In this document: positions 1 through 64,000 of the stretch, piece after piece
How positions within the stretch are numbered: the stretch's first letter is position 1
Layout of the letters: every line of letters starts with the position of its first letter
From: Tepidiformaceae bacterium
GTDB lineage: Bacteria > Chloroflexota > Dehalococcoidia > Tepidiformales > Tepidiformaceae
DNA: 64,000 nt
Assembly: GCA_045562595.1 (NCBI GenBank)
Contig: JBJKVN010000004.1
Coordinates: 41,460-105,459, forward strand
Reading direction: 5' to 3'
Notes under the pieces: model-generated
What the model saw: the letters and a program-made list of their open reading frames with translations, nothing else
Databases searched by the model: none
What the model was told of the DNA's origin: nothing
Made by a program: the position numbers and the translations under genes

Positions 1-975
<975 letters not shown>

Positions 976-978
976 TTA

Positions 979-984
979 ATTATA
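979..984 (-). promoter_or_regulatory. Candidate -10 box (TATAAT) 9 nt upstream of the ligA ATG
   Basis: The minus strand reads ...TCCACA-N18-TATAAT-TAAGTTGAA-ATG. The -10 hexamer is perfect and the -35 is weak (4/6). No SD lies between the -10 and the ATG, which suggests a near-leaderless transcript. Pattern match only. Confidence 0.25.
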
Positions 985-1041
985 CCTATTCGGGCGTTAT
1001 GTTGTGGAATATCTTTTCTCTATGCATGCTATTCTCAGGTT

Positions 1042-1707
1042 GTGGGTTCATCAGTTCTGATAGTTGATTATGATGCTGGCAATTTGCGTAGCGTGACGCG
1101 TGCTGTTGCTCGTTCAGGGGCAACGCCAATTGTTACGGATAAACCAGAAGATTTGAAGGGGGCTGATGCGGTAATACTTCCAGGTGTAGGTTCAGCAGCT
1201 GATACCATGTCAAAACTAGTAGCTAAATCACTGGATGAACCCCTACGGGAGTATATTTTTTCTGGTCGTCCTTTCCTCGGTGTTTGTATGGGTATGCAGG
1301 CACTGTTTGACTTTTCTGAAGAAGGTGGTGGACAGAAGTGTTTGGGTATCTTTCCGGGAACAGTGCATCATTTTTCGTTAGAAAATTTTAAGGTTCCACA
1401 TATGGGATGGAATACTGTGGAATGGCTTCATGATCACCCCGTTATTGAGGGGATTCCAAACAATTCATATTTTTACTTTGTGCATTCTTTTTTTGCTGAG
1501 CCAACAGAGGGAGGGGTAGTTCTCGGTCAAACTAAATATGGAGTTACATTTCCAAGCATTATTGCTCAGGATAATGTGTTTGCTACTCAGTTTCATCCTG
1601 AAAAAAGCTCGGACTTAGGATTAAGTCTCTATGCAAATTTCGTTGCTTGGGCTAAAAACCCCGGATTTTATGCGGGATCTAATAAGGAGAAAAAGACTGA
1701 CATTTGA
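1042..1707 (+). CDS. hisH: Imidazole glycerol phosphate synthase, glutamine amidotransferase subunit HisH
   Basis: Track ORF 901..1707. LIVDYDAGNLRSV, GVCMGMQ (nucleophile Cys) and FHPEKS are HisH/class-I GATase hallmarks. The first ~140 nt of the track ORF are antisense to ligA, so I moved the start to GTG 1042. CTG 1057 is also possible. Confidence 0.85.
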   Translation: MGSSVLIVDYDAGNLRSVTRAVARSGATPIVTDKPEDLKGADAVILPGVGSAADTMSKLVAKSLDEPLREYIFSGRPFLGVCMGMQALFDFSEEGGGQKCLGIFPGTVHHFSLENFKVPHMGWNTVEWLHDHPVIEGIPNNSYFYFVHSFFAEPTEGGVVLGQTKYGVTFPSIIAQDNVFATQFHPEKSSDLGLSLYANFVAWAKNPGFYAGSNKEKKTDI

Positions 1708-2437
1708 GGTTATTCCTGCCATAGATATTAGAGGAGGGTTTTGCGTCCGCTTATTTCAAGGGGATTATGAGCAAGAGACTCGTTATAACCTTGATCCTAT
1801 TGAAGTGGCAACGCAATGGGAGATGGAAGGGGCAGGTCTTTTACATGTTGTGGATTTAGATGGTGCTAAATTAGGTCACCCGGTCAACAGTAAGATTATT
1901 TCTGAAATATGTTCGGCTGTTAAGATTCCAGTTGAGGTTTCTGGGGGTATTCGAAATTCCTTGTCTATTGCAGATGCTTTTGAAATGGGTGCTAGCTTAG
2001 TTCAGTTGGGAAGTGCTGCTGTAAAAGATCTTGGGATTGTGAAAGAAGCGGTTACTAAGCACTCTTCAGGTATTACAGTTGCACTGGATATTCGAGAGGG
2101 GAATATATATGTGGATGGGTGGAGGAAAAAGGCCGAAAATCCAGTAGGTTTAGATCCGATTAATTTTGCTATTGAGTTGGCTGATATAGGTGTCCAGAGA
2201 CTAATGGTCACAGATATTTCTCGTGATGGGGCCCTTGAGGGTGTGAACCTTGATCTAATGGCGAATTTCGTGGAAAAAGTGGAAATCCCTGTCATAGCAT
2301 CGGGAGGGGTTTCATCGATCAAAGATATACTTTCACTTTCGCAAATTGGCTGTGAAGGAGTGGTTGTAGGAAAAGCTTTGTATGAGAAAATTTTTAGTAT
2401 TAGTGATGTCCAGGTTGCCTTAAAAAATGCTAACTAA
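1697..2437 (+). CDS. hisA: ProFAR isomerase HisA
   Basis: Track ORF 1631..2437. (M)[23 protein letters not shown]...HVVDLDGA is the canonical HisA N-terminus. AAGGAG (1684..1689) plus a 7-nt spacer precedes CTG 1697. The only canonical in-frame start, ATG 1670, has no SD and adds 9 extra residues. The stop is secure and the start is uncertain. Confidence 0.85.
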
Positions 2438-3194
2438 ACGTATTATCCCGTGTTTTGATGTGGATCGTGGACGTGTGGTGAAAGGGGTCTCCTTTGTAGA
2501 TCTTAGAGATGCAGGTGATCCGGTTGAGCTTGCAAAATTATACAATCAGGAAGGTGCTGATGAGCTTGTTTTTCTTGATATCACGGCTTCCTCAGATGAC
2601 CGAAAAACTGTGTACGATATGGTTGCAGCGACAGCAGATCAGGTTTTTATCCCGTTTACAGTTGGAGGTGGAATTCGCTCTACTGAAGACGTAAAAATTA
2701 TGCTTGAACTTGGGGCAGATAAAGTGAGTATTAATACCGCTGCTATTGAAAACCCTACTTTGATAAGAGATGCTGCTTATCGATTTGGGAGTCAGTGTAT
2801 TGTGGTCGCGATTGATGCTCAAAAGGTGGCGGGTACCAACTCTGAGTGGCAAGTTTATACACATGGTGGACGAGAACCTACGGGTATTGGGGCAGTTGAG
2901 TGGGCATCGGAAGTGGTAACCCAGGGTGCTGGCGAGCTCTTAGTTACAAGTATGGATGCAGATGGCCATCAAGATGGATACGATACTGAATTGTTGCAGG
3001 CAATTAATAAGGCTGTGAATGTGCCAGTAATCGCTTCTGGAGGTGCTGGTGGTCCAGCGCACATGAAGGATGCTTTAGTAGAAGGAAAGGCTGATGCTGT
3101 TTTAGCTGCTAGCATCTTTCATTTCGGCACCTATTCTATCCGACAGGTTAAGGCATATCTTGCTGATGCAGGTGTTCCAATCCGGCGTAGTTAA
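2427..3194 (+). CDS. hisF: Imidazole glycerol phosphate synthase cyclase subunit HisF
   Basis: [20 protein letters not shown]...FLDITAS...GGGIRS...ASGGAG. Full-length HisF (255 aa) that overlaps the hisA stop by 11 nt. Confidence 0.95.
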
Positions 3195-3222
3195 AAAAAT
3201 TAAAAAGAATGGAAGGTAAAAT

Positions 3223-3552
3223 ATGAGTTTAGAACTTGATCAAAATGATCTTATTCCCGCAGTTGTGCAAGATGTTGATACAAAAGAAGTTTTGGTATTG
3301 GCTTGGATGAATCCGGAGTCTCTCGAGATGAGTCTAGCATCTGGACATGTCACCTTTTGGAGTCGCAGTCGTAATGAAATCTGGGAGAAGGGTGCTACAA
3401 GCGGAAATTATCTTAATTTGGTAAGCATAAAAAAGAATTGCGAGGATAATTCACTCTTGGTATTTGCACGTCCAGATGGTCCTACGTGCCACACTGGTAA
3501 TATTTCCTGTTACTATCGAGAGCTTGATTCTGAAGAAATTCCGAAGGTTTAA
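3223..3552 (+). CDS. hisI: Phosphoribosyl-AMP cyclohydrolase HisI (no fused HisE domain)
   Basis: LIPAVVQD...VLVLAWMN...FWSRSRNEIWEKGATSGN...DGPTCHTGNISCY matches HisI. It is 109 aa with a GAAGG SD upstream. Confidence 0.9.
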   Translation: MSLELDQNDLIPAVVQDVDTKEVLVLAWMNPESLEMSLASGHVTFWSRSRNEIWEKGATSGNYLNLVSIKKNCEDNSLLVFARPDGPTCHTGNISCYYRELDSEEIPKV

Positions 3553-3557
3553 TATCG

Positions 3558-4289
3558 ATGGATTCAAGTGGTCCTGACTACACAGAATTACTTTTCCCCC
3601 CTGCTCCGGTGGATCGGCCAACTGTAATTTTAAATGGTGTCATGTCTGCTGATGGTAAGGCAGTTATTAAAAGTACTGAGCAGGGGATTGGTTCAAGTAC
3701 CGATCAGCGATTGATGCGTGAACTGAGACTTCATGCTGATATTGTTTTAAATGGTGCTGAAACGCTTCGGACGAGTGGTACTTCTTCACGGCTTGGATTC
3801 AAAGATTTGGACGAAATAAGGCAAAGCAGGGGTAAAGCGGTACCAATTGCTGCTGTTTTAAGTCGTAGCGGTAATCTACCCATCGAGAAGCAATTTTTTC
3901 AAGCTACAGATTTCCCAGCGGTCGTATACCTTTCTGAAACTGTATCTGAACAGAAGAGGAAAATTGTAGAAGACACAGGTCGGCCAGTCGTTGTTTTGCC
4001 TAGGAATAACGAAATTGAGGCGATGCTAGTACATATGCGAAATGTTCTTAACTGTGAGTTATTACTTGTTGAAGGTGGTCCTGCAACATATGCAGCTTTT
4101 TACAAAGAGGGTTGTGTTGATGAGGTATTTTTAACAATTGGTCCTGTGATTGTTGCTGGTGAAGATACACTTTCCTTAGTTTCTGGGAAAAATGCTTTTT
4201 CACCTGAGACTGTTCCGCATTTAGAATTAGTTAGTTCTATACCAAATATGGAAACTAGCGAGGTATATCTTCGTTATCGGATGAAATAA
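3558..4289 (+). CDS. RibD C-terminal domain / dihydrofolate-reductase-like reductase family protein
   Basis: 243 aa. VILNGVMSADGK...STDQRLMRELR..ADIVLNGAETLR...LLVEGGPATYAAF resembles the RibD_C (pyrimidine reductase) fold. The substrate is unknown. Confidence 0.65.
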   Translation: MDSSGPDYTELLFPPAPVDRPTVILNGVMSADGKAVIKSTEQGIGSSTDQRLMRELRLHADIVLNGAETLRTSGTSSRLGFKDLDEIRQSRGKAVPIAAVLSRSGNLPIEKQFFQATDFPAVVYLSETVSEQKRKIVEDTGRPVVVLPRNNEIEAMLVHMRNVLNCELLLVEGGPATYAAFYKEGCVDEVFLTIGPVIVAGEDTLSLVSGKNAFSPETVPHLELVSSIPNMETSEVYLRYRMK

Positions 4290-4340
4290 TTATAAAATGA
4301 TTTGTTTTGAGAGTCATAATTATGCAAGTGAGGTTGTTCA

Positions 4341-7220
4341 CTGAAATATATAGAGATCCAGGGTGCTAGAGAGCATAACCTTCAAAATATTGATGTCCGA
4401 ATTCCCCGCGACCAGTTGGTTGTAATTACTGGTGTTTCTGGTTCCGGGAAATCTTCATTGGCATTCGACACAATTTATGCGGAAGGTCAACGTAGATATG
4501 TGGAATCCTTGTCTGCTTATGCGCGGCAATTTCTTGGATTGATGGAAAAACCTGCGGTTGATTATATTGATGGACTTTCGCCAGCGATCTCTATAGATCA
4601 GAAATCCACATCAAATAATCCGCGTTCTACAGTGGGCACTGTTACTGAGATCTATGATTACATGCGGCTTTTGTGGGCGCGCGTTGGACGACCTCATTGC
4701 TTAGAATGTGGTCGTCCAGTTACGAGACAGACTGTGCAACAAATTGTTGATGCGGTCCTTGAATATCCACCAGGTTCTCGCCTTTTGATACTTGCCCCCG
4801 TAACAAAAGCTATGCGTGGTGAACATGTAGCTATATTAGATGAGGCAAGAATTGCTGGCTTTGTACGAGTGCGTATAGATGGTGAGATCTATGATTTGGA
4901 CGAAGAGATAAAGCTCGATAGATATAAGCGACATGATATTGAAATTGTTATAGATCGATTGGTGATTCCTAAAAGTACTGAGAATAGTGATGAGAATTTA
5001 AGATTAGCGGAATCGGTTGAAACTGGTTTGTCTGTTGGACAAGGTGTTATCAATGTAGCAATTGTGGGAAGTGTCGATAAGGAAGGTGGTGAGGAGGAAC
5101 TGTTTGAAAGAGTTTTTTCTGAGCATTTTGCTTGTCCGTACGATTCCTTTTCTTTTGAAGAGGTGGAGCCGCGAACCTTTTCTTTTAATAGTCCGCATGG
5201 TGCATGTAAGCGATGCACTGGGCTAGGCGTTGAAATGCAAGTTGATCCTGCACTTGTAATTCCTGATCGCACATTGTCGTTATCAGGTGGTGCTATTGAG
5301 CCATACAATCATGCTCTTACTAGTGGTATGTGGTACAACCGATTCTTCGAATCGATTGCGGATGAATATGGTTTTTCTGTAGATGTTCCTATTTCAGAAT
5401 TAAACGAAACGCAGTTGAATGTTGTCTTGTACGGTACAGGTGATAAGCGTTTGGACGTGCGGTATAACACTAAAAGAGGACAGTCTCGACTTTATACTGC
5501 TCGTTTTGAGGGTGTCATTAATAATCTACAGAGGCGTTATAAGGAGACTGATTCCGAACGAAGAAGATCTGCAATTGAGCGTTATATGGCCGCAGTAGCT
5601 TGTCCTGATTGTTTAGGGCAGCGTCTTCGTTCGGAAGCATTGATGGTACTAATTGATGAGGTCAATATTGATTCAATTGCAAAATTGAGTGTGTCAGAGG
5701 CATTGGCATGGTTTAAAAATTTAACCGGAAAATCTACTCCGTTAGATATTCGTGAAAAAGTGATTGGCGAGCAGGTTCTTAAAGAAATTTGTGGCCGTTT
5801 AGAGTTTCTTGTTGATGTTGGGCTTGATTATTTAACACTTTCACGATCGGCTGGATCACTTTCAGGTGGTGAGGCCCAGCGAATTAGGTTAGCAACGCAA
5901 ATTGGGTCGGCCTTAATGGGTGTTTTATATATATGTGATGAGCCTTCAATTGGTCTTCACTCAGTGGATGGAGATCGCTTGATACGTACATTGGAACGCC
6001 TTCGTGATTTAGGAAATACGGTGATTATTGTTGAACATGATGAGGCTACAATGCGTGCTGCTGACCATATTATTGATCTTGGTCCTATGGCTGGTGTTGG
6101 TGGGGGAGAAGTAGTTGCTCAGGGTTCTTTGGCAGATATTGTTAAGAATTCGAGGAGTATGACGGGGGCATATTTATCTGGAAAAAGAGTTATACCCATT
6201 CCTAAAACTCGTCGTTCGGGTAATGGACAATCCTTGTTTGTTCAAGGTGCACGTGCAAATAACCTCAAGAATTTGGATGTGGAATTTCCATTAGGTCTTT
6301 TTATTCTTGTCACCGGTGTTTCTGGATCTGGAAAGTCATCTTTAGTGAATGAAATCCTCGTACGTCGAGCTGCACAGGTTGTTCACAAAAGTTACCAAAG
6401 ACCTGGCGATCATGATGCAATTGCAGGCCTCGATCATCTTGATAAAGTGGTAAATATTGATCAGTCACCAATAGGTCGTACGCCTCGTTCGAACCCCGCA
6501 ACTTATACAGGTGTTTTCACACTAATACGAGAGCTATTTGCTTCGGTCCCGGAGTCACGTGCGCGTGGTTATAAGCCGGGGAGGTTTTCTTTTAATGTGA
6601 AAGGTGGACGTTGTGAAGAATGTAGAGGTGATGGATATAAGCTTGTAGAGATGCAATTTTTGCCAGATGTGACAGTTCCTTGTGAGGTCTGTGATGGCAG
6701 TCGTTATAATCGTGAAGCTTTAGAAATAAAATTTCGAAACAAAACAATAGCTGAAGTGTTAAACCTGACCGTTGACGAAGCTGTTGGTTTGTTTGAAGCG
6801 TTTCCTCGAGTAAAGCGTATCTTGCAAACTCTTGTAGACACTGGGTTGGGTTACATCCGGCTAGGGCAACCATCAACTACGTTGTCTGGAGGTGAAGCCC
6901 AGCGAATTAAATTAGCTTCTGAGTTATCACGACGTTCAACAGGTAAAACTTTGTATGTTCTTGATGAACCGACAACAGGCTTGTCATTTCTAGATGTTCA
7001 TAATTTATTGGATGTATTGCACCGATTGGTAGATAGTGGAAATACCGTCGTTGTTATTGAGCATCATCTTGACGTGATTAAGTCGGCTGACCACATAATT
7101 GATTTAGGTCCTCATGGCGGTGATCGTGGAGGTTTAATTGTGGCACAAGGTACTCCAGAAAAAGTTGCAAAAGTTAAAAAGAGTGCAACAGGACAGTATC
7201 TGAAATTACTTCTAGATTAG
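4341..7220 (+). CDS. uvrA: Excinuclease ABC subunit A (UvrA)
   Basis: The track ORF starts at TTG 4416, inside the first Walker A region ([19 protein letters not shown]). Conserved N-terminal residues [24 protein letters not shown] are encoded at 4344..4415, after the in-frame TGA at 4329. CTG 4341, with GAGG 7 nt upstream, is the best start. Two ABC modules and the zinc-finger Cys clusters are present. Confidence 0.93.
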
Positions 7221-8066
7221 CCTTTCAAGTAAATCTTTGTAATGGCTGTGTTCAAGAGAAGTGGTAATTTCACCAAGTCCAGTCCAGCCTTTCCAATCCC
7301 AATTGTCTGTGACTCGCGGTTTATCTACTGGATTTTGCACTTCCGTGTTTTTGCTGGCTAATATCAATTGGTAGTGTGAGCTAAGGGGTAGTGTTTGGTT
7401 TACAATCCCGATCCAGAATTGTAGGTCTGGCGTATTACCAGAAAAAGTTGTTCCTAAGTATCGAAATTCCCCCTGTATCGCTTGTGATGCACTGTTGAGA
7501 TATTCCGTATTTACACCATACTTTTCTCTAATTACTGCCCCGCCGAGCGCGTAGAGTTTATTTGTTTTTAGTGCTTGTTGAACGGTTACTGACCCGTGGC
7601 CGAGAATGTCCGTCTGTATAAAGTTTCCGAATTCCAAAGCGAGCTTTTCTGAACTTGTACCAAGAGTTTCTCTAATTTGTTCCCATGTTACTGATACCCA
7701 GTTGCTCGGGGGCGTATCCCCTTTAAAGCTTATCCAAAGCAACACTGCATTGTCTGCCTTTAGTGTTTGTAACTTTGTTCTCTCTTCAATATTATTGTTT
7801 GTTTGCGTATTAATTTTTATGAAGAGACGTTTATTGTTAGTTAACTCGACCAATAAACTAATAATTTGGTCATCAACTAATACCTGACAGTGAGTTTCCT
7901 TAACTGTGCCGAAACATTCCGCCACTGATGTGAGTAGTTCTGTTAGTTGAGATTGTTTTGTTTCTAGCAAATAAGCTAAGGCACTGACACAATAATTTTC
8001 AAAAGGATCTGTGCCGATGCCAGCCTGGAATGAAGATAGTGCTTCGAAAATATTTTTGTTTGTCAT
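7212..8066 (-). CDS. Hypothetical protein (284 aa), possible PD-(D/E)xK-nuclease-like N-terminal domain
   Basis: Clean 284-aa ORF 34 nt downstream of mfd on the same strand. Its last 9 nt overlap the uvrA 3' end convergently. The N-terminus NIFEAL...FENYCVSALAYLLE...VLVDDQIISLLVEL...LFIKIN is reminiscent of uncharacterised PD-(D/E)xK families. I do not recognise the C-terminal half. Confidence 0.55.
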   Translation of the reverse strand: MTNKNIFEALSSFQAGIGTDPFENYCVSALAYLLETKQSQLTELLTSVAECFGTVKETHCQVLVDDQIISLLVELTNNKRLFIKINTQTNNNIEERTKLQTLKADNAVLLWISFKGDTPPSNWVSVTWEQIRETLGTSSEKLALEFGNFIQTDILGHGSVTVQQALKTNKLYALGGAVIREKYGVNTEYLNSASQAIQGEFRYLGTTFSGNTPDLQFWIGIVNQTLPLSSHYQLILASKNTEVQNPVDKPRVTDNWDWKGWTGLGEITTSLEHSHYKDLLERLI

Positions 8067-8100
8067 AGAATTAGTATGGTCATATTACGATTTTTTCCGA

Positions 8101-11100
8101 TTAAGAATTATCAAGCTTCCGAAGAACTTGCTCAAGAAATTGAAGCCAATCACTCCCTGCTTCAATACGATCAATTCGTATCTGCTCTGGTCCCACAAAA
8201 ACACATTTGAGATTTAGAGAATTAATAAGTTGTTTCTGTCCTGTTGTTATACCACTGTAGCTGTGAATATGTAGCATTCGTGCACTTGTGCTTACCCTTT
8301 GCATCTTTGCATTGTGGGCAAGGATTTTTAAACGGACAACGGTTAGGAGTTGTTGAACTAAAGGTGGTGGTGGGCCATACCTATCTTTAAGTTCCTCTTG
8401 GAGTTCTAGAATTTCTTCGGTTGTTTTTAAATGTGTAATTCTTTCGTAAATGGCTAGTCGAGTTTCTGTATCTGCAAGATATGTTTCAGGAATTGAAGCA
8501 CTAAGCGGAACGTCAATTTGTACGCTTATCGTATGGTCTTGAGTCGTTTCATCATTGATACCCAAGCCACGTTTAAGTGCAGCAACCGCTTCCCCCATAA
8601 GGCGAGAATATAGTTGGAATCCAATTGCAGCTATATGGCCGCTTTGTTCACTTCCTAAAACATTGCCAGCTCCTCGGATTTCAAGGTCGCGTAAGGCAAT
8701 TTGAAATCCAGACCCTAGTTCGGTGGCTTGAAAAATTGCTTCAAGGCGTTGTTGTGCGGTTTCTGTAATATTTTGGGTTTTGTCATGCAAAAGATGTGCA
8801 TAAGCTCTTACTGCTCCTCTCCCTACCCTGCCCCTTAGTTGGTACAGTTGTGCTAAACCAAATCTGTTTGCTTTATCAATTAAAATGGTATTTACGTTTG
8901 GGAGGTCTAGACCGCTTTCAATGATGGTTGTGCACAGCAAGATATCGTAAGTTCCTCTTGAAAATTCGTACATAACCTGTTCGAGTTTCTCTTCTTGCAT
9001 TTGTCCGTGCGCAATTGCAAGAGTCGCTTCAGGCACAAGGTCATTTAACTGTTTCGCTACTTTGTTGATTGTACCAACTCGGTTGTGGACGAAATAAATT
9101 TGCCCATCTCTGTCTATTTCTTGAAGGATTGCTTTTCTGATAGCGCCATCGTCCCACTCAGAGATATAGGTTTTAACCGGTTGTCGTTCCTCAGGCGGGG
9201 TCATTAGTGTACTAATGTCACGAATTCCAGTTAGAGACATTTGCAATGTTCTTGGAATTGGTGTTGCTGACATGGTTAGAGTATCAACTTCTTTTCTAAC
9301 TTTTTTAAACCAATCTTTGTGATTAACACCAAATCTTTGTTCTTCATCGATGATAACTAAACCTAAATCATTAAATTCTATATCCCTTTGCAATAGGCGA
9401 TGTGTTCCGATAGTGATATCAACACTGCCCTTATCAATTCCCTGAATGATTTCTTTTTGGCTTTTTGTATCTCTAAACCTTGAAAGTACCTCAGTCTTTA
9501 TGGGAAAACTAGAAAGTCTTTCTCGGAAAGTTTCACCATGCTGTTCTGCTAGAACAGTTGTAGGTGCTAAAACAGCAACCTGTTTTCCATGGGTGACGGC
9601 TTTAAATGCAGCACGGATTGCGATTTCTGTTTTTCCATAACCTACATCTCCGGCGATCAGTCGGTCCATAGGCTGAGTTTTTTCCATGTCCTGTTTGACT
9701 GCACTTATCGTTTCATTTTGATCTGGAGTTTCGACAAACGGGAAAGAGCCTTCTAATTCTTGTTGCCAGGCTGTGTCAGATCCAAATGCGTAACCTTTGG
9801 CCATTGCACGTTGTGCATATAGGTCTAATAAGTCACGTGCGTTTGCAATGATTTCTTTTTGGACACGCTGTTTTGTACGTGCCCACTCTTGTGTTCCAAG
9901 TCTTGTGATTGTTGGTGTACGGTTACTAGGACCAACATATGGTGTCAAAGAATTGAGATAATCAGTAGGTACATATACATGGTCACCTGCTGCGTATTGG
10001 AGATCGAAGTATTCACGTTCGCGACCATCTGTCGTTCGCCTGACAAGCCCTAAAAATCTGCCAATTCCATGCTCGGCATGCACAATAAGATCTTTAGGTT
10101 TTAGGGTTCCTAAGAGATTTTGCTGGATTCCAATATTTTTGCGAATCCTTCTCGGCCTTCTATGTAGACCAAATATATTTTCATCTGTTATTAGTGCGAT
10201 TTTTCCTTCGATAGTAAAACCTATCATTGCGTTTGAAGGGCATATCGTAACTGAACCTTCCTTGACCATCTTTACGGTTTCCACAAGTTCACTGGGGATT
10301 CCTTCTTCTTGTAATAATGCTAAAAGACGATGTCCTTGTTGAGATGCAATGATTACTGATTCGCCATTCTGAGCTCTTTTATTTGCATCTTGGACAAGTA
10401 ATTTGAGTTGGCCTGCATAGTTTTGAGATGCCCCGATTGGTATCCGTTCTGTACCCCGTTCCTCTATTCCAAAGCGTTCAAAAATAAAATTATTTTTCTT
10501 TTGCGTGAGAGTGTGAAGAAATAAGTCTGTTTGCTTGTGTAGAGGTGGCAATCCTTTTGGTAAATCACCTTTTTCCTCGCCTTGTTTTCGATTTTCATGC
10601 TCGTGTTCCAATATTTGTAGAAGGTTTTCTTGGCCTAACTCAACCTGATCTAAAATCAAAGATCCAGAGGGATGTAAATGTTCCACTAGCGTTGCAGTAT
10701 TTAAGAAAGGTTCGTAAAAGCTGAAATTACGTGGTCTTTTTCCTTCTTGGATGAGCTCAAGTTCCTCGAGGATGAGTAAGGATTTTTCCCCCGTCTTTTT
10801 TAAAGTCTTTAGCAAATTAGTGGCACTGATTTGATTTTGCTGTGTAACAATTTCTGCTGGGGCGATCTTTATTTTTTCAAAACGTCCGCTACTTCTTTGA
10901 GTGGAAGGTTCAATTTTTCGAATACTCTCGATCGTGTCATCCAAAAATTCGAGACGGTATGGGCTTTCGTGATTCACGGGAAAGATATCAACAATTCCAC
11001 CCCGTTGTGTCACTGTTGCAACGGTGTCGGCAATTTGTTTTATTTTGTAGCCGTGTGATTCAGCCCACCGTAGTAGTGTTATCGGTTTTAGTTGTTGGTG

Positions 11101-11523
11101 AATGTTTAGAACACGTTCCTTTTTGGTTGCGTCGGGGCCTGCTTGTAACTCTGCGGCTGCAATCCAAGATGCAACTATGATTGATTGTTCTCTCCTTCGT
11201 AATTGACGTAGGACTTTTTCTTTTTCTGTTCGTAGTGAGTTTTCAATCGAAAGATTGTCATATGCTTTCTGTTCCCGTTCCGGGAATTGCATTACTGGCA
11301 TTTCAGTACAGTAAAAACTAATTTCGTTTGTTAACCGTTCAGCAGCTGTTGGTGTTGTTGTAAGTAAGAGGGTTGGCCCTTGTACATTTCTTGCAAGTAT
11401 TGCGGCAACTATTGATTTTCCATTTTCGGAGATTCCCAGAGACTGTTTTAGTGCATTGGAATTTAGTAAGGGTAAAACGAAAGGCTCTAGCGCGTTCCGA
11501 ACCCCCACTAATTGTCCAGTCAT
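8101..11523 (-). CDS. mfd: Transcription-repair coupling factor Mfd
   Basis: Track ORF 8101..11562 (TTG). ATG 11523 has GGAG 5 nt upstream, so I prefer it. Superfamily-2 helicase motifs are present ([34 protein letters not shown]), with UvrB-homology and CarD-like regions N-terminal to them. Confidence 0.93.
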
Positions 11524-11577
11524 AGATGCTCCAGTGTAGTTGCCTTGATTAGGATTTCTCAAGAATTTATTTACGAC

Positions 11578-12864
11578 TTAAATTCTCTCAGCTTCATCTA
11601 TCACCTCAGCAAGATGCATAATTTTAGCTGAAAGTGACCCTTCTCGTTTAGCGGCCTCAAATTGCATTAAACACCCCGGGTTCGTAGTTACAATTACGTC
11701 GGCATTTGCTTCTTGAAAGGCTTCTGTTTTCCGTTTCCTTAGTGCTCCAGACATTTCTGGTTCAAGGATGCTATATATTCCGGCTGCTCCACAGCAAAGA
11801 TCAGATTCAGTGGTTTCAATTAAGTCACATTGTGGCAGAGATTTTAATAGCGTTCTTGGTTGCTCGCTTATTCCTTGGGCGTGATTTAAATGACAAGCAT
11901 CTTGATAGACAACCTTTTTATTGAAACTTCCTTTACCAATAGGTTCTGCAATTTCAGAAAAATCAAAAATACGTTTTGAAAATAAGGCAGCTCTTTTTGC
12001 ATAAGATTCATCGTTTTCCAAAAGCGTAGCGTACTCTTTGAGTGCTGCTCCGCATCCTGCGGAGTTGATTACGATTGGACCTTCAGTCCTTTCAAAAGCT
12101 GCTATGTTTTCCCGTGCAAGCTTTCTTGCAAAGTCAAGATCTCCATCATGAGCATGTAATGCTCCGCAACATCGCTGTTCTTCAGGTGCGTTAATTGTAA
12201 ATTTTCGATGTTCTAAAACCCGCTTTGTAGCTTCGTGTACCGAACCGAATAGTTCTCCCATTACACAGCCTATGAATAGCTGAGCCATTTTTTCACCTTT
12301 CGTGTCTTTGAAGTGAACCGCTCGTGCAATTTGTGAGCGCTGACCTAGGCTAGAATCTAAAAACGTTAATCGCGTTGAGATTTCAAGGATCTTTAATTTT
12401 CTGAGGTAAGTTCTAAACTTCGATTGTATAAACCACCTAATTGGAGTGAGAACTAATCCGAGTATTGAGGGTCTTGCAATAACGTTTCGTAAAACAAAAC
12501 GTCGTAAGTACAAGCTAAGTTTTTTTGAAGGTTTAGCTTCGCTTATTTGAGCTTTTGCTTGAGTTATAATTGTTCCGTATGGCACTCCGCTTGGACATAC
12601 GGCTTCGCATGCGCGGCATTGTAAACAAAGGTCCCAATGGTTTTGTACTGATTCGGTTAGACTGATTCTACCTTCACCTACTGAGCGTGCTAAATGTATA
12701 CGTCCTCTCGGTGATTCCACCTCAAGGCCAGTAATTAAATAGGTTGGACATGCGTTCACACAGAGACCACAGTGGACGCACTTTGAAAGGTCTTCAGAGC
12801 TAGGTGCTTCTTTTGGTAGGGGCCAAGCATCTTCTTCGTAGAGTGTGATTTTTTCAGATACCAC
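11578..12864 (-). CDS. glcF: Glycolate oxidase iron-sulfur subunit GlcF
   Basis: Two 4Fe-4S motifs (CVHCGLCVNACP, CLQCRACEAVCP) and two CCG domains (QRCCGA, DLCCGAAG). The track start ATG 12909 overlaps glcE by 56 nt. GTG 12864, preceded by AAGGGAG, is the better-supported start. Confidence 0.85.
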   Translation of the reverse strand: MVSEKITLYEEDAWPLPKEAPSSEDLSKCVHCGLCVNACPTYLITGLEVESPRGRIHLARSVGEGRISLTESVQNHWDLCLQCRACEAVCPSGVPYGTIITQAKAQISEAKPSKKLSLYLRRFVLRNVIARPSILGLVLTPIRWFIQSKFRTYLRKLKILEISTRLTFLDSSLGQRSQIARAVHFKDTKGEKMAQLFIGCVMGELFGSVHEATKRVLEHRKFTINAPEEQRCCGALHAHDGDLDFARKLARENIAAFERTEGPIVINSAGCGAALKEYATLLENDESYAKRAALFSKRIFDFSEIAEPIGKGSFNKKVVYQDACHLNHAQGISEQPRTLLKSLPQCDLIETTESDLCCGAAGIYSILEPEMSGALRKRKTEAFQEANADVIVTTNPGCLMQFEAAKREGSLSAKIMHLAEVIDEAERI

Positions 12865-14023
12865 CCAAATATCTCCCTTTGTTAAATCGTCCATTAGGAT
12901 CGTAGACATCTTTGATCTTTTTCATTAAAGCAAAAGATGTTTTTTTTAGTCCCCAAGTATTAATTTTTATGTTTTGGTCTAAAGAGCGCTCAATGATAAT
13001 TATGGCATCAGACACTTCATTTTTCTCACGTAGTGATGCTATTCCAATAGCTGCCCCTGCTTTTTTTGCATTATTTGATTCCCAAGTAGCTCGTATTAAT
13101 CCAGTTAGTGGTCTTACCAGGAGGCTGTCTGGATGTAATTGTTGGAGTTCATTAACAATGAACTCCAATGAGCTATTTGTGCATGAAACTCTTATTGTTA
13201 ATTCGTCCTTTGCTGTGAATCCAAGATCACGTGCCTGCAGGTATAAATCCTCTTTTTCCTCTTTAATTAGTTTCTGATGAAGAATAGTCTGTGTTATTTC
13301 TTGTGTTTGTTCCGACAATCTAAGGAATAGTGTATGTGTCCCATTTTTTATCAGAATATCAGCACATTCAGGCCGAATATCCTTAATAAAGATTTCATCA
13401 ACAATTTTTTTTGCTTCAGAAAAATTAGTAACAGTTGCGCTATAGTCATTTGTCGTAACTATGGGTGTAACACGTAAGGCAACTTCAGTAATTAATCCGA
13501 TTGTTCCAAGAGATCCACACCAGAGTCGCATAAGATCATAACCGGTTACATTTTTTACAACCCTACCTCCAGCGCGGACTATCTCTCCATCAGCCCTTAA
13601 GACAGACATTCCTAAGACCCAATCGCGAGGCGGTCCAAATCTCGATTGTAGTGGTCCTCCAATCCCTACTGCTAAGATTCCTCCGATTGTGGCATTCTCA
13701 TTGTTCGGTGGGTCGATAGGAACCCTTTGTCCAGCTTTTTTTAGCTCGTCCTGGAGTTCTTTCAATGTTGTATTAGAGGATACTAAGACGGTTAAATCTG
13801 CAGGCTCGTGATCGATCTTTTTAGGAAAAGCTCTCTCTAGATATAATGCCGCGAATTTGCCCTCAGGCCTCTCTCCTAATTCTAGCTGTGTCCCTCCCCC
13901 GACTGGTAACAACGTTAGGTTATCCTTGTTTTTTACAATTTTAATAAGGTTTTCCAAGGAGTTTGGCCTATAGACTTCAGTGGCCTGTTTGTTTTTTACG
14001 CAGAATAGTTTAGATCCAGGCAT
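12854..14023 (-). CDS. glcE: Glycolate oxidase FAD-binding subunit GlcE
   Basis: FAD_binding_4-type N-terminus (LLPVGGGTQLELG, NVTGYDLMRL). It sits between glcD and glcF. Confidence 0.8.
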   Translation of the reverse strand: MPGSKLFCVKNKQATEVYRPNSLENLIKIVKNKDNLTLLPVGGGTQLELGERPEGKFAALYLERAFPKKIDHEPADLTVLVSSNTTLKELQDELKKAGQRVPIDPPNNENATIGGILAVGIGGPLQSRFGPPRDWVLGMSVLRADGEIVRAGGRVVKNVTGYDLMRLWCGSLGTIGLITEVALRVTPIVTTNDYSATVTNFSEAKKIVDEIFIKDIRPECADILIKNGTHTLFLRLSEQTQEITQTILHQKLIKEEKEDLYLQARDLGFTAKDELTIRVSCTNSSLEFIVNELQQLHPDSLLVRPLTGLIRATWESNNAKKAGAAIGIASLREKNEVSDAIIIIERSLDQNIKINTWGLKKTSFALMKKIKDVYDPNGRFNKGRYLGGI

Positions 14024-15449
14024 CAGGCCCTGCTGCAGAAACTGCTTTTGGAATATTTGCTATTTCTCCACAACCACTACCTTCTGGAAGAATTTTGCAA
14101 GGATTGAACATTCCTAAATTGCCAAATACTGTGCGCACACTTCTCATATTTTCAATATCTGTTTCGTTATACAACCAAGGCATAAACCTTTGTTTTTCGT
14201 AGCCAACGCCATGTTCTCCACTAAGCGTTCCCCCGACAGCAACGCATACGCTCATAATTTCAGCACCTGCTTGTAAAACCTTTTCGGTTGTACCAGGAAT
14301 TCTTTCGTCAAACAGTAAATTAGGATGTAGATTTCCATCACCAGCATGGAAAACATTAGCTACAGGAAAACCAAAGCGGTTACTAATCTCACTGACCTTT
14401 AACATTGTCTCTACTAATTTTGATCTAGGTACCACGCCGTCTAGAATGTAGTAATTCGGTGCTATACGTCCCAAAGCACCTATTGCACCTTTTCTTCCTT
14501 TCCATAACAATTCACGTTCAGTGCTACTTTGTGCTTTACGAATTTCAGTAGCCCTCTGGTCTAGGCAGGCTTCCTCAGCTTGTTTAATTTGTTTCTCGAC
14601 AACCTGTTCTAACCCATCGAACTCTATAAGCAGTACAGCTTCAGCATCTGGAGGATATCCACAATTTAAACCTGCCTCTGCTGCTTGTAAGGTAACTTTA
14701 TCAATTAATTCTAGGGCAGCTGGAATTAATCCACCTTGAATTATGCCAGAGACCGCGCGACAAGCATCTTCAATATTATTGAAAATGGCTAACATAGTTG
14801 TAACACTTGCAGGAAGAGGCAAAAGTTTAACAATAATTTTTGTTGTGATTCCCAGTGTTCCTTCAGAACCAATAAACAGTCCTCTAAGATCAAAACCTGC
14901 AGATTCTGGTGTTTTTCCACCCAGCCACATAGTTTCACCATTTGCGGTAACAATTTCCATCCCTAGGACGTGGTTAGTAGTTACACCTAATGCTAAGCAA
15001 TGTGGACCTCCTGCATTTTCAGCGATGTTTCCTCCTATAGTGCAGGCTTTCTGTGAACTTGGGTCTGGTGCATAAAATAAACCATGTTTTGCTGCTGAGC
15101 TCGTAAGATCTATGTTAGGTACCCCTGGTTCAACTATTGCTATTCTGTTGATTGGATCGATTTCAAGGATTTTACGTAGTCTTGCCATTCCGACTATGAT
15201 GCCTCCTTTTGCCGCAACTGCTCCGCCACTTAACCCAGTTCCCGCTCCCCGAGGAGTTATAGGAACCTCAAAATCTTTACTTAGTTGAACAATTTCCTCA
15301 ATTTCTTTGGCACAGGAAGGGAATACCACAAGGTCCGGTAAATTTCTCTCCACCGTCCCATCCATTTCATACGGGATGAGGTCTTCTGTTTTGTAAAGAA
15401 CGTGTTCTTTACCTACTATTCGCTGGAGCTTTTTGGTAAGTTCTAGCAA
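14010..15449 (-). CDS. glcD: Glycolate oxidase subunit GlcD (FAD-linked oxidase)
   Basis: 479 aa. PRGAGTGLSGGAV, KNVAGYDL-like and SGEHGVG motifs of FAD-linked oxidases. First gene of the glcDEF triplet. Confidence 0.88.
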   Translation of the reverse strand: MLELTKKLQRIVGKEHVLYKTEDLIPYEMDGTVERNLPDLVVFPSCAKEIEEIVQLSKDFEVPITPRGAGTGLSGGAVAAKGGIIVGMARLRKILEIDPINRIAIVEPGVPNIDLTSSAAKHGLFYAPDPSSQKACTIGGNIAENAGGPHCLALGVTTNHVLGMEIVTANGETMWLGGKTPESAGFDLRGLFIGSEGTLGITTKIIVKLLPLPASVTTMLAIFNNIEDACRAVSGIIQGGLIPAALELIDKVTLQAAEAGLNCGYPPDAEAVLLIEFDGLEQVVEKQIKQAEEACLDQRATEIRKAQSSTERELLWKGRKGAIGALGRIAPNYYILDGVVPRSKLVETMLKVSEISNRFGFPVANVFHAGDGNLHPNLLFDERIPGTTEKVLQAGAEIMSVCVAVGGTLSGEHGVGYEKQRFMPWLYNETDIENMRSVRTVFGNLGMFNPCKILPEGSGCGEIANIPKAVSAAGPDAWI

Positions 15450-15457
15450 CCGTTTTT

Positions 15458-15787
15458 CTACCAGATGCCTAACGCCATTTGTACATCTTCGCTGGCCATT
15501 TCTTTAGGATCCCACGGGGGTGTCCATACGATCTGAACATCTACATCGTTTACTCCGGGCACACGGATAAGCCTTCCATAAACGCCACCCTTAATAATTG
15601 GTCCCATTGGGCAACCTGGGCTCGTTAAGGTCATTGAGACTATGACCTCCCCATCGTCATAAGCCAAGTCATAGACAAGTCCCAGTTCTACAATACTCAT
15701 ATCGAGCTCAGGATCTTTTACTTCTGTCAACGCTTCCATTAATTCTTCGTTTGTTGGGATTGTTGTTTCTTCAGTTGTTTCGGACAT
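15458..15787 (-). CDS. sufT: DUF59/MIP18-family Fe-S assembly protein (SufT-like)
   Basis: 109 aa. VKDPELDMSIVELGLVYD...TLTSPGCPM is the DUF59 signature. It lies directly downstream of sufCBD, with a GAGGG SD. Confidence 0.85.
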   Translation of the reverse strand: MSETTEETTIPTNEELMEALTEVKDPELDMSIVELGLVYDLAYDDGEVIVSMTLTSPGCPMGPIIKGGVYGRLIRVPGVNDVDVQIVWTPPWDPKEMASEDVQMALGIW

Positions 15788-15829
15788 ATTTCCCTCTTAG
15801 TGGCTAAGAATTTTTGATTTGCTATTGAT

Positions 15830-17143
15830 TTACTTTACTGTGTTATCCCTACTCTCGACTAGCCCCTCAAGTTCTTGGCGGAGTTGTTCATCGGGAACGC
15901 GGTCCAGAACTTCAAGAAAAAATCCTCGAATTAGCAAATCTGTAGCTTCTGCTAAGGTCAGTCCTCTGGATCGTAAGTAAAAGAGTTGATCATCTTCTAC
16001 GGGACCTACAGTAGCGCCATGACTCACCCTCTGTACATCATTTGTAAGGATTTCCAAAACCGGATCACTATCTGCTTGGGCAGTAGGACTTAATAACAGA
16101 TTACGATTTTGTTGATTTGCACTAGAATTACGTGCGTTTTCTCCAATGCGCGTAATTCCATAGTACACAGATTTACTAGTTCCACCGAGTGCTGATTTAA
16201 ACAATAAGTCACTAAAAGTATCTTCTCCAACATGATCTTGTAATGTGTAGAAATCAATATGTTCTACACCTTTACCCATACCAGTTCCATATCCTGCTCC
16301 GAAGAGCTCACTAGCGGAACCTCGCCCTTTTAATGTTGTTCCAATGTGTTGTTTAACCGTTTTTCCACTTATTGCCAAACTCAAGCTTTTTATCTGTGAG
16401 TTATCTTCCGTGATTGTTTGCTGGGCTCCAAAGGATTCCGTCTTACTGCCCCAACGGTGAACTGTGGTGTAGTTAACCGTTGCACCAGGGCCAGCAAAAA
16501 TTTCGACAATTGGAGTAGCAATTAAAGGAACATTTGTGGAAAAAAACTGTTCTATTATCTCAACATTGCTGTTTGCTCCCGCGACGATAACTGTATGTGG
16601 CGTTGCAAACTGTTTTGTTGTGTACCTATGTTCTACTCGAATTGGTTTGTCTAATTTCGTATCTGCACTGATTTCAATGACAGCGACATCTTGTAGATAT
16701 GCATAGTGGAGGGCCGTTAAACGGTTAGTGTCTGGCTGTACAGCTTGACCTAGAAGACTGGTGTCGGTAGAGCTTAAGTCAAGACCTTTTTGATAGGATT
16801 CGTTATGAATTACGATTCCGTTGTTTAGTTCAATACTACCGGCAGAGTTTCCGGTTTCTGAAACCTTAATTTTCTGATATTCGTCGCTCACAACGACTGG
16901 GTAGTCTTCTACATCTAGCTGGCTAATGTCTAAGTATTTCCATGGTCGCTCATTTTGCGAAGATGGCATTTGTAGCTTACCGCTCAAATCAAGCGCATCA
17001 GAACGTAGTACTGAGAGGTAGTCACTATCCTTAGAGCCTAATAGTTGGCTTGTTTTAGGCGTGATAGGTTTTTTTAACGGTTCTATTTTTGATGTAGTCG
17101 CCACCCGATATTTACCCGATAGCTCCTTCCATCTGGAGCTCAA
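15830..17143 (-). CDS. sufD: Fe-S cluster assembly protein SufD
   Basis: 437 aa with a C-terminal SufB/SufD beta-helix region ([24 protein letters not shown]). The track start overlaps sufB by 32 nt. GTG 17104 is an alternative start. Confidence 0.85.
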
Positions 17144-18518
17144 TAAGCCGATTTAGCTCAACTGCATATTCCATTGGTAGTTCTTTAACTATAGGTTCTA
17201 CGAAACCATTAACTATCATTTTCGCAGCTTCATCCTCGGTCAAACCTCTTGATTGCAGATAGAAAAGTTGATCCTCACTTAATTTTGAGACATAGGCTTC
17301 ATGTTCAATTCCTACTTCAGGGGCATCTACTTCCATCGTTGGGTACGTGTCTGAGCGTGAGTCTTCATCAAGAAGGAGTGCGTCACAACGAACGCTTGCG
17401 CGAACATCATTGCAGCCTTCGTAAACCTTTAGCAATCCTCGATAACTTGTACGTCCCCCATTTTTACTTAATGATTTTGATACAACGGACGAAGTAGTAT
17501 GTGGTGCCATATGAACAATTTTTCCGCCAGCATCTTGATGTTGACCTGCTCCCGCAAAAGCGAGTGAAAGAATTTCACCATGGGCTCCGGGTTCCATCAA
17601 GAAGACACTTGGGAATTTGGTGGTTAGTTTGGATCCTAGGTTACCATCTACCCATTCCATTACAGCGTTTTCATAAGCTGCTGCTCGCTTTGTCACTAGG
17701 TTATAAACATTGTTGGACCAGTTTTGGATGGTCGTATAGCGGACACGCGCATTTTTCTTCACAACGATTTCAACTACGGCGCTGTGAAGCGAGTCACTGC
17801 TGTAAGTGGGAGCAGTACAACCTTCAACATAGTGTACTTGGCTACCTTCATCAGCAATGATTAATGTACGCTCAAATTGCCCCATATTTTCGGTGTTAAT
17901 GCGGAAGTACGCCTGTAAAGGTATATCGACCTTCACACCTTTCGGGACGTAAATGAATGATCCCCCCGACCAGACTGCGCTGTTCAAAGCCGAGTATTTG
18001 TTATCTCCAGGTGGGATGACTCGTCCGAAGTGTTCCTTAACGATATCTTCGTATTCTGCCAAGCCTTGATCCATACCAAGAAACACGACTCCGAGCTTCT
18101 CTAAGTCCTCTCGTATGTTGTGGTAAACAACTTCAGAATCATACTGCGCCCCGACTCCAGCCAAGTATTTTTTCTCTGCTTCTGGAATCCCTAATTTGTC
18201 AAATGTATCACGTATGTAATCTGGCACATCATCCCAGTCTTTTTCGTCTCTATCTGTTGCGCGTACATAGTAGTGGATGTTATCAAAATCTATAGTCTCT
18301 AATAATTCACTACCCCATGAAGGATTCTTTTTTTCCAAAAATAAATCAAGTGAACGGAGACGAAAATCAAGCATCCATTGGGGCTCATTTTTCATTTTAG
18401 AAATCGTTTTTACAATTTCAGGAGTTAACCCTTTGTTTGCTTTGAAAAGTGCCTCTTCTTCATCATGGAAGCCCCATTCATAATCATCATTTTTTATTGT
18501 TTCTGTTTTATTCGACAT
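17112..18518 (-). CDS. sufB: Fe-S cluster assembly scaffold SufB
   Basis: 468 aa. YEWGFHD..., [33 protein letters not shown] are typical SufB blocks. Confidence 0.95.
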
Positions 18519-18524
18519 TTTAAC

Positions 18525-19280
18525 CTATTCACTTGATATTTTAGCAGGTTCAAGAGCATCATACCCACTTTTTTCTAATTCTTCTGCTAACTCTGGGCCG
18601 CCGGTTTTAACAATTTTCCCATCAATCAACACATGAACAAATTGTGGCTTTATGTAATCTAGTAAACGCTGGTAGTGAGTAATCAGAAGCAATCCCATAT
18701 CTGGGTTCATAATCGAATTGACGCCATCAGCTACGGTCCGCAAGGCATCAATATCAAGACCTGAATCTGTTTCATCTAGAACAGCAAGACTTGGTTTCAG
18801 CATGGCTAATTGTAGCATTTCTGTACGTTTTTTTTCGCCCCCACTAAAGCCATCATTAAGGTATCTACGTGCAAATTCCCGGTCCATACTTAATGAATCC
18901 ATATGATTGAATAATTCTTCACGGAATTCTCTAATTGGGAGATCTTTTCCCCGTACTGCATTTACAGCTTGCCGTAAAAAGTTGACTACAGTAACGCCAG
19001 GAACCGCTACCGGATATTGAAATGCTAGAAACAAACCTAGCCGCGCCCGCTGGTCTGGGCTCATTGCCTTTATGGACTGTCCTTCAAAAAGAATATCTCC
19101 GTCCGTGATCTGGTAGCTAGGATTTCCTGCAATTGTGTTAGCTAGCGTACTTTTTCCCGAACCGTTAGGTCCCATAATTGCATGAATTTCCCCAGGGTTA
19201 ATTGTTAGGGAAAGGCCGTTTAAGATTTTAATTTCACCAGTATTCGTATGAAGTGACTGGATTTCTAACAGGGGACTCAT
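18525..19280 (-). CDS. sufC: Fe-S cluster assembly ATPase SufC
   Basis: 251 aa. Walker [13 protein letters not shown] signature FSGGEKKR, Walker [13 protein letters not shown]. Confidence 0.95.
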
Positions 19281-19377
19281 ACACCTACCTATTACTGGCC
19301 CACTGGGCGAATTACTTAGTGTTAATGTAACACTTACATCCTAGCACACTAGTTGCTTATGTTAGATGTGTGCATTT

Positions 19378-19743
19378 CTAATGTTCGCCTTCAATAATTT
19401 GCTCAGTAATTTCTAACAATTCTCTATCATTCTCATCTATTTTTTTGTATTGAGATACGGTATATCCACCATATTTTTCAACCAAGTAATGGTCATCGTC
19501 GATAATTACATCAGGCTGTGGTTGTACTTTTGGACTTTTGTCATGACAATCTGTTACCCAGTTGGTAAGACCATGTTGTTCAACTATGCGTTCGCAGTAG
19601 GTTTTCCCCCCCGCAGACCAAACATGTACTTCGTTGCCTAGCTCACTCAGTTTTTGCATGGAGATATGTGCGCCAGGGCGCAAAACACTATAGTCCTTTG
19701 TGTTAAGGAGGAGAGTGTGGTCTACATCAAAGAAAATATTCAC
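19378..19743 (-). CDS. Small HAD-superfamily phosphatase-like protein (121 aa)
   Basis: GTG start abuts the stop of the preceding ORF. HAD motif I FFDVDHT, motif II VWSAG and motif IV IIDDD are recognisable. There is no cap domain. Confidence 0.6.
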   Translation of the reverse strand: MNIFFDVDHTLLLNTKDYSVLRPGAHISMQKLSELGNEVHVWSAGGKTYCERIVEQHGLTNWVTDCHDKSPKVQPQPDVIIDDDHYLVEKYGGYTVSQYKKIDENDRELLEITEQIIEGEH

Positions 19744-20166
19744 TTAGGCATCAACTATTGTTAAGCCCCAAACAGGTCGATAACGCCAAGTGCGGAGGCC
19801 TTTAATTGGGATATCAAATTTTTTGCAGAGTTTTTTTGTATTTTGCACATAGCCTGTTGGCACATAGAGTAGCAATTCGCCCATTGAAGCATAGGGTTTC
19901 CAGATATTGATCGCAGTTTCCTCAGTTATGGAGTCCGCAGTTTCAACCTGTGCGATTAGTTGAAGCCAATTACCTGGACGGCGTACAACCACTATGTCTG
20001 GATAAACTGCTTCGCCATTGATTTCACCAGCTGACATACGTGTGGTTGGTTTATTTGTGAAAGTCTCAAATGTTGGATGATTTTCATCTGGATAATTTAA
20101 GCGTTCGCCTGCAATTTCCTCTACTATTTTTTGATGACGTTGATTACGAAGATATTCAACTGGCAT
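19744..20166 (-). CDS. Hypothetical protein (140 aa), possible PD-(D/E)xK fold
   Basis: Track ORF 19744..20193 (TTG). ATG 20166 lies 10 nt after the BCCP stop, with GAGG 8 nt upstream. YPDIVVV...LIAQVET...LLLYVP resembles a minimal restriction-endonuclease-like core. I recognise no family. Confidence 0.5.
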   Translation of the reverse strand: MPVEYLRNQRHQKIVEEIAGERLNYPDENHPTFETFTNKPTTRMSAGEINGEAVYPDIVVVRRPGNWLQLIAQVETADSITEETAINIWKPYASMGELLLYVPTGYVQNTKKLCKKFDIPIKGLRTWRYRPVWGLTIVDA

Positions 20167-20176
20167 AAATTTCGCC

Positions 20177-20698
20177 TCACTCAATAATGGCAAGTGTTTC
20201 GCCTTCGGCTACTTGCATGCCTTCTTTTACAGGTAGTTCTGTTATTTTACCGGAAGAGGAAGCCTTAATTTCATTTTCCATTTTCATTGCCTCTAACAGT
20301 AGTATTACCTCGCCAGCTTCAATAGTATCTCCTTCGGCAAAGTTTACCTGTAGAATTTTTCCGGCGAGTTCAGACACAATGGCACCTTTCCTTGCGGCTG
20401 ATGCTGTCTTTTTTTTGCTCCGTGTTGTTGGTGTGCTTGGATTTGTAGTGGTTTTAGTAATTGATAGTCCCGATTCAAATTCAAGGACGAAAGGGCGGTG
20501 ATCAACTTCAACTGTCATGCCCGACTTACGTTCATCTTCAGGAGGTAAAGCTACCCTGTATGCCACATCTCCAACTAGAACTGTTACAAATTCCTCCCCT
20601 TTTTCGATACTCACTAGAAATTCGTGGCCGTCCACATTTATCGAGTCGCTTTTAAGTTCGACTTCATAATCTCTTGCTCCAATTGTAACTTTCGTCAT
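20177..20698 (-). CDS. Biotin carboxyl carrier protein (1.3S/OadA-C-terminal-like biotinyl domain protein)
   Basis: C-terminal biotinyl domain with the EAMKMENEI biotinylation motif. The N-terminal ~90 aa resemble an OadA/PycB association region, followed by a Thr/Pro/Lys linker. ATG 20698 follows the upstream TAA by 2 nt. The 5' extension of the track ORF is an overlap artefact. Confidence 0.85.
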   Translation of the reverse strand: MTKVTIGARDYEVELKSDSINVDGHEFLVSIEKGEEFVTVLVGDVAYRVALPPEDERKSGMTVEVDHRPFVLEFESGLSITKTTTNPSTPTTRSKKKTASAARKGAIVSELAGKILQVNFAEGDTIEAGEVILLLEAMKMENEIKASSSGKITELPVKEGMQVAEGETLAIIE

Positions 20699-20700
20699 AC

Positions 20701-22188
20701 TTATCTCATCTGCCGCATACGCCCAAAGGAGCGCCATTGATTTCCTTGGATAATTTCTGGATTGCTTTCGGTATTTTGTGCTGCTGGCTCGCGTTCTTTT
20801 TCAGTTAATGCAGCTACTACTGCGGCTACAAGTTCCCTTTCTGGCCCCCCGCCCTCACGACGCCACTCCATAAATTCTTTGGCTGGAGCCGGGAACATTA
20901 CATAACTCAGAACATCTTCGGGGCTTTCAGCTAAATCTTCAATTTCCTTTGTTGCTTTTTCCATCTCGGGTTCAAGATCGTCAGCTGGCCTGTGTGTGAT
21001 TGCGGTTTCATTATTAAGGATTTTCTCAAGAGTTTCTTTTGCAATTGGTGTTGCGGTTTTTCCATACATTCCAGCTGCCAAATTTCTTGTCTCTCGTGTT
21101 ACATTTCCATACCTTTTCCCTGTCAAAACATTAAGTACTGCTTGCGTTCCCACTATTTGTGAACTTGGTGTTACTAGTGGTGGATAGCCTAAATCAGCTC
21201 GTACTTTTGCATTTTCATCCAAAACTTCTTGTAGACGATCTTCTGCGCCTTGGGCCCGTAATTGTCCAACTAAGTTCGAAATCATTCCACCAGGAACTTG
21301 GTGTCTTAGAACTCCCGTATCAATACCTAGTAGGTGACTTTCATGTTTCCAGTACCGTTTACGAATTTCTTTGAAGTAATCTGCTGTTGTTGACAAGTGT
21401 TCGAGCTCAAGGCCTGTAGATAACTCGGGGTCTTCATCAAGCGCAGCAACAAGTGTTTCGGTCGCTGGTTGTGATGTCCCGCCTGCTAGTGAACTTATCG
21501 CACAATCAATAACATCAGCTCCAGCTTTTACAGCCATCAAATAAGTCATTTCGGAGTAACCAGATGTGTCATGACAGTGTAATTGGAGAGGTATATCTGG
21601 GTGTGCACTTTTTATTCTTGTAGTTAATTGTTCGGCGGCTATTGGGCTTAACAAACCTGCCATGTCTTTTATACAAAGGGAATCAGCTCCCATTTCGACT
21701 AGTTTATCGGCAAGTGTGCCAAAGCTTTCAACAGTGTGAACGGGACTGGTTGTATAACATAGGGTGCCTTGAACGTGCCCCCCAGCCTTCTGCACGGCTT
21801 CAAACGCAGTCTCAAGATTGCGTGTGTCATTTAGAGCATCAAATATACGGAAAATATCCATACCATTTTCAACCGCACGTTCGCAGAATTCGTAAATCAC
21901 ATCATCGGCATAATGACGATAGCCCACTGCATTTTGCCCACGAAGCAACATTTGTGTAGGTGTTTTTTTAAGACGTGCTTTTACTTCTCGCAACCTAACC
22001 CAAGGATCTTCCTTGAGAAACCGCATTGCCGTATCAAAGGTTGCTCCACCCCAGCATTCAATACTGTGATAACCAGCCTCATCCATTTGCTCTAATGCAG
22101 GAATCATGTCTTCCGTACGCATTCGGGTCGCTAGCAGAGATTGATGTCCATCTCTAATTGCTGTTTCGGTGATATGAACCTTGCCCAT
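20701..22188 (-). CDS. Oxaloacetate decarboxylase alpha / pyruvate carboxylase subunit B-type carboxyltransferase (5S-like), without biotinyl domain
   Basis: 495 aa. ITETAIRDGHQSL, HCHDTSG and the HMGL-like TIM barrel plus PYC_OADA region. It ends before any biotinyl domain. Confidence 0.88.
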   Translation of the reverse strand: MGKVHITETAIRDGHQSLLATRMRTEDMIPALEQMDEAGYHSIECWGGATFDTAMRFLKEDPWVRLREVKARLKKTPTQMLLRGQNAVGYRHYADDVIYEFCERAVENGMDIFRIFDALNDTRNLETAFEAVQKAGGHVQGTLCYTTSPVHTVESFGTLADKLVEMGADSLCIKDMAGLLSPIAAEQLTTRIKSAHPDIPLQLHCHDTSGYSEMTYLMAVKAGADVIDCAISSLAGGTSQPATETLVAALDEDPELSTGLELEHLSTTADYFKEIRKRYWKHESHLLGIDTGVLRHQVPGGMISNLVGQLRAQGAEDRLQEVLDENAKVRADLGYPPLVTPSSQIVGTQAVLNVLTGKRYGNVTRETRNLAAGMYGKTATPIAKETLEKILNNETAITHRPADDLEPEMEKATKEIEDLAESPEDVLSYVMFPAPAKEFMEWRREGGGPERELVAAVVAALTEKEREPAAQNTESNPEIIQGNQWRSFGRMRQMR

Positions 22189-22300
22189 CCGAACTAACCC
22201 TTTCCAACATGTAAAGAGGATGATTCATGCATGCTATACCAAGCTGCTCCTATGTACCCAAAATGCTCTAGGCCGTAAATATTTTTTAGTGTGTTAGCCA

Positions 22301-23836
22301 TTAAAGCGGTATATTTCCATGCTTTTTGGGCGGATTTCGATCGGCCTTATTTTGTAACATCTCTAGAGAGCGCACAATTTTTTGTCTTGTTTCCCTAGGG
22401 TCGATTACGTCATCAAGAAATCCTCTTCCTGCAGGAATATAAGGATTTCCAAATTTTTCTTTATATTCTGCTACAAGTTCTGCACGTTTTTTTTCTGGAT
22501 CTTTTGCTTCAGCTAAGTCACGTCGATTGATTATAGAGATTGCTTGGTCTGGTCCCATAACAGCTAGTTCTGCTCCTGGCCACGCAAAATTCATATCTCC
22601 ACGTAGGTGTTTGCTGGACATGACTAAATATGCACCCCCGTATGCTTTTCTAAGTACTATTGCAATTTTTGGAACCGTTGCTTCACTGTACGCAAAAAGT
22701 AGCTTTGCTCCGTGTGTAATGATGCCATTATGTTCTTGACTGCTTCCAGGTAAGTATCCAGGGATATCAACCAAGGTAACTACCGGAATATTAAAGCAAT
22801 CGCAAAAGCGGACAAATCGTGCAGCTTTGCGACTAGCTTCTGTATCTAGCACTCCTGCAAGTTGCATTGGTTGATTGCAGACAAAACCAACGGTTGTTCC
22901 CATCATCCTTCCAAATCCGACCACTATATTTTGAGCATAGTTTTCATGTACCTCTAGAAAGTCTCCGTTATCGATAAGACGATAGATAACTTCACGTACG
23001 TCATAAGGACGGTTTGGTTCGTCAGGAATTATGCTAAGCAGCTCTTCATTTGCAGCTTCGTTGGGTTCTAGCCCGGGAATTAGTGGTGCGTCTTCTGCAT
23101 TGTTTGAAGGTAGGAATGATAGTAACCGTCGTACTTCGGCTAATGTTTCTCGTTCTCCTTCGATTGCAAAGTGTGCCACTCCTGATTGTCTAGCGTGTGC
23201 ATCTGCACCTCCTAACTCCTCATGCGTAATTTCTTCGCCGGTTACAGAACGAATTACATCTGGTCCTGTGATATACATCTGACCTATCCCGTCAGTCATG
23301 AAGATGAAATCAGTAATTGCAGGGCTATAAACTGCACCGCCAGCACAGGGGCCCATGATTACGCTAATCTGGGGTATTACTCCACTGGCCAAAGTATTCA
23401 TTGCAAACATTTCACCAAAACCCCGAAGGCTTTCTGGTCCATCTTGAATTCTTGCCCCACCAGAATCTTGTATACCTACTATCGGAGCTCCCGTCATCAT
23501 GGCTAGGTCCATGACTTTCAGAATTTTTTCTGCTACTGCTTCACTTAGAGAACCTCCTAGAACAGTAAAGTCATAGGAAAAAAGATAAACGGGACGACCG
23601 TCGACATGTCCCCAACCTGTGACTACTGCTTCGGGACCACGTTCTACGTTCCTCGGTTTTACAAGTGGGTCGAGTTCTTCGAAAGTTCCTTCATCGAGAA
23701 GGATCTCAATGCGCTCACGGGCCGTTAACTTACCTCTTTCATGTTGTGCTTCTATACGTTTTTCACCACCACCAGCAAGTGCTTCAGCTTTTCGATTCTG
23801 TAAGTCTTCTAGTTGTTGGTCTGCTATTTCAGGCAT
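22301..23836 (-). CDS. Acyl-CoA carboxylase carboxyltransferase beta subunit (propionyl-CoA carboxylase beta / methylmalonyl-CoA carboxyltransferase 12S family)
   Basis: 511 aa with two crotonase-like halves. GGGEKRIEAQHERGKLTARERI..., GPCAGGAVYSPA and RKAYGGAY are family hallmarks. Confidence 0.92.
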   Translation of the reverse strand: MPEIADQQLEDLQNRKAEALAGGGEKRIEAQHERGKLTARERIEILLDEGTFEELDPLVKPRNVERGPEAVVTGWGHVDGRPVYLFSYDFTVLGGSLSEAVAEKILKVMDLAMMTGAPIVGIQDSGGARIQDGPESLRGFGEMFAMNTLASGVIPQISVIMGPCAGGAVYSPAITDFIFMTDGIGQMYITGPDVIRSVTGEEITHEELGGADAHARQSGVAHFAIEGERETLAEVRRLLSFLPSNNAEDAPLIPGLEPNEAANEELLSIIPDEPNRPYDVREVIYRLIDNGDFLEVHENYAQNIVVGFGRMMGTTVGFVCNQPMQLAGVLDTEASRKAARFVRFCDCFNIPVVTLVDIPGYLPGSSQEHNGIITHGAKLLFAYSEATVPKIAIVLRKAYGGAYLVMSSKHLRGDMNFAWPGAELAVMGPDQAISIINRRDLAEAKDPEKKRAELVAEYKEKFGNPYIPAGRGFLDDVIDPRETRQKIVRSLEMLQNKADRNPPKKHGNIPL

Positions 23837-23905
23837 AGCGCCACCTCTTAAAAATATAGGACTAAGTATAGTTTCCTATGATAAGTGATTTTTTTTTACA
23901 GTTTG

Positions 23906-23978
23906 TGGAGACAGGGGGATTTGAACCCCCGACCTCAGCATTGCGAACGCTGCGCTCTCCCAACTGAGCTATGTCCCC
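23906..23978 (-). tRNA. tRNA-Ala (anticodon CGC)
   Basis: The reverse complement is GGGGACATAGCTCAGTTGGGAGAGCGCAGCGTTCGCAATGCTGAGGTCGGGGGTTCAAATCCCCCTGTCTCCA. It folds as a cloverleaf: 7-bp acceptor stem with the G3:U70 Ala identity pair, D arm GCTC/GAGC, anticodon stem CAGCG/TGCTG with loop TTCGCAA (anticodon CGC), and T arm GGGGG/CCCCC with a TTCAAAT loop. The 3' CCA is not encoded. Confidence 0.95.
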
Positions 23979-24025
23979 ATACTAAGTATCGTAGGAAGAG
24001 CGAACAAGCAAAGCAAATCGAGGGA

Positions 24026-24187
24026 TTACTCGCGCTTCCCGCCACGGCCGATTCTATAACTAGTCTCTCCCGTGAATTCTTTTTCTGTACCACATTTTTT
24101 GCAGGTACCGTAAGTCAGTTCACCGCTAGGTGGGGCGAGTTTCCAGTGATGCGTACATTCAGTATCAATAGTTTCAACGTTTGTCAT
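24026..24187 (-). CDS. Small zinc-ribbon protein (53 aa), uncharacterised
   Basis: Below the 60-aa track cutoff, so I translated it by hand: MTNVETIDTECTHHWKLAPPSGELTYGTCKKCGTEKEFTGETSYRIGRGGKRE*. It has a C-x-HH...C-x2-C metal-binding pattern, an AGGGA SD-like element about 7 nt upstream of the ATG, and a basic tail. Confidence 0.5.
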   Translation of the reverse strand: MTNVETIDTECTHHWKLAPPSGELTYGTCKKCGTEKEFTGETSYRIGRGGKRE

Positions 24188-24206
24188 TTTCGATCCCTTT
24201 CGAAAT

Positions 24207-24250
24207 AAACCTCGAAGTGAGAGGCGGGATATCTAACTTCAGGGTTTTTT
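24207..24250 (-). terminator. Hairpin with flanking A/T runs downstream of rimM (possible bidirectional intrinsic terminator)
   Basis: AAACCTCGAAGT (24207..24218) pairs with ACTTCAGGGTTT (24236..24247): 11 bp with one mismatch and a 17-nt loop. TTTTTT follows on the plus strand and TTTATTT on the minus strand. It lies 33 nt after the rimM stop. Confidence 0.4.
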
Positions 24251-24282
24251 AGTGTAAGGAAAGTTGAAAAGGCTTTCAATAC

Positions 24283-24828
24283 CTAAGTTGGGTTGTCTAT
24301 CGGATAATTTTCTAATCTTATTTTTATTAAACCTTCTGTAAGGTTTATTTCTTCGATCACTTCTTTTGTTGCAGGTATGAGAATCTCCCTATCATCCTTT
24401 TTAATCATATAGACATCATTTGCGCCAGGTTGGAGTACTTCTTCCAGTTTACCGATGAACTGGTTGTTTTCATCAAAAACTTCTAAGCCCTCTATCTCAT
24501 GTATGAACCAAGAATTCTCTTCTCGTTCTAGTTTGTCTTCATGTACTTCTAAGAGAAGACCATTCGCTTCTGACGCTTTTGTTCGGGTGTCTATTCCTGA
24601 AACATTAATCACAAGGAAGCCTTGATTTGCTCTCATTGATTTAATTCGAACATCTATGCCTTTAAGTTGAACGGAGCGACCTACATCTAGGTGTTTTGTA
24701 GAGGGGTTGAAGGGTTTCACCCTTAGTGCTCCGTCTGTTCCATGCGGTCCTACGATTAGTCCGACAGCTGCGAAGCCTTCACGAGGTTCAGTACTTTTAG
24801 TCACCAATTTCCAAGCCGACGCGAGCAT
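24283..24828 (-). CDS. rimM: 16S rRNA processing protein RimM
   Basis: 181 aa. VGLIVGPHGTDGALRVKPF (RimM N-domain) plus a PRC-barrel C-domain. It holds the conserved position after rpsP and the KH protein. Confidence 0.88.
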   Translation of the reverse strand: MLASAWKLVTKSTEPREGFAAVGLIVGPHGTDGALRVKPFNPSTKHLDVGRSVQLKGIDVRIKSMRANQGFLVINVSGIDTRTKASEANGLLLEVHEDKLEREENSWFIHEIEGLEVFDENNQFIGKLEEVLQPGANDVYMIKKDDREILIPATKEVIEEINLTEGLIKIRLENYPIDNPT

Positions 24829-25039
24829 CTTCTTTAATGGCAGCCACTTTTAGGAGTGAACGAATGGCAGATGCAACCCTCCCGTTCCGACCAATCACAC
24901 GGCCCATATCGCCATCAGCAACATCAAGATGAATAATCAAGCGGTCATCACCTTGATCTTCACTAACTTTTACTTCATCGGGCTCATTTACTAGGGTTTT
25001 AGCGACATATTCAACGATGTCTGACATCTTAGAACTCAT
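24797..25039 (-). CDS. KH-domain RNA-binding protein (UPF0109/YlqC family)
   Basis: 80 aa. VGRVIGRNGRVASAIRSLL is the KH GxxG core. Classical rpsP-ylqC-rimM arrangement. Confidence 0.88.
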   Translation of the reverse strand: MSSKMSDIVEYVAKTLVNEPDEVKVSEDQGDDRLIIHLDVADGDMGRVIGRNGRVASAIRSLLKVAAIKEDARVGLEIGD

Positions 25040-25494
25040 TATTCTGTTTTCTCCGGTTTGGTGTCTTCTGTTTCTAATTCGTTAGAAGTTTCATTTGTTT
25101 CTGAATCAATTTCCCCAGCAAGTTCTTCTGTAGAAGGGGTAGCATCCACAGTTTCAGCAGGTTCACTTTCAGAAGTTGCGAGACTTGGACTAGCGTCTTC
25201 AGTCTTTTCTGACTCTTGATCTATAGTATCTGTGGAGATGGATTCCGGAATAATTCCGCCTGAATCCAGTCTTTTTAAAATTTTTGCAACGGCCTCTGAA
25301 GGTTGTGCACCTTGGTCGATCCAATTCTTGATAACATCCTTATTTATGGTTGTTGTGGGCGGATTCGCATGGGGATTGTAGGATCCTAAGATTTCTAAAA
25401 AAGCCCCGTCCCTAGGTGAACGTTGATCTGCTACTACAACGCGGTAAAAGTTCTGTCCCTTTTTACCACTTCGTCTTAAACGAATACGAAGCAT
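25039..25494 (-). CDS. rpsP: 30S ribosomal protein S16 with a ~70-aa acidic C-terminal extension
   Basis: MLRIRLRRSGKKGQNFYRVVVADQRSPRDG...GSYNP is canonical S16 (about 85 aa). The remaining residues are a Ser/Thr/Glu/Asp-rich tail. Confidence 0.95.
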   Translation of the reverse strand: MLRIRLRRSGKKGQNFYRVVVADQRSPRDGAFLEILGSYNPHANPPTTTINKDVIKNWIDQGAQPSEAVAKILKRLDSGGIIPESISTDTIDQESEKTEDASPSLATSESEPAETVDATPSTEELAGEIDSETNETSNELETEDTKPEKTE

Positions 25495-25559
25495 GTGCCC
25501 TCACTGTGTATAGATGTCTATTGATGCTAGCTTAATAGTTTCTTATGTGCGCAGTCTAT

Positions 25560-26885
25560 CTATCTAAAATTTCCAAGTGACGGAATATTACCCCGCATTA
25601 CTTGTCGGGCGATCTTACGTGCTTCAAAAAATTGTTTAAGTAGCCGATTGACTTCTGCAGGCGTTTGTCCTGAACCGTTTGCAATACGTCTTCGACGCTT
25701 GCCATCTATTGATTCTGGACGTTGTCTTTCTCGTGGCGTCATAGATAGGACGATTGCCTCTACATGATCGATATATGATTCGTCCAAATCACTACTTAAA
25801 GGGTTTGTTTTCATTTGCTTAAAGCCTGGTAGCATTTGTGCTATTTGGTTTAATGAACCCATTTGTTTAACTTGTTTTAGCTGTTCGATGAAATCTTGTA
25901 GATCGAAGGTTCCTTGTTTTAGCTTCTCATTCATTTTTTCTGGGTTATCGTTGCCCATCGAAGCCTTGGCTTTTTCTACCAAACTTAAAACATCTCCCAT
26001 CCCTAAGATTCGGCTAGCAATTCTTTCAGGGTGAAAAATTTCAAGGGCATTTGGTGTTTCTCCAGTCCCCATAAATTTAATTGGAACGCCAAGAACTTCG
26101 CGAAGACTTAATGCGGCACCTCCACGTGCATCTCCATCAATTTTCGTTAGTATTACGCCCGTAATATTTGTGTGTTCGTGAAATTCTTTTGCTGCGTTCA
26201 CCGTGTCTTGTCCAGACATGGCGTCTGCTACGAACAAGATTTCATGTGGTTTAACTTTGGTATATATTTCTTTAATTTCATTCATCAGAGCCGTATCTAT
26301 GTGTAGGCGACCTGCAGTATCAATGATAACGTGTGTGGCATTGATTTCTTTTGCTTGTTTTATTGCATTGGAAGCAATTTCAACTGGTAGTTGAGAATCC
26401 TCTTCTTTATAACAGGGGATATCTACTTGTTGTGCTAAGGCTGCAAGTTGTTCTATTGCTGCTGGACGATAGACGTCACAGGCAGCAACTAAAGGGTGCA
26501 GTCCTTGGCCTTTTAAGTAGTTTGCCAGTTTTGCTGTACTCGTTGTTTTTCCTGACCCCTGCAGTCCTGCCATTAAGATAATGGTTGGTGGATCTGGTGA
26601 TCTTACTAGCTCACTGGAGTCAGTACCCAGAGTAGCAATCATTTCTTGATTTACGATATCTATTATTTGTTGAGCAGGTGTCAAGCTTTTAAGGATGCCT
26701 GCTCCAGATGTCTTTGTTCGTATGCGAGATATGAGCTCTTTTACTACGCGAAAGTTTACATCAGCTTCAAGTAGTGCAAGTCTCACATCACGTAGAACAG
26801 TATCTAAATCTTTTTCCGTTACAGAACCATGGTTCCCAAAGCGCTGAAACGCTGCCTGCAAGTTGTTGGTCAGTGTGTCAAACAT
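25560..26885 (-). CDS. ffh: Signal recognition particle protein Ffh (SRP54)
   Basis: 441 aa with N, G and M domains: GLQGSGKTTSTAKLA, DTAGRL, TKIDGDARGGAALS, and a Met-rich M domain. Confidence 0.96.
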   Translation of the reverse strand: MFDTLTNNLQAAFQRFGNHGSVTEKDLDTVLRDVRLALLEADVNFRVVKELISRIRTKTSGAGILKSLTPAQQIIDIVNQEMIATLGTDSSELVRSPDPPTIILMAGLQGSGKTTSTAKLANYLKGQGLHPLVAACDVYRPAAIEQLAALAQQVDIPCYKEEDSQLPVEIASNAIKQAKEINATHVIIDTAGRLHIDTALMNEIKEIYTKVKPHEILFVADAMSGQDTVNAAKEFHEHTNITGVILTKIDGDARGGAALSLREVLGVPIKFMGTGETPNALEIFHPERIASRILGMGDVLSLVEKAKASMGNDNPEKMNEKLKQGTFDLQDFIEQLKQVKQMGSLNQIAQMLPGFKQMKTNPLSSDLDESYIDHVEAIVLSMTPRERQRPESIDGKRRRRIANGSGQTPAEVNRLLKQFFEARKIARQVMRGNIPSLGNFR

Positions 26886-26929
26886 CTTCGTTATTAGTCC
26901 GTAACCTGTTCAGCTTGTTCTTACAAGCC

Positions 26930-27949
26930 TTAGTTCAATCCTTTTTCTACCACGAGTGCACATAAATCTGATAATCGACAGGCATATCCCCATTCATTGT
27001 CATACCATGCCGCAATTTTGACCATGTTTCCTGCGATTACATTTGTTGATTGTCCGTCCACTATGCTAGATCTTTCATCTGCTTTCATGTCCATAGAAAC
27101 AACAGGATCATGAGTAATTCCAAGGATTCCGTTCATTTCATTCGCGGCAATTTTTTCAATTGTAGAGTTCACTTCTTCAACGCTTGTTTCACGTTCAGTT
27201 AGAGCAACTATTTCAACAATTGAAACAGTTGGGGTAGGTACTCGATAAGCTAATCCATCCAGTTTTCCTTCGACTTCTGGAATAACTAGGCGTAATGCTC
27301 GCGCAGCACCAGTTGAAGTTGGTACGATATTCATTCCACCTGATCGCATCTCTCGTGGATTGCCTCCTCCTGCTTGGTCCAGAATTTTTTGTGAGCTCGT
27401 ATATGAGTGAACTGTGGTCATTTGACCTTTAACAAACCCAAAATGATCTACTAAGACTTTCACAACCGGTGCTAATCCATTCGTTGTGCAACTTGCGTTT
27501 GAAATTACGTGATGTTCCCGAGGGTTATATAATTTGTCATTTACTCCTAAAACAATGGTGAGGTCTTCATTTTTTGCAGGTGCACTGATGATTACTTTTT
27601 TCACACTGTCTCTTCTATGTTCAGCTGCTTTTGTTGCGTCAGTGAAAAAGCCAGTAGATTCAATAACTATTTCTGTTCCAACAGATTCCCACGGGATGTT
27701 TCCAGGTTCGCGTTCGTTAAAAACATTTACTAGACGACCATCAATTTCTATACCATCTTGAGTTGGTTTAATTTCACCTTGCCAGCGTCCATAATTGCTG
27801 TCGTATTTAAGTAAAGTTGCACTAGTTTCGTTATCAACTAAATCATTTACCGCTACAACCTGCAATATGTCTGAATGTCTTTCATTAATGGTTTTCATGA
27901 CTTGGCGTCCAATTCGACCGAATCCGTTAATCCCAACTTTAGTTACCAC
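26930..27949 (-). CDS. gap: Glyceraldehyde-3-phosphate dehydrogenase (type I)
   Basis: GTG start with AGGAG 6 nt upstream. VGINGFGRIGR, SNASCTTN (catalytic Cys) and WYDNEWGY. Confidence 0.96.
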   Translation of the reverse strand: MVTKVGINGFGRIGRQVMKTINERHSDILQVVAVNDLVDNETSATLLKYDSNYGRWQGEIKPTQDGIEIDGRLVNVFNEREPGNIPWESVGTEIVIESTGFFTDATKAAEHRRDSVKKVIISAPAKNEDLTIVLGVNDKLYNPREHHVISNASCTTNGLAPVVKVLVDHFGFVKGQMTTVHSYTSSQKILDQAGGGNPREMRSGGMNIVPTSTGAARALRLVIPEVEGKLDGLAYRVPTPTVSIVEIVALTERETSVEEVNSTIEKIAANEMNGILGITHDPVVSMDMKADERSSIVDGQSTNVIAGNMVKIAAWYDNEWGYACRLSDLCALVVEKGLN

Positions 27950-27993
27950 TTGATACTCCTCAAATATGTTTTTTCAACTTCGCACTCTAAACA

Positions 27994-28641
27994 TTAATGG
28001 TGCGGGCCAGCTTGCACCAGTGCTGCTAATGAAGCAGGAGTCAAAATAGGACTTTCGTAACCTGCCCAACCAGCACTTATGGCAACACTACCGTGCGAAA
28101 TTATGCTGTTTATATCAAATGTTTCGCCACCGATATAGAGGCTGCTTGATTTTTCGTGTCCTAGCAAGTCGTAGCATTCACTAAATTGTGAACCTGGGTC
28201 CCAAGATTTGTTTTCATCCGTGCCTATGATTGCTGTAAAAAAACGGTCTAGACCTGTTGATTGAATTCTTTTGGTTGCTTCACTATATGGCCATCGTGAA
28301 ATAACTCCAATTTCCGTGAGATCTCGGATTTTATCTAATGCCATTCCTATTCCATCAAAAACCAACAGGTGTTTTAAACTGCTCCGCCGTTCCATTCGTA
28401 GACATAGTGCTAGACATGCTTGTTGGATTTCCCTGTTTTCTATTAACAGGGAAATCACATCTTCCCAGGGGCGCGTACGGTACTCTTCTAGCAATGGATG
28501 CGGATCAATTCTTTTTCCAAGAGTACTTAGAATTGCTTCCTCAATTGTGTAACACCAGGCAGTCCGATCATCGATAAGCGTTTCGTCTAAGTCAAAAATT
28601 ACACAATCATAACTATTAGGATTTTCATATCGGATAACCAT
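27994..28641 (-). CDS. HAD-superfamily hydrolase
   Basis: 215 aa with motif I VIFDLDETLID. Subfamily IA-like layout. The substrate is unknown. Confidence 0.7.
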   Translation of the reverse strand: MVIRYENPNSYDCVIFDLDETLIDDRTAWCYTIEEAILSTLGKRIDPHPLLEEYRTRPWEDVISLLIENREIQQACLALCLRMERRSSLKHLLVFDGIGMALDKIRDLTEIGVISRWPYSEATKRIQSTGLDRFFTAIIGTDENKSWDPGSQFSECYDLLGHEKSSSLYIGGETFDINSIISHGSVAISAGWAGYESPILTPASLAALVQAGPHH

Positions 28642-29228
28642 TAAGAGATTCTGTATTTATTTAAACCATCTTGATAGTCTTCTGGTGTATTTAAATCCAT
28701 TAAGCAGGAATCATCGGTTTCAATTTCTGAAATTTTTTTAATTTTCCCTAATACTCCTTTTAGACCTAATTCTTTTTCAGTTGCTGATATTAAAAGATGG
28801 CGAAATTTTCCATTTAGCAGTACCGGATGGCCATGCTTTCCTTGATAATTCGGGCGAGTTGCTTCATTTTTCTCAGCTAAATGTATTTCTAATAGCTTCT
28901 TAATAAGTGTTTTAGTTCTTGGCTGATCTATATTGAGGATCAAAATTGTGTTTGCAGTGGCACTTATAGCTTTCGCCCCAGCACGGAGGGAGCTAGCACG
29001 ACCTTGGTGGTAAAGAGAATTTGATACTATTCGTACATCAAGATTGCGAAGGTTTCTACGGATTTCATCAGATTGATATCCAAGTACTACAACAATTTCA
29101 TCGGCACCACCTTCTTTTAGTTGATTTATTTGGTAGTTAATTAAGGGTTCGCCGAACCAGTCCAACATTGCTTTGGGTTTGCCCATACGAGATGACATGC
29201 CGGCAGCTAAAAGTATGCAGGCGTTCAT
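28641..29228 (-). CDS. MobA/MocA-like nucleotidyltransferase (NTP_transf_3 family)
   Basis: 195 aa. ILLAAGMSSRMGKPKAML N-terminal nucleotide-binding loop and a GHPVLL motif as in MocA-type cytidylyltransferases. ATGA-type overlap with plsC. Confidence 0.7.
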   Translation of the reverse strand: MNACILLAAGMSSRMGKPKAMLDWFGEPLINYQINQLKEGGADEIVVVLGYQSDEIRRNLRNLDVRIVSNSLYHQGRASSLRAGAKAISATANTILILNIDQPRTKTLIKKLLEIHLAEKNEATRPNYQGKHGHPVLLNGKFRHLLISATEKELGLKGVLGKIKKISEIETDDSCLMDLNTPEDYQDGLNKYRIS

Positions 29229-29917
29229 GCTTCAACTCTTTTTACATCAGTGTTATTACGTCGATACTCTCGAGGTAATAATTGCTCTACAGCTTTTGCA
29301 ATTTCTTCAGTTAGCGATACAACATTTTCATTATTTGGATTCTCTCTCATGACCGTAATCGGCGCGCCAACATTTAAAGCTAGAGGAGGCCGGGTAATTA
29401 AATGAAAAGGTGTTTTAACTTTGTCTGTCAATGAAACACCGCAAGGAATGATAGTTGCGCCTGATCGTAATGCTAAAACGGCCGTACCACGATGAAATTT
29501 GCCCATTCTTCCAGTACGACTACGTGTTCCTTCTGGAAACATAACTAACGTATTACCTTCTAGGAGTAGATCCTCAGCATGTTTCATAGCCTCTATATCC
29601 CTTTTACCTCGTTCGATTGAAAAGGCACCGAACCAAGCCATAATTTGTCTCCAAAAAGGTATTAAGAAGAGTTCACTTTTAGCCATGTAGCGCATCTGCA
29701 AAGGAAGAGCAATAGTAAGAACTACGACATCAAGATTATTTTGGTGATTTGAAACCACAATTCGCGGACCGGTGTTTGGGACTTGTGTTAGCCCTTTGAC
29801 TTGTAATTGAGCAAATAAGAAAACTATCCATCGACCGAATTGCAAGAATAACCAATAAAAACGTGGGGAGTATTGTAGTAAGGGTAGATGGATAATGCCT
29901 AGTATTTTGATAAGCAT
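29225..29917 (-). CDS. plsC: 1-acyl-sn-glycerol-3-phosphate acyltransferase
   Basis: 230 aa. Acyltransferase motifs NHQNNLD (HxxxxD) and FPEGTRS. Confidence 0.85.
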   Translation of the reverse strand: MLIKILGIIHLPLLQYSPRFYWLFLQFGRWIVFLFAQLQVKGLTQVPNTGPRIVVSNHQNNLDVVVLTIALPLQMRYMAKSELFLIPFWRQIMAWFGAFSIERGKRDIEAMKHAEDLLLEGNTLVMFPEGTRSRTGRMGKFHRGTAVLALRSGATIIPCGVSLTDKVKTPFHLITRPPLALNVGAPITVMRENPNNENVVSLTEEIAKAVEQLLPREYRRNNTDVKRVEA

Positions 29918-30591
29918 TAGATTTTGGACTTATTAATGTGTCTGACTGCCATATGAACCATCTCTTTCACGTTATTTATACCAGTTTCTAAGACTATTGC
30001 ATCTGTTGCAGGACGTAAGGGGCTGATAGTACGTGAGCTATCTATTTTATCTCTGGACCTGATGAGTTCTTCAATTTTATTTTTTGTTTGGGATGTTTCG
30101 GCTTGTCTACGTTCTGCGCGGATCGTTTCGGGTGCTTGCAAAAAAAATTTTATTGGTGCATTTGGTAAAACAACTGTACCGATGTCTCGACCAGCCAAAA
30201 TGGAAGGGACATCTTTTGCAAATTTTCTTTGTAGATCGACCATATAATTTCTTATACCTGCAAGTGCACTGTACTGGCTGACAAGCATTTCGATTTCTGA
30301 AGTATGCAAAAGTTCGGTCACATCTTTATCCTCGATTGTTATTCGTGCCCATTGGTCCGTTGTAATTCTAATACCGATTGTTTTAGTTAATTCAGTGCAG
30401 GCACCTGGATTGCTCGGCGGGACCTTTTCGTTGATTGCTAAATATGTAATAGCGCGATACATAAGTCCTGTATCTAAAAAAGAAATTCCGAAGATTTCGG
30501 ATAGGGCGCGACCTAAGGTTGTTTTGCCTGAAGCTGCAGCACCATCGATCGCTATAGGCAGAACACTTGCATTAAGAGTATTTTCCTTCAT
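29917..30591 (-). CDS. cmk: Cytidylate kinase
   Basis: 224 aa. IAIDGAAASGKTT P-loop, DTGLMYRA and GRDIGTVV. Confidence 0.92.
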   Translation of the reverse strand: MKENTLNASVLPIAIDGAAASGKTTLGRALSEIFGISFLDTGLMYRAITYLAINEKVPPSNPGACTELTKTIGIRITTDQWARITIEDKDVTELLHTSEIEMLVSQYSALAGIRNYMVDLQRKFAKDVPSILAGRDIGTVVLPNAPIKFFLQAPETIRAERRQAETSQTKNKIEELIRSRDKIDSSRTISPLRPATDAIVLETGINNVKEMVHMAVRHINKSKI

Positions 30592-31340
30592 TGCCTATTT
30601 TCCGTTCCTTTGAAGGGTGCATAAAGTGTAGCTATTTCATCTGAACTTAAACTGCGGAACTCACCTATTTTTAAAGTTCCAAGATTTAGGAGTCCGATGC
30701 GAACTCTTCTCAAAGTTTGAATTCTTCTTTGCATTATTCCCATCATCCGGCGGATCTCTCGATTCTTGCCTTCTTGTAATGTTATTAAAAGCCAGCGATC
30801 CTCTTCCGAATCTGATGTGTTAGATTCTCTTGCTCTTTCGACTGCAGTAGCTTTTAGAAGTTCTCCTTTTTCGTAGACCCCTCGCATTAAACGTAAGCGT
30901 TGTACTTTTCCTAGAGGGCGGTCTATTTCAACAAGGTATTCCTTTTCCACTCTATGCTTTGGATGAGTTAGTAAATTGGTGAGTTGTCCATCATTTGTGA
31001 GTAAAATTAATCCTTCTGACTCAAGATCAAGTCTTCCGACTGGATGCATTTTTATATCATTTTTCCCTAAAAGATCTAGCACTGTTTTTCTCCCACGATC
31101 ATCGCGTGCAGAGGTTAATACACCAGGTGGTTTATTTAATGCTACGTATCGATATTTTTGAAAGCTTATAGGAATATTATCTACGGTGATGAGATCATCA
31201 ATGGGATTCGCTCGGGCACCTAAGATATTCTGAATTTTCCCATTTACGGCAACTCTATTACCAACGATCATTTTTTCGGCGTCTCGACGAGACGCAATCC
31301 CTGCGTTAGATAGAATTTTTTGTAGACGTTCTGTAGACAT
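30588..31340 (-). CDS. rluB: Pseudouridine synthase, RsuA/RluB family, with N-terminal S4 domain
   Basis: 250 aa. ERLQKILSNAGIASRRDAEKMI (S4 domain), the GRLD catalytic Asp motif (HPVGRLDLESEGLILLTNDG) and KEY.V. Confidence 0.85.
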   Translation of the reverse strand: MSTERLQKILSNAGIASRRDAEKMIVGNRVAVNGKIQNILGARANPIDDLITVDNIPISFQKYRYVALNKPPGVLTSARDDRGRKTVLDLLGKNDIKMHPVGRLDLESEGLILLTNDGQLTNLLTHPKHRVEKEYLVEIDRPLGKVQRLRLMRGVYEKGELLKATAVERARESNTSDSEEDRWLLITLQEGKNREIRRMMGIMQRRIQTLRRVRIGLLNLGTLKIGEFRSLSSDEIATLYAPFKGTENRQ

Positions 31341-31473
31341 TAATAGGTTTAGTGTACTTCCGATTTAAGTTAGTTAACTATTGCAATCATCCTGAAATAG
31401 CTTTGATGCGTATCATAGTTTCCATATTATTGATAACATCTGTAAATCTCTTTTGCCTAAACAGGAGGTTACT

Positions 31474-32550
31474 GTGAAAGCTGCGGTATTACATGGCGTC
31501 GATCAGCCACTTTTGATCGAAGATATTGATATCGATGAACCCAGAGCAGGTGAGGTTCTCGTAAAGACTAGTGCGACTGGTGTTTGTCATTCGGATCTGC
31601 ATTTTATGGAAGGATTATATCCGACTAGATTCCCTGTCGTTTTGGGACATGAATCTGCTGGTGTGGTTGAAAAAATAGGTGATGGTGTGACGAATGTTGC
31701 TCCCGGGGACAGAGTCGTTGTTGCCTTTGTTGCATCCTGTGCAATTTGTGATAATTGTGTTCAAGGAAAGCCCTACTTATGTACTGGAGGGCAGGCTTTA
31801 GGACGTCATGATCGGTTATCTTTTGGTGGGGAGAGTGTTACACAATTTGCAGGGATGTCTGCTTTTGCGGAACACCAGCTTATAAGCGCTAGTGCTTGTG
31901 TGCCTGTCCCTGATGATGTGCCAATGGAGGTTGCAGCACTTGTTGGTTGTAGTGTTATGACCGGAGTTGGTGCTGCTTCAAATACTGCACGCATTGAAGT
32001 CGGCTCGACCGTCGCTGTTGTTGGGTGTGGAGGTGTTGGTTTGAATGTAATTCAAGGTGCTATTGCCTCTGGTGCTTCACGCGTCATCGCGGTAGATATG
32101 CTGGAGAATAAGCTTGCTTCTGCTAGGGAGTTTGGTGCCACTGATGTAGTTGATGCATCATCTGGTGATCCTGTAGCTGCTGTACAAGATCTTGTCCCGG
32201 GTGGTGTAGATTATGCATTCGAAGCAATTGGACTGACAGTTACAGCAGAGCAATGTTTTGAAATGATTAAACGTGGGGGAAGAGCAGTTATTGTCGGCAT
32301 GCTTCCAGCTGCTTCATCAGTTACGCTTCCAGGGGCTGCTTTCCTTGGTGAAAAGGGAATGATTGGTTCTTTCTATGGATCTACCAGACAGACTCATGAC
32401 ATGCCTTGGTTAATGGAACTGTATCGGCAAAAGCGTTTAAAAATCGATGAACTTATCTCTCGAAGATATGATCTCGATGGTATTAACGATGCCTTTGCTG
32501 CCTTAAAGAACGGTGAGGTAAATAGGAGTGTAATTACTTTTGAGGAATAA
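31474..32550 (+). CDS. Zinc-dependent alcohol dehydrogenase (class III / MDR family)
   Basis: The track ORF starts at TTG 31453, but AGGAGG (31463..31468) plus a 5-nt spacer points to GTG 31474. GVCHSDLH, GHESAGVV, the structural-zinc Cys cluster CAICDNCVQGKPYLC, and GCGGVGL (Rossmann). Confidence 0.88.
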   Translation: MKAAVLHGVDQPLLIEDIDIDEPRAGEVLVKTSATGVCHSDLHFMEGLYPTRFPVVLGHESAGVVEKIGDGVTNVAPGDRVVVAFVASCAICDNCVQGKPYLCTGGQALGRHDRLSFGGESVTQFAGMSAFAEHQLISASACVPVPDDVPMEVAALVGCSVMTGVGAASNTARIEVGSTVAVVGCGGVGLNVIQGAIASGASRVIAVDMLENKLASAREFGATDVVDASSGDPVAAVQDLVPGGVDYAFEAIGLTVTAEQCFEMIKRGGRAVIVGMLPAASSVTLPGAAFLGEKGMIGSFYGSTRQTHDMPWLMELYRQKRLKIDELISRRYDLDGINDAFAALKNGEVNRSVITFEE

Positions 32551-32574
32551 AGTAATTAGAGCAAAACAAATTAA

Positions 32575-32600
32575 GAAAACCCTGATAAATCAGGGTTTTC
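32575..32600. terminator. Perfect hairpin between convergent ADH and osmC (bidirectional intrinsic terminator)
   Basis: GAAAACCCTGA-TAAA-TCAGGGTTTTC is an 11-bp perfect stem with a 4-nt loop, flanked by A/T runs on both sides. It abuts the osmC stop. Confidence 0.75.
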
Positions 32601-33023
32601 TTAATTTTCCAATGAGGCAGTTACGATAATTTCAGGGACACTAGCAAGTGCTTTTGAAACTGGACAATTTTCTTTTGCTTGCGTAACTAGTTCTTGAAAG
32701 GTCTCTTCGTTAATCCCTGGTACCTTCGCCTCGCAATAAAGTTCTATTTTTGTGATTGTAGGACCATCTTCCAGATGTACAGTTGCACTTGTTTCAACTT
32801 TATCAGGTGTTATTTCATTATTTGAGATCAATGCCGATAAGAACATTGAAAAACAACCTGCATGTGCTGCACCAATTAGCTCTTCTGGATTGGTTCCCTC
32901 TTCTTCTTCAAATCGACTTGCAAATGTGTATGGTCCCTTATAGGTTCCTGCACCGATACTCATTTCACCATTTCCGTCTTTTAAGGTGCCGTTCCAAGTT
33001 GCAGTTGATTTCCGAATAGCCAT
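32601..33023 (-). CDS. osmC: OsmC-family peroxiredoxin / organic hydroperoxide reductase-like protein
   Basis: 140 aa. ATWNGTLKDGNG N-terminus and two conserved Cys contexts (AHAGCFSM, ENCPVSKAL). GGAG SD 7 nt upstream. Confidence 0.88.
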   Translation of the reverse strand: MAIRKSTATWNGTLKDGNGEMSIGAGTYKGPYTFASRFEEEEGTNPEELIGAAHAGCFSMFLSALISNNEITPDKVETSATVHLEDGPTITKIELYCEAKVPGINEETFQELVTQAKENCPVSKALASVPEIIVTASLEN

Positions 33024-33115
33024 AAGTTTCTCCGCTTTGTAAGTATTTTTTATAGCCTAACATGCTTACGTTATTGCTTAGGGCCAAAGTTCCCAATGAC
33101 CGGTACAATCGGCTT

Positions 33116-34381
33116 ATGTTAGCGCCGCTTCCCCTTGATGGAATACGTATTTTAGATTTGACCTGGATAATTGCTGGGCCTGTCTGTACGCGTATTTTGG
33201 GTGATTTTGGTGCAGATGTTATCAAAATTGAGCATGAGCAAGCAGTGGATCCTATCAGAATGGGTCGACCAATAATTGGGGATGGACCAACTCTTAACAA
33301 TTCTGGATTTTTTAATTATATCAATCGTAACAAGCGAAGCATTCTTCTTAATATTCGGCACCCTGAAGGTTCAGAGGTATTTTCACAGTTAGTTACAGAG
33401 TCTGATGTTATCATCGAAAATTTTTCTAGCGGTGTACTAGAGTCGTGGGGTTTTGGGTACGATCATTTAAGAGAACTGCGCAAAGATATTATTTATTGTT
33501 CTGTTTCTGGTTTTGGTCATAGTGGGCCTGACAACCATTACACTACTTGGGGTCCAACTGCCCAAGCGTTAAGTGGCCAAACGATAATGTCAGGTTTACC
33601 TGATGCACCCCCTGCTGGCTGGGGTTTTTCCTTTATGGATCATACTGCTGGTTATTCAGCTGCAATTGCGATTCTTATGGCTCTATATCATCGTGATGTA
33701 GCAGGTGATGGACAATACATTGATCTTTCACAAGTGGAAGCTGGATCAGTGCTTACCGGTTCTGCCGTACTTGATTACACAGTTAACAATCGTGCATGGA
33801 AACGGGTAGGGTTCCCCCCAGGGAATCATGCGTGGGAACCTCAGGTTGCGCCTCATAATACTTATCGGACACTCGAGAGAAATGGTGATGATGATCAATG
33901 GATCGCGATAGCTTGTTTAAGTGATGCTGAATGGGAATCATTTGTACGTGTACTTAAACTCAGTGATGACCTGTCGAATGAGTGGATTAATGATTCAGCT
34001 TTTTCAACAAATGAAAGTCGTTTACGCCATCAAGAGAGTCTAGATAGGAATATTGAAAAGTGGACTCGTGCCCGTGACGGATATGAAGTAATGGCACTTT
34101 TGCAGTCTGCTGGTATAAAGGCTGCAGTATGTCAGAAGCCTGGTGACCGCGTCGAGACAGATCCACAGTTGGATTTTCGGGAATGGTGGCAGACCGTATA
34201 TCATCCTGAATTGGGCCAGAGTACATATGATGGAGTAGCTCCTCTTTTGCAATTGACTCCGGGTTCAGTTCGCAAAGCTTCGCCAATGTTTGGTGAGCAT
34301 ACAGATGAGGTTATGCAGGAAGTTCTTGGTTTATCAAGTCATCAGATTGCTGATCTTCGAGCGAAGGGAGTTTTTATGTAA
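33116..34381 (+). CDS. Family III CoA-transferase (CaiB/BaiF family), paralog 1
   Basis: Track ORF from 33062. MLAPLPLDGIRILDLTWIIAGPVCTRILGDFGADVIKIE is the canonical family N-terminus, so I chose ATG 33116. Confidence 0.88.
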   Translation: MLAPLPLDGIRILDLTWIIAGPVCTRILGDFGADVIKIEHEQAVDPIRMGRPIIGDGPTLNNSGFFNYINRNKRSILLNIRHPEGSEVFSQLVTESDVIIENFSSGVLESWGFGYDHLRELRKDIIYCSVSGFGHSGPDNHYTTWGPTAQALSGQTIMSGLPDAPPAGWGFSFMDHTAGYSAAIAILMALYHRDVAGDGQYIDLSQVEAGSVLTGSAVLDYTVNNRAWKRVGFPPGNHAWEPQVAPHNTYRTLERNGDDDQWIAIACLSDAEWESFVRVLKLSDDLSNEWINDSAFSTNESRLRHQESLDRNIEKWTRARDGYEVMALLQSAGIKAAVCQKPGDRVETDPQLDFREWWQTVYHPELGQSTYDGVAPLLQLTPGSVRKASPMFGEHTDEVMQEVLGLSSHQIADLRAKGVFM

Positions 34382-35607
34382 TGGGCCCTTTAGAGAATCT
34401 GACAATAGTTGAAATGTGTGGTCCATTAGGGGAATATGCTGCGAAATTACTTGGTGATATGGGTGCAAATGTAATAAAGGTTGAACTTCCTACAGGGTCG
34501 CCTTCGAGAGAAATTGGTCCATTCGTTGATGATATTCCTGGACCAAATCGTTCACTTAATTTTTTTTATCACAATACGAATAAGCGTTCAGTAGTGCTTG
34601 ATTACAGAAATAGTGAAGAAGATAGAAATCTTTTACTTGATTTGATTCACGAAGCAGATTTAGTAATTGAAGATCATGTTCCTGATGATTTACCGAGTTT
34701 AGGCATACAGTACGAAGAAATCGCAAAACGGAATACCGGTCTTTTATGGTGTTCGATCACACCATATGGGCTTGATGGACCTTGGTCACAGTATGGGGCA
34801 TCTGACATGACTGCTTTGGCTGCAGGTGGTCCAATGTCCATGAATGGTTATAGTCCGGAGGATGTTCCAGATGCACCGCCTATACACGGAAAAGGTGATT
34901 TGGCTTATAAAACTGCAAGTCACTATGCAGTTATCGGAATATTAGTCGCATTACGGCATCGTTTAAAGAGCGGGGAAGGACAATTAATTGATTGTTCCAT
35001 GCACGAAGCCTTAAGTAGTACGACTGAAGTTGGGTTACCTTATTGGTTGTACACAGGGAAAAATATCTTGAGACAGACCAGTAGGCATGCATCAGTGCAG
35101 CGTACTGATCCTTGGCAATTTCCAACTGCAGATGAGAAGTATATTCTTGTTTTCGGTACTGGTAGATCTGCCGAGTCTTGGCTTGATTTTAAGAAATGGC
35201 TTCAGAATGATGGGTTCGGTCTGCAATTAGATGATGCCCGTTTTGATGATCCGTTGGCACGCCAAGGTGGTCGTGGAACCACAGAATCGAAGGAAATAAA
35301 TAGTGAGTTAGCAAAATTTATTGCGAGCAAAAGTGCTGAAGAAATTTATCGAGGAGCTCAGGATCGCCGTCTTCCTTGGGGAACAGTACGTGAGCCTCAT
35401 GAAATATTGGAAGATAATCACTTTCGTTCACGAGGTCATATAGTGTCTGTTAGTATTTCTGACGAAAATAAAGAGCATGAAATGCCAGGAGCTCCTTACC
35501 ATTTAAGTTCCACTCCATGGGAACTTAGATTACCGGCTCCAGAGCTTGGTGAACATACAGATGATGTTTTAGGTGATCTTCAAGATAATTCTCTAAGGGA
35601 TCGATAA
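34381..35607 (+). CDS. Family III CoA-transferase (CaiB/BaiF family), paralog 2
   Basis: 408 aa. LENLTIVEMCGPLGEYAAKLLGDMGANVIKVE. The start overlaps the paralog-1 stop by 1 nt (TAATG). Confidence 0.88.
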   Translation: MGPLENLTIVEMCGPLGEYAAKLLGDMGANVIKVELPTGSPSREIGPFVDDIPGPNRSLNFFYHNTNKRSVVLDYRNSEEDRNLLLDLIHEADLVIEDHVPDDLPSLGIQYEEIAKRNTGLLWCSITPYGLDGPWSQYGASDMTALAAGGPMSMNGYSPEDVPDAPPIHGKGDLAYKTASHYAVIGILVALRHRLKSGEGQLIDCSMHEALSSTTEVGLPYWLYTGKNILRQTSRHASVQRTDPWQFPTADEKYILVFGTGRSAESWLDFKKWLQNDGFGLQLDDARFDDPLARQGGRGTTESKEINSELAKFIASKSAEEIYRGAQDRRLPWGTVREPHEILEDNHFRSRGHIVSVSISDENKEHEMPGAPYHLSSTPWELRLPAPELGEHTDDVLGDLQDNSLRDR

Positions 35608-36168
35608 AACAACACCTATCTGCATTTTTTGGCAATCTTCCTCAGTTAATCCGTTTGTCGTTAATAGTTCAGTTAAAGTGACTGTGTACATTTTCGCAAT
35701 CTGTCCACAAGTGTCTCCTTGTTGAACAATATGTTCGATATTTTCATCTCTTACTGTCACTGTAGGTTCACTTTGTTGAGGTGGGGGAGTAGCTAATATG
35801 TCTCCCTCCTTCAGATTCATACAATCATTTTTGAGTTGCGGATTGCTTTGAAGGATCAAATTAACCGTGGTTCCAATTTTTTCAGCGATCGTATTACATG
35901 TTTCACCATCTCTAACGATATATGTTGTTTCACTAGGTTCCGCTATATCTTTTATTAACTCACTTTGGGAAATTTCAGTACCATCGGAAGCCTGATATAT
36001 TTTCATATCGGGATCGAGATATGCTGTAGGTACTGCTTTAGGTTCCGTGATTTTTTTCGTGTGTTTGGCAATTTCAATTTCAGTATTGCGACAAGAGAAA
36101 GTTAAAAATGTAGCAAAGATTGCTGTGGTTAGAATTATTTGGAAAGAGACACGAAAAGTTTTTTTCAT
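35593..36168 (-). CDS. Secreted or membrane-anchored protein with two LysM domains
   Basis: 191 aa. Hydrophobic N-terminal signal/anchor (MKKTFRVSFQIILTTAIFATFLTFSC) and two LysM repeats (YIVRDGETCNTIAEKIG..., HIVQQGDTCGQIAKMY...). The 3' end overlaps the convergent CoA-transferase by 15 nt. Confidence 0.75.
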   Translation of the reverse strand: MKKTFRVSFQIILTTAIFATFLTFSCRNTEIEIAKHTKKITEPKAVPTAYLDPDMKIYQASDGTEISQSELIKDIAEPSETTYIVRDGETCNTIAEKIGTTVNLILQSNPQLKNDCMNLKEGDILATPPPQQSEPTVTVRDENIEHIVQQGDTCGQIAKMYTVTLTELLTTNGLTEEDCQKMQIGVVLSIP

Positions 36169-36173
36169 TTTTG

Positions 36174-36680
36174 CTAATCGCGAAAAGGTTTCTTAATTTT
36201 TATCCGGAAGTTTTGTTTTTTAGCACCATATTCGATATATCGCCCGCGCCAATAACCACCTTGAGTCCCCTTGCTAGCCCTGCTAGGGAAAACTCTTCCT
36301 TTATAATTTTGTTTTGAGATAAACAAGTTCCATACAAAGCCAGTTAAAAAAATTAGAATCCCAGCGAAAGCAATCCATAGGAAACCTTCCCAGCCCCAGA
36401 TAATTTTCAGCAGGAAGCCACTTATTGCCAAAACGGAAGATGATATAAATATTTTTGATGATGTCAGGTTTACTTTTGAAAACACTGACTTTTTTTCAAA
36501 TCTACGGTTTTTATTCAGACTCTTCCAGTGCCCGGATACGCCAGGTTTTTTAGTGAAAGGAATAATTTCGGGATGCTCCGTTGGTTTATTTTCCGTTTCT
36601 CCAGAAAATTCACTGAATTTCGAAAGTATTTCTTCGATCTCTCTTTCTACTTTATCTGGCATATTCAAAAGATAGGACAA
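36174..36680 (-). CDS. Hypothetical membrane protein (168 aa)
   Basis: Charged N-terminal region, two predicted TM helices (IFISSSVLAISGFLLKIIW, FLWIAFAGILIFLTGFVW) and a basic tail. I recognise no family. ATG 36662 is an alternative start. Confidence 0.5.
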   Translation of the reverse strand: MSYLLNMPDKVEREIEEILSKFSEFSGETENKPTEHPEIIPFTKKPGVSGHWKSLNKNRRFEKKSVFSKVNLTSSKIFISSSVLAISGFLLKIIWGWEGFLWIAFAGILIFLTGFVWNLFISKQNYKGRVFPSRASKGTQGGYWRGRYIEYGAKKQNFRIKIKKPFRD

Positions 36681-36689
36681 AAGTGAAGA

Positions 36690-38249
36690 TTAGTCGATTT
36701 CTCCTTTTTTACCCCAGCCTCCTCCTCCTGGTGTTTCTATACGCAAGCGATCACCTTTTTGAACTGTGAGTTGTACTGAACCTTCTAACTTGGTTTCTTC
36801 TCCATCCGGGTCTATATAAGTATTCTGGGCAGGAATCCCATCGATACCTCCTCTAAGTCCAAGTGCACCTTTCTTCCTGCGATCTCCTACTATACTTGCG
36901 ACCATATTTGTTAGAAATTCTATCTCTCTTACTAATCCATTGCCGCCTTGTTGTTCACCTAGGCCTCCACTGCTTGATCTGACTGAAAAGTTTCTAACAC
37001 GTACTGGAAATTCTGTTTCTATTGCTTCCGTTGGTGTATTTAGGGTGTTTGTCATATGTGTTTGAATGCCGTTTTCACCTGGGCTATTGGGCCCTCCACC
37101 AGAACCGCCGGGGATTGTTTCGTAATAGGCGAATGGCTGATTACCAGAAGCACTCCCAAAGGTGAAATTACTCATTGTTCCAGCACTTGACGCGGGAATA
37201 ATATTGGGCAGGGCTATAGATAGCGATCTTAAAACTACGTCTGTAATTCTTTGAGACGTTTCTACATTTCCTGCAGAAACTGCATGTTGAGCTGTTGCGT
37301 TAACAAGGCTTCCTTCTGGAATAATAGTTTTTATAGGTCGCGATACGCCTTCGTTTGAAGGCGTATCTTGAGGTAGCAAGCAACGGATGCAGTACAGTAC
37401 AGCTGATCTTGTAACTGCTGCGACTGCATTAATAGAAGCTTCTTGTTGTTTTGCTGTTCCAGTGAAATCAAAAGTAATAGTGTCACCTTTAACGGTTGTT
37501 TTCACGCAGATTGGTAGCAATACGTTTTCTTTTCCTTCCATGTGATCTACGGCTTCATAAATGCCATCAGGTATTTCAGAAATAGCGGATCTTGTTAATC
37601 GTTCCGCATAGTTTTTTAGTTCGGACATCCAAAAAGCGACTTTAGTAATATCATGCTTTGTAACTAAGTCTTGTAGTCTTTTTGCGCCAATTGCAAGTGC
37701 TCCTATTTGTGCTTCAAGGTCTCCTATTCGTTCATTAGGTGTTCTCACATTTCTTAGTAAAAGTTCGAGAACTTCTTGGTTGCGCACACCTTTCTTATAT
37801 AGACGGAGCGGTGGAATTATTAATCCTTCTTGATAAAGTTCTGATGCAACAGGCATTGAACCGGCTGACATTCCCCCTATATCAGCATGATGTGCTCGAT
37901 TTGCAACAAAGCCAAGCATCGTACCTTTTGAAAAAACAGGTGATACAAGTGTTATATCTGGCAGGTGAGTTCCGCCTAAATATGGATCATTCAGGATTAC
38001 CATGTCGCCTTCATCCCAAGGGGCAAGACGAGATATAACTTTTATTGCTTCAGGCATGGCACCCAGGTGAACTGGGATATGGGCTGCTTGGGCAACCAGT
38101 CCCCCTTCTATGTCAAACAAAGCACATGAAAAATCTTTACGTTCACGTATATTTGGCGAATGTCCAGTACGCCACAAAGCTATACCCATTTCATCTGCAA
38201 TCGATGATAGTAATAAGTTCCAGATTGACAGTTGTGCTGGGTTACTCAC
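36690..38249 (-). CDS. Hydantoinase B / 5-oxoprolinase B-type subunit (HyuB family)
   Basis: 519 aa. Hydantoinase_B blocks (DFSCALFD, LNDPYLGGTHLPDIT, NRAHHADIGG). GTG start overlaps the hyuA-like stop. Confidence 0.88.
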   Translation of the reverse strand: MSNPAQLSIWNLLLSSIADEMGIALWRTGHSPNIRERKDFSCALFDIEGGLVAQAAHIPVHLGAMPEAIKVISRLAPWDEGDMVILNDPYLGGTHLPDITLVSPVFSKGTMLGFVANRAHHADIGGMSAGSMPVASELYQEGLIIPPLRLYKKGVRNQEVLELLLRNVRTPNERIGDLEAQIGALAIGAKRLQDLVTKHDITKVAFWMSELKNYAERLTRSAISEIPDGIYEAVDHMEGKENVLLPICVKTTVKGDTITFDFTGTAKQQEASINAVAAVTRSAVLYCIRCLLPQDTPSNEGVSRPIKTIIPEGSLVNATAQHAVSAGNVETSQRITDVVLRSLSIALPNIIPASSAGTMSNFTFGSASGNQPFAYYETIPGGSGGGPNSPGENGIQTHMTNTLNTPTEAIETEFPVRVRNFSVRSSSGGLGEQQGGNGLVREIEFLTNMVASIVGDRRKKGALGLRGGIDGIPAQNTYIDPDGEETKLEGSVQLTVQKGDRLRIETPGGGGWGKKGEID

Positions 38250-40161
38250 TATTCTTGTACTCCAAAATTAAATTTCCAGAGTCATCTTCTTTTCCCTGCC
38301 AACCTGGTGGAATGAAAATTGTAGTATCGCTTTGTGTGATCACCACAGGTCCCTGAACCTTTTTTGGTAAATTGTCTCTGGAGTAAAGGCGTGAAGGTGT
38401 TCCTTCAATTTGTATAGACAGATTCAGGCTGTTGTTTGTGCTGTTTTCAAAAACGGGGATGTGTGGATTTTTTCCTTCGCCACGACAACGTAGTGCTACG
38501 ATTTGCACTTCCCTCTTGTGGTTAGCAAAACCATATTCTTTCTCATGTAGCTTGTGGAAAGAACTTGCTAAATCATCAGTAGGTGAAAGTATGGGAGTAC
38601 GCAGTTCATGTGCCTGACCTTTGTAACGAGCATCTACTGACCATTTTAGTAAGTTAATTGTTTCCCCAATTGATGAAAAGTCCTCTTGTATTTGAGATTC
38701 TAATTTTTTTGAGGTTTGTACTAACCTTTCTTTTATTTGTGGGTCAGATAAAGCTAATAAAATTGTTTCGCTACGTTCAATAACTTCAGTTGCGGTACCG
38801 ATTCCAATTGCAGAAAGTACGCCTGGTTTACTGGGTATCAAAACTTTTTTTATCCCGACTTCTTGAGCGAGCTCGCAAGCGTGTAAAGGACCTGCTCCAC
38901 CGAAGGCGACTAAACTAAAATCTTCAGGCTCGTATCCGCGTTCGACACTGACTTTTCGTATTGCTTTTGCCATTGTTGCGTTGGTTACTTCAATAACTGA
39001 TTTCGCACTTGATGAGGGTTCGCCAATATTTCCTAACGCGGTGCGTGATCGTTCTAAGTTAAGCTCTATTTTTCCGCCTAAAAGTTGTTCTGTTCTTAAG
39101 CGGCCTAATACAAGATTTGCATCAGTAACTGTTGCCTCTGTTCCGGTACCGTAACAAGCTGGCCCGGGGTGTGCCCCCGCGCTTTCTGGGCCAACAGTAA
39201 GTGCTCCGCCATCGTCAATTTTTGCCAAAGAACCTCCTCCAGCGCCAACAGTTATGATGTCAATTAATGAGGTTTGTAGAGTAAGCCCATCAATTTCTGC
39301 AGTATTCCGAAAATTGGGACTTCCGTCACACAGGGCTACATCTGTGCTTGTACCTCCCATATCGAAAGTTATAATTTTGGATAGGTCTGAAGCCTGTGCT
39401 ATTTTTAGTGCTCCTAAAACACCTCCTGCTGGTCCACTCATAACTAAAGAAACAGGTCTTTCGCTCGCGAGTTCCGCACTCGTTAGACCTCCTGCCGAAT
39501 GCATAATTCTTAAGTCAGGTTGTTTCTCTGATAATTCGTCTAAATAGGAACGAATTGTAGGTTGTAAGAATGCATTCAAAGCAGTCGTGCTGGCGCGCTC
39601 GTATTCTCGGTACTCGGGAGATACTTCTGAGGAAACGACCACATGAAGGCCGGCGGTTCTTAATGCTCGAGCAATTTGTGATTCATGCACATTATTTAAA
39701 AAGGAAAATAGGAAGCATATAGCAAATGTTTCCGCACCACTCTGTAGGGCTAATTTTCGGACTCTTGAGATCTCTTTTTCAGTAAGGGGTGTGATTATTC
39801 GGCCATGTGCATCTATTCGTTCATTTACGGAGATTGCTTCATCACTGGAAGTAACATGTGGTGTACGGCTTGGAGTAAGGTCATAACAATTTTCACGTTC
39901 TTGTCTACGGATCTGTAATAAATCTTGAAAACCAGCAGTCGTGATCAAAACTGTTTTTGCACCTTTCCTTTCAAGTATTGCGTTGGTTGCAATGGTACTT
40001 CCATGCACTAATTGATTAGATGATCCTGAAAGACCGGAAAGAACAGCTTGAGCTGGTTGCGAAGGTGTTGAAAGTGTTTTCCAAGTTCGTACGACACCAT
40101 CATTAAATTCTACAAAGTCAGTAAATGTTCCCCCAATATCTACCGCTAGTGTCTTCTTCAT
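38242..40161 (-). CDS. Hydantoinase A / 5-oxoprolinase A-type subunit (HyuA family)
   Basis: 639 aa. VDIGGTFTDFV, FDMGGTSTDV, and the ASKHA-fold ATPase of the hydantoinase/oxoprolinase/acetone-carboxylase family. Confidence 0.88.
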   Translation of the reverse strand: MKKTLAVDIGGTFTDFVEFNDGVVRTWKTLSTPSQPAQAVLSGLSGSSNQLVHGSTIATNAILERKGAKTVLITTAGFQDLLQIRRQERENCYDLTPSRTPHVTSSDEAISVNERIDAHGRIITPLTEKEISRVRKLALQSGAETFAICFLFSFLNNVHESQIARALRTAGLHVVVSSEVSPEYREYERASTTALNAFLQPTIRSYLDELSEKQPDLRIMHSAGGLTSAELASERPVSLVMSGPAGGVLGALKIAQASDLSKIITFDMGGTSTDVALCDGSPNFRNTAEIDGLTLQTSLIDIITVGAGGGSLAKIDDGGALTVGPESAGAHPGPACYGTGTEATVTDANLVLGRLRTEQLLGGKIELNLERSRTALGNIGEPSSSAKSVIEVTNATMAKAIRKVSVERGYEPEDFSLVAFGGAGPLHACELAQEVGIKKVLIPSKPGVLSAIGIGTATEVIERSETILLALSDPQIKERLVQTSKKLESQIQEDFSSIGETINLLKWSVDARYKGQAHELRTPILSPTDDLASSFHKLHEKEYGFANHKREVQIVALRCRGEGKNPHIPVFENSTNNSLNLSIQIEGTPSRLYSRDNLPKKVQGPVVITQSDTTIFIPPGWQGKEDDSGNLILEYKNSE

Positions 40162-42038
40162 CAGATATGTTCCTTTACAGTTTCCGCAAGACTACGAGTA
40201 AAACCGATGGTGGCAGCTATTTGATCTGTCTCTGCTTCTCTTAAGGCCTTTAAGGAGCCAAATTTTCGTAGAAGCGCTTTTTTGCGCTTAGGTCCTATTC
40301 CGGGAATTGTATCAAGTGCACTTTGTTGAGCCGCTTTGTTTCGCAGCTTTCTGTGATATGTAATAGCAAAACGATGTGCTTCATCTCTAATACGCTGAAT
40401 CAGATAAAGCGATTCAGAGTTTTCCTTCAAAATTATTGGATTATCCTCATCAGGTAAGAAAATCTCCTCATGACGCTTAGCAAGACCAGCTATAGGGATA
40501 TGGTAGATCCCAAGTTCTCGCATTGTTTTGACGGCAGCGCTTAGTTGTCCCTTACCACCGTCAACAATTACCAAATCAGGGAGAGCCCATTTTGTATCAT
40601 CAGAAATAGTGGTTGTCTCTTCTGAAGCCTCTTGGGCAGCAATTACAAATTGGTCAGCTGCTTTTTTAAAACGTCGATTCAGGACTTCTCGCATTGTTGC
40701 AAAATCATCTGCCCCAGCTACCGTTTTAATTTTAAATTTACGATATTGTTTCTTGTTTGCGCTTCCGTTCTCGAATACCACCATACTCGATACCGCATGT
40801 GTGCCCTGCAGGTTCGAGTTGTCATAGCATTCTATGCGATTCGGTTTTTGGCTAAGCGCCAATTCCTCTTGTATTTCCTGGAGAGCTATTTCCACCTTTG
40901 TTTTATCGGATAACCATTGCTGCTTCAATGAGATAAGCGTCTCATACGCATTTTCCGAAGCCATTTCAGAGAGCTTATGTTTTTCGCCACGTTTGGCTAT
41001 ACGAATTTTTACTTGAGCACCTTTTTTAGTACTCAAAATTTGTTCTAAATCGTCTAAGCCATCTGGTAAAAAAGGTACGATGATTAGTTTTGGAATAAAT
41101 TGTGCGCTTTCGTAATACTGTTGCAGGAAACTTTCTAGTATCGTTTTGTCTTTTTCATCACTAGTACCTTCCAGAACGAAATGGTCTCGGCCAGTCATTG
41201 ATGTTCCACGAATAAAAAATACTTGAACACAGGCGTGGTCTTTGTCTCTGGAAATCCCAAAAATGTCCAAGTCCTCCTTTTTTGTTGTTGCTAGCATCTG
41301 ACGTTCCATAGTGTTTGCTAAAGCAGTTATTTGATCTCGTAACATTGCTGCTCGCTCGTAGTCCATTGAAGCAGAGGCAGATTGCATTTGACTCTGTAAC
41401 TGCTTTAGAACTGTGTCAGATTTTCCTTCCAGAAACATAATGATTTGGCTGACAACCTCTGCGTACTCTTCCCGTGAACAGTAGGACGTGCAGGGTGCTA
41501 TACATCTCTTAATGTAATAATCGAGGCAAGGACGTGGGTCATTACCAGTGATTGGTTTTGTGCAGGAGCGATAAGGGAAAAGCTTTTTTAGTAGGTCAAG
41601 TGTTGATCGAATAGATCCTGCATTTGCATATGGTCCGAAGTATCTGGCACCATCTTTTTCAATTCTCCTTGTGATATATACACGAGGCCAGTCATTTTGC
41701 ACATCGATTTTCAAGTATGGGTAGCGCTTATCATCTTTTAAGCGAATGTTAAAAAAGGGCTGGTGACGTTTTATAAGGGTTGCTTCTAGGATTAATGCTT
41801 CGCCAGGGTTCGCACATATGATGTACTCAATGTTTGCTATGTGTTCTCGAAGTATCCGTGTTTTTGGTTCTAGGCTCCTTGAGGATCCGAAATAGGAGCG
41901 CACTCTATTTTTTAAGTTTGTGGCTTTTCCTACGTAGATCACTTCCCCTTTTTCATTACGCATTAGATAAACACCAGGTTTTTGTGGCATTGTTTTAACT
42001 TGTTGTGTTAGTACTTGGGAGGATGTTTTTGTCTCCAT
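40161..42038 (-). CDS. uvrC: Excinuclease ABC subunit C (UvrC)
   Basis: 625 aa. GIY-YIG domain (PGVYLMRNEKGEVIYVGKA), UVR domain, Endo V-like domain and a C-terminal (HhH)2 (IPGIGPKRKKALL). Confidence 0.95.
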   Translation of the reverse strand: METKTSSQVLTQQVKTMPQKPGVYLMRNEKGEVIYVGKATNLKNRVRSYFGSSRSLEPKTRILREHIANIEYIICANPGEALILEATLIKRHQPFFNIRLKDDKRYPYLKIDVQNDWPRVYITRRIEKDGARYFGPYANAGSIRSTLDLLKKLFPYRSCTKPITGNDPRPCLDYYIKRCIAPCTSYCSREEYAEVVSQIIMFLEGKSDTVLKQLQSQMQSASASMDYERAAMLRDQITALANTMERQMLATTKKEDLDIFGISRDKDHACVQVFFIRGTSMTGRDHFVLEGTSDEKDKTILESFLQQYYESAQFIPKLIIVPFLPDGLDDLEQILSTKKGAQVKIRIAKRGEKHKLSEMASENAYETLISLKQQWLSDKTKVEIALQEIQEELALSQKPNRIECYDNSNLQGTHAVSSMVVFENGSANKKQYRKFKIKTVAGADDFATMREVLNRRFKKAADQFVIAAQEASEETTTISDDTKWALPDLVIVDGGKGQLSAAVKTMRELGIYHIPIAGLAKRHEEIFLPDEDNPIILKENSESLYLIQRIRDEAHRFAITYHRKLRNKAAQQSALDTIPGIGPKRKKALLRKFGSLKALREAETDQIAATIGFTRSLAETVKEHI

Positions 42039-42098
42039 ATATTAAGTTTACTAATATCGATGTATCTTGTATTTATCTCGTTTTAACCGGTGCCAAAA

Positions 42099-42905
42099 AT
42101 GAAATATCAACATATCAAATATGAAGTTACTGAAGGGGTTGCAATCATTACCCTTAATCGTCCTGAAAAGCTGAATGCGTTTGACAACACAATGTTGAAG
42201 GAATGGCATGATGCAATTAGTTCCGCAGACAAAGATGATGAAGTACGGGTTATCGTTCTTACGGGGGAGGGAAGAGGCTTTTGTGCAGGGATGGATGTTG
42301 GAGATGAAGCCGGTGGTGTTGGGGTATTGCGTTCTCAGGACACAGTGAGTAGCCGTAGAAAGTCATTACGTGATTCTGTTCATCATATTCCCCGAGCATT
42401 AATTCAACTTGAGAAGCCCTATATTGCTGCCGTGAATGGTGCAGCAGTGGGGGCTGGCATGGATATGGCTTCTATGGCAGATATTCGTTTTGCTAGCGAG
42501 AAGGCACGTTTTGGGATGGCCTATGTACGGATGGGGTTAGTCCCGGGAGATGGTGGTGCCTATACATTGCCAAGAATTGTTGGTGTAGCAAAGGCCTTGG
42601 AACTGATCTGGACGGGTAAACTATTTGATGCTCAAGAAGCCTTAGAAATTGGCTATGTTAGTGCTGTTTATGCATCTGATGAACTATTGGATCGAACAAA
42701 AGAATTTGCTTCTAAGCTGGCAAATGGTCCAGCCACAGCTATTCAACTTTCAAAGAAATTGGTATACCGATCACTGGAGATGCCTTTTGATGATCATCTT
42801 GATTTTGCGCAGATGGCCATGACTATTGCTCAGTCAACGGAAGATGCAAAAGAAGGGCCGTTGGCATTTTTAGAAAAACGAGAACCTAACTTCAAAGGCC
42901 ATTAA
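42099..42905 (+). CDS. Enoyl-CoA hydratase/isomerase (crotonase) family protein
   Basis: GVAIITLNRPEKLNAF, TGEGRGFCAGMD, AAVNGAAVGAGMDMA. The track start is GTG 42090. ATG 42099 gives the usual N-terminus. Confidence 0.88.
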   Translation: MKYQHIKYEVTEGVAIITLNRPEKLNAFDNTMLKEWHDAISSADKDDEVRVIVLTGEGRGFCAGMDVGDEAGGVGVLRSQDTVSSRRKSLRDSVHHIPRALIQLEKPYIAAVNGAAVGAGMDMASMADIRFASEKARFGMAYVRMGLVPGDGGAYTLPRIVGVAKALELIWTGKLFDAQEALEIGYVSAVYASDELLDRTKEFASKLANGPATAIQLSKKLVYRSLEMPFDDHLDFAQMAMTIAQSTEDAKEGPLAFLEKREPNFKGH

Positions 42906-42965
42906 GAATTGTTCTGTTTTTCAGTCGTGCTGTTAGACTGTTTAAAATACTTTAAGGAGATTGTC

Positions 42966-43427
42966 ATGAGTTTAAATGTTGGCGATGGTGCGCCTGATTT
43001 TCTTTTAAAAACTGGATTTACCGAAGAAGACGCTATAGTTCTTAACGATTACAAAGATAAAACTCTTGTCTTAGCATTTTTCCCACTTGCATTCACAGGG
43101 GGCTGAACAGCTGAGATGGCTGCTTTTACGAAATTGGAAGAAGATTTTGTAAAAGCTGATGCCCACGTGTTGGGTGTGAGTACCGATTCTTTTGCGGCAA
43201 ATGGTGTATTTGCTAAAGAGCTTGGTTGTAGTTTTCCAATTGCATCTGATGCGCCGAAATATCAAACCGGTCGAGATTATGCGGTATTAAATGAGGAGAT
43301 GGGATTTCATAATCGTGTCACATTCGTGATTGATGGTGAAGGTACTATTCGTGATATCAATACTGATGGCCGCGATTTTGAGGGGCATGCCCCACGAGCA
43401 TTAGAGGTAGTTCAGGGCTTGTCTTAA
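42966..43427 (+). CDS. BCP/PrxQ-type peroxiredoxin with in-frame TGA (43104..43106) at the peroxidatic Cys position: candidate selenocysteine protein
   Basis: Track ORFs 42909..43106 and 43116..43427 are in the same frame, separated only by TGA plus three sense codons. The joined product is 153 aa: MSLNVGDGAPDF...VLAFFPLAFTGG[TGA]TAEMAAF...VLGVSTDS...HNRVTFVIDGEG. AAGGAGA (42954..42960) lies 5 nt before ATG 42966. The TGA sits where Prx proteins have T-x-x-C. Confidence 0.75.
43122..43156 (+). promoter_or_regulatory. SECIS-like mRNA hairpin downstream of the peroxiredoxin UGA
   Basis: GCTTTTACGAAAT (43122..43134) pairs with ATTTTGTAAAAGC (43144..43156): 13 contiguous bp including one G-U. 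The 9-nt apical loop is TGGAAGAAG with G at loop position 2. The loop starts 28 nt after the UGA. Confidence 0.55.
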
Positions 43428-43442
43428 GTTACTGAGAAAAAT

Positions 43443-44609
43443 ATGCTATTTCGAGATTCTCCTGAGCAGGCTATCTTCCGGGCAGAGTTACGAGATTTTT
43501 TAGATCAAGAACTTCCTTCCAGTGAATGGAATATGCGAAACGATCGTGAGGAAATGAACGAAGATGAATCCATTTTCACACGACAATTTCGTAATAAGCT
43601 AGCCGAAAAGGGCTGGCTAACCTTGGGCTGGCCAACTGCGTTTGGTGGTGGTGGGGCAGATTTCGTTATGCAAACGATCTATATGGAAGAGATGTCTTCT
43701 CGCGGAGCACCAGGGGCATATGATCAGGGTATTTGGCTGGCAGGACCAGCACTAATGCAACAAGGCACGACTTTGCAGCAAGATCGTTGGTTGCCAGGCC
43801 TCCGAAGTGGGACATCCAACTGGTGTCAATTGTTTAGCGAACCCGGAGCAGGGTCCGATCTTGCTTCTCTGCAAACAAGTGCAGTGCGTGATGGTGATGA
43901 GTATATCTTGAATGGTCAGAAAATTTGGTCCTCAGGTGCGGCCCAAGCTGATTGGGGTATTTTGTTAGCTCGTACGGATACTGATGCCCCCAAGCACCGG
44001 GGGATATCGTATTTTATTTTAGATATGAATTTACCCGGAATTACTGTTCGGCCTCTAACAAATATGATGGAAACTGGTCATTTTTGTGAAGTTTTTTTCG
44101 ATGATGTTCGAATACCTAAAGATTGCCTCATAGGTGAGGAAAACCGCGGATGGTATACAGCAGCCGGAACACTTGATCAGGAAAGATCGTCCATAAACAG
44201 AGTCGTCATGTCACGTTCTACTTTGGAGGCATTGATCGAGGCTGTCCGTAAAAAAAGTTCTGCAACTATGGAGGTTCGCTACGAGATTGCTGATCGTTCA
44301 ATAGACTTTGAAATTGGTCGTTGGTTGTGTTATCGAGTGGCATATATGCAGAGCCAAGGATTAAGCCCAAATTATGAAGCCTCTATTAGTAAAGTCTTTG
44401 GAACAGAATTGCAGCGTCAGATTGGAATTAGCGGTATTCGCGTACTAGGTCTGTATGGTTTGCTTGAACCAAATAGTCCATATGCCCCTCTAAGGGGAAG
44501 GGTCGAACGTTGGGCATTGGCTGGTCCTTCCTACACGATTGCTGGTGGTACGAGTGAGGTAAACCGCAATGTGATCGCAACGCGAGGTTTAGGCCTGCCA
44601 CGTGCTTGA
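43443..44609 (+). CDS. Acyl-CoA dehydrogenase family protein
   Basis: 388 aa with N, middle and C ACAD domains (SEPGAGSDLASL, GQKIWSSGA, IAGGTSEVNRNVIA). Confidence 0.88.
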   Translation: MLFRDSPEQAIFRAELRDFLDQELPSSEWNMRNDREEMNEDESIFTRQFRNKLAEKGWLTLGWPTAFGGGGADFVMQTIYMEEMSSRGAPGAYDQGIWLAGPALMQQGTTLQQDRWLPGLRSGTSNWCQLFSEPGAGSDLASLQTSAVRDGDEYILNGQKIWSSGAAQADWGILLARTDTDAPKHRGISYFILDMNLPGITVRPLTNMMETGHFCEVFFDDVRIPKDCLIGEENRGWYTAAGTLDQERSSINRVVMSRSTLEALIEAVRKKSSATMEVRYEIADRSIDFEIGRWLCYRVAYMQSQGLSPNYEASISKVFGTELQRQIGISGIRVLGLYGLLEPNSPYAPLRGRVERWALAGPSYTIAGGTSEVNRNVIATRGLGLPRA

Positions 44610-44646
44610 TTTTGCATAGAGTCTAAAAAGTGAGAATCACGTAACC

Positions 44647-45354
44647 TTGTTGCTTTTACCTAATGGCCATCAATCAAAATTGTTAATCCCTATAGCAGCT
44701 ATCTTTACTGGCATTCTTATTGTTTCAAATATTGTTGCAATCAAGATGGTTAATTTTGATGGCCTTAACCCTTTTGGTGCAGTTTATTTTCCTGGTGCCG
44801 TTATCATTTTCCCAATCTCATATATTTTTGGGGATATTCTTGCTGAAGTATATGGGTTTCGTGTTGCTAGGATTACTATCTGGTCTGCATTTTTGGCGAA
44901 TATTGTTGTTGTGTTTTCTATCTTACTTGTTATGGAGATGCCTTCAGCACCATTTTGGCATGATCAAGATGCCTATGAAGCTATCTTAGGACCTGTTTGG
45001 AGGATAGTACTAGGTTCCTTTCTTGCTTTTATTGTCGGAGAGTTTGCAAACACATATGTTTTGGTTCGCATGAAAAAAATTACTGGTGGTCGTTTTTTAT
45101 GGACACGTACCATTGCTTCTACCATTGTCGGCCAAGGAATCGACACAGCGATTTTTGCTAGTGTGGCTTTTGGGGGTACTGTAGCTTTTCAGGGTGGTAC
45201 TTTGATTTGGCAGGAGTGGATGGCTAAAGTGATTTATGAAGCAATTGGTACTCCTTTAACCTATATTGTGGTTAATTTCTTAAAAAAACATGAAGGTATT
45301 GATACCTTTGATTCAGATGATGTTTCTTACAACCCATTTAAAATTTGGGCATGA
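44647..45354 (+). CDS. yhhQ: Queuosine-precursor transporter (YhhQ / VUT / DUF165 family)
   Basis: 235 aa, multi-TM. FPISYIFGDILAEVYG and IASTIVGQGIDTAIF are DUF165 signature blocks. TTG start. Confidence 0.75.
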   Translation: MLLLPNGHQSKLLIPIAAIFTGILIVSNIVAIKMVNFDGLNPFGAVYFPGAVIIFPISYIFGDILAEVYGFRVARITIWSAFLANIVVVFSILLVMEMPSAPFWHDQDAYEAILGPVWRIVLGSFLAFIVGEFANTYVLVRMKKITGGRFLWTRTIASTIVGQGIDTAIFASVAFGGTVAFQGGTLIWQEWMAKVIYEAIGTPLTYIVVNFLKKHEGIDTFDSDDVSYNPFKIWA

Positions 45355-45385
45355 GTATTGGTCTGGTCTAACTACGGAATGGATT

Positions 45386-45955
45386 TTAAAATCTATGACT
45401 ATCCCACAGTATGTCTTGGTGTCCGTTTAGCTGGTTTTCAGTACGTGCAAGAACAAAAAGCAAGTCACTCAGGCGATTTAAATAAGGTATTACTTGTTCA
45501 CCAACAGATTCTTCTCGTGCTAAGGCTACTAGCAACCTTTCAGCTCTTCTACAGATAGTGCGAGACAAGTGAAGTAAGCCAGCTGCTGAAGTACCACCAG
45601 GTAGGACAAAGCTTGTTAAAGGCTCAAGCTTTTCATTCCAAAGATCAATCCAAACTTCTAATTGCTGGACATGTTTTTCGTTAATGACTGGGCCGCCGAT
45701 CTGGTCCTCATCTTCAGTGGGTGGAGTTGCTAATTCAGCCCCTAAGTTAAATAGGATCTGTTGGATTACTAGTAATGGCTCGTGCAGTTCTTTGTTCAGG
45801 TTGGAGGCTATTGCAGCACCAATTGCGCTATTTAATTCGTCCACTGTGCCGTACGTTTCGATCCGGAGGCTATCTTTTGGTACTCGAACACCACCAACGA
45901 GAGATGTACTTCCTCCATCTCCCGATCGTGTGTATACGCGATTAATTTTTACCAT
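45386..45955 (-). CDS. ATP:cob(I)alamin adenosyltransferase, PduO type
   Basis: 189 aa. VYTRSGDGGSTSL N-terminus, FVLPGG and ICRRAER blocks typical of PduO/MMAB-type adenosyltransferases. Confidence 0.88.
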   Translation of the reverse strand: MVKINRVYTRSGDGGSTSLVGGVRVPKDSLRIETYGTVDELNSAIGAAIASNLNKELHEPLLVIQQILFNLGAELATPPTEDEDQIGGPVINEKHVQQLEVWIDLWNEKLEPLTSFVLPGGTSAAGLLHLSRTICRRAERLLVALAREESVGEQVIPYLNRLSDLLFVLARTENQLNGHQDILWDSHRF

Positions 45956-46028
45956 TTGCTTAAGAATGACCTATTACGGCAGATAAGGCTACTTGTTCAA
46001 TACAAAAAAAGAACGTTACCATTGAAAT

Positions 46029-46334
46029 ATGGCGTTATATGAATATTTTTGTAAAGAGTGTGAAGTTTCTTTTGAAGTTCGCATGCCCATGGCTGAAGTA
46101 ACTCAATTTTCCGTATGCCCTACTTGTGATGGACGTGCTAGTAAAGTACTTGGTAATTTTTCATTAGTAGGTAGAGCAGAGGAAAATCTTAGTGATGGAC
46201 CTGCACCGTGGGAAAGTGGATCAGACGAGGGTACAGGAGATGGAGAAGCTTCTGGTATTCCAGATTTAAGTGCCCCCCATTCTCATGGTCATTCTCATGG
46301 TCATTCCCATGGTCCTGGTGGTCACGCTCACTGA
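46029..46334 (+). CDS. FmdB-family zinc-ribbon protein with His-rich C-terminal tail
   Basis: MALYEYFCKECEVSFEV...CPTCDG is the FmdB/CxxC_CxxC_SSSS zinc ribbon. The C-terminus is an acidic linker followed by HSHGHSHGHSHGPGGHAH. Confidence 0.85.
   Translation: MALYEYFCKECEVSFEVRMPMAEVTQFSVCPTCDGRASKVLGNFSLVGRAEENLSDGPAPWESGSDEGTGDGEASGIPDLSAPHSHGHSHGHSHGPGGHAH
46278..46313 (+). repeat. Three tandem 12-nt units (CATTCTCATGGT) encoding (HSHG)x3 inside the FmdB-like gene
   Basis: Read directly: cattctcatggt cattctcatggt cattcccatggt. One T>C difference in unit 3. Confidence 0.9.
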
Positions 46335-46354
46335 TCGTTTTGTTTTAAAAAAGT

Positions 46355-47464
46355 TTATATTTCCAGCATTTGAGCTACACGCTCTCTATGGAAGTCAGCA
46401 TCACCCCAGAAGAGTTCTGCCCGTTTTTGTCTTCGAAAATATAACTGGATAATGTAGTCTTTTGTAAAGCCTATTCCACCATGAATTTGTTGACCATGTG
46501 CGACAACCCGACGGCTTGCATCGCTACACCAAGCCTTAGCCATAGCGACATCCATGTCCTGTGATTCTGCATCTTCACTTGTAGCCCAGGCAGCTTTATA
46601 TGTGATAAAGCGCATGCCATCAACATCAGTCACCATGTCAGCAGCTTTATGTTGAATGGCTTGGAATGAGCCAATTGGCCTACCAAATTGGACACGTTCT
46701 TTTGCATAGTCTATTGCAATCTCAAAATCTTTTTGGGCAAGCCCCACAAGATAAGAGCACTCTAGGGAAGTTCCTACATTCCGTACACGTCCCATTTTGG
46801 ACATATCAACAGCTACTGCTTCATCGGCGCTAACTTTTACATTCTTCAGAACAACTTCTGCTTGTTTGTCGCTTCCGATCGTCTTAAGCATCGAAATTTC
46901 AACGCCATCTTGTTCTCTTGCAACGATGAAAATACCGAATCCCCCACCTGGCTTTAGAGCTGCGACATGCAAATAATCTGCGACATTTGCATCAGGTACA
47001 AATAATTTTGTTCCATTTAGAACCCAATTCCCACCATCCTCTTGGGCTTCAAGCTGGATGCCTTCTGGATCCCAACGACCTGATTCTTCGGTTAGTGCGT
47101 ACGTATGTATTACAGAACCATCCGCGAGTCCTGGAAGATATTTACTTTTTTGATCATCAGAAGCATGAGTCATCAGGATGCTGGCACATACTTGATTCGG
47201 GATGAATGGACCCGGTACTAAGGAGCGACCAAATTCTTCTACTAGGACACATAAATCCAAAAATGAGAAACCTACGCCACCATACTCCTCCGGAATCATC
47301 AGTCCTTGCCATCCCAGATCAGCCATTTTTTTCCAGAGTTCTGGACTATAGCCACGTTCATCTTCTTCCATTGCCCGAACATGTTCTTCTGGGCATTCGC
47401 TTGATAGAAAGTCTCTTGCTGAATTTCTTAAGAGCTCTTGTTCTTCACTAAGACTTAGGTCCAT
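46355..47464 (-). CDS. Acyl-CoA dehydrogenase family protein
   Basis: 369 aa. The ACAD domain order is conserved, but the catalytic-base region is divergent (FGRPIGSFQAIQHKAADM). Confidence 0.85.
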   Translation of the reverse strand: MDLSLSEEQELLRNSARDFLSSECPEEHVRAMEEDERGYSPELWKKMADLGWQGLMIPEEYGGVGFSFLDLCVLVEEFGRSLVPGPFIPNQVCASILMTHASDDQKSKYLPGLADGSVIHTYALTEESGRWDPEGIQLEAQEDGGNWVLNGTKLFVPDANVADYLHVAALKPGGGFGIFIVAREQDGVEISMLKTIGSDKQAEVVLKNVKVSADEAVAVDMSKMGRVRNVGTSLECSYLVGLAQKDFEIAIDYAKERVQFGRPIGSFQAIQHKAADMVTDVDGMRFITYKAAWATSEDAESQDMDVAMAKAWCSDASRRVVAHGQQIHGGIGFTKDYIIQLYFRRQKRAELFWGDADFHRERVAQMLEI

Positions 47465-47518
47465 AACTCTTTTTCCTCACGTAATGGGTAAATAGTATCG
47501 GTAAAATTAATATACCGT

Positions 47519-47548
47519 AGCTGCCAGAGCATAGCATGCTTGGCAGCT
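47519..47548 (-). terminator. Strong hairpin 26 nt downstream of the aminotransferase stop
   Basis: AGCTGCCA-G-AGCAT-AGC-ATGCT-TGGCAGCT is 13 bp with one bulged G and a 3-nt loop. The U-tract on the minus strand is poor (ACGGTATATTAATTTT), so rho-independent function is uncertain. Confidence 0.45.
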
Positions 47549-47573
47549 TTCTGCGAAGTTCTAGGCAATAAAC

Positions 47574-48752
47574 TTAACGGTTTCGCTGTACAAATCTGCC
47601 GATACGCTCAAGTGCATGTTCAATTTCTTCATAACCTCCTGCATAACAAGCACGAACATGTCCTTCCCCCGCCTCCCCAAACACGTTTCCTGGTACAACT
47701 GCAACACGTTCTTCCTCTAAAAGTCGGTTGCTGAATTCTTCACTGCTCATTCCGGTTAGAGAGATTTTAGGGAAAACATAAAACGATCCTTTTGACTCAA
47801 AGGTTTCAAGTCCTATTGCCCGAAAGCCATCTATTATTAATCGTCTTCGCTTGTCATATTCAGCTACCATTTCGCTGACAAATGATTCACCTTCTTTAAA
47901 GGCTGCTATGCCTGCATATTGGGCTACGGTTGGTGCAGATAGCATGACATATTGGTGTATTTTCATTACTGCTTCGATTAGGTTTCCCGGTGCAGCTACC
48001 CAGCCAATTCTCCAGCCGGTCATTGCATATGCCTTGCTAAATCCTCCAATCAAGATAGTTCGATTACGCATACCTGGTAATGATGCGAAGCACGTGTGTG
48101 GTTCTTCATATGTTAGTCGGTCGTATAGTTCATCACTTATTACCGCTAGGTCGTGTTCATTTGCTAATTGTGCAAGTTTTGACAACCCCTTCTTATCCAT
48201 TGTTGCACCAGTGGGATTTGATGGATATCCAAAAAGTAGAGCTTTGGTCCTCGCGGTCAATTTAGGTAGCACATCTTCAGCAAGTAATTGAAAATTATCT
48301 TGAGCAGTGGTTCTAATTGGGACAAATTTGCCCCCAGCTAAGGCGACTGCAGGAGGGTAAGCCACGTAGTAAGGGTCCGGGCATATTACTTCATCTCCCT
48401 GATCTAGGATTGCCCGAAGTGCTAAATCAAATGCTTCACTAGATCCCGCGGTAATCATCAGTTCGGTTTCCGGATCGTAGCTCACGTCATAGAGTCGCTT
48501 TAAGTGCTCACTGAGTTGTTCTCTTAGTTCAAGTAGTCCGTAGTTTGAAGTGTAGTGCGTTTTTCCCTGGGCAATACTTTTTATAGCAGCATCCCTTATA
48601 GGTGTTGGAGTTACATAATCTGGTTCTCCGACTCCTAGAGAAATGACATCATCAATTGACATTAAAATGTCAAAGTACTTTCGGATACCACTTGCTGGGA
48701 CAGCGTTCAGGTTTTTTGAAATGAAGCGGTCGCTTGAATCTTTTTCTTTCAT
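47574..48752 (-). CDS. Class I/II pyridoxal-phosphate-dependent aminotransferase (aspartate/aromatic aminotransferase-like)
   Basis: 392 aa. The GFSKAYAMTGWRIG PLP-lysine motif, GEPD and YPSNPTG blocks. AGGTAGGG SD. Confidence 0.88.
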   Translation of the reverse strand: MKEKDSSDRFISKNLNAVPASGIRKYFDILMSIDDVISLGVGEPDYVTPTPIRDAAIKSIAQGKTHYTSNYGLLELREQLSEHLKRLYDVSYDPETELMITAGSSEAFDLALRAILDQGDEVICPDPYYVAYPPAVALAGGKFVPIRTTAQDNFQLLAEDVLPKLTARTKALLFGYPSNPTGATMDKKGLSKLAQLANEHDLAVISDELYDRLTYEEPHTCFASLPGMRNRTILIGGFSKAYAMTGWRIGWVAAPGNLIEAVMKIHQYVMLSAPTVAQYAGIAAFKEGESFVSEMVAEYDKRRRLIIDGFRAIGLETFESKGSFYVFPKISLTGMSSEEFSNRLLEEERVAVVPGNVFGEAGEGHVRACYAGGYEEIEHALERIGRFVQRNR

Positions 48753-48936
48753 CGCCCTACCTATTACGTGTGATAGAAAAAAACCGCCGAAGGCGACCTT
48801 GTTGTCTATATCACTTATTTCCTAAATTCCATGTATCGCATAAGACTCAAAGTTGTTGATGTCTTTATGACTCTCCCGCTAGCTGGGCTATCCGTCAAGT
48901 TGAGATACATTTGTCGGCTGGAGATAGTTATGGCTT

Positions 48937-50397
48937 CTAAAGAGAAGCGAGTAGATTTCCACCCTCGGTTGCTTGTTCATAGGCATGTGCGGCTTGAAGT
49001 ATTTTCCCTTCTTCTCCGAAATTGCCAATAATTTGTAATCCAACAGGTAAGCCATTAGCAATTCCGCAGGGCATGCTAAGGGCTGGAAGGCCTGCGACTG
49101 CGCTAGGCAATGTGTAGATATCATTTAAGTACATCGCGTAAGGATCGTTTATTTTTTGTTTTTTCGGAAAAGCTACACTTGGTGTTGTTGGTGTGACGAG
49201 CAAATCATATTGTTCAAATGCTTCGTTAAATTCTTGGATTATTAGAGTCCGGACCTGTTGTGCTTTAAGGTAGTATTTATCGTAATATCCTGCACTAAGT
49301 GCATAGGTTCCCAGCATTATTCTTCGTTTGACCTCTTCCCCAAATCCTTTTGCTCGAGTTCGTTCAACGGTTTTCCAGATTTCATTACTAGTCTCGTCTC
49401 GAAGTCCATATTTAATCCCGTCATAACGGGCTAAGTTAGAACTAGCTTCACTGGGTGCAATCAAGTAATAAACCGCTAATGCATGTTTTGTCATTGGGAG
49501 AGAGAGCGTACGGTCTATTTCACAACCTAATCGCTCAAATTCCAGTAATGCTTCTTCTACTCGTTCTTTTACATCTGGCTCTATCCCTTCAACGAAATAT
49601 TCAGTTGGGACTCCAATACGTAGCCCTTTAATTTCACGACCTAAATAATGGCGAAGGTCAGGCATAGGTTCTGGATTACTGGTTGAGTCACGCGGGTCAT
49701 GTCCTCCAATGCAATCCAATATCGTTGCGACGTCTTCGACATCTCTACCTATAGGACCAACTTGGTCAAGGGAACTTCCAAATGCAATTACCCCAAATCG
49801 ACTAACCCGACCGTAGGTTGGATCTAATCCGACAACGCCACACAGTGCTGCAGGCTGTCTAATGCTGCCCCCTGTGTCACTTCCTAAAGCACCCAAACAT
49901 GCACCTGCACTTACGGCAGCAGCAGATCCCCCGGAACTTCCCCCAGGGATCCTTTCTGTGTCCCATGGATTTGAAGTAGACCCGAATGCTGAATGTTCGG
50001 TACTAGAACCCATTGCGAATTCATCGAGGTTGGTTTTTCCAACCATTACTGTTCCTGCTTGTTCTAATTTTTCGTTTACATGACTGTTATATGGAGGCAC
50101 AAATTCGCTTAGTATTTGCGAACCAGCGGTTGTACGTGTTCCTTTAGTAATAATCAGATCTTTTATCCCCATCGGTATGCCGGTTAGAGCTGTTGCTGTT
50201 CCTGCTGCGAATCTTTTGTCGGCTTCTTTAGCTTGTACTAACGCTGTTTCCTCGGTAATCGTTATGAATGCATTCATTTCAGGTTCAACGGAATTCAGTC
50301 GTTCGAGGACTGATTTAGTTAGATCGACACTGCTAAAATCACGAGATCTGAGACCTGTATTTGCCTCGTGTGCTGTTAATTGCCAAAGTTCCTTCAT
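48937..50397 (-). CDS. gatA: Glutamyl-tRNA(Gln) amidotransferase subunit A
   Basis: 486 aa with the amidase signature GGSSGGSAAAVSAG. ATGA-type overlap with gatC. Confidence 0.95.
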   Translation of the reverse strand: MKELWQLTAHEANTGLRSRDFSSVDLTKSVLERLNSVEPEMNAFITITEETALVQAKEADKRFAAGTATALTGIPMGIKDLIITKGTRTTAGSQILSEFVPPYNSHVNEKLEQAGTVMVGKTNLDEFAMGSSTEHSAFGSTSNPWDTERIPGGSSGGSAAAVSAGACLGALGSDTGGSIRQPAALCGVVGLDPTYGRVSRFGVIAFGSSLDQVGPIGRDVEDVATILDCIGGHDPRDSTSNPEPMPDLRHYLGREIKGLRIGVPTEYFVEGIEPDVKERVEEALLEFERLGCEIDRTLSLPMTKHALAVYYLIAPSEASSNLARYDGIKYGLRDETSNEIWKTVERTRAKGFGEEVKRRIMLGTYALSAGYYDKYYLKAQQVRTLIIQEFNEAFEQYDLLVTPTTPSVAFPKKQKINDPYAMYLNDIYTLPSAVAGLPALSMPCGIANGLPVGLQIIGNFGEEGKILQAAHAYEQATEGGNLLASL

Positions 50398-50681
50398 TCT
50401 AAGACTGCTCTTACACGGACTAAACCATCTTCGGTTTCAGGAGCTAGTTGCAGTACATCTTCTTTTGACAAAGAGTCTCTTACCTCATCAGTACGCATAA
50501 TATTTCTTAAAGGTGCAGGATGTGCAGTTGGAGCAATGCCTTTTGTATCAACATCTTCTAGCGCTTCAAAATGTTCCAAAATATCGCTCAGCTGGGATGC
50601 CAAAATCTTGACTTCAGAATCGGTGATTTCAATACGTGCAAGCTTTGCCAAGTGTTGTACTTGCTCTTTAGATATTGTCAT
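50394..50681 (-). CDS. gatC: Glutamyl-tRNA(Gln) amidotransferase subunit C
   Basis: MTISKEQVQHLAKLARIEITDSE is the canonical GatC N-terminus. The track ORF extends 5 codons further, to GTG 50696. Confidence 0.9.
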   Translation of the reverse strand: MTISKEQVQHLAKLARIEITDSEVKILASQLSDILEHFEALEDVDTKGIAPTAHPAPLRNIMRTDEVRDSLSKEDVLQLAPETEDGLVRVRAVLE

Positions 50682-50738
50682 TCCCTGATCGTACACCTTA
50701 AGTTCGTGCGTGCACGTTAGTGATTCAACTCACCTTTT

Positions 50739-50767
50739 TTGTATGGTCGCAATCTTTTCGAGATAAT
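50739..50767 (+). promoter_or_regulatory. Candidate sigma-70-like promoter upstream of the PBP gene
   Basis: TTGTAT (50739..50744), a 17-nt spacer, then GATAAT (50762..50767), about 70 nt before GTG 50836. Pattern match only in an AT-rich spacer. Confidence 0.25.
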
Positions 50768-50835
50768 ATGAGACAAGTTAGGATGATTTTGTGATTTCTG
50801 CTATGCGTTTTTAGAAGTAGGTCAGGTGGGTATTA

Positions 50836-53800
50836 GTGAACCGAATCATACTAAGGAAGCGGCTTCGAAGGCGTTACCAGCCTAAGGTCTCTCGACGTTT
50901 TAGTAAGAGACTAGTGCTGATTACTTGTGCTGTTTTGGCTGGTCTAATTTTTATAAGTAGTGGGGTGGCACTCTTTGCTTTTTATCAATTTTATTCTCGT
51001 GGATATATTCCGATAGAGGAATTGATCGAAATAAGGTCAGCGGAATTAACAAGAGTTTATGACCGTTCAGGTGGTACTGAACTCGGTGTATTAGCAAACC
51101 CGAATGCCTTACTAAGTAATCCAATCCCGCTTTCGAGAGTGTCCGATCATATGATCGCGGCAACAATTTCGACCGAAGATAATACGTTTTGGGATAATCC
51201 CGGTGTTTCATACGTAGGCATTTTACGTGCCGGATTTAGGAATTATATTCTTGGTGAACAAGCGCCTGGTGGATCAACAATTACCCAGCAGTTAGTTAAG
51301 AATGTTTACATTTGTAAACCTCTTTCCCCCGATGATCCTTGTACCGCTGCTCGAACCTTAGACCGGAAACTCCGTGAGATCGTTTACGCAATTGAGCTAG
51401 AGGGTGATTATGAAAAAGAACAAATTCTTACTTGGTATCTCAACCAAATTTCCTATGCTTCTAGGTATATTGGTGTTGAGGCTGCATCGACAGGTTATTT
51501 CGCGAAGTCAGCAAAGGATCTGACATTAGCGGAATCTGCCATCCTTGCGAGCATACCTTCGAGTCCGACCTTATATCACCCGCGTAGTAATTGTGTGACT
51601 GATGAAAATATGCAGTGTAATTATGATCTTATGGGAAGGACCATTTTAGATGATGACAGTTCTTTAAAACGTATTCAGGAACTAAATTTGGACCTGATGG
51701 TTGAGCATGGATGGATTAATAGTCGTGAGGCTGATATTGCGAAACGTGAAGTTATTTATATCTATAAAGAATCTAGATCTAAGGACCAACCACTTGTGTC
51801 GTTTGTAGATAATCTTGTTGAGCCGAGACTTGTTCGTATGTGTGAGCGAGATGAGTTGCCAATGCTTGAAGGGTTTGATGACTGTACTTCAAGTGTCCAC
51901 AGTGCTGGCTGGAGAGTCGAGACAACGCTTGATTACAAGGCAACCCAAATGGGCTTCAAAATTGTTAATGAGATGATAGCTCAAGGATTGAAAGAGAATT
52001 GCGAGTGTTACAACGCAGCTTTGGTTACTATTGAACCGGAAACTGGCCAAGTGCTGGTTTATATTCCAAATCGTGAACCATCCAACAATGTTGATCCCAG
52101 AGTGGCAGGTGATATTGATCAACTGATTGAAATTAATCAACCTGGTTCGTCATTTAAACCTGTGGTTTATCTGGCATGGTTTTTGAATGAAAATAGGGTG
52201 CCGATGAGTGCCCTCTGGGATACCAGTCCACTTGAAATTGAAGGTTTTGTTGGCCCTGATGGTGAGCCTGTAGGAATTGTGAATCCTAGAAGGGCTGTTC
52301 CATCTCGCCTGGGTGAGCCAATTAAAAGTGAAGGGATGATAAGTGCACGAGCAGGGATAGGTGGTTCGCAAAATGTACCAGCTTTTCGTGCTGCACAGGA
52401 AGCGGGCCTAGATGCAGTTATTGATATGGCCAAGAGATTAGGTATAACAACACTTGAGCAGGGGTTTGATCCAACTTTCCGATCACACTTAGATGCTGTT
52501 TATGGAGCATCAATTGCTACAGGTGGAGCAAATATTCGTGCATTAGATATGGCGTATATGAATGCCACTATTGCAAATATGGGTGTAATGGTAGGTGTTC
52601 CTCACTATGCAGATACATTGAATTTTGACGAAATAAAAGAAACTGCTTTTGATGTCGGAGCAGATTATGAACTTGCTTTGGAACAGAAACTAGCTTTTCA
52701 AAGAGGCCATTTACGGTTACCTGGTACACGTACTTTAGATCCTGTAGTAATACTTCGAGTTTTTGATTCGAGGGGAAAGAAGATCTTTGAACATAACGAG
52801 CCCTACCGAATACAGGTTGTTGAGCCAAGTGTTGTCTGGCTTCTTCATTCTGTTATGTCCGATTGCACTGCACGATTTATTATTTGGGGCTGTGGCTCGA
52901 GCAATGAAGATTTCGGACTGGATACCATTCTAGAGGGCGAAAGGTTACCTATTGGGCTAAAGACAGGAACTCAACAGGGCCTTGCCTCTATTGATGACAC
53001 ATTGGAAACCTGGATGAATGGATACTCGAGGCACGCTGCCATTGCCGTTTGGGTTGGTAATGCTAATAACCAACTTGTTAATGATGGAGTAGATGCAGGT
53101 TATGCATCTGCACATACCACACTATATATTTTCAAAAATTGGATGGCTTCATATCACGAATATTTGCTGGAAAAAGGTGCAATTGAAGAGATTAAAAATT
53201 TTGCTGAATTACAGCCACCAAATGTTGTATTTGTGAAGGATTTCCTGACTCCAGCTACAGATCGTGTGCTATCTGGTGGCGGTTGTGAACAAGTTGTAGA
53301 AGCTTGGATCAGGACCGACATTGAGTATGAAGACCCTTGTGAAGAACAGGTTATAGATACAAGGAATGGATTACTAGCTTCATCAAAAACCCCAAATAGA
53401 TTCCGCGAAATAAGGCGTTATCCAAAGTTGCCTACTTACAACCCTGACTCAGTTATAGATCTAGTTTCTGATCCACCTGCTTCAATAACTCTTTCGGTTG
53501 CCCCTAGAGAGGAAAGTGATGGTTCTAAATCGCTGATGATTTTTTCCCCGGCAAGTTATCAGATAATTCATAGTGATGTGACGATACTTGGCTCAGTTCA
53601 AATAAAAGATGTTACGCAGTGGAAACTCGAGTATGGAAGAGGTACGTTTCCTGCTGATGATGAGTGGTTCGAGATTACTACAAGAACTGGCAATGTAAGC
53701 TCATCTTCACTAGGTCGTTTTTTGGTTAAAGATTTACCTAGTGGTGTTTACACAATTCGCTTAAGTGGTACGGGACGTAGTGCGCAGAACCTTGAACTTC

Positions 53801-53991
53801 GTATTTATGTAAATTTAGATAAAAGAAGAATGCCTGACAAGCCACCTGAAAATACGGAGCTACCCATTCGTGCTATAGAGATAATTATGCCTGAGACCAA
53901 TCAAGGGGTAGCTAACATAAACATCCCACTTATTCCGCGAGCTATGCCAACTGAACCATCTGTGCCTACACCAGACCCTGGCGCACCTTAG
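50836..53991 (+). CDS. Class A penicillin-binding protein (glycosyltransferase + transpeptidase) with a long C-terminal extension
   Basis: 1051 aa. GTG start with AGGTGGG SD. N-terminal TM anchor, GT51 motifs (STEDNTFWDNPG, GGSTITQQLVKN, RKLREI), transpeptidase SxxK (PGSSFKP) and KTGT (LKTGTQQG). About 260 aa follow the KTG box. Confidence 0.9.
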   Translation: MNRIILRKRLRRRYQPKVSRRFSKRLVLITCAVLAGLIFISSGVALFAFYQFYSRGYIPIEELIEIRSAELTRVYDRSGGTELGVLANPNALLSNPIPLSRVSDHMIAATISTEDNTFWDNPGVSYVGILRAGFRNYILGEQAPGGSTITQQLVKNVYICKPLSPDDPCTAARTLDRKLREIVYAIELEGDYEKEQILTWYLNQISYASRYIGVEAASTGYFAKSAKDLTLAESAILASIPSSPTLYHPRSNCVTDENMQCNYDLMGRTILDDDSSLKRIQELNLDLMVEHGWINSREADIAKREVIYIYKESRSKDQPLVSFVDNLVEPRLVRMCERDELPMLEGFDDCTSSVHSAGWRVETTLDYKATQMGFKIVNEMIAQGLKENCECYNAALVTIEPETGQVLVYIPNREPSNNVDPRVAGDIDQLIEINQPGSSFKPVVYLAWFLNENRVPMSALWDTSPLEIEGFVGPDGEPVGIVNPRRAVPSRLGEPIKSEGMISARAGIGGSQNVPAFRAAQEAGLDAVIDMAKRLGITTLEQGFDPTFRSHLDAVYGASIATGGANIRALDMAYMNATIANMGVMVGVPHYADTLNFDEIKETAFDVGADYELALEQKLAFQRGHLRLPGTRTLDPVVILRVFDSRGKKIFEHNEPYRIQVVEPSVVWLLHSVMSDCTARFIIWGCGSSNEDFGLDTILEGERLPIGLKTGTQQGLASIDDTLETWMNGYSRHAAIAVWVGNANNQLVNDGVDAGYASAHTTLYIFKNWMASYHEYLLEKGAIEEIKNFAELQPPNVVFVKDFLTPATDRVLSGGGCEQVVEAWIRTDIEYEDPCEEQVIDTRNGLLASSKTPNRFREIRRYPKLPTYNPDSVIDLVSDPPASITLSVAPREESDGSKSLMIFSPASYQIIHSDVTILGSVQIKDVTQWKLEYGRGTFPADDEWFEITTRTGNVSSSSLGRFLVKDLPSGVYTIRLSGTGRSAQNLELRIYVNLDKRRMPDKPPENTELPIRAIEIIMPETNQGVANINIPLIPRAMPTEPSVPTPDPGAP

Positions 53992-54034
53992 AATTTCCTT
54001 AGTGAATGAATGCTATTGACCATTTTTGTATGGT

Positions 54035-54946
54035 TCAACGAAACCTTCCGCCTGGCTTTATGTTTTCTTGCTGAGCCCAATCACTTGCGGAAATTTTCCG
54101 CTCACCCTCTGGTTGCACACGTTTAATTTTTAGACTTCCCCCATTGAGTCTGACTAAAATCCCATCCTCTTCTATCCTTAGTAATCGGCCAGGCATTCCT
54201 GATTCAAGTGTTTCTATATATTCGCAATCAAATATCCCCATTTTGTTTCCTTTAAAGGTAGTCCAGGCTCCTGGCTGGGGATTGCAGCCACGAATTTGAT
54301 CATAAACTTGTGGTGCAGGGTTATACCACTGGATTCTTGCGTGACTTTCCCCACATGGAGGCTCATAGGTGGAATGGTTATGATCCTGTTCTACGCTTTG
54401 TGCTGTGCCATTTTCAACTAGTGAAACAGCTTCTGACATAGCATCTATTCCCATGGGGAACAGTTGGTCAAAATATAGGGAACCAAGTGTTTCATCCGGT
54501 TTAATTGGACAGGTTTTCTGTAAAAGTATTGGTCCTGTATCCATACCTTTGTCAGGCCAAAATACTGTCAATCCTGTTTCTTTTTCCCCGAAGATTATTG
54601 GCCAGTTCATGGCCGAAGAGCCTCGATGTAAGGGAAGTAAGCTAGGATGATATTGGATCGTGCCTTTGTCAGGTGTTGTGAGTATTTCATCAGGGAGAAG
54701 TTCAGTTACAAAGGCCATCACTCCAAGTTCAGAATTTAGTGTTTGCCACTGTTCAATGCCTTCAGCTTCTTTTAAAAATTTTGTATCAATTGGTGTTAAT
54801 CCTGCTTCTTCGGCTGCAGTCCACAAAGGATCTGGCCTTTGTTCTGATGCCGGTGCAGATACGCCAACTATTTCAATCCCGTCCTCCATCAAGCGCTTAA
54901 AAACCGCTTCTCCAAAGGCAGCTTGACCGATCAATGAAACTCTCAT
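54035..54946 (-). CDS. fmt: Methionyl-tRNA formyltransferase-like protein
   Basis: 303 aa. Formyl_trans_N (HPSLLPLHRGSSAMNW) plus the C-terminal beta-barrel domain. GGAG SD 7 nt upstream. Assignment to Fmt versus another formyltransferase is by domain architecture only. Confidence 0.75.
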   Translation of the reverse strand: MRVSLIGQAAFGEAVFKRLMEDGIEIVGVSAPASEQRPDPLWTAAEEAGLTPIDTKFLKEAEGIEQWQTLNSELGVMAFVTELLPDEILTTPDKGTIQYHPSLLPLHRGSSAMNWPIIFGEKETGLTVFWPDKGMDTGPILLQKTCPIKPDETLGSLYFDQLFPMGIDAMSEAVSLVENGTAQSVEQDHNHSTYEPPCGESHARIQWYNPAPQVYDQIRGCNPQPGAWTTFKGNKMGIFDCEYIETLESGMPGRLLRIEEDGILVRLNGGSLKIKRVQPEGERKISASDWAQQENIKPGGRFR

Positions 54947-55029
54947 TCTTCACTCCAAAGTGTTTTCTATGTATACACTACTCTTGTGTATAGCCGGCGC
55001 AATACCTCAGACAGTAATAAACTTGGAAA

Positions 55030-55500
55030 ATGACGGATTTCTCGATACAGCCAGCTAAGCTTGAACATGTTGATCAAATTGTCGGTCTAATCAAGTACTG
55101 GGCTGAACTTGGGCAACTTCTTGATCGCGCACAAGTAGAAGTAGTTGATTCTATAAGGGATTTTAAAATAGCTATTTCTGCAAATGGTGATTTTGTTGGA
55201 TGCTCTTCATTACATGTGTTAGGAAGTGATGTTGCAGAGGTTCGTTCATTAGCTGTTGATCCCACTTGGCAAGCAAAGGGCTTAGGTGCTGCACTGGTTG
55301 AAGCCTGCATTGAGGACGCGTACACCTATGATGTAGATCGTGTTTTCGCATTGACCTATCAGCCAGGCTTTTTTGAAAAGCAAGGCTTTAGTTTAGCTAA
55401 TGTTATGGATTTTCCAGAAAAAGTTTGGAATGAGTGCGTTCGATGTCCGTTTTTTTCAAATTGTCGTGAAATTGCCGTGGTCTTGGAATTACATAGCTAG
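55030..55500 (+). CDS. GNAT-family N-acetyltransferase (short ArgA-like amino-acid N-acetyltransferase)
   Basis: 156 aa. GNAT motif A (VRSLAVDPTWQAKGLGAALV) and motif B (GFFEKQGF). Confidence 0.8.
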   Translation: MTDFSIQPAKLEHVDQIVGLIKYWAELGQLLDRAQVEVVDSIRDFKIAISANGDFVGCSSLHVLGSDVAEVRSLAVDPTWQAKGLGAALVEACIEDAYTYDVDRVFALTYQPGFFEKQGFSLANVMDFPEKVWNECVRCPFFSNCREIAVVLELHS

Positions 55501-55511
55501 TGAGTGTCTAT

Positions 55512-56289
55512 CTAAAATGTTGTTGGATCACCGATGACAGGTAATTTCTTTACTTCTAGGCGTGAACGGTACCAGAAGAATAAACCGCTCAGTACTATTC
55601 CTCCGATCCAAATGGATCCTATTATCAGAGTTATACGTATGTCTTTTCCTATACTATCTCCGGCAACCACGGCTATAACTGTTGGTAAAATCATCCCTAA
55701 AGCGCTATAGATAAAGAAACGCCGAAAATTTATTGGTGTTAACCCTGCTAGATAGGATATCCAATCGAAGTTGATTACCGGGAGCATTCGGGACCAAAAT
55801 ATAAGGCTTCCACCCATTCGATCGGTCAATCCATCAAGTCTTTGTGCAGTCCTACGACCTACCAAGGTAGGAAGGTGTTTCCTGCCAAGCCGACGTGCCA
55901 GAAAAAATGCTAGTGATGAACCGATCAATAGGCCAAGCATGCAATAAATGCTTCCTAAAGCAGATCCCCAAGCTAGACCTGCTGCAAGAGAAAATTGGAG
56001 AATTAGGAATTGGTGCGAACAATACTGAAAAAGCCATGACAAAAATAAAAACTATAGGTGCCCAAACTCCTCTGTCTGCTACCCAGTCTTGGAAGGGTCC
56101 CGCTTCAAATGTCCAGGGTATGTCATATAGTTGAGATGTAACTATATAGGCAGCAATTATTGCAGCCAGAACTAGAGCAATTATTGCGAGAACTCGTCTT
56201 TGAAGAAGTAACGGTGTGCCTTCAGATTCGAACATCACTCCTAGAGGAGATTGACGTGAAGTTTTGTTGCTTTTAGAACTTTCACTCAC
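55512..56289 (-). pseudogene. TVP38/TMEM64 (DedA/SNARE-associated-like) membrane protein, reading frame interrupted by an apparent 1-nt insertion
   Basis: Track ORFs 55852..56289 and 55512..56042 overlap in different frames. The frame-A product ends its meaningful part at ...VMAFSVLFAPIPNSPI. Frame B continues with (F)SLAAGLAWGSALGSIYCMLGLLIGSSLAFFLARRLGRK..., the family core. Removing one T from the coding-strand TTTT run (plus-strand AAAA 55991..55994) restores a single 258-aa ORF. Confidence 0.75.
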
Positions 56290-56304
56290 GAATTATGTTC
56301 CTTT

Positions 56305-57159
56305 TTACTTTTTAGAGAGATGTTCTAGTAGAAGTTTATTGACTGTCTGAGGTGCTTCTTGCTGTACAAAGTGGCCATTATCTGGCAAATAAAAAATAGC
56401 AAGATCTGGTACGTATTGGTCTGTATCAAACGTCAGTTCTTTTCCTAGCGCAAAATCTTTTTCTCCCCAAATCATTGTTGTTCGTGCTACGACTTGCATG
56501 GATGAATTTAAATTCCGTGTGAATGAAGTGTTGCCCTTTACTATGTTCCTAGCCATGGCACGATACCAATTGATCCCTCCGCTAAGTCCATATTTTTTCC
56601 AACTGTTGACATAAAATTTAACATCTTCATCCGTGTTAGGTTTTATCCGAGACATTAAACGCGCGAATCCTTGATAATTGTTACGTGCTAAAAGTTTTTC
56701 AGGGAGCAAAGGTATCTGAAAGAAAAAGATGTACCAACTACGTTTGAGTTGTGTGAAAGTTCGCAGACCTTTAAAAAAATTTGCCGGGTGTGGAATATTA
56801 CATATTCCTAGAGTTTGTACTACTTCTGGATTAGAAATAGCGAGACTCCATGCAATTGCACCTCCCCAGTCATGGCCGATGATATGAGCTTGTTTACTGC
56901 CGAGATGATTAATTAGCTGAATAACATCTTCTCTTAGAGTTTCTATATCAAATGGGCCAGTGTTATCTGTTTCGTTGTATCCACGCAGGTCAGGCGCGAC
57001 AACATGGTATTGCGTTGATAGAGCTTTGATTTGATGTCTCCATGAATACCAACAATCCGGAAATCCATGTAAAAGGATTACTAACTCTCCGCTACCGGCT
57101 TCCACATAATGCACGCGTATTCCATTGATTGTTGCGTAATTATGTTCTAGGTCTGACAT
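56305..57159 (-). CDS. Alpha/beta hydrolase, epoxide hydrolase / haloalkane dehalogenase-like
   Basis: 284 aa. HGFPDCWYSWRHQI (HGxP oxyanion motif) and GHDWGG (Asp nucleophile elbow), with a C-terminal His in DNGHFVQQE. Confidence 0.85.
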   Translation of the reverse strand: MSDLEHNYATINGIRVHYVEAGSGELVILLHGFPDCWYSWRHQIKALSTQYHVVAPDLRGYNETDNTGPFDIETLREDVIQLINHLGSKQAHIIGHDWGGAIAWSLAISNPEVVQTLGICNIPHPANFFKGLRTFTQLKRSWYIFFFQIPLLPEKLLARNNYQGFARLMSRIKPNTDEDVKFYVNSWKKYGLSGGINWYRAMARNIVKGNTSFTRNLNSSMQVVARTTMIWGEKDFALGKELTFDTDQYVPDLAIFYLPDNGHFVQQEAPQTVNKLLLEHLSKK

Positions 57160-57186
57160 TTTATAGCCTCTTTATTTATATTGGGG

Positions 57187-58012
57187 TTAAAGCGCTACCA
57201 AGTAAACAAGTACTGAAACAAAAACGATTGAATCTAATCGGTCTAAGAGTCCTCCGTGTCCAGGTAGAAGCCCCGAGGAGTCTTTTAGGTTCATGCGGCG
57301 TTTCATCCAACTTTCTGCCAAATCACCGAGTTGAGCAGTAAGTGGTAACAATAATGTAAGTGTTATCAGTTGCCAGGTTCTGAAATTCTAAATCGAGTAT
57401 TACGTTCAGTACCAAGACCGCAACTACACCTCCCAAAATACCTCCTAAGACACCCTCCCAGGTTTTGTTAGGACTAATTTTTGGAGCAAGTTTGTGTTTT
57501 CCCCAGCGCGATCCTGCCAGATATGCTCCGGTATCAACAGTAAAAGTGGCAAGAATAATTAAAAGTACGAGCCACTTTCCATCAGTTAGTCCCCGTGTAA
57601 GAACAAATGTTGAGAAAAACATTGCTGGATAGATAATCGATGAAGCGATTACGAGGTAAGGCTTATTTATCTTTTTTGGAAAACCAATTAATCCAGCCGC
57701 TAGGAAAAGGATAGCTAAGATCGCACCTGCGATTAAGAACCGAACTTCAAAATAAACTCCAGCCACCATGACGGCAGGTAATAGGAGGAGTGGCCAGATA
57801 CGTAAGGTCTCTTTTAATGAGGCTTCAGGAAATAACCATCCGCGTACAAATTCAATCGTTCCTCCGAAGGTTACTAGACCTGCAACCACAGCGAATGGCC
57901 AATTGCCGACCCAAATTAAAAGAAGCAGGATGGGCATCCCTATTGCTGCAGTTAGCAATCGGAGCTGTAAGCTACGGGACACGCTTTTCATCAGATGGTA
58001 GTAATCGTCCAA
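57187..58012 (-). pseudogene. cdsA: Phosphatidate cytidylyltransferase CdsA, reading frame interrupted by an apparent 1-nt insertion (or a sequence error)
   Basis: Track ORF 57323..58012 ends ...[47 protein letters not shown]. The CdsA signature is encoded in the +1 frame at 57187..57387: (NF)[64 protein letters not shown]. The shift must lie within 57326..57387, most plausibly at GAATTTCAG (57380..57388). Confidence 0.8.
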
Positions 58013-58769
58013 ATTTTCTTTTGCGTCTACCGTATTCAGCTAGGGCTAAATCTATATCTTCTCGACCGAAATCCGGCCAGTACGTATCAGTGAAATATAG
58101 TTCTGAATATGCGCATTGCCAAATTAGAAAGTTTGATAATCTTTGGTCACCTGCGGTTCTAATAACCAAATCTGGGTCTGGAAGTCCTGCAGTGAAAAGA
58201 TGATTATGGATAGTTTCTTCGGAAACTGCATGCGCAGGTATTCCTGAATCAATAATTTGTTGTAATGCAGTAACTAAGTCATCCCTTCCCCCATATGAGA
58301 AGCAGATACTGAGGACGAGCCCATCATTTTCTTTGGTTGACTCAATTGCAGCCTCAATACGATTTTGCAGCCATAGTGGTAATTGTTCCAAGTGCCCGAG
58401 ATGCTTAAGTTGAACATTATTTTTTTGAAACGTGTCCATTTCGTTTTTGATGAACCGATCTAATAGCCTAATCAGTGAACGTACTTCTGTTTGTGGTCGA
58501 TTCCAATTTTCAGTGCTAAACGCATATAGCGTGACATAACCAATTCCGTGTTCCCAGAATCTTTCAAGGATCCTCCAGATATTTTCTGCTCCTGCCCTGT
58601 GACCTGCAGCACGCGGCAGATTGCGTTCTTGGGCCCACCTACCATTGCCATCCATGATAATGGCCACGTGGCCGGGGACTCTTCCTCCCGTTAATTTCGA
58701 GAAGATCTCCTCTTTTTGCAGAGCCTCAGGTTTTGTATTCGGCATATTTATCCGTTGTTTAGGTTTCAA
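57972..58769 (-). CDS. uppS: Undecaprenyl diphosphate synthase (cis-prenyltransferase)
   Basis: 265 aa. HVAIIMDGNGRWA, YAFSTENWNRP, RTAGDQRLSNFLIWQ. TTG start with AAGGA 5 nt upstream. Confidence 0.93.
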   Translation of the reverse strand: MKPKQRINMPNTKPEALQKEEIFSKLTGGRVPGHVAIIMDGNGRWAQERNLPRAAGHRAGAENIWRILERFWEHGIGYVTLYAFSTENWNRPQTEVRSLIRLLDRFIKNEMDTFQKNNVQLKHLGHLEQLPLWLQNRIEAAIESTKENDGLVLSICFSYGGRDDLVTALQQIIDSGIPAHAVSEETIHNHLFTAGLPDPDLVIRTAGDQRLSNFLIWQCAYSELYFTDTYWPDFGREDIDLALAEYGRRKRKFGRLLPSDEKRVP

Positions 58770-59325
58770 GGAGATCCTTTTCCTTTACTACTCCAAGTTC
58801 ATCAATTGATGTGATGTGTTTATCTGTTAGTTCTTGAAGTTCTTGCTCATTGCCTCGTAATTCATCTTGGGTTATTTCCTTTTGTTGTTCTGCTTTTCGT
58901 AAGGTATCGTGTGCATTTCTACGTACATTACGTACAGAAACTCGAGCATCCTCAACTTTTTGATGAACAACACGTACTAAATCCCTTCTTCTTTCTTCTG
59001 TGAGTGCAGGTATAGGAAGACGTATAAGCTGTCCATCTACGGAAGGATTCAACCCAAGTTCTGAAAGTTGAATTGCTTTGACTATAGGTTGGACAGCTCC
59101 CGCATCCCACACTTGGATTGAAATAAGCCGAGCTTCTGGTGTCCCAATTGTTGCGAGTTGATTTAATGGCTGTTGCTGCCCATAGTGCTCTACCTGTAGA
59201 AGCTCTACAAGACTTGGATGGGCTCGTCCAGTTCGTATACCACCTAATTCACGCTGTAGAGCTACAATGGACTGATCCATTCGATCTTCTGCCTCTAGTA
59301 AGATTTCTTCTGGTTCCATGTCCAT
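58759..59325 (-). CDS. frr: Ribosome recycling factor
   Basis: 188 aa. GIRTGRAHPSLVELLQVEHYG and IPALTEERRRDLVR. Confidence 0.95.
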   Translation of the reverse strand: MDMEPEEILLEAEDRMDQSIVALQRELGGIRTGRAHPSLVELLQVEHYGQQQPLNQLATIGTPEARLISIQVWDAGAVQPIVKAIQLSELGLNPSVDGQLIRLPIPALTEERRRDLVRVVHQKVEDARVSVRNVRRNAHDTLRKAEQQKEITQDELRGNEQELQELTDKHITSIDELGVVKEKDLLET

Positions 59326-59339
59326 TGTTTGTTTATCTC

Positions 59340-60068
59340 CTACCCAATATCGGTTTGCGATGTAACAAGGGTACCAATATTTCCGCCAGCTATTGCCTTG
59401 CGAATATTGTCTTTTTTACGCACATCGAAAACAGATATTGGTAAGTCATGTTCCATACAGAGGCTTAAAGCGGTACTGTCCATAACTTCCAATCGTTGTT
59501 GTAATGCGTCCATGTGCGTGATTTTACTATAGAGCTTCGCATCCTTGTTCTTTGCTGGATCTGCAGAATAAATACCATCAACTCCTTGTTTGGCCATTAA
59601 CAAGATATTACATTCCACCTCAATCGCACGAAGTGCCGCAGCAGTATCGGTGGTCATAAATGGATTGCCAGTTCCTGCCGCAAAAATAACAGCACGATTT
59701 TTTTCTAAATGGCGAATTGCGCGTCTACGGATATATGGCTCAGCAATTTGTGCCATTGGTAGTGCTGTTTGTGTGCGTACTTCACAGCCAACTTTTTCTA
59801 GTGAATCTTGTAATGCTAGTGCATTTATGACTGTTCCCAGCATTCCTGCGTAATCAGCGGTGGCTCTATCCATCCCAGTTTCAGCAGCTGACTGACCACG
59901 CCAAAAATTTCCGCCACCTACAACAACTGCAATCTGAATATCTTTTTGAGATGCCTTTGATATTTGCTGTGCTACTTGACTGATTGTATCGGGATCTATG
60001 CCGAAATCACGGTCACCCATTAGTGCTTCGCCACTAATCTTAAGCATTACTCGGCGATAATTAACCAA
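59340..60068 (-). CDS. pyrH: UMP kinase
   Basis: 242 aa. TTG start with GGAGG 5 nt upstream. RVMLKISGEAL, VVGGGNFWRG, AGTGNPFMTTDTAAALRA. Confidence 0.95.
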   Translation of the reverse strand: MVNYRRVMLKISGEALMGDRDFGIDPDTISQVAQQISKASQKDIQIAVVVGGGNFWRGQSAAETGMDRATADYAGMLGTVINALALQDSLEKVGCEVRTQTALPMAQIAEPYIRRRAIRHLEKNRAVIFAAGTGNPFMTTDTAAALRAIEVECNILLMAKQGVDGIYSADPAKNKDAKLYSKITHMDALQQRLEVMDSTALSLCMEHDLPISVFDVRKKDNIRKAIAGGNIGTLVTSQTDIG

Positions 60069-60084
60069 GTGAACCTCCTTTTAA

Positions 60085-60597
60085 TCAGCCCCCTAATTCA
60101 AACCGCGCGATTCGACGAACACGTATGTTTTCCCCTGTTTTTAAAATAGCCTCTTTTACCAAGTCATCTATTTTTAGGGAAGCATCTTTTATGAAAGGTT
60201 GTTCTAGAAGAACGATTTCTTCATCAGCTCCTTCAATTTCCGGTTTGTTTATACGTTCGTCTTTTGTGATTACACGTGGATTCATAGCAGCAACCTGCAT
60301 AGCTATATCTCGTGCTAAAGAACGAAATTCATCGGTATTTGCGACAAAATCTGTTTCACAAGAAAGCTCTATAAGAGTACCTATACGGCCACCACCGTGT
60401 ATATAAGACTCAATTACGCCTTGGCTGGTTTCCCTATCTGCGCGTTTTTCAGCTGCTGCCAGTCCTTGTTCACGTAATAGTAAGGTAGCTTTTTCGATAT
60501 CTCCGTTAGCATCATCAAGTGCCCTTTTTGCATCCATAACACCAGCACCTGTTGCTTGCCGAAGGTTTTTAACCATTTCTGTTGTGACGTTACTCAG
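60085..60597 (-). CDS. tsf: Elongation factor Ts (short form, about 170 aa)
   Basis: Track ORF 60085..60576 starts at [20 protein letters not shown]. The 7 in-frame codons upstream (CTG AGT AAC GTC ACA ACA GAA) complete the usual N-terminus [13 protein letters not shown]. AAGGAG (60607..60612) lies 9 nt before CTG 60597. The stop is secure and the start is uncertain. Confidence 0.88.
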
Positions 60598-61480
60598 TGT
60601 TCTGCTCTCCTTCTGTTATCTCTGTTGCCGACTGTTCACCAACTTCAGAAGTTGTTGTTGCTTTTTGGTCTAGCTCAATTGTTTCAGAATCCTTTTTCTC
60701 TGGAACGGAATCTTCTACCTGTGAAGCTGGTTCCTCTGAGCTGGAAGAATCGACGGCTTCAGCATTGGATATCCCTTCCTCTAGGCCTGCTTCAAATGAT
60801 GCTTTTCCTTCCAGAGCAGCATCCGTTATTTGGGCTAAGATTAATTTAATTGCCCTAATTGCATCATCGTTACTTGGTATTGGGTATGTAATTGGCTGTG
60901 GATTACAGTTTGTGTCCACAAGTGCAACTATTGGGATGTTCAATCTATCACATTCCGCTACTGCTATAGATTCCTTAACTGTATCGATAATAAATACTGC
61001 TCCGGGAAGACGATCCATGGATTTGATGCCTCCGAAGTACCTATTCATACGCACAATTTCGTTTGTTATATCCAATTGTTCTTTTTTGCTTCTGCGACTG
61101 TAGTCACCTTGTTCCATTCGATCTTCTAGATCTCGAAGGTGTTGAGTTCGTGATTGGATGGTTCTAAAGTTTGTTAAAGTTCCTCCGAGCCATCTGTTAC
61201 TGACGTAGGGAAGGCCTGCTCGTTGGGCTTCTTCTTCTACGGTTTCCTTAGCTTGTTTCTTGGTACCAACAATTAAAACGTCTTTACCTGTAGTAACAAT
61301 GTCGCGGACGAATGTTATAGCATCGTCTAAGCAACCTACAGTTTGTTGTAAATCTAGGATATGGATACCATTTCGTTCGGTGAAAATGAATGGTGACATT
61401 CTAGGGTCCCAGCGCCTTGTTTGGTGGCCGAAATGTACCCCTGCTTCTAAAAGTTGTTTCATTGTGACAGATGTAACCAG
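60590..61480 (-). CDS. rpsB: 30S ribosomal protein S2 with an acidic C-terminal extension
   Basis: Track ORF 60590..61462 starts at [18 protein letters not shown]. The in-frame upstream codons CTG GTT ACA TCT GTC ACA give [19 protein letters not shown], like the usual S2 N-terminus. GGAGG (61486..61490) lies 5 nt before CTG 61480. About 55 Ser/Glu-rich residues follow the conserved core. Confidence 0.9.
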
Positions 61481-61664
61481 GCTGCCCTCCGGGTGACGCA
61501 GGATTTGACTAACAAGTGAATGTTGTCAACGCCACACAGAGTCACAATACCTCCCTTGAACCTATTGAGAAAGGGAAGATTGAATGTTTCTTATTTACAT
61601 TTGATAGTTCTGGCGTTGAACTAGTAATCCTAGTATGGTTGTCGTAACACAGGAGGTGATGCAT

Positions 61665-61724
61665 ATGGATGACAGTAGTTGTAGTACAAAGCAAGAAATG
61701 ATGCAGGAGGTTTTGAAGCACTAA
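61665..61724 (+). CDS. Candidate 19-codon mini-ORF in the birA leader (MDDSSCSTKQEMMQEVLKH)
   Basis: AGGAGG (61651..61656) lies 8 nt before ATG 61665, and an in-frame ATG also occurs at 61659. The TAA is at 61722..61724. There is no homology evidence. The 3' half forms the 5' arm of hairpin 1. Confidence 0.2.
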   Translation: MDDSSCSTKQEMMQEVLKH

Positions 61725-61777
61725 CTGCTATTTCTTGCTTTTCTGCATAAAGGGTCTGGTAGTTTTCTGCCAGACCC
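61688..61777 (+). other. Two tandem strong hairpins in the rpsB-birA divergent spacer (function unknown)
   Basis: Hairpin 1: AAAGCAAGAAAT (61688..61699) pairs perfectly with ATTTCTTGCTTT (61730..61741), 12 bp, with an inner GCAG/CTGC helix. Hairpin 2: GGGTCTGG (61752..61759) pairs with CCAGACCC (61770..61777), 8 bp with a 10-nt loop. TTTTCTGC occurs twice (61739..61746 and 61763..61770). Confidence 0.5.
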
Positions 61778-61818
61778 TAAATAATTTCCAAGACTTGTTA
61801 AACCTTAGTGGTGGTCCG

Positions 61819-62589
61819 GTGACACGTTTTAATTCCGAAACCTTTTCCTCATTACTTGACACATCTTTCGTTGGTCGAAATTTTGAGCAGTATCAGGTTG
61901 TTTCTTCAACAATGGATATTGCTCGGGAAAGATCTCTTGCAGGGTGTGCTCATGGGACAATTGTTTTAGCTGAAGAACAAAGTGCAGGTAGAGGACGACA
62001 AGGGCGTTCTTTTTACAGTCCTGACTCGGAAAATCTTTACTTTACGGTAGTTTTACGTCTTTCGATTGATGCACATGCTCTTCTTTCCATAATTTTGGCT
62101 GTATCAACTATTCAGGCTTGTAGGGCGGTAGGTGTTGGGGCTGCTATTAAATGGCCAAATGATATTTTTATCGAAGAAAAAAAAGTTGCTGGGATGATTG
62201 TTGATGCAGAAATTTTTCAAGGAGATCGTGTCGCTTTAGCAGGAATCGGTATAAATGTTAACGGTACGCCAAGTGAACATCCAGATTTGAAGACTTCTGC
62301 AATAAGTTTAAAACAGGTTACTGGTTTAGTTGTTAGTCGAGAGCAGTTATTAGCAAGTTTCTGTAATTCTTTAGAAAAAAATTTGGGAATCTCAAGCTCA
62401 ATATTGCAGGAAGAATACAGGAAGCATAGTTTTTTGATTGGTCGGTCCATACGTGTCAAAGAAAAAGATACAGTTTATGAGGGGATTGCAGTGGATATTG
62501 CTCAGGATGGTGGATTGATTGTACAAATAGTGGATGAAGAAAACCCCCGCAAGCTTATTGCTGCGGAGGTTTCGATCCAACCGAATTAA
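61819..62589 (+). CDS. birA: Biotin--[acetyl-CoA-carboxylase] ligase (BirA, group I, no HTH domain)
   Basis: The track ORF starts at TTG 61735, inside the leader hairpins. GTG 61819, with GGTGG 4 nt upstream, gives a 256-aa protein. The GRGRQGRSF biotin-binding loop, KWPNDI and the C-terminal SH3-like domain are present. Confidence 0.85.
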   Translation: MTRFNSETFSSLLDTSFVGRNFEQYQVVSSTMDIARERSLAGCAHGTIVLAEEQSAGRGRQGRSFYSPDSENLYFTVVLRLSIDAHALLSIILAVSTIQACRAVGVGAAIKWPNDIFIEEKKVAGMIVDAEIFQGDRVALAGIGINVNGTPSEHPDLKTSAISLKQVTGLVVSREQLLASFCNSLEKNLGISSSILQEEYRKHSFLIGRSIRVKEKDTVYEGIAVDIAQDGGLIVQIVDEENPRKLIAAEVSIQPN

Positions 62590-62603
62590 TAGAGATAGTA
62601 CCG

Positions 62604-63419
62604 TTAACTATCTGTACTCGAATCACGGTTTATAAATTGGTTCAAGATATCCATTGGTATAGGGAATACGATTGTATTGCTATTATCATTTGAAATTTCA
62701 CCAAGCGTTTGCAAGTAGCGAAGTTGGAGTGAAATAGGTTCCTTTGACATAACAGCAGCAGCTTCAGCCAATCTCTCACTGGCTTGGAATTCACCATCTG
62801 CAGCGATAATTTTTGCTCTACGTGCACGCTCTTCCTCTGCCTGAGCAGCCATTGCCCGTTGCATTGTTGGAGGTAGTTCCAAATCCTTGACTTCGACAGT
62901 ACTTACCTTGATCCCCCAAGGCTCTGTTTCCTCATCGATAATATTTTGAAGTTGTTGGTTTACATCATCGCGTTTCCCTAACAAATCTTCGAGTTCAATT
63001 TGTCCCATGACTGAACGAAGTGTTGTCTGAGAAATCTGAGAAGTTGCACGGATGAAATCTAATACTTTTACGACGGCATATTCGGGGTTAAGAACACGGA
63101 AAAAAATTACCGCGTTAACTTTAATTGTTACATTGTCAGCTGTGATTGCTTCTTGAGTTGGAACATCCAATGTGATTGTCCGTAAATCCACTTTTACCAT
63201 GCGGTCGACAAATGGAAGCATGACAAAAAGTCCTGGACCTTTTGCTCCTTCTAATCGCCCAAGCCGAAATATTACTCCTCGCTCAAATTCTGAAACTATT
63301 CGAATCTGGAAGGGTAGTAACGGGATCAGTAAGATTGCGCTTACCCCAATTAAAAACGCTTGAATAATTTTAGTTAGTCCACTTTTGGGTTCTTCAGTAC
63401 TTTTATTTTCTTGAGTCAT
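62604..63419 (-). CDS. SPFH/band 7 (stomatin-like) membrane protein
   Basis: 271 aa. N-terminal TM helix, then the SPFH domain (IVSEFERGVIFRLGR..., AEGEFQAS-like coiled coil). Confidence 0.9.
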   Translation of the reverse strand: MTQENKSTEEPKSGLTKIIQAFLIGVSAILLIPLLPFQIRIVSEFERGVIFRLGRLEGAKGPGLFVMLPFVDRMVKVDLRTITLDVPTQEAITADNVTIKVNAVIFFRVLNPEYAVVKVLDFIRATSQISQTTLRSVMGQIELEDLLGKRDDVNQQLQNIIDEETEPWGIKVSTVEVKDLELPPTMQRAMAAQAEEERARRAKIIAADGEFQASERLAEAAAVMSKEPISLQLRYLQTLGEISNDNSNTIVFPIPMDILNQFINRDSSTDS

Positions 63420-64000
63420 CTATTTTCTCCATTTTACTTACTTTTAGTTGTAAGCCTTTTACTTCTAATATGCTTACTTGTTCGCCTTCATTAGCAGACC
63501 CATTGATGATTTCGGCTCTCCATAATTCGCCTTCGAGAAAAACCATACCATTAGGTTCTAATGGTGTACGTACCTCCGCTATTCTACCAACTAATGCGTC
63601 ACCTCCGGTAGGGGAGGCTCTGTTTCTCGAACGGGCGAGGCCTACTGTTATCGATATGAATAGCGTGGCAAGGATAAAGATTAACAAAAATGCAACAATT
63701 TTATTTGGTTGTAAGTCGGTTGGAGTTTCACGAAAAGTAATGATGACCCCAAGTATTAAAGCGACAACCCCACCACCGCCAAGAATACCTCCTGAGGTAA
63801 CCAAAAGTTCTAAGAAAAGAAAAACCATTGCAGCACCAATGAGTGCAAGACCCGCTGTATCAACTGGTAACGTTCCAAGTGCAAGGAATCCGACAACAAT
63901 TGCAATTATGCCTGCGACACCAGGCAAGAATAATCCGGGGTTACTTAATTCAAAAACCAAGGCCAAAAAACCCAGGGAAAGCAAAATTGTTGCCAATGTC
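63403..64000 (-). CDS. NfeD-family membrane protein (C-terminal part; the frame is open to the window end)
   Basis: Multi-TM region plus a C-terminal OB-fold (GRIAEVRTPLEPNGMVFLEGELWRAE). Classical NfeD-stomatin operon with a 17-nt overlap. The track start TTG 63996 has no upstream stop in the window, so the gene may extend beyond 64000 (long NfeD forms carry an N-terminal ClpP-like protease). Confidence 0.8.
   Translation of the reverse strand, partial: TLATILLSLGFLALVFELSNPGLFLPGVAGIIAIVVGFLALGTLPVDTAGLALIGAAMVFLFLELLVTSGGILGGGGVVALILGVIITFRETPTDLQPNKIVAFLLIFILATLFISITVGLARSRNRASPTGGDALVGRIAEVRTPLEPNGMVFLEGELWRAEIINGSANEGEQVSILEVKGLQLKVSKMEKIDDSRK

Follow-up and report, generated by a model that had tools for sequence, protein, structure and literature searches.

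A peroxiredoxin gene of marine Dehalococcoidia with UGA at the peroxidatic position and a predicted SECIS hairpin

The locus raises the question of whether the in-frame TGA at 43104-43106, which divides a peroxiredoxin reading frame in two, is read as selenocysteine (Sec) or marks a disabled gene, a true end of translation or an error. The window, which is the whole 64-kb stretch of DNA analysed here, carries the frame on its forward strand. The first-pass annotation had favoured a Sec-decoding gene over a pseudogene, and this is borne out by the conservation of the TGA and of a hairpin downstream of it, by selection on the coding sequence to both sides, by the presence of Cys in homologues, and by the agreement of the hairpin with the published model of the bacterial SECIS (bSECIS). 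On this comparative evidence, it is likely (probability approximately 0.9) that the UGA at 43104 is decoded as Sec by means of the predicted SECIS at 43122-43156, within a peroxiredoxin gene.

The reading frame across the UGA codon

Re-reading of the coordinates confirmed that two open reading frames, 42909..43106 and 43116..43427, share one frame and are separated by the TGA and three sense codons. The Shine-Dalgarno site and the read-through product of 153 amino acids (46, the Sec residue and 106) were likewise correct as first described. There is a single in-frame TGA, apart from which the gene contains no frameshifts or stops. The features of the locus are as follows.

42954-42960, forward strand: Shine-Dalgarno sequence AAGGAGA, 5 nt ahead of the ATG at 42966; read off the sequence
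42966..43427, forward strand: full predicted selenoprotein coding sequence, a 153-aa peroxiredoxin with Sec at residue 47 and the stop TAA at 43425-43427; from translation, Pfam and codon changes
43095..43097, forward strand: codon ACA for Thr44 of the T-x-x-U active-site motif; in 66/66 reconstructed Sec-form relatives
43104..43106, forward strand: UGA, probably read as Sec47, the peroxidatic residue; Cys column of homologues, TGA in 82/90 loci
43122..43156, forward strand: predicted SECIS hairpin within the coding sequence; 5′ arm 43122-43135, loop GGAAGAA 43136-43142, 3′ arm 43143-43156
43227..43229, forward strand: codon TGT for Cys88, candidate resolving Cys; the only other Cys in the protein
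43314..43316, forward strand: codon CGT for Arg117, the conserved active-site Arg (HNRVTFVID); from alignments

When the stop is replaced by Cys, Pfam AhpC-TSA (PF00578) gives a single match that runs through the TGA from residue 5 to residue 130 (E = 9.6e-30) and covers profile positions 1-123 of 124; the Redoxin model also matches the read-through protein. As had been proposed, the TGA occupies the position of the peroxidatic Cys, FTGG(U)TAEM being aligned with FTGGCTAEM in a homologue. The downstream context HNRVTFVID was also reported as intact, and Arg117 is indeed invariant, among the Sec-form relatives (66 of 66) as well as among the aligned protein homologues, all of which have it.

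Were the UGA a true termination codon, the products of the locus would be an N-terminal peptide of 46 aa, a 103-aa protein initiated anew at the ATG at 43116, or both, and neither would contain selenocysteine. This ATG is only 10 nt past the TGA, and the databases do carry a called protein of 103 aa (P0001, P0002). However, the sequence upstream of the internal ATG, CAGGGGGCTGAACAGCTGAG, contains no convincing Shine-Dalgarno site and none comparable to that of ATG 42966, and neither the strand of the active site nor Thr44 nor the peroxidatic residue would be part of the 103-aa piece. Furthermore, one Pfam match spans the junction, and separate products would leave unexplained both the SECIS-conforming hairpin and the fact that in many diverged clades the break falls precisely on the codon for the catalytic Cys. 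Separate products are therefore considered very improbable.

Reassignment of the codon does not account for the locus. TGA terminates 10 of the 44 open frames of at least 200 codons in the window, which excludes a genetic code in which TGA encodes Trp or Gly, and this candidate was rejected. The use of TGA as a normal stop in this genome is also one of the points in favour of a pseudogene, in which a Cys codon (TGC/TGT) would have become TGA by nonsense mutation and the hairpin would be coincidental. The others are that gene callers make two ORFs of the locus and that Sec machinery was not seen within the 64 kb. Searches of the window with ARAGORN and Rfam found no tRNA-Sec, only tRNA-Ala, and six-frame motif scans of it found no SelA, SelB or SelD signatures. 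ARAGORN also found no tRNA-Sec in 60 related loci, which are a small sample and not a whole genome. No credible candidate for a second selenoprotein gene emerged in the window from TGA-joined ORF pairs, from a gap-restricted redox-motif scan or from a scan for hairpins after TGA. The ten bacteria richest in selenoproteins in BSepDB include two Dehalococcoidia MAGs, which have 49 and 46 such genes (PMC13326102); for a genome of a few megabases this is about one gene per 60 kb, which fits the presence of one in this window, although those MAGs may be of another lineage. The evidence against the pseudogene comes from the relatives of the gene.

The UGA codon and the coding sequence among relatives

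The two nearest protein matches (P0001 and P0002, with 29 and 6 member sequences) are 103-aa C-terminal fragments that are 96 % and 87 % identical to the window protein, indicating that the relatives are broken at this point too. Among full-length proteins, the best matches reach only ~46 % identity, and all have Cys at the TGA column, the closest reading FTGGCTAEM. The expectation that ORF callers would split the gene was correct: public gene calls consist of 46-aa and 103-aa pieces, a separate 46-aa AhpC-TSA fragment being called just upstream of the 103-aa one. The contigs encoding these fragments stem from independent ocean projects (TARA, ALOHA and others), and in the protein collection searched the gene is present only as split fragments, with no full-length entry.

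At the DNA level, a metagenome scan seeded on peptides excluding the TGA returned 80 loci, and local tblastn was run over all 90 loci. The codon for residue 47 is TGA in 82, TGC in seven and TGT in one. The comparison of orthologues by tblastn, which had been suggested as a way of establishing whether this column holds Cys or TGA, thus gives TGA in 82 of 90 loci and a Cys codon in eight. The TGA is present in 12 marine loci from independent assemblies, and ~70 homologues of the TGA set, at 35-48 % identity, come from soil, peat and freshwater. A sequencing or assembly error, turning TGC or TGT into TGA, would have had to arise in each of the 12 marine loci, which different projects and assemblers produced, and again in the ~70 loci from other environments. 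It is refuted by this recurrence across independent loci and has next to no probability.

Further disabling mutations, or loss of the hairpin in relatives with TGA, had been named as observations that would count against Sec decoding. Neither is seen in the lineage of L002 and L012, which is ~77 % identical to the window in nucleotides over the syntenic region and ~87 % identical in the protein, and which retains both the TGA and the hairpin. When the codons of the window gene are compared with those of the 87 %-identical L002, there are 14 synonymous and seven nonsynonymous changes in the 46 codons upstream of the TGA, five and none in the 17 codons of the hairpin zone, and 30 and 12 in the 89 codons of the rest of the gene. 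The coding sequence on both sides of the TGA is, as judged from these changes, under purifying selection. A lowered synonymous rate was not seen over the hairpin zone, where the five changed codons out of 17 are a proportion similar to that in the rest of the gene.

Purifying selection on both halves rules out a pseudogene and also argues against independent products. In addition, the TGA is shared by lineages of ~77 % nucleotide identity and by 82 of 90 relatives, down to 35 % amino acid identity; there are no further frameshifts or stops, and the changed codons are mostly synonymous on either side of the TGA. As described below, only TGA forms have the hairpin, and in a sister clade its pairs covary. 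The pseudogene reading is effectively refuted by this conservation, and hardly any likelihood is left to it.

The hairpin downstream of the UGA codon

The first-pass annotation described a SECIS-like hairpin with a 13-bp stem and a 9-nt loop. The arms that it gave, 43122-43134 and 43144-43156, do pair, with one G-U pair; the stem and loop lengths are altered in the minimum free energy (MFE) fold, which adds U43135-G43143 and so has 14 bp and the 7-nt loop GGAAGAA. The hairpin begins 15 nt after the TGA. Its 71-nt context folds at -23.5 kcal/mol, compared with -13.1 ± 2.6 kcal/mol in shuffled sequences (z = -4.05), and none of 200 shuffles equals it.

The bSECIS model specifies an apical loop of 3-9 nt, an upper stem of 4-16 bp, at least one G in the first two loop positions, a UGA-to-loop spacing of 16-37 nt and an MFE of -7.5 kcal/mol or lower (PMC13188914). 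The window hairpin has a loop of 7 nt, a stem of 14 bp, GG at loop positions 1-2 and a spacing of 29 nt, and on its own folds at -13.5 kcal/mol. The hairpin at 43122-43156 is a predicted bacterial SECIS that conforms to the published model, and the original description of it as SECIS-like is upheld.

Such hairpins are rare in the window. All 2,308 TGA triplets on both strands were scanned for an uninterrupted hairpin at 16-37 nt with a G in the first two loop positions, and 12 of them precede a bSECIS-like hairpin of at least 8 bp. A hairpin of at least 12 bp follows two only, the TGA at 43104 and an out-of-frame TGA at 43112, 8 nt downstream of the in-frame one, and it is the same hairpin.

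Among the five distinct sequences of the marine clade, 98.6 % of pair cells are standard pairs, a share that falls to 60 % or less once the partners are slid. Three substitutions in the stem core all keep pairing (A-U to G-U, G-U to G-C and G-C to G-U), and in L012 the position beside the loop-closing pair is a C·A mismatch. No two-sided compensatory change is present among these five sequences, all of the stem changes being one-sided; as the shuffle control is also uninformative, covariation within the marine clade is not demonstrated.

Covariation is found in soil clade A. Across its 29 distinct sequences, four pairs have changed on both sides, for example C-G, G-C and A-U at one pair and U-A and C-G at another. 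The covariation score of 0.226 (0.085 when shuffled) is reached in none of 500 shuffles; paired cells amount to 88.9 %, and sliding the partners leaves no more than 52 %. In all Sec clades the hairpin stem begins 17-20 nt from the U of the UGA, despite differing sequences and peptides. The region from +12 to +60 folds with a mean z of -2.07 in Sec forms (n = 71) and -0.20 in Cys forms (n = 8; Mann-Whitney p = 1.3e-5). There is, at the family level, good support for a downstream hairpin that is specific to Sec forms and absent from Cys forms, as far as predicted folding can indicate.

This support rests on the z-scores and covariation, with the strict predictor set aside. The strict version of the bSECIS model, which demands an uninterrupted stem, passes four of the five distinct marine sequences and only 27 of the 71 Sec-form relatives; the latter figure is low because this predictor forbids bulges and loops of more than 9 nt. 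Soil clade B has a 13-nt loop, outside the canonical bSECIS model, and in BSepDB ~13 % of cases are non-canonical (PMC13326102).

Given the hairpin, the UGA could instead be read through without Sec, either as Cys carried on tRNA(Sec) under selenium limitation or as Trp by near-cognate decoding stimulated by the hairpin. The open ocean is low in selenium, and misincorporation of Cys at Sec codons is known in other systems. Nevertheless, the locus bears a textbook selenoprotein signature (the Cys/Sec pair, the bSECIS and TxxU), and ocean metagenomes are rich in Sec-peroxiredoxin genes. An enzyme with Trp or Gly as its peroxidatic residue would be catalytically dead, and insertion of Cys via tRNA(Sec) would still require the SelB/SECIS route. 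Such read-through is thus improbable, with a slight chance of being correct, and decoding of the UGA as Sec remains the preferred reading.

Subfamily, active site and gene neighbourhood

No NCBIfam model reaches its curated cutoff for the window protein. The best-scoring is the PrxU model NF040737, at 60.9 bits against a cutoff of 270, while the Bcp model NF006960 gives 52.8 bits against 140. In a single-sequence search of solved structures, AhpE of Mycobacterium tuberculosis is first (68 bits, E = 8e-18), with Prx2 only 1.6 bits behind at 67 bits and BCP chains at 42-54 bits; the bacterial BCP structures (5iiz and relatives) reach only ~43 bits. When a profile is built from the window protein and its nearest relatives, crenarchaeal BCPs lead (2ywn at 166 bits, 2cx3 and 3hjp at 144), followed by AhpE at 139 bits, and Prx1-type chains score at most 111 bits. 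By these scores the family appears to sit on the border between AhpE and BCP; the fold itself is common to every Prx subfamily. The label of BCP/PrxQ type given in the first-pass annotation is therefore defensible but not established: it agrees with the family profile, which is nearest to crenarchaeal BCPs, and not with the missed Bcp cutoff or with the single sequence, which is nearest to AhpE.

AhpE (Rv2238c; PDB 1xvw, 1xxu, 4x0x) is also 153 aa in length, aligns near-gaplessly (3-130 to 3-130) and shares FFPLAFTG-x-C, but has Cys in place of Sec and Phe at the position of Cys88. BCP/PrxQ proteins (Escherichia coli Bcp; crenarchaeal 2ywn, 2cx3 and 3hjp) are likewise short, single-domain peroxiredoxins; unlike the alpha2-type 2-Cys members, the window protein lacks a resolving Cys at residue 52, five beyond Sec47, where it has Ala (U47-T-A-E-M-A52). 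PrxU of Eubacterium acidaminophilum also has Sec at the peroxidatic position of a peroxiredoxin, but its profile is longer and Prx1-like, with 233 positions, whereas the window protein has 153 aa and is without the C-terminal extension. The window protein is, on profile scores and length, not an orthologue of PrxU.

In contrast, there is nothing essential to separate the window gene from the Prx (T-x-x-U) family (PF00578/COG1225), of which it is a marine Dehalococcoidia member. Both have the AhpC/TSA domain, with Sec substituted for the peroxidatic Cys of TxxC, and a bSECIS hairpin that follows closely inside the coding sequence; Cys homologues are numerous, and the family is abundant in the metagenomes of the sea. 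Its members are routinely cut in two by gene callers. Prx (TxxU) has long been known as a prokaryotic selenoprotein family (PMC13188914; PMC2398784), catalogued by Zhang, Gladyshev and co-workers and present in the selenoproteomes of the Global Ocean Sampling (GOS) and the Sargasso Sea. That Sec-peroxiredoxins had been reported previously was correctly stated in the first-pass annotation: one was shown experimentally in E. acidaminophilum and features in current reviews (PMC13188914), and others are known from the GOS marine metagenomes, in which they rank sixth in abundance among selenoprotein families, with 253 sequences from 34 samples (PMC2398784). A 2016 survey found Prx TxxU in 78 sequenced bacteria, and in an updated dataset Prx makes up 7.1 % of marine selenoprotein genes. 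The window gene is a new, well-supported member of this established family and a correction to annotation, rather than a new mechanism, and the understanding of how selenoproteins or peroxiredoxins work is unchanged.

Thr44 and Arg117 are both invariant in the 66 reconstructed Sec-form proteins, and each Sec clade has exactly one further conserved Cys, the position of which depends on the clade. In the alignment, all four marine-clade proteins have Cys88, which no other clade shares. In 55 of 66, comprising most soil sequences, the Cys lies close to the C-terminus, at the column of V149 of the window protein, and a small third group (4 of 66) has Cys at the column of residue 78. These clade-specific Cys residues may be resolving cysteines that form a selenenylsulfide with Sec47. 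The soil proteins have hydrophobic N-terminal leaders, a total length of ~190 aa, and Val or Ile for the Pro of PxxxTxxU; the marine protein is leaderless and keeps Pro40.

The locus is most probably a single gene for a 153-aa thiol/selenol peroxidase of a marine, SAR202-like Dehalococcoidia bacterium, with translation starting at ATG 42966. At the UGA at 43104, the mRNA hairpin (43122-43156) would recruit SelB carrying Sec-tRNA(Sec), and selenocysteine would be inserted without termination. Sec47, replacing the peroxidatic Cys of T-x-x-C, would attack hydroperoxides together with Thr44 and Arg117, yielding a selenenic acid. This would be resolved, probably by Cys88 as a selenenylsulfide, which a thioredoxin- or glutaredoxin-type partner might then reduce.

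More tentatively, a large peroxiredoxin clade, for the most part unannotated, may lie at the boundary of AhpE and BCP, with the window gene as its marine branch without leaders. In such a clade Sec would be the majority form (82 of the 90 nearest DNA-level relatives) and possibly ancestral, and the resolving Cys would have been re-invented by branch, as Cys88 in SAR202-like Dehalococcoidia and as the C-terminal Cys in soil. Its soil branches would have signal-like leaders and Val or Ile for the 'invariant' Pro of PxxxTxxU, one of them with a non-canonical SECIS of 13-nt loop. This wider proposal is possible but rather doubtful; if it is true, aerobic pelagic SAR202 would be routine users of selenium. 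In the literature searched, no paper was found that links SAR202 with selenoproteins and no substantive link was found between AhpE and selenoproteins.

The annotation is affected more directly. An antioxidant enzyme is split into fragments of 46 aa and 103 aa in at least a dozen ocean assemblies, and such split calls cause marine Dehalococcoidia to be credited with too little capacity for peroxide defence and too low a demand for selenium. The gene adds a well-supported selenoprotein to an abundant deep-ocean lineage whose use of selenium is undiscussed in the literature searched, and experiments can take up both its defined SECIS hairpin and the candidate redox pair of Sec and Cys88.

The surroundings of the gene are shared with related contigs. 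A 6.46-kb stretch of JAKUNN010000028, from a Dehalococcoidia MAG of Station ALOHA, is colinear with the window at 95.3 % nucleotide identity, and CAWVTC010000042, from an uncultured Dehalococcoidia MAG, and an 88-kb metagenome contig are colinear with it at ~77 %. An enoyl-CoA hydratase gene ends 60 nt before the peroxiredoxin gene and an acyl-CoA dehydrogenase gene begins 15 nt after it. A promoter and terminator scan found no terminator-like site between these three same-strand genes, and promoter-like sites around the peroxiredoxin gene are fewer than in shuffled sequences. It is plausible that the gene is co-transcribed with its two flanking genes. Further upstream, on the other strand, UvrC is encoded together with caprolactamase-like subunits, and downstream there are genes for a queuosine-precursor transporter and a PduO-type adenosyltransferase.

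Sec forms among distant homologs of the peroxiredoxin

A TGA at the codon aligned to 43104-43106, the predicted Sec47 codon (peroxidatic residue) of the window peroxiredoxin gene, is also present in about 70 homologs from soil, peat and freshwater (among metagenome loci L013-L090), which share 35-48 % amino acid identity. At the DNA level, Sec forms make up 82 of the 90 nearest relatives. As against this majority, the full-length homologs in the protein database are Cys forms only.

The proteins of the soil Sec clades, as reconstructed from L013-L090, carry a hydrophobic leader at the N-terminus and are about 190 aa long. The proline of the active-site motif PxxxTxxU is replaced by valine or isoleucine in 55 out of 66 sequences, and a conserved cysteine lies near the C-terminus in place of Cys88, the candidate resolving cysteine of the marine clade.

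Hairpin and synteny in soil clade B

In soil clade B, one of the groups of soil Sec-form relatives, the TGA is followed by a hairpin.
L060:2645-2700 (example): 8 bp stem, CUUCCAGC/GCUGGAAG, with a 13 nt loop

Canonical bacterial SECIS loops are 3-9 nt; as the clade B loop exceeds this range, this hairpin may represent a non-canonical SECIS class. At least 14 clade B loci (L041, L045, L046, L053, L060-L062, L065, L070, L076, L078, L080, L086 and L090) have a tRNA-Met (CAT) gene some hundreds of nucleotides 3′ of the peroxiredoxin gene, a conserved synteny.

Gene neighbourhood and other features of the window

Expansions of catabolic paralogs are described for SAR202-type Dehalococcoidia. The gene content of 36690-47464, a region densely populated by genes for enoyl-CoA hydratases, acyl-CoA dehydrogenases (pimC/pimD-like) and proteins resembling caprolactamase/hydantoinase, fits this pattern. 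On one ocean contig (L004:746-2707) synteny with the window is lost 746 nt in, and the peroxiredoxin gene is followed 3′ by a short N-terminal acyl-CoA dehydrogenase fragment and then by a 316 aa Pyr_redox_2 protein, thioredoxin-reductase-like by domain, which is possibly a reductant-system neighbour.

Other features of the window are:
46029-46334, + strand: FmdB-family zinc-ribbon protein (TIGR02605), C-terminal tail His/Gly-rich
32568-32607: perfect 18 bp hairpin, 4 nt loop, located between two ORFs that converge, 31453-32550 (+) and 32601-33023 (-)
13139-13171, 16125-16158 and 56611-56646, + strand: three more uninterrupted hairpins, 14-15 bp, 3-8 nt loops

FmdB-family members with U/CxxU are counted among selenoproteins in reviews; in the window protein, however, the four metal-binding positions are all Cys. 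The hairpin at 32568-32607 is probably a bidirectional transcription terminator.
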